Numbered from the stretch's first letter, positions 1 to 18,161 are shown. The stretch is 18,161 nucleotides of DNA from an uncultured archaeon (GCA_964595665.1 CAZQQS010000011.1:1-18161), one strand, 5' to 3'. A program made the numbers and translations. The notes: generated from the sequence alone by a model not told the origin.

Positions 1-3000
1 TTTTATATTTCAAAAATTCTTTTTCATCAAAAACAAATTTTAAATTCAAATTTTCTTTTGGTTTTATTATTGATTCTTCCTGTATAAAAAAATTATTCAT
101 AGAATCTATTTTGAAAATATCATACAAATCTTTTTTAGTAGAATCTCTTAAAGAATATTCTCCATCATAAATATTTATATCAAAAGGAGAATTATTCTTT
201 ATTTCTGTAATTGATTTTATTGCATCAGAATCTTTTGGAGAATACAACTCGATTTCTATATTACTTTTATCTAAAAAATCATATTTAGATATAAACTTAT
301 GAACGGCTATTTTATGATTAGGAACATCGTAAACAATTTTAATTTCATCATCTATTTTTAAAGCTTCAATATCTAAAACTACTAAACCATTAGAAATAGG
401 TTTTTCTTGCCTATATTCCCAAGTTCCATTTTTTAATTTATAATATTTAGCAATTCCAGAGTTTACAGGGTAACCCTCAAAATCATTTATATTAATTGCC
501 AATTTATTTTTTACAAAAGGGATTAATTTACCTACACCATTATTAATAGAATAATATTCTTCATTATAAATTATATCTAATGGAGAAGTATTCAAAGATT
601 CCAAATCTCTTGGAACTATTATAGCATCTGAAAACAAATCATAAATCCCAAAATTCAATTTAGTTTTAGTATCAGTTGCCAAACTATAATTAAAATCCAT
701 TTCCAAATAATTTGATTTTAAAATATCTAAATCATAAATATATACTGGACCTTCAGATAACTTTTTAGATCTATTAACAGATAATCCCTCTAAAGATAAA
801 TTCCCATTAGAAACATAAAAATCAAATGTTTTAATATCTTCTAATTTATTTATTTTTTCGTTTAACCCAGAATTATAAAAAGCAAATTTAGATTTAGAAT
901 CATATTTGTATTCTACTTTAGCTACTAAATTACCTGAATTTGGAACTTCTATAATATTAGGAACTAAAATATTATCTTGATAAACTTCAACACATAATTG
1001 TTCTTTACATTCTTGACCGTATTTATAAGTTACTGTTTTTAAATACCCAAAATCATTCAAATTAAAATTATAATTTAATAATAACTTATCATCTTTAACT
1101 GCATTTTGAGTCACAGAAATTTTAATTACATAAATCATTTCTACATCTTGTGTTGCTGAGTTAAAATTAAAAATATTTGAAAAACTTTTACTTTTATAAA
1201 ATAAATCCTTATCCAAATTAGAAACTATTTTATTATCTCCTTTAAAAAAATTATTTTTCAAATAATTATCATATAAAACTTCATCCCCCAAACCATAAAC
1301 ATTTCTAACAAGCACTTTAGAATTCACAAAATTCTCATCTTTTAAATCCCCTAAAACACCATAAAAATATAATTTATTTGTAGAAACAAAACTTTCTTTT
1401 GGAACAAAAACCTTAAAAGCGGCATAATAATCTGAATTTTCTAATTTAGAAACTCTATCAGTTTTATTTAACTCTTTACTATTATAAATACCTAAAAATT
1501 CAGAATCTAAATTAGAAATTTTGTTTTTAGAAACACTTTGTGTTAATTCAAAATCTAATTTTAATCGTTCATTTTTATTAATAAAAAAATCTTGAGAATA
1601 AAAATCTCTATAACCTTCTTTTGTGATTTTAAAATAAACATTACTCAATAATTTAGCTTCTACAACAATACAATTTGTTTTATTTAAAAAATAACTACTT
1701 ATAAAATCATTGTTTTCCGTATATAATTCTATAAATGCATCATTTAAATCAATTAATTCATTATTTTTCGTTTCATGTAAACAAACATCAATAACATGTG
1801 AATCCCATTTAACATTAACTTTAACATTTTGAACATTATACTCCAAACCTAAAGATCCTTGTACTGAAAAATTAGAACTCCCACCTAAATAAGGGTGATT
1901 TACTTTTACAATATAATTTCCTTTGAATATTTTTCTAGAAACTGAACCATTAAAATCAGTTTCCAAAATACCTATATTATGCATCATATTTGCTGTTAAA
2001 GAACTTCCTTTATATTCTTCAAAATAAACCTCAATATTAGGAATTGGTTTATTAGTTGTACTATCAATTACTTGAACATTTATAATATCATAATCAAAAG
2101 GAGTGCATTTTTTTATTTCTATTGTCTTTTCTATTGACTCTTCAAACTCAAATTCATAATCTAAAGCATCAAATTCATCACTATATTCTGAATTTAATTG
2201 TACAGATAATTTATATTTTCCTAATCCTTTAATTCCAAATTCAACTTTTGAATTACTATCAAAAGATTTCTGAGAAATAACCATATTGTTTTCATCTTTT
2301 AAATAAATTGACCCAGAAACAAAATTATTATCTTCAACATCAAAATCTACTTTAACTAAACCTAAATTAGGCAAATCTAAAATAAAATATTCTTGAATAT
2401 TTGAACCAGCAGTTATTTTTATATTTTTAGATTGCACAGCATATTTATTTTCTAAGTCATTTATGGTTATTACATAATCTCCTTCTAATAATTCAAACTC
2501 GTAATTGCCAAAATCTTTTGTCAAACCCTTATCAATTAATTTCTGAGTAGCATTATCTTCTCTAACACTTACCTCTATATTTCTAGCAGGTAAATTATCA
2601 ATATAATTTACATATACTAATAATTTATTTTTACTCACATTTTCAGGAATTGAAGGAGTATCTATTGGAGTATCCAATAATATCTTACATAATCCTGAGC
2701 CACAAGTTTGAGTTTTTGTTGGCAAACCTTCAACAATTACTTTAGCACTTACCACATCACAAGGAATAATTATATTTTCTAAAATCCCATCAACAATATT
2801 ATATTCTTGAGAATAATCTTCACAAGATAAATTTATTAACCCAGTTCTTTGTAATAATGAATTTCCAGAATATAATGAAAATGAATAAGTTTTATTAACA
2901 ATTTTTTTAACAGGATCATCAGAAGAAATTTCTAAATCAACCCTTATAATCTTTTCATTTGTTTTTATTCTCTTTTCAAATGTTTCACTATTATAAATTA

Positions 3001-3382
3001 TTTTTGCAGTCAAATATTTGTTTGGGACATACTTAAAAACTCCATTAATTATTTCAACATCATCACTTAAACTAATTCGGGCATTAACTAATTTATTATT
3101 CACATAAACATTAATAATATATTCTTGTTCTGGCGAATAAAAAATAAAAAATAATATCAATCCAATAATAATTAAAAATAAAATAATAAACAAAATTAAA
3201 GATGGGAAATATTTATCTATTTTATCAACAACAAATCCCAATTTAATCTTTCTCATAAACTCTTTATAAGAATTATTTATTTTCGTAAAAATATTTTCTT
3301 TTTTTACTTCTTTAGAATCATCTTTTTTAGGTATATTTAATTGCTTTATTTGAGAATCATCAAAATTAAAACTATCTTCCAT
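1..3382 (-). CDS. Large membrane-anchored surface protein, N-terminal 1127 aa only (C-terminus lies beyond the left window edge). Paralogue of the N-terminal part of the adjacent giant protein.
   Basis: Manual codon-by-codon translation of the minus strand. ATG is at 3382-3380 and there is no in-frame stop down to position 2. An in-frame TGA at 3400-3398 bounds the ORF upstream. The N-terminus MEDSFNFDDSQIKQLNIPKKDDSKEVKKEN...KIDKYFPSLILFIILFLIIIGLILFFIFYSPEQE is a cytoplasmic tail plus one TM helix. The remainder is beta-rich with CarboxypepD_reg/PEGA-like signatures (NIEVSVREDNATQKLIDKGLTKDFGNYEFELLEGDYVITI; INVQVIDSTTNKPIPNIEVYFEE...GNYIVKVNHPYLGG). GTGATC, complementary to the 16S 3' end, lies 3 nt upstream of the ATG. 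The gene starts 8 nt after the upstream gene's TAG. It is missing from the supplied ORF track, presumably because it has no in-window stop. Confidence 0.85.
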   Translation of the reverse strand, partial: MEDSFNFDDSQIKQLNIPKKDDSKEVKKENIFTKINNSYKEFMRKIKLGFVVDKIDKYFPSLILFIILFLIIIGLILFFIFYSPEQEYIINVYVNNKLVNARISLSDDVEIINGVFKYVPNKYLTAKIIYNSETFEKRIKTNEKIIRVDLEISSDDPVKKIVNKTYSFSLYSGNSLLQRTGLINLSCEDYSQEYNIVDGILENIIIPCDVVSAKVIVEGLPTKTQTCGSGLCKILLDTPIDTPSIPENVSKNKLLVYVNYIDNLPARNIEVSVREDNATQKLIDKGLTKDFGNYEFELLEGDYVITINDLENKYAVQSKNIKITAGSNIQEYFILDLPNLGLVKVDFDVEDNNFVSGSIYLKDENNMVISQKSFDSNSKVEFGIKGLGKYKLSVQLNSEYSDEFDALDYEFEFEESIEKTIEIKKCTPFDYDIINVQVIDSTTNKPIPNIEVYFEEYKGSSLTANMMHNIGILETDFNGSVSRKIFKGNYIVKVNHPYLGGSSNFSVQGSLGLEYNVQNVKVNVKWDSHVIDVCLHETKNNELIDLNDAFIELYTENNDFISSYFLNKTNCIVVEAKLLSNVYFKITKEGYRDFYSQDFFINKNERLKLDFELTQSVSKNKISNLDSEFLGIYNSKELNKTDRVSKLENSDYYAAFKVFVPKESFVSTNKLYFYGVLGDLKDENFVNSKVLVRNVYGLGDEVLYDNYLKNNFFKGDNKIVSNLDKDLFYKSKSFSNIFNFNSATQDVEMIYVIKISVTQNAVKDDKLLLNYNFNLNDFGYLKTVTYKYGQECKEQLCVEVYQDNILVPNIIEVPNSGNLVAKVEYKYDSKSKFAFYNSGLNEKINKLEDIKTFDFYVSNGNLSLEGLSVNRSKKLSEGPVYIYDLDILKSNYLEMDFNYSLATDTKTKLNFGIYDLFSDAIIVPRDLESLNTSPLDIIYNEEYYSINNGVGKLIPFVKNKLAININDFEGYPVNSGIAKYYKLKNGTWEYRQEKPISNGLVVLDIEALKIDDEIKIVYDVPNHKIAVHKFISKYDFLDKSNIEIELYSPKDSDAIKSITEIKNNSPFDINIYDGEYSLRDSTKKDLYDIFKIDSMNNFFIQEESIIKPKENLNLKFVFDEKEFLKYK

Positions 3383-3390
3383 ATTGATCA

Positions 3391-10920
<7,530 letters not shown>

Positions 10921-11061
10921 AAAAATCCCAATCAATACAATATATTAATAATGTATTATAGAATAAATACTAAAAGTATATAAACATTTTCGGATTTTTC
11001 CTTTATTTTTGTTATGTAGTATGCCCAAATCCTTTATAAACAGAAATAGAGTTTTTTTATT
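10921..11061. promoter_or_regulatory. Divergent intergenic promoter region for the giant gene (minus) and the beta-CASP nuclease gene (plus), with archaeal TATA boxes placed for leaderless transcripts.
   Basis: TTTATAAA at 11033-11040 ends 22 nt before ATG 11062. On the other strand TTAATATA (plus-strand tatattaa, 10941-10948) lies 21 nt before ATG 10920. An archaeal TSS normally lies ~25 nt downstream of the TATA centre, so transcripts would start at or next to the ATG. Confidence 0.5.
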
Positions 11062-12042
11062 ATGTTAAATTTACGATATGGTTCAAATATCTTAGGAAAC
11101 TATTTTGATACAGATTTTTCAATAGATTCTATACGAAAAAACAGCTCTATAGGGTTTATAACTCATGCCCATAAAGACCATATTACTTCAAATTATGTTA
11201 ATGACGTGTTATTAACCCAAGCAACCTTAGATATTATGAAGGTTTATGGAATAACTCCAAAATCAAAAACTTTAGAATATAATAAAAAATATAAATTAGA
11301 TGATTTGGAATACAAAATAATTAATTCGGGACATGTTTTAGGCAGTTATAGTTTAATTTTAGAATATAATGGTACAAAAATAAATATTACGAGTGATATT
11401 AATACTTTGCCCACAACAGTTACAAAAGAAACTAAAATTGAAGATTGTGATATTTTAATTATTGAAAGTACATATGGCTCACAAAAAGATATTTTCCCAG
11501 ACAAAGATAAAGAATATAAAAAACTATTAAACTGGTTAACCTTAAATAAGATTAATAATCGATTACCAATAATTGGAGCATATCCTTTAGGGAAAACACA
11601 AGAATTAGTTAAATTAATTTCTGACAATACAAATTATAATATTGGATTAACAAATGATGCTTACGACATTTGTGATGTCTATAAAAATCACAATATTAAA
11701 ATGAAAAATTATTTTAAAATAAATGGCAATTTAAATGATTTAGATTTATTAATTTTAAATCCATCAAAAATAAATAAAACATTTATTAACGCATTATCAA
11801 TTACAAGTAAAAAAAATTTAGCATTTGCAACTACTTCTGGAATGAGTTTTAATGTTGGAGAAAAATTTAATATTTCTAATCATTGTGATATAAATCATTT
11901 ATTAGAATATGTTGAAGAAAGTAATGCAAAAACAATTTACACTTATCATGGAAAAGAAAAAGAATTATCTGATACTATTAATACAAAATTACACAAATTT
12001 TCTAAACCTTTGAAAGATGTAAAAAAGATAGAGATTATATAG
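11062..12042 (+). CDS. Small metallo-beta-lactamase-fold / beta-CASP family nuclease (aCPSF/SNM1-like RNA- or DNA-processing enzyme).
   Basis: Motifs read from the 326-aa track protein: HxHxDH (ITHAHKDHI), SGHVLGS (motif 3 His), IIESTYG (beta-CASP motif A acidic residue), ISNHCD (motif B His), TYHGKE (motif C His). A leaderless-type TATA lies 22 nt upstream. The stop is TAG. Confidence 0.75.
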   Translation: MLNLRYGSNILGNYFDTDFSIDSIRKNSSIGFITHAHKDHITSNYVNDVLLTQATLDIMKVYGITPKSKTLEYNKKYKLDDLEYKIINSGHVLGSYSLILEYNGTKINITSDINTLPTTVTKETKIEDCDILIIESTYGSQKDIFPDKDKEYKKLLNWLTLNKINNRLPIIGAYPLGKTQELVKLISDNTNYNIGLTNDAYDICDVYKNHNIKMKNYFKINGNLNDLDLLILNPSKINKTFINALSITSKKNLAFATTSGMSFNVGEKFNISNHCDINHLLEYVEESNAKTIYTYHGKEKELSDTINTKLHKFSKPLKDVKKIEII

Positions 12043-12088
12043 GAATAAATATATACTCTCTGTTGGATATTATATAATAGGGATTTTC

Positions 12089-13117
12089 ATGGGTTTTATC
12101 AAAGGACAATACATACCTTCAGCAGAAGAATTAATAGATAATGCATTTCAAAAAGCAAGAACTACAGCATCTAAAATAGATGAAAGAAATGTTGAAAAAT
12201 TAGTTGTTTCTAAAGAAAAAGAAAGAGTTAAAATTACTGCTGAAGAGCTAACTGGAAAATTAAAAACTATTGTAAACCATTTTCCAAATATTAATGAATT
12301 AAACCCTTTATACAAAGCATTATTAAAAAATTCTATAAATATTATAGAATTAAAAAAAGCTTTGGGACATATTACAAGTTCATCACAAACTATAGATAAT
12401 ATTAAAGCAAAAACTTTAATGAATATGGCACATTCAAATAGATTACAAATTTCAAAAAATAGAAATGAATTTTATGGTCGAGTAGTGTCAGTAGTTAAAA
12501 GATGTAAGGGCTCATTAAATATAATTAAAAATGCATTAAAAGAAATTGCAAATATTCCTAAAATAAAGGACTTACCAACTATTTTATTAGTTGGTTTACC
12601 TAATACTGGAAAAAGTACTTTTTTAAAAACAATTACTGATGCAAATGTAGAAATACAAAACTATTCTTTTACTACTAAAAGATTACAAGTTGGAAAATTA
12701 AAAGTAAAATTCTTAGATTTTCAAATTTTAGATTCTCCTGGTTTATTGGATAGACCTGTTGAAAAACAAAATACAATCGAAAAACAAACTACAATTGCAT
12801 TAAAAACCGTTGCCAGTTCTATAATATTTATTTTAGATGCAAATCAAGATGTTAATGCACAAAAAAACATTTTAAAAAAATACAAACCGTTATTAAAAAA
12901 TTTGCCAGCAATAATAATTATTAATAAAATTGATTTATTAGATGAAATTGAATTAGAAGAATTTAATGCAGAAATAAAACAAATAATTAAAAAACAAAAA
13001 ATTTACTTAACTTGCTTATTAGATTCAGATACTAAATTAATAGATGAAATAAAAAATGATATTTATAATTTAAATAAAAATTGGTATGTAAAAAAAGGCC
13101 AAGAAAGAATAAAGTAA
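12089..13117 (+). CDS. NOG1-family (Obg-related) GTP-binding protein, archaeal/eukaryal type.
   Basis: The N-terminal helical region (IPSAEELIDNAFQKARTTA) is typical of the NOG1 N-domain. G1 is GLPNTGKST, G3 is DSPGLLDR, G4 is NKIDL. The 342-aa length fits archaeal Nog1 homologues. Confidence 0.8.
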   Translation: MGFIKGQYIPSAEELIDNAFQKARTTASKIDERNVEKLVVSKEKERVKITAEELTGKLKTIVNHFPNINELNPLYKALLKNSINIIELKKALGHITSSSQTIDNIKAKTLMNMAHSNRLQISKNRNEFYGRVVSVVKRCKGSLNIIKNALKEIANIPKIKDLPTILLVGLPNTGKSTFLKTITDANVEIQNYSFTTKRLQVGKLKVKFLDFQILDSPGLLDRPVEKQNTIEKQTTIALKTVASSIIFILDANQDVNAQKNILKKYKPLLKNLPAIIIINKIDLLDEIELEEFNAEIKQIIKKQKIYLTCLLDSDTKLIDEIKNDIYNLNKNWYVKKGQERIK

Positions 13118-13184
13118 TTCTTTCTTACTCTTATGAAGTCCCTTATTCAGTGCCTTTCCTATGCCAAGAAAGAATAAAGTAATT
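13098..13184 (+). repeat. Direct duplication of the last 22 bp of the GTPase gene (gccaagaaagaataaagtaatt) at 13098-13119 and 13163-13184, flanking a 43-bp GC-richer spacer.
   Basis: Both copies were read directly and are 22/22 identical. A degenerate third copy (gccaaagaataaaaata) starts at about 13227. Confidence 0.85.
13101..13126 (+). terminator. Hairpin spanning the GTPase stop codon (10-bp perfect stem, 6-nt loop), a candidate transcript 3'-end structure.
   Basis: aagaaagaat (13101-13110) / loop aaagta / attctttctt (13117-13126) are exact reverse complements, and the 3' arm is U-rich. No long T-tract follows, so terminator function is uncertain. Confidence 0.35.
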
Positions 13185-13228
13185 TATTCATATAACTTAA
13201 AAGCTAATCACAAGATTCCATTTTAAGC

Positions 13229-13251
13229 CAAAGAATAAAAATAGAAAACTA
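13229..13251 (-). terminator. Oligo-T-rich tract immediately downstream of the ATPase stop, a candidate archaeal terminator.
   Basis: The minus strand after TAA reads TAGTTTTCTATTTTTATTCTTTG. Archaeal termination typically uses T-runs. Confidence 0.3.
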
Positions 13252-14601
13252 TTATTTTTTAATTACCCCTAAAACTCTATTTGTATAATCATCTAATAAA
13301 AACATAGTTAAAGGAATTTTATTCTCAAAAAATGCTTTTTTAGTTAAAATAATGGCATCCTTTCTATTTGAATCTTTAGATTTAACTTCTAAATTTAATA
13401 TTTTATCATTATGATTAATTACAAAATCAATTTCTTTTCCTTTTTTAGGACTAAAAAAATAAAATTTATTTTTATAATCTATTGTATCACTTAAATCTAT
13501 AAAATTTTGCCAAATATGACTTGCAAAAACATTCTCTTTTATTTTCCCCATAAATTCATCATCAGATATTAATTTCAAACTCTTTTGAAACATATTTATT
13601 TCCCCATAAACCCATTTATAAATTGCAAAATAAAAAAAAGAATCTATAAAGTAAATTTTCTTCATTTTCTTTGTGTTTATAATCCCATCTTCAGAATTGT
13701 AAATAAATAAATTTAAAAAAGATCTTTCAAAAACATCAACATATTCTTTAACAGTATGATGTGAAACGTCTGCATATTGTGTTAAAGTAGACCAAGAAAT
13801 CTTTGAAGATAAAGTCTCAATTATTTTTCTTAAAATTGTTTTACCAGTATTCGCCTTAAAACTATATTTCTCAATGTCTCCTAAAACCCACTTTATATAA
13901 ATGTCATAGATGTTATCATCAATAAATCCAGTTTCTAAATAATTATTTATTACAAAAGGTAATCCCCCAGTTAAAATATATTCTTCAAATTTTGCATTTA
14001 TTAAATCTATATTTGATAAAATATATTCTTTAGTTAAAACAATTTCTGGAAATAATAAATTATAATATTCCTCAAAAGTCATTGGTTTTGCAATAATTCT
14101 TCGCCCATTGCCAGTCCTACCAGGCATAGTTTCATATTCATAACGCATATCCAAAGTATTTGAACCAGTTAAAATAACAATTTTATTTCTAAATAACCCT
14201 AAATCTGAAATGCTTTTTATTAATTTGCTCCAATTTTCAACATAAGATATTTCATCTATAAAAACATATTTAGTAAATTTATTTAATTCTAAAAATCTAA
14301 TTAAGCATTGTTCTAATTCTTTATTTAATAAATTGGTAGCATTTATATACAAAATATTATTCAAATCTTCATTATTTGATAACTCCAATATTTTCTGCTT
14401 AATAGCTGTTGTTTTACCAACTTGTCTAGGACCCCGTAAAATATATACTCCATCTTTTAAATCATTGAACCAATCAACTTTTCTAATAAACTTTACATTT
14501 TTTAATTTAATTAAATCTGGATCATTATTAGGATAATCAATACTCCACCAAGGATTAAAATTAAATAAAAATCTAATACTCTCATCTAAATTTGGAACCA
14601 T
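13252..14601 (-). CDS. COG1373-type AAA+ ATPase (AAA_14 N-domain) with a C-terminal DUF4143 / PD-(D/E)xK nuclease-like domain.
   Basis: Walker A is RGPRQVGKTT and Walker B is YVFIDEISYVENW. The C-terminal KEIDFVINHNDKILNLEVKSKD matches the D...ExK restriction-endonuclease-like motif characteristic of DUF4143. A family-typical ending (KIPLTMFLL) is followed by an extra DDYTNRVLGVIKK tail. ATG is at 14601, with a palindromic TTTATAAA 22 nt upstream. Confidence 0.8.
   Translation of the reverse strand: MVPNLDESIRFLFNFNPWWSIDYPNNDPDLIKLKNVKFIRKVDWFNDLKDGVYILRGPRQVGKTTAIKQKILELSNNEDLNNILYINATNLLNKELEQCLIRFLELNKFTKYVFIDEISYVENWSKLIKSISDLGLFRNKIVILTGSNTLDMRYEYETMPGRTGNGRRIIAKPMTFEEYYNLLFPEIVLTKEYILSNIDLINAKFEEYILTGGLPFVINNYLETGFIDDNIYDIYIKWVLGDIEKYSFKANTGKTILRKIIETLSSKISWSTLTQYADVSHHTVKEYVDVFERSFLNLFIYNSEDGIINTKKMKKIYFIDSFFYFAIYKWVYGEINMFQKSLKLISDDEFMGKIKENVFASHIWQNFIDLSDTIDYKNKFYFFSPKKGKEIDFVINHNDKILNLEVKSKDSNRKDAIILTKKAFFENKIPLTMFLLDDYTNRVLGVIKK
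13255..13295 (-). repeat. Copy A of a 41-bp direct repeat, forming the 3' end of the ATPase CDS and encoding LDDYTNRVLGVIKK.
   Basis: ttttttaattacccctaaaactctatttgtataatcatcta compared with 15061-15101 ttctttaattacacctaaaactctgtttgtataatcatcta: 38/41 identical, same orientation, same reading frame. Confidence 0.85.
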
Positions 14602-14630
14602 AATATTAAAAGATACAAAATGTTTATAAA
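14602..14630 (-). promoter_or_regulatory. Archaeal TATA box (TTTATAAA, 14623-14630) for a leaderless ATPase transcript.
   Basis: Same octamer and same 22-nt distance to the ATG as at the beta-CASP gene (11033-11040 to 11062). No SD-like motif lies in between. Confidence 0.5.
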
Positions 14631-14670
14631 TCGACCTTATTGGAACCCTGACTTCTAATGAATACTTGTT

Positions 14671-14868
14671 TTATGGAAGTATCACTTCCAATATGGCTCT
14701 ATAAATATTATCTCTATGATCAAAATCTAAAAACAAAATAAATTTATTTTTTAAATCTACTTTAAAAGTTAAAACAAAATTCTTTCCAATGTGCACTCTT
14801 TTTCTGTCTGATAAATCATTTCTTAAATTTTTATAATGATTTATAATATCAAAATCAGAATTAAACAT
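14671..14868 (-). CDS. Short RelE/ParE-superfamily-like toxin (65 aa).
   Basis: The core RVHIGKNFVLTFKVDLKNKFILFLDFDHRDNIY parallels the RelE/ParE signature (R-x-R-v-G-d-Y-R-i-i-Y ... i-g-H-R-k-d-v-Y). The start ATG directly abuts the stop of the upstream small gene, and GTGAT lies 3 nt upstream. The N-terminal region is about 25 aa shorter than I remember for typical RelE proteins. Confidence 0.55.
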   Translation of the reverse strand: MFNSDFDIINHYKNLRNDLSDRKRVHIGKNFVLTFKVDLKNKFILFLDFDHRDNIYRAILEVILP

Positions 14869-15132
14869 CTAATCACTGGAAAATAATTTATTTAAATCGT
14901 CTTTAGACCTAGTTCTTTTCCCGTGTTTTGCTTCATGTTCTCTTTCTAATTTTAAAATTTTTTCAACATACTCATCTTTAACTACTTCATCAGCATACTC
15001 TTTACCATGCTTTTTTGCCAAATAAATCAAAGCCTGAGATTTGTCTTTTAAACCATACTTTTCTTTAATTACACCTAAAACTCTGTTTGTATAATCATCT
15101 ACATATAAATTTACATTTACACTTGCACCCAT
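14869..15132 (-). CDS. Ribbon-helix-helix (CopG-like, possibly DUF2683-type) antitoxin, 87 aa.
   Basis: The pattern is beta-strand VNVNLYV, helix DDYTNRVLGVIKEKYGL, helix KDKSQALIYLAKKHG, then a charged C-terminal tail (EREHEAKHGKRTRSKDD). It sits immediately upstream of the RelE-like gene. GTGAT lies 5 nt upstream of the ATG. The family name is from memory and unverified. Confidence 0.55.
   Translation of the reverse strand: MGASVNVNLYVDDYTNRVLGVIKEKYGLKDKSQALIYLAKKHGKEYADEVVKDEYVEKILKLEREHEAKHGKRTRSKDDLNKLFSSD
15061..15101 (-). repeat. Copy B of the 41-bp direct repeat, inside the antitoxin CDS (residues ~10-24, VDDYTNRVLGVIKE).
   Basis: See 13255-13295. The copies are 1,806 bp apart. Confidence 0.85.
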
Positions 15133-15160
15133 AAATAATCACATATAAATTAGAACCAAA

Positions 15161-15186
15161 ACTTATTTAAACTTATTTAAAATAAG
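15161..15186 (-). promoter_or_regulatory. Candidate TA operator/promoter element: tandem acttatttaa x2 overlapping the near-palindrome cttatttaaaataag.
   Basis: Read directly. It lies 29-54 nt upstream of the antitoxin ATG. RHH antitoxins commonly autoregulate through palindromic operators. The AT-rich background makes chance occurrence plausible. Confidence 0.3.
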
Positions 15187-15230
15187 CCCTACTAATTAAA
15201 TAAAATTACAGATTAAATTCTATTTAGTTA

Positions 15231-15279
15231 AAATAAAAATAAAAAAAAGAGAATAAAATAGGAATTTAATTCCTATTTT
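15231..15279 (-). terminator. Terminator of the 804-aa gene: perfect 11-bp hairpin overlapping the TAG stop, followed by a long oligo-T tract.
   Basis: aaaataggaat (15255-15265) / tta / attcctatttt (15269-15279) are exact reverse complements. Downstream on the minus strand comes TCTTTTTTTTTATTTTTATTTT (15250-15231). Confidence 0.65.
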
Positions 15280-17687
15280 GTTTCTGGTAAAAATACTGCG
15301 GGATTCCACCAGAATTTTATATCATAACTTCCTTCTGTATATCCAACACAAACTTTTTCTGTTTTTACTAACTCATAAATATCTTCTAAATCGCTAATTT
15401 TAGATTTATATGTAGAATCTAATTGTAAATTCTGAGATCCGTTTCTGAATTTAATACTGTCAAATAATTTAGCATCTCCACTTGAAGTTACAATATTCAT
15501 TGAACCTGTTGCTTCTTCTGGCATATAAACTAAACCAACATATCTAACTTTCTCAGTATCTCTTATTATAGAATCTTTATCCCAATACAAACCATAAGCA
15601 ATGCTTTGGAATTGTCCTATTGGCACTTTAGAATTTGTACCATAAATATCAGATCTACCAATTTCATCTAAAGTACTTGAACCATCAAAAGATTTACAAT
15701 CAAAGCCATCTGCACAAACTAAAGTCCAATCTATAAAACTATTACCAGCTGTTCTTGGACTTCCAGCAATATTTATTGTGTAAAATGCGAATGCATCTCC
15801 AGCTTTAGTATGATTTAATTCTAAACCAACAGGCGCAGGATAAGACATATATCGTTTTACATCATATGATACGCCTACAGCACTTGCTCTTGGACTTATT
15901 TGTAATAATAAACCTTTGTTAAAACCATTTAAAGATTCAATACTACTATCAACACTCATGTTTAAACTTACTATAGGAGTAGAACTAGATCTTAAACTTG
16001 GCTCTAATAACATAGGATTATTTGTTTCGTTCTTAAACCAAATTGCATCTCCTTTGTAATCTACACCATAACCTATTCTTTCAATTACTCCATTTTTAAC
16101 ACCCATAGTTGCATCTAAAGGCATATAGTAAACTGGATTATTATCTTCGCTTATTAATTCTAAATAAATAGTTATTTTCTCTACATTTGAATTTACACTA
16201 TTATTTAGATATATTTGTTTTTCTTTTATTTCATCAACATAAGTTATTGCAACAGTTACATTATACAATCCAGCTTTTTCTAATTTATAACCTTCATTAT
16301 TCATTGCAGAATAACTTAAAGGTTTAAACTCAATTTTATTTTGAGAATATAAATCAGTTATTATTGCTTTTGCATGTTTTCCAAAACCTAAGAATGTTGT
16401 ATTTAATGCATAATCTACAAAATCATTAAAGAAATCTTTTGTATAACCATCTTTCATTAAATATGCTTTAAAATTTAATTCCTCATAAGCAATTTTAGAT
16501 TTTGTATCAGTAGCATTAAAATCTAAACTGCTTTTTGTATTTTGAGAAATACTCTTTAAACTATCATTTAATGTACTTTCAGTAAATAAATTAATTAAAG
16601 CCATATTGAATTGTAGAGAATCACAATAAATATAATTGTTATCAGAATTACATTTTTCTAACCAATATGTATCATATGCCCAGTTATATTCTACTTTTGG
16701 GGCATATTCTAATCCAGTTGCACCTCTTAAACCATTTGCACCAAAACAATTATAATTTGGTATATTAATTACTTGTTCTTCTTGTGACAAATTCTTAAAT
16801 AATAATACAAATGCATCTTTACCCTGTACTTGTGCTTCTTCAACATCTCTTTCAACATATTCTTTCGAAACATTATTATCTAATTCTGCCAACCTAGTTT
16901 TATCCTCAACTTTACACCAACCTAACCTTCTAGTTGATTCTTTACCTAAAGTCATGGCTTCAACAGTTTGCATAGTTGTATCTGCATTATCAGTTAAAGT
17001 TTTTGCAATTGGAGTCTTACCAACATATTCTGGCAAACCTTTTACATCAAAACTTAAAACAAAATGTTCTACCGCATCAATATTATCTACATTAGGATCT
17101 ATAGCTATAGGATAATAAACAACATATTTATCATTTGATTTTCTTACAAAGTTTTTATCAGACATTAAATCAACATCAATTTTAGTAGATGGTGAAACAT
17201 CCCCTTGCGATTTAAATTTAGGTTCATAAATACTTGCTGAATTTACATCCAAAGTTTTTACCCTTACAGAAATTAATCTTTGCAAAGTAGCTAAAGTATC
17301 ATTTTTTCCTATAGTTGCCAAACCACCAATAAAAGTAGTTAAGAAATTAGTTAAACCACCAACAATAGCACCAACACCTGGACCAAAAAATCCACCTATT
17401 AATGCACCTGCATTACCTAATCCATTACCCCATTTCGCACCCGCTTGTGCTCCTGGAGATTCTCCAGAAGCAAATTGTTGTAATTTATCTCCCAAGAAAT
17501 AAGATGCACTCACAATTCCAGTTGTCAAAGCAATCTTACCTTGTGGTGTTGACGAATCAAACAAACTCCCCACACCCTCTTTAAGAGAATTAACAATATC
17601 GCCAATCCCCGCATGTGCAAACGGCATTGTAAACAACAATGCAAATATCAAAAACATTTTTCCAAATAATATATTTTTTTCATTCAT
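15273..17687 (-). CDS. Secreted ~804-aa protein. Order: Sec signal peptide, amphipathic Gly-rich N-terminus, glycine-zipper hydrophobic segment, conserved C-terminal domain paralogous to the giant protein's C-terminal module.
   Basis: Track ORF 15273..17702 starts at a TTG. The first ATG is at 17687 (MNEKNILFGKMFLIFALLFTMPFAHA|GIGD) and is preceded by GGATGTGAT with a 4-nt spacer. Motifs shared with the giant protein: YLMKDGYTxDFxNDFV, YYMPLD...(I/V)GYG...KG, PKV(E/D)YNW...YCD, and a cysteine in I(E/Q)D(I/V)...K(V/Y)C. A 33-nt patch is 32/33 identical at DNA level (16432-16464 vs 4391-4423). Confidence 0.9.
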   Translation of the reverse strand: MNEKNILFGKMFLIFALLFTMPFAHAGIGDIVNSLKEGVGSLFDSSTPQGKIALTTGIVSASYFLGDKLQQFASGESPGAQAGAKWGNGLGNAGALIGGFFGPGVGAIVGGLTNFLTTFIGGLATIGKNDTLATLQRLISVRVKTLDVNSASIYEPKFKSQGDVSPSTKIDVDLMSDKNFVRKSNDKYVVYYPIAIDPNVDNIDAVEHFVLSFDVKGLPEYVGKTPIAKTLTDNADTTMQTVEAMTLGKESTRRLGWCKVEDKTRLAELDNNVSKEYVERDVEEAQVQGKDAFVLLFKNLSQEEQVINIPNYNCFGANGLRGATGLEYAPKVEYNWAYDTYWLEKCNSDNNYIYCDSLQFNMALINLFTESTLNDSLKSISQNTKSSLDFNATDTKSKIAYEELNFKAYLMKDGYTKDFFNDFVDYALNTTFLGFGKHAKAIITDLYSQNKIEFKPLSYSAMNNEGYKLEKAGLYNVTVAITYVDEIKEKQIYLNNSVNSNVEKITIYLELISEDNNPVYYMPLDATMGVKNGVIERIGYGVDYKGDAIWFKNETNNPMLLEPSLRSSSTPIVSLNMSVDSSIESLNGFNKGLLLQISPRASAVGVSYDVKRYMSYPAPVGLELNHTKAGDAFAFYTINIAGSPRTAGNSFIDWTLVCADGFDCKSFDGSSTLDEIGRSDIYGTNSKVPIGQFQSIAYGLYWDKDSIIRDTEKVRYVGLVYMPEEATGSMNIVTSSGDAKLFDSIKFRNGSQNLQLDSTYKSKISDLEDIYELVKTEKVCVGYTEGSYDIKFWWNPAVFLPETK
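17307..17447 (-). other. Glycine-zipper hydrophobic segment of the 804-aa protein.
   Basis: AGAKWGNGLGNAGALIGGFFGPGVGAIVGGLTNFLTTFIGGLATIG. Five glycines fall at i, i+4, i+8, i+12, i+16 (GALIGGFFGPGVGAIVG). Confidence 0.7.
17610..17687 (-). other. Sec-type signal peptide with an AHA cleavage motif.
   Basis: MNEKNILFGK (n-region with Lys), MFLIFALLFTMPF (h-region), AHA then G (AxA rule). Confidence 0.6.
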
Positions 17688-17779
17688 ATTAATCACATCC
17701 AATTTGGGGAATAAACATTTAAATTCTTATTTTTAAATTTTTTAATAATACACATCACATCACCATAAAAATAAAAATA

Positions 17780-18161
17780 TTAATTAATCCTAAACATACC
17801 TTCAGAAAGTAACTTACTTTCTCTACCGCTATTATTTAACGTAAAACTCCCTGAGTTATCTTTTGTATATGGTTTACCTGTTAAATCAAAATATCCTGCA
17901 TTCCCGACATTCGGCTGATATATTGGCACATTATCAGAAGTTAATCCAACAAAATTATAAGTTGTACCCTTCAAAATAAATGACTTACCATTATTATTTA
18001 TGGTTGCACAATTAGCAGTAACACATTCTAACTTTTTAGTATTAAAATAATTATTAAAATTTAGACTAGTAGCAGGAGCAGCAGCAGGAGCAGGAGCAGG
18101 AGCAGCAGCAGGAGCAGCAGCAGGAGCAGCAGCAGGAGCAGCAGCAGGAGCAGCAGCAGGA
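17780..18161 (-). CDS. C-terminal 127 aa of a protein whose N-terminus lies beyond the right window edge: a (PAAA)n Pro/Ala linker followed by a ~95-aa domain of unknown function.
   Basis: The track ORF 17780..17974 starts at a TTG. I extended the same frame by hand and it stays open to 18161: ...PAAAPAAAPAAAPAAAPAPAPAAAPATSLNFNNYFNTKKLECVTANCATINNNGKSFILKGTTYNF...MFRIN*. The stop is TAA at 17780-17782. Confidence 0.75.
   Translation of the reverse strand, partial: PAAAPAAAPAAAPAAAPAAAPAPAPAAAPATSLNFNNYFNTKKLECVTANCATINNNGKSFILKGTTYNFVGLTSDNVPIYQPNVGNAGYFDLTGKPYTKDNSGSFTLNNSGRESKLLSEGMFRIN
18071..18161 (-). repeat. Coding tandem repeat (units gcagcagcagga and gcagga) encoding the PAAA/PA linker. 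It continues past the window edge.
   Basis: Read directly. It is strikingly GC-rich against the AT-rich background. Confidence 0.85.

Follow-up and report, generated by a model that had tools for sequence, protein, structure and literature searches.

A paralogous head domain in fused and apparently split giant surface proteins of Iainarchaeota-type DPANN archaea

In this study, we describe an 18,161-bp stretch of DNA (hereafter the window) from an uncultured, very AT-rich archaeon; in it, the genes neighbouring the large surface-protein genes are cellular housekeeping genes. The gene of an 804-aa protein lies on the minus strand at 15273..17687, with its ATG at 17687 and its stop codon at 15273-15275, and is preceded by a 95-nt AT-rich spacer. 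Its product is identical to the database protein P0001, which has orthologues of 66% (P0002) and 59% (P0003) identity. An earlier note on this DNA had put the start at TTG 17702; the database protein begins at ATG 17687 instead, and the longer 809-aa version is the same ORF. Residues 1-26 (MNEKNILFGKMFLIFALLFTMPFAHA; 17610..17687, minus strand) form a predicted Sec-type signal peptide with cleavage between AHA and the following G, a heuristic assignment in which the hydrophobic segment has a KD of 2.05 (Kyte-Doolittle mean hydrophobicity in a 19-residue window). That the protein has a signal peptide of its own, as the earlier note held, is plausible, and the layout of a K/R-rich start, a hydrophobic core and a small-x-small site recurs in 24/24 split members of the family inspected by heuristic pattern reading. 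The predicted mature protein begins with a glycine-zipper region, zipper 2 (aa 27-130; 17298..17609, minus strand), in which the series G99xxxG103xxxG107xxxG111xxxG115 can be read. This region is moderately hydrophobic (KD ~1.5), and AlphaFold2 (AF2) predicts helices at 48-64, 66-74, 78-101 and 103-127 with pLDDT <50. It is followed by a poorly conserved pre-domain with a small beta domain and a long helix (aa 131-288; 16824..17297, minus strand; AF2 pLDDT 60-87) and by the conserved head core (aa 289-804; 15276..16823, minus strand), which is delimited by profile alignment (hhalign E=4e-41), by conservation in 140 sequences and by an AF2 pLDDT of ~90.

The second complete large gene encodes a fused giant protein (3391..10920, minus strand). 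Its probable start is ATG 10920, giving 2,509 aa, and the ORF extends to TTG 10935, giving the 2,514-aa version by which giant residues are numbered here; the orthologues in L002 (2,426 aa) and L003 (P0017, 2,417 aa) share the N-terminus MG(I/F)QAKFDELMSKN. A short conserved cytoplasmic tail precedes an N-terminal transmembrane anchor at aa 35-55 (10771..10833, minus strand; KD 3.67), and a segment of KD ~3 occurs at aa ~25-80 in nearly all full-length members of the family. The stalk that follows (aa 56-1540; 6316..10770, minus strand) is built of beta-sandwich repeats including CarboxypepD_reg-like domains; Pfam detects PF13620 (CarboxypepD_reg) at aa 235-314 (E=1.8e-9; 38.3 bits, cutoff 32.3), a feature of the stalk only, as the 804-aa protein gives no match to this model. 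Between stalk and head lies a Gly/Ala-rich hydrophobic hinge (aa 1541-1664; 5944..6315, minus strand), in which an Ala/Thr low-complexity loop separates two hydrophobic stretches at ~1556-1578 and 1637-1660 (KD 1.59 and 3.13). In the orthologues of the giant the hinge is a segment of 57-58 aa with two helices and a PVGG/PVAG turn, and in our alignment A1 the hinge of the giant is aligned to the zipper of the 804-aa protein. A pre-domain of mostly low model confidence (aa 1665-1869; 5329..5943, minus strand; AF2 pLDDT mostly <60) then leads to the conserved head core (aa 1870-2514; 3394..5328, minus strand; AF2 pLDDT 80-95). Just 8 nt past the stop codon of the giant starts a third giant surface-protein gene, of which the N-terminal 1,127 codons are present before the contig end cuts it (2..3382, minus strand); its product has an N-terminal transmembrane segment (KD 3.66), a weak CarboxypepD_reg match and similarity to the stalks (E=6e-8).

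The 804-aa protein is a paralogue of the C-terminal end of the giant, as the earlier note had proposed by eye, and all of the similarity blocks it listed exist and are statistically significant. In a formal pairwise comparison, BLASTP was significant for two main blocks: aa 409-603 of the 804/809-aa ORF against aa 2167-2353 of the 2,514-aa ORF (33% identity, E=3e-19), which spans the YLMKDGY, YYMPLD...GYG and SLN.S blocks, and aa 297-365 against aa 1873-1944 (E=2e-5), which contains the TG..PKV.YNW...YCD..Q block. Profile-profile comparison of the two orthologue groups by hhalign gave a probability of 100% and E=4e-41 over 465 aligned columns, from aa 289-802 of the 804-aa protein and aa 1870-2514 of the giant, and also aligned the C-terminal block (IEDIYELVKTEKVCVG / IQDVFDGIAEKKYCIS). 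At the DNA level, the identity of 32/33 nt between 4391-4423 and 16432-16464 (minus strand), within the sequence for the YLMKDGYT.DF motif, is real; the best 33-mer in 30 codon-shuffled controls reached 24-28. Two details of the original description need to be corrected. The shared region does not begin at giant residue ~1900, since the conserved core starts at ~1870 and the giant carries an extra beta-sandwich insert of ~200 aa (aa ~1950-2160, nt 4456-5088) between the YCDATQ and YLMKDGY blocks, an insert that is also found in the 967-aa split module P0004. Moreover, the zipper does not directly precede the domain: 160-205 poorly conserved residues, the two pre-domains, lie between, and these gave no hhalign alignment to each other.

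It is clear that both proteins belong to a much larger family. A scan with a profile built from the shared blocks, as the earlier note had suggested, recovered at least 621 clusters at 50% identity (E<=1e-3, exhaustive profile search), 319 of them with E<=1e-30. The profile was built here from alignments A1 and A2 and is without a database name; the A1 profile scores the 804-aa protein at 1,386 bits and the giant at 834 bits, so that both proteins of the window are members. The head domain always ends 15-30 aa before the C-terminus and is mostly found in proteins of 2,200-3,250 aa with an N-terminal transmembrane segment. Among species-representative genomes there are 16 head-domain loci, all in archaeal MAGs, 8/16 of which are named as Iainarchaeum-type; this is a large, undescribed family of tiny DPANN (Iainarchaeota-type) archaea. 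It is defined by a core of ~520 aa located at the very C-terminal end, in which the motifs C..G..G.TG...P.V.Y.W, YCDATQ, YLMKDGY..DF..DF and YYMP(L/F)D..G....R.GYG occur together with four invariant cysteines. Between relatives whose flanking housekeeping genes are 84-86% identical the heads are 59-67% identical, and tandem paralogues are just 20-25% identical, a fast divergence as is typical of surface proteins.

The split nature of the module is best seen in the related loci. Of the best 150 among the 621 clusters, 93 have the module in fused form and 24 have it in split form. In every related locus that has upstream DNA (L001/L004, L002, L003, L007, L008, L018), the split module stands directly behind a gene for a stalk of 1,516-1,863 aa; the two genes are 8 nt apart in L002, overlap by 4 nt in L003 and are separated by ~145 nt in L001. 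These upstream stalk proteins are homologous to the N-terminal ~1,300 aa of the giant; the giant stalk matches the separate stalks L1_1516, L2_1602 and L3_1758 over ~1,000-1,300 aa (E 1e-14 to 2e-35). L002 and L003 are syntenic with the window, with the NOG1 gene, a 326-aa gene and an antitoxin gene 81-95% identical, and in both a stalk gene (1,602 and 1,758 aa, respectively) takes the position of an ORF that is cut by the end of our contig. Of the latter ORF, the C-terminal 126 codons are visible (17783..18160, minus strand), the open frame leaves the window, and the product, presumed to be a stalk tail, consists of PAAAP tandem repeats and a ~95-aa tail with two cysteines. Separate stalk proteins end in a W...Gly-rich helix, tandem low-complexity repeats and a small Cys-rich domain, a layout of repeats plus small domain that the fragment resembles. 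In sequence, the fragment does not significantly resemble other stalk tails (best E=0.05), and its assignment as a stalk tail is based on synteny and layout. In the giant and in the syntenic and related loci, the head is preceded by a stalk that is anchored at its N-terminus and has 1,400 aa or more; beside the 804-aa gene these 126 codons are the part that can be seen. In L019, the orthologous stalk and head form a single ORF, in which the end of the stalk is followed by zipper 1, a Cys-rich piece, a G/T/S linker, zipper 2 and the head; Cys-rich mini-domains are found in such linkers as well as in the stalk tails, in keeping with an extracellular location. The adjacency of the stalk genes, the synteny and the single ORF of L019 point to the upstream stalk, and not to the 2,514-aa giant, as the natural partner of the 804-aa protein. 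The earlier note was therefore right that the unit exists both fused to a huge stalk and separately with a signal peptide, but the 804-aa protein does not appear to stand alone. Very probably it represents the head half, with a presumed export of its own, of a second giant surface protein whose gene has been split in two, and given the adjacency in the split loci and the fusion in L019 the locus would hold stalk-plus-head paralogues of which one is fused and one is split. By comparison of these loci, the split seems to fall in a hypervariable linker between two glycine-rich helices.

A short metagenomic contig such as the window could in principle contain an artefact or a pseudogene, in which a frameshift or an assembly error had broken one giant gene. 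We regard this as practically discounted, since the identical split is present with intact reading frames in the independent assemblies L002 and L003, a canonical signal peptide is present in all 24 split clusters inspected and the 95-nt spacer precedes the 804-aa gene. Together these observations effectively refute an artefactual split.

A paralogous module in fused and split form is by itself ordinary gene fission. Because the two forms coexist, the covalent link between stalk and head must be dispensable, and this is all that the recurrent fission shows. The earlier note had gone further in taking the 804-aa protein for a separately secreted paralogue and in raising the possibility that the giant is cleaved at or before the zipper in the style of viral glycoprotein precursors. 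In such a model, the 804-aa protein would be independent, cleavage of the giant would yield a receptor-binding part and a membrane-active part, and the zipper would serve as a fusion peptide or a membrane anchor. The coexistence of fused and split forms of zipper plus head and the strongly hydrophobic hinge of the giant (KD 3.13) fit such cleavage, and an archaeal precedent exists in the tetrabrachion of Staphylothermus, a surface-protein precursor that is cut into two chains which remain associated. Nevertheless, we consider this reading quite unlikely. The 804-aa protein is very probably encoded by the second gene of a stalk-plus-head pair and would hence not be independent, an unsystematic look at the hinge revealed no conserved cleavage motif, and the hydrophobicity of the hinge varies across the family rather than being conserved. 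The viral analogy fares no better: Foldseek against PDB chains and BFVD viral models gave no match at E<=1e-3, which speaks against a fusion-protein fold; the head module was not found in IMG/VR contigs; PHROG has no match for the 804-aa protein or the shared domain; and the gene neighbours are housekeeping genes. Flavivirus E (class II fusion) chains appeared in Foldseek at a probability of 0.01-0.04, E=0.1-0.5 and an rmsd of ~30 A. The sole PHROG match concerns the low-complexity zipper of the giant and is probably spurious.

The head domain has no relative in Pfam, NCBIfam, PHROG, the PDB sequence set or viral structures. AF2 confidently models the core (pLDDT ~90), with an N-terminal part of alpha/beta type and C-terminal parts that resemble beta-sandwiches or jelly rolls, and the only structural neighbours of the heads, all weak, are pilins, lectins and Ig-like domains. 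Across 140 sequences the invariant or nearly invariant residues are C314, G322, T324, G325, P330, W336, C355, D356, Q359, D413, D418, D422, G473, Y520, P523, R537, Y540, G541, N587, W654, C664, D680, C780 and N795. The four invariant cysteines suggest a disulfide-bonded extracellular domain. There is no invariant His, Ser, Glu or Lys in this set, and the head seems to be without a catalytic signature; its invariant Asp, Arg, Asn and Gln could still make up an active site. Indeed, the strictly invariant polar residues D356, Q359, D413, D418, D422, R537, N587, D680 and N795 would be in keeping with a head that attacks or remodels the envelope of a host cell as an enzyme or as a membrane- or lipid-active effector. 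It might hydrolyse glycans or lipids, or form pores together with the glycine zippers, and the stalk would only deliver it. Glycine-zipper helices are membrane-active elements of some toxins, and the insert of the giant has weak neighbours resembling the ML domain (lipid-binding MD-1/NPC2; probability 0.5-0.75, E=0.05-0.1). These ML-like matches are non-significant, however, and the searches linked the head to no family of hydrolases or pore formers, either by sequence or by fold, which together with the lack of invariant His, Ser, Glu and Lys makes an effector head rather improbable.

A structural function in the cell envelope must also be weighed, that is, an S-layer or S-layer-like coat in which the split form would be a two-component lattice of a membrane-anchored stalk and a canopy or head, as in SlaB/SlaA of Sulfolobales. 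Archaeal S-layer proteins, too, typically have a membrane anchor, long arrays of beta-sandwiches and a conserved terminal domain; the present family is widespread within its lineage; and in g-type giants the hydrophobic two-helix hairpin would tie the junction of stalk and head to the membrane. Such a coat seems unlikely all the same, for two to three highly divergent tandem paralogues (20-25% identity) per locus are unusual for a lattice-former, Pfam and NCBIfam reveal no S-layer signature, and proteins of 2,200-3,250 aa are larger than any S-layer protein known to us.

The explanation that we prefer is that the window stems from a DPANN archaeon of the Iainarchaeota type and that its locus encodes a cluster of paralogous giant cell-surface proteins with one common plan: a short cytoplasmic tail and a single N-terminal membrane anchor; an extracellular stalk of ~1,400 aa made of beta-sandwich domains; a hinge in which a hypervariable low-complexity linker connects two helical segments, glycine-rich or hydrophobic, called zipper 1 and zipper 2; and a C-terminal head of ~650-850 aa with its ~520-aa core and four invariant cysteines. 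The 2,514-aa protein would be the fused form and the 804-aa protein the head half of a second copy split inside the linker, whose stalk half, retaining zipper 1 and the tail, would be cut off at the right end of the window. The head half would have acquired a cleavable Sec signal peptide, such that the mature protein starts with zipper 2, and the separately exported halves may reassemble on the cell surface, probably by packing of the two glycine-zipper segments, with GxxxG-mediated contacts between helices that lie within or at the membrane. Such an assembly would act as an adhesin-like device, and its head would bind a ligand presented by a partner cell or a surface. We infer this binding role from the position of the head, its invariant cysteines and its lack of catalytic-type invariant residues, and a membrane-anchored adhesin-like stalk with a disulfide-bonded binding head is the most likely role on sequence grounds. 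Taken as a whole, this explanation is probable, a judgement that blends two parts. It is highly probable that the 804-aa protein and the giant are, respectively, the head of a split stalk-plus-head pair and a fused paralogue, both in a DPANN surface-protein family; the adhesin-like binding role and the reassembly through zippers may or may not hold, in equal measure.

The zippers as an interface between stalk and head are conjecture, because both their hydrophobicity (maximal KD from 0.7 to 3.0 across the family) and their GxxxG density (strong in about one third of the zipper segments only) vary and the Pfam glycine-zipper families (PF05433 and related) gave no significant match. The best hit, for zipper 1 of L019 alone, had E=0.38 and reached 11.1 bits where the cutoff is 24.2; both zippers of the window matched nothing in these models. 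As regards their placement, the zippers may be a membrane hairpin, single-pass helices or elements outside the membrane. It is very unlikely, in our opinion, that zipper plus head, placed at the tip or the base of the 1,400-aa stalk, serve as a membrane-active device for contact with a host, in which the zipper helices would insert into the host membrane or that of the cell itself while the head holds the envelope of the partner. If it were, the proteins would be part of the DPANN machinery for attaching to hosts and opening connections, the head would establish a new fold class among proteins for contact or fusion between cells, and the split and fused forms would be two-subunit and single-chain versions of one machine.

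Irrespective of its role, a large family of giant surface proteins is now defined, with a conserved head that AlphaFold folds confidently and that has no known relative. The site of fission, at which the protein evidently tolerates being cut, offers a natural domain boundary for expression of the head alone, from ~aa 27 or aa 131 to aa 804, and the pairing of the upstream stalk with the 804-aa head is open to test.

An attached life on other cells is assumed for DPANN archaea, and to our knowledge their contact proteins are almost unknown outside Nanohaloarchaeota. There, the SPEARE proteins are giant, membrane-anchored extracellular proteins with a proposed function in host-cell contact (PMC10266531; Hamm et al. 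2019 as cited there). They comprise 5,000-9,400 aa, with an N-terminal Sec signal peptide and a C-terminal transmembrane segment followed by a cytoplasmic VirB4/TraG-like ATPase (PMC10266531). The family described here resembles SPEARE proteins in that both are surface proteins of very large size, dominated by Ig-like or beta-sandwich repeats, from DPANN archaea that are small and putatively host-associated. It differs in its size of 2,200-3,250 aa, in its N-terminal anchor and in a different, undescribed end domain; Pfam finds no ATPase domain in the giant, which has only 2,514 aa, or in the 804-aa protein, and neither is of the SPEARE type.

Large ectodomains followed by a hydrophobic segment, in fused or two-subunit form, are also the general idea of viral fusion precursors and fusexins (HAP2/Fsx1), and the likeness goes no further. 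No fold match or viral homologues were found, and the order of domains differs from that of fusion proteins, with the hinge upstream of the conserved domain and the main anchor at the N-terminus. With Glycine zipper 2TM proteins (PF05433, SlyB/Pcp-type), families that form a membrane-inserted, self-associating hairpin, the zippers have in common that GxxxG repeats follow one another in one or two helices of moderate hydrophobicity. PF05433-type proteins are small bacterial outer-membrane lipoproteins, whereas the zippers described here lie between the stalk and head of archaeal giants and vary widely in hydrophobicity.

The combination of a membrane-anchored stalk and a second large extracellular component is known from SlaA/SlaB of Sulfolobales and from the heavy and light chains of tetrabrachion. 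The slaAB genes are adjacent, and tetrabrachion is made as one precursor that is later cleaved. In contrast to the coiled-coil stalks with C-terminal anchors of SlaB and tetrabrachion, the stalk here is a beta-sandwich array with an N-terminal anchor, and similarity to SlaA/SlaB or tetrabrachion was detected neither in sequence nor in fold. Bacterial fibrillar adhesins differ from the present family in that the latter is archaeal, uses an N-terminal transmembrane anchor instead of sortase, T1SS or T5SS export, and has a glycine-zipper hinge and a head domain without known relative. Still, the family shares with fibrillar adhesins the overall logic of anchor, long stalk of beta-sandwiches (CarboxypepD_reg/prealbumin-like) and conserved distal domain, as well as fast divergence and tandem paralogues, and the weak structural neighbours of the family are pilins and lectins.

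In this analysis, we conclude that the 804-aa protein encoded at 15273-17687 (-) is probably the head half of a split giant surface protein whose stalk partner would be cut short by the contig end, and that the 2,514-aa giant at 3391-10935 (-) would be a fused paralogue of such a split stalk and head pair. These conclusions are drawn from the genomic context of the orthologues, in which a stalk gene lies upstream, from synteny, from a related locus with both parts fused in one ORF, and from the layout of the stalk tail. According to the database record, the window (18,161 bp; G+C 22-32%) is the entire contig bearing the 804-aa protein (P0001). From the right end, its minus strand carries an ORF fragment of 126 codons that runs off the contig (17783-18160), the 804-aa gene, a DUF2683-like 87-aa small gene (14869-15132) with a truncated 65-aa toxin ORF (14671-14868), an AAA_14/DUF4143 ATPase gene (13252-14601), the giant, and, cut by the left contig end (2-3382), the opening 1,127 codons of a third giant surface-protein gene. 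This third gene begins 8 nt beyond the stop of the 2,514-aa gene; the part of its product that can be read shows an N-terminal TM and matches CarboxypepD_reg weakly. The plus strand encodes an archaeal NOG1-type GTPase (12089-13117; NOG1_N E=1e-23) and a 326-aa metallo-beta-lactamase-like protein. ORF calling stretches the 804-aa gene and the giant to upstream TTG codons (809 aa from 17702 and 2,514 aa from 10935). The database protein and the orthologues point to ATG starts at 17687 (804 aa) and at 10920 (2,509 aa); the annotated start of the smaller gene is at 17687 and not at 17702.

The C-terminal paralogy of the two proteins, which the earlier note had proposed from alignment by eye, is significant both by pairwise alignment and by HMM-HMM comparison. 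By BLASTP, residues 409-603 of the 804/809-aa ORF match residues 2167-2353 of the giant (33% identity, E=3e-19) and residues 297-365 match 1873-1944 (E=2e-5). Comparison by hhalign of an alignment of seven orthologues of the 804-aa protein (A4) with one of five orthologues of the giant (A5) gave a probability of 100% and E=4e-41 over 465 columns, pairing residues 289-802 with 1870-2514 and taking in the C-terminal block around the invariant Cys780. Moreover, the near-identical DNA stretch common to both genes is confirmed, with 32/33 nt identical against at most 28/33 in codon-shuffled controls. Together, the two alignments and this DNA identity establish that the paralogy is real. The shared core of the giant begins near aa 1870 and not at ~1900, and although both proteins do carry a zipper and a domain, the zipper does not directly precede the domain, since a weakly conserved region of 160-205 aa intervenes. 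In the giant, an all-beta insert of ~200 aa (4456-5088 (-), aa ~1950-2160) interrupts the head core after the YCDATQ helix and before the YLMKDGY strand. Split heads of the 967-1,020-aa class (e.g. P0004) have this beta-sandwich insert, those of the 804-aa class lack it, and the structures nearest to it, at weak and non-significant similarity, are ML-type lipid-binding domains (MD-1, NPC2).

A word-indexed protein search returned as relatives of the 804-aa protein only P0002 (66% identity), P0003 (59%) and P0004 (33%), and missed the giant. The loci of these three relatives speak decisively against the earlier view of the 804-aa protein as a stand-alone one. In L002 and L003 the orthologue of the 804-aa protein follows a 1,602-aa gene (8-nt gap) and a 1,758-aa gene (4-nt overlap), respectively, and in L001 the 967-aa P0004 follows a 1,516-aa gene. 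The three upstream proteins have an N-terminal TM anchor and are homologous to the N-terminal part of the window's giant over about 1,000-1,300 aa (E 1e-14 to 2e-35). In all fetched loci in which a split module has upstream DNA (L001=L004, L002, L003, L007, L008, L018), the module lies directly behind a stalk gene encoding 1,516-1,863 aa. The window is syntenic with L002 and L003, as seen from NOG1 (84-86% identical), the 326-aa gene (85%) and the antitoxin-like small gene (81-95%), and the giant has orthologues of 2,426 and 2,417 aa there (67-70% identical). In L019 (Ca. ainarchaeum STB_43) a single ORF encodes both the orthologous stalk and the orthologous head, in the order stalk end, Trp-initiated Gly-rich helix (zipper 1), short Cys-rich piece, Gly/Thr/Ser linker, Gly-rich double helix (zipper 2), and head. 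It might be argued that the split of stalk from head is an artefact of assembly; this is effectively excluded, because the split is common to independent assemblies and each head carries a signal peptide.

The stalk finishes in the same manner when it is a separate protein, with a W...Gly-rich helix followed by tandem low-complexity repeats (PSATE, KEPDPN) and a small Cys-rich domain. The fragment at 17783-18160 (-), which consists of PAAAP repeats and ~95 aa containing two Cys, is laid out like the final two of these elements; it agrees with other stalk tails in layout alone, as no significant sequence homology to them was found (best E=0.05). It opens with a perfect (PAAA)n repeat, which forms a GC-rich island where the genome has 24% GC; stalk tails elsewhere (L007, L018) bear other tandem repeats (PSATE, KEPDPN) in this position. 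The protein is hypervariable here, and the repeats may also account for assembly breaks at that place. A further giant lies upstream of the split stalk gene in L003 (1-4722; 2,187 aa) and L002 (2-754), with stalk-like repeats and a C-terminus that does not match the head profile, so that the head domain is apparently not carried by every giant in these clusters. Between the window and L002/L003, identity is 59-67% for the head and 47-55% for the post-hinge part of the giant against 84-86% for the NOG1 and 326-aa genes. Divergence of the surface-protein genes is far more rapid than that of the genes beside them (window 11062-13117).

A small toxin-antitoxin pair lies directly downstream of the split head gene in L001 (7820-8252), L002 (8192-8735) and L003 (12673-13212), being either HicB/HicA or DUF2683-like plus ParE-like. 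L002 and L003 have a DUF2683-like gene with a 91-aa ParE/RelE-like toxin and lack the ATPase; the 65-aa toxin ORF of the window matches toxin residues 35-90. Two copies of a 46-nt direct repeat (13250-13295 and 15056-15101; 89% identical, 1,806 nt apart) fall in the 3' end of the ATPase gene (...DDYTNRVLGVIKK*) and in the 5' part of the DUF2683-like gene (...DDYTNRVLGVIKEKYG). The AAA_14/DUF4143 ATPase has the appearance of an insertion in which part of the antitoxin gene was duplicated, beside a decayed toxin.

When 1.84 billion cluster representatives were searched exhaustively with the profile, 621 proteins with the head domain were retrieved at E<=1e-3, 319 of them at E<=1e-30. Among the best 150 of the 621, the C-terminal edge of the domain always lies 15-30 residues before the protein end. 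A 140-sequence alignment drawn from these 150 holds 93 fused forms (1,900-3,250 aa, with a strong N-terminal TM) and 24 split forms (760-1,090 aa), the rest being fragments, which bears out the module and the fused-versus-split pattern described earlier. Each of the 24 short forms begins with a canonical Sec signal peptide, comprising a K/R-rich start, a hydrophobic core and a small-x-small site. In a rough neighbour-joining tree, most split forms fall in one clade adjoining that of the window's giant; the tree requires at least four fused/split changes, and L019 adds one more. The fused/split finding itself is ordinary gene fission within a fast-evolving surface-protein family. Related loci in species-representative genomes number 16, all in archaeal MAGs, half of them (8/16) named Candidatus Iainarchaeum or ainarchaeum, which places the source of the window among DPANN archaea of the Iainarchaeota type. 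Giants are often in tandem (L006, L010, L011, L013, L015, L019), one distant member lies among glycine-cleavage and lipoate genes, and the family genes are chromosomal, cellular genes. Incomplete coverage of the literature (DPANN/Iainarchaeota giant proteins, adhesins, S-layer, glycine zippers, carboxypeptidase regulatory) did not turn up a description of the family.

The 804-aa protein was modelled with AlphaFold2 from a 50-sequence alignment (mean pLDDT 78.8; about 90 across residues 310-800), and its zipper region (1-130) was helical at pLDDT below 50. A model of the giant's C-terminal 1,035 residues gave the same picture plus the beta-sandwich insert. Foldseek returned nothing at E<=1e-3 for either model in PDB or for the 804-aa model in BFVD, the top matches being pilins, lectins, TNF-like jelly rolls and Ig or ML-like domains with TM-scores <0.4. 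Pfam, NCBIfam and PHROGs gave no accepted match for the shared module, PDB sequence profiles gave chance-level matches only (AopB, aquaporin, venom proteases), and the module is absent from IMG/VR. The earlier note's analogy with viral glycoprotein precursors finds no support in the PDB/BFVD, IMG/VR and PHROG results, and proteolytic processing of the giant is likewise unsupported; that the giant is a processed, fusion-protein-like precursor is a rival reading. Two matches below the cutoff were rejected as spurious, GMT-wHTH on a short helix and pdsO on the zipper (each E=0.003). The match to phrog_342 (internal virion protein with endolysin domain; E=4.8e-5) at 5944-6315 (-), giant aa ~1548-1627, lies entirely on the low-complexity, hydrophobic Gly/Ala/Thr hinge and was also rejected, as probably a compositional artefact.

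Across the 140 sequences, four Cys (314, 355, 664, 780) are invariant, as are Gly, Pro, Trp and Tyr residues and a set of Asp, Gln, Arg and Asn, with no invariant His, Ser, Glu or Lys in the head. Such conservation fits a disulfide-stabilised extracellular binding domain better than a classical hydrolase, though the head could be an enzyme; that it is an enzymatic or membrane-active effector is a rival reading. A thioester domain was considered from the invariant YCDATQ and rejected, as its Cys and Gln are four residues apart and the motif context is unlike that of TED proteins. The Cys is more likely to form a disulfide, because a second invariant Cys lies 41 residues upstream.

The 804-aa protein has a textbook GxxxG run (G99, G103, G107, G111, G115) in helices predicted at 78-101 and 103-127. 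The giant's zipper comprises GALAGTITGTLLATGG and a very hydrophobic second stretch (Kyte-Doolittle mean 3.13, 19-residue window); in its orthologues, a 57-58-residue segment of two helices with a PVGG/PVAG turn resembles a membrane hairpin. Over the whole family, GxxxG-type motifs are over-represented in the region that lies 150-450 residues upstream of the core (score >=8 in 32% of proteins vs 3% of stalk controls), and zipper-region hydrophobicity ranges from KD 0.7 to 3.0; Pfam glycine-zipper models did not match the zippers (best E=0.38). Cys-rich mini-domains are typical of extracellular proteins. Since the linkers and tails carry such mini-domains and the split head, with its cleavable signal peptide, starts with zipper 2, each zipper would cross the membrane an even number of times, that is, zero or as a hairpin, if topology is constant across the family.

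Homology, architecture, gene pairing, the fission point and the export signals are established by these data. We infer that the N-terminal signal-anchor would export the stalk, that a separate signal peptide would export the head, and that the two halves would reassemble at the extracellular face of the cell, plausibly with zipper 1 packed against zipper 2. Split complex and single-chain giant alike would then be adhesin-like devices presenting a conserved binding head; that the giants are an S-layer component is a rival reading. What these findings bring to light is a large, uncharacterised family of DPANN surface proteins whose head is confidently folded and has no known relative, and the split point yields natural construct boundaries for experiments. 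The closest known kind are the giant membrane-anchored extracellular SPEARE proteins of DPANN archaea (Nanohaloarchaeota; PMC10266531); these have two to four times the size, their anchor is at the opposite end and they carry a VirB4-like ATPase (PMC10266531), and the family is therefore not a member of SPEARE. The anchor-stalk-tip logic is common to the family and bacterial fibrillar adhesins. Among archaea, two-chain surface assemblies have precedents in SlaA/SlaB and tetrabrachion.
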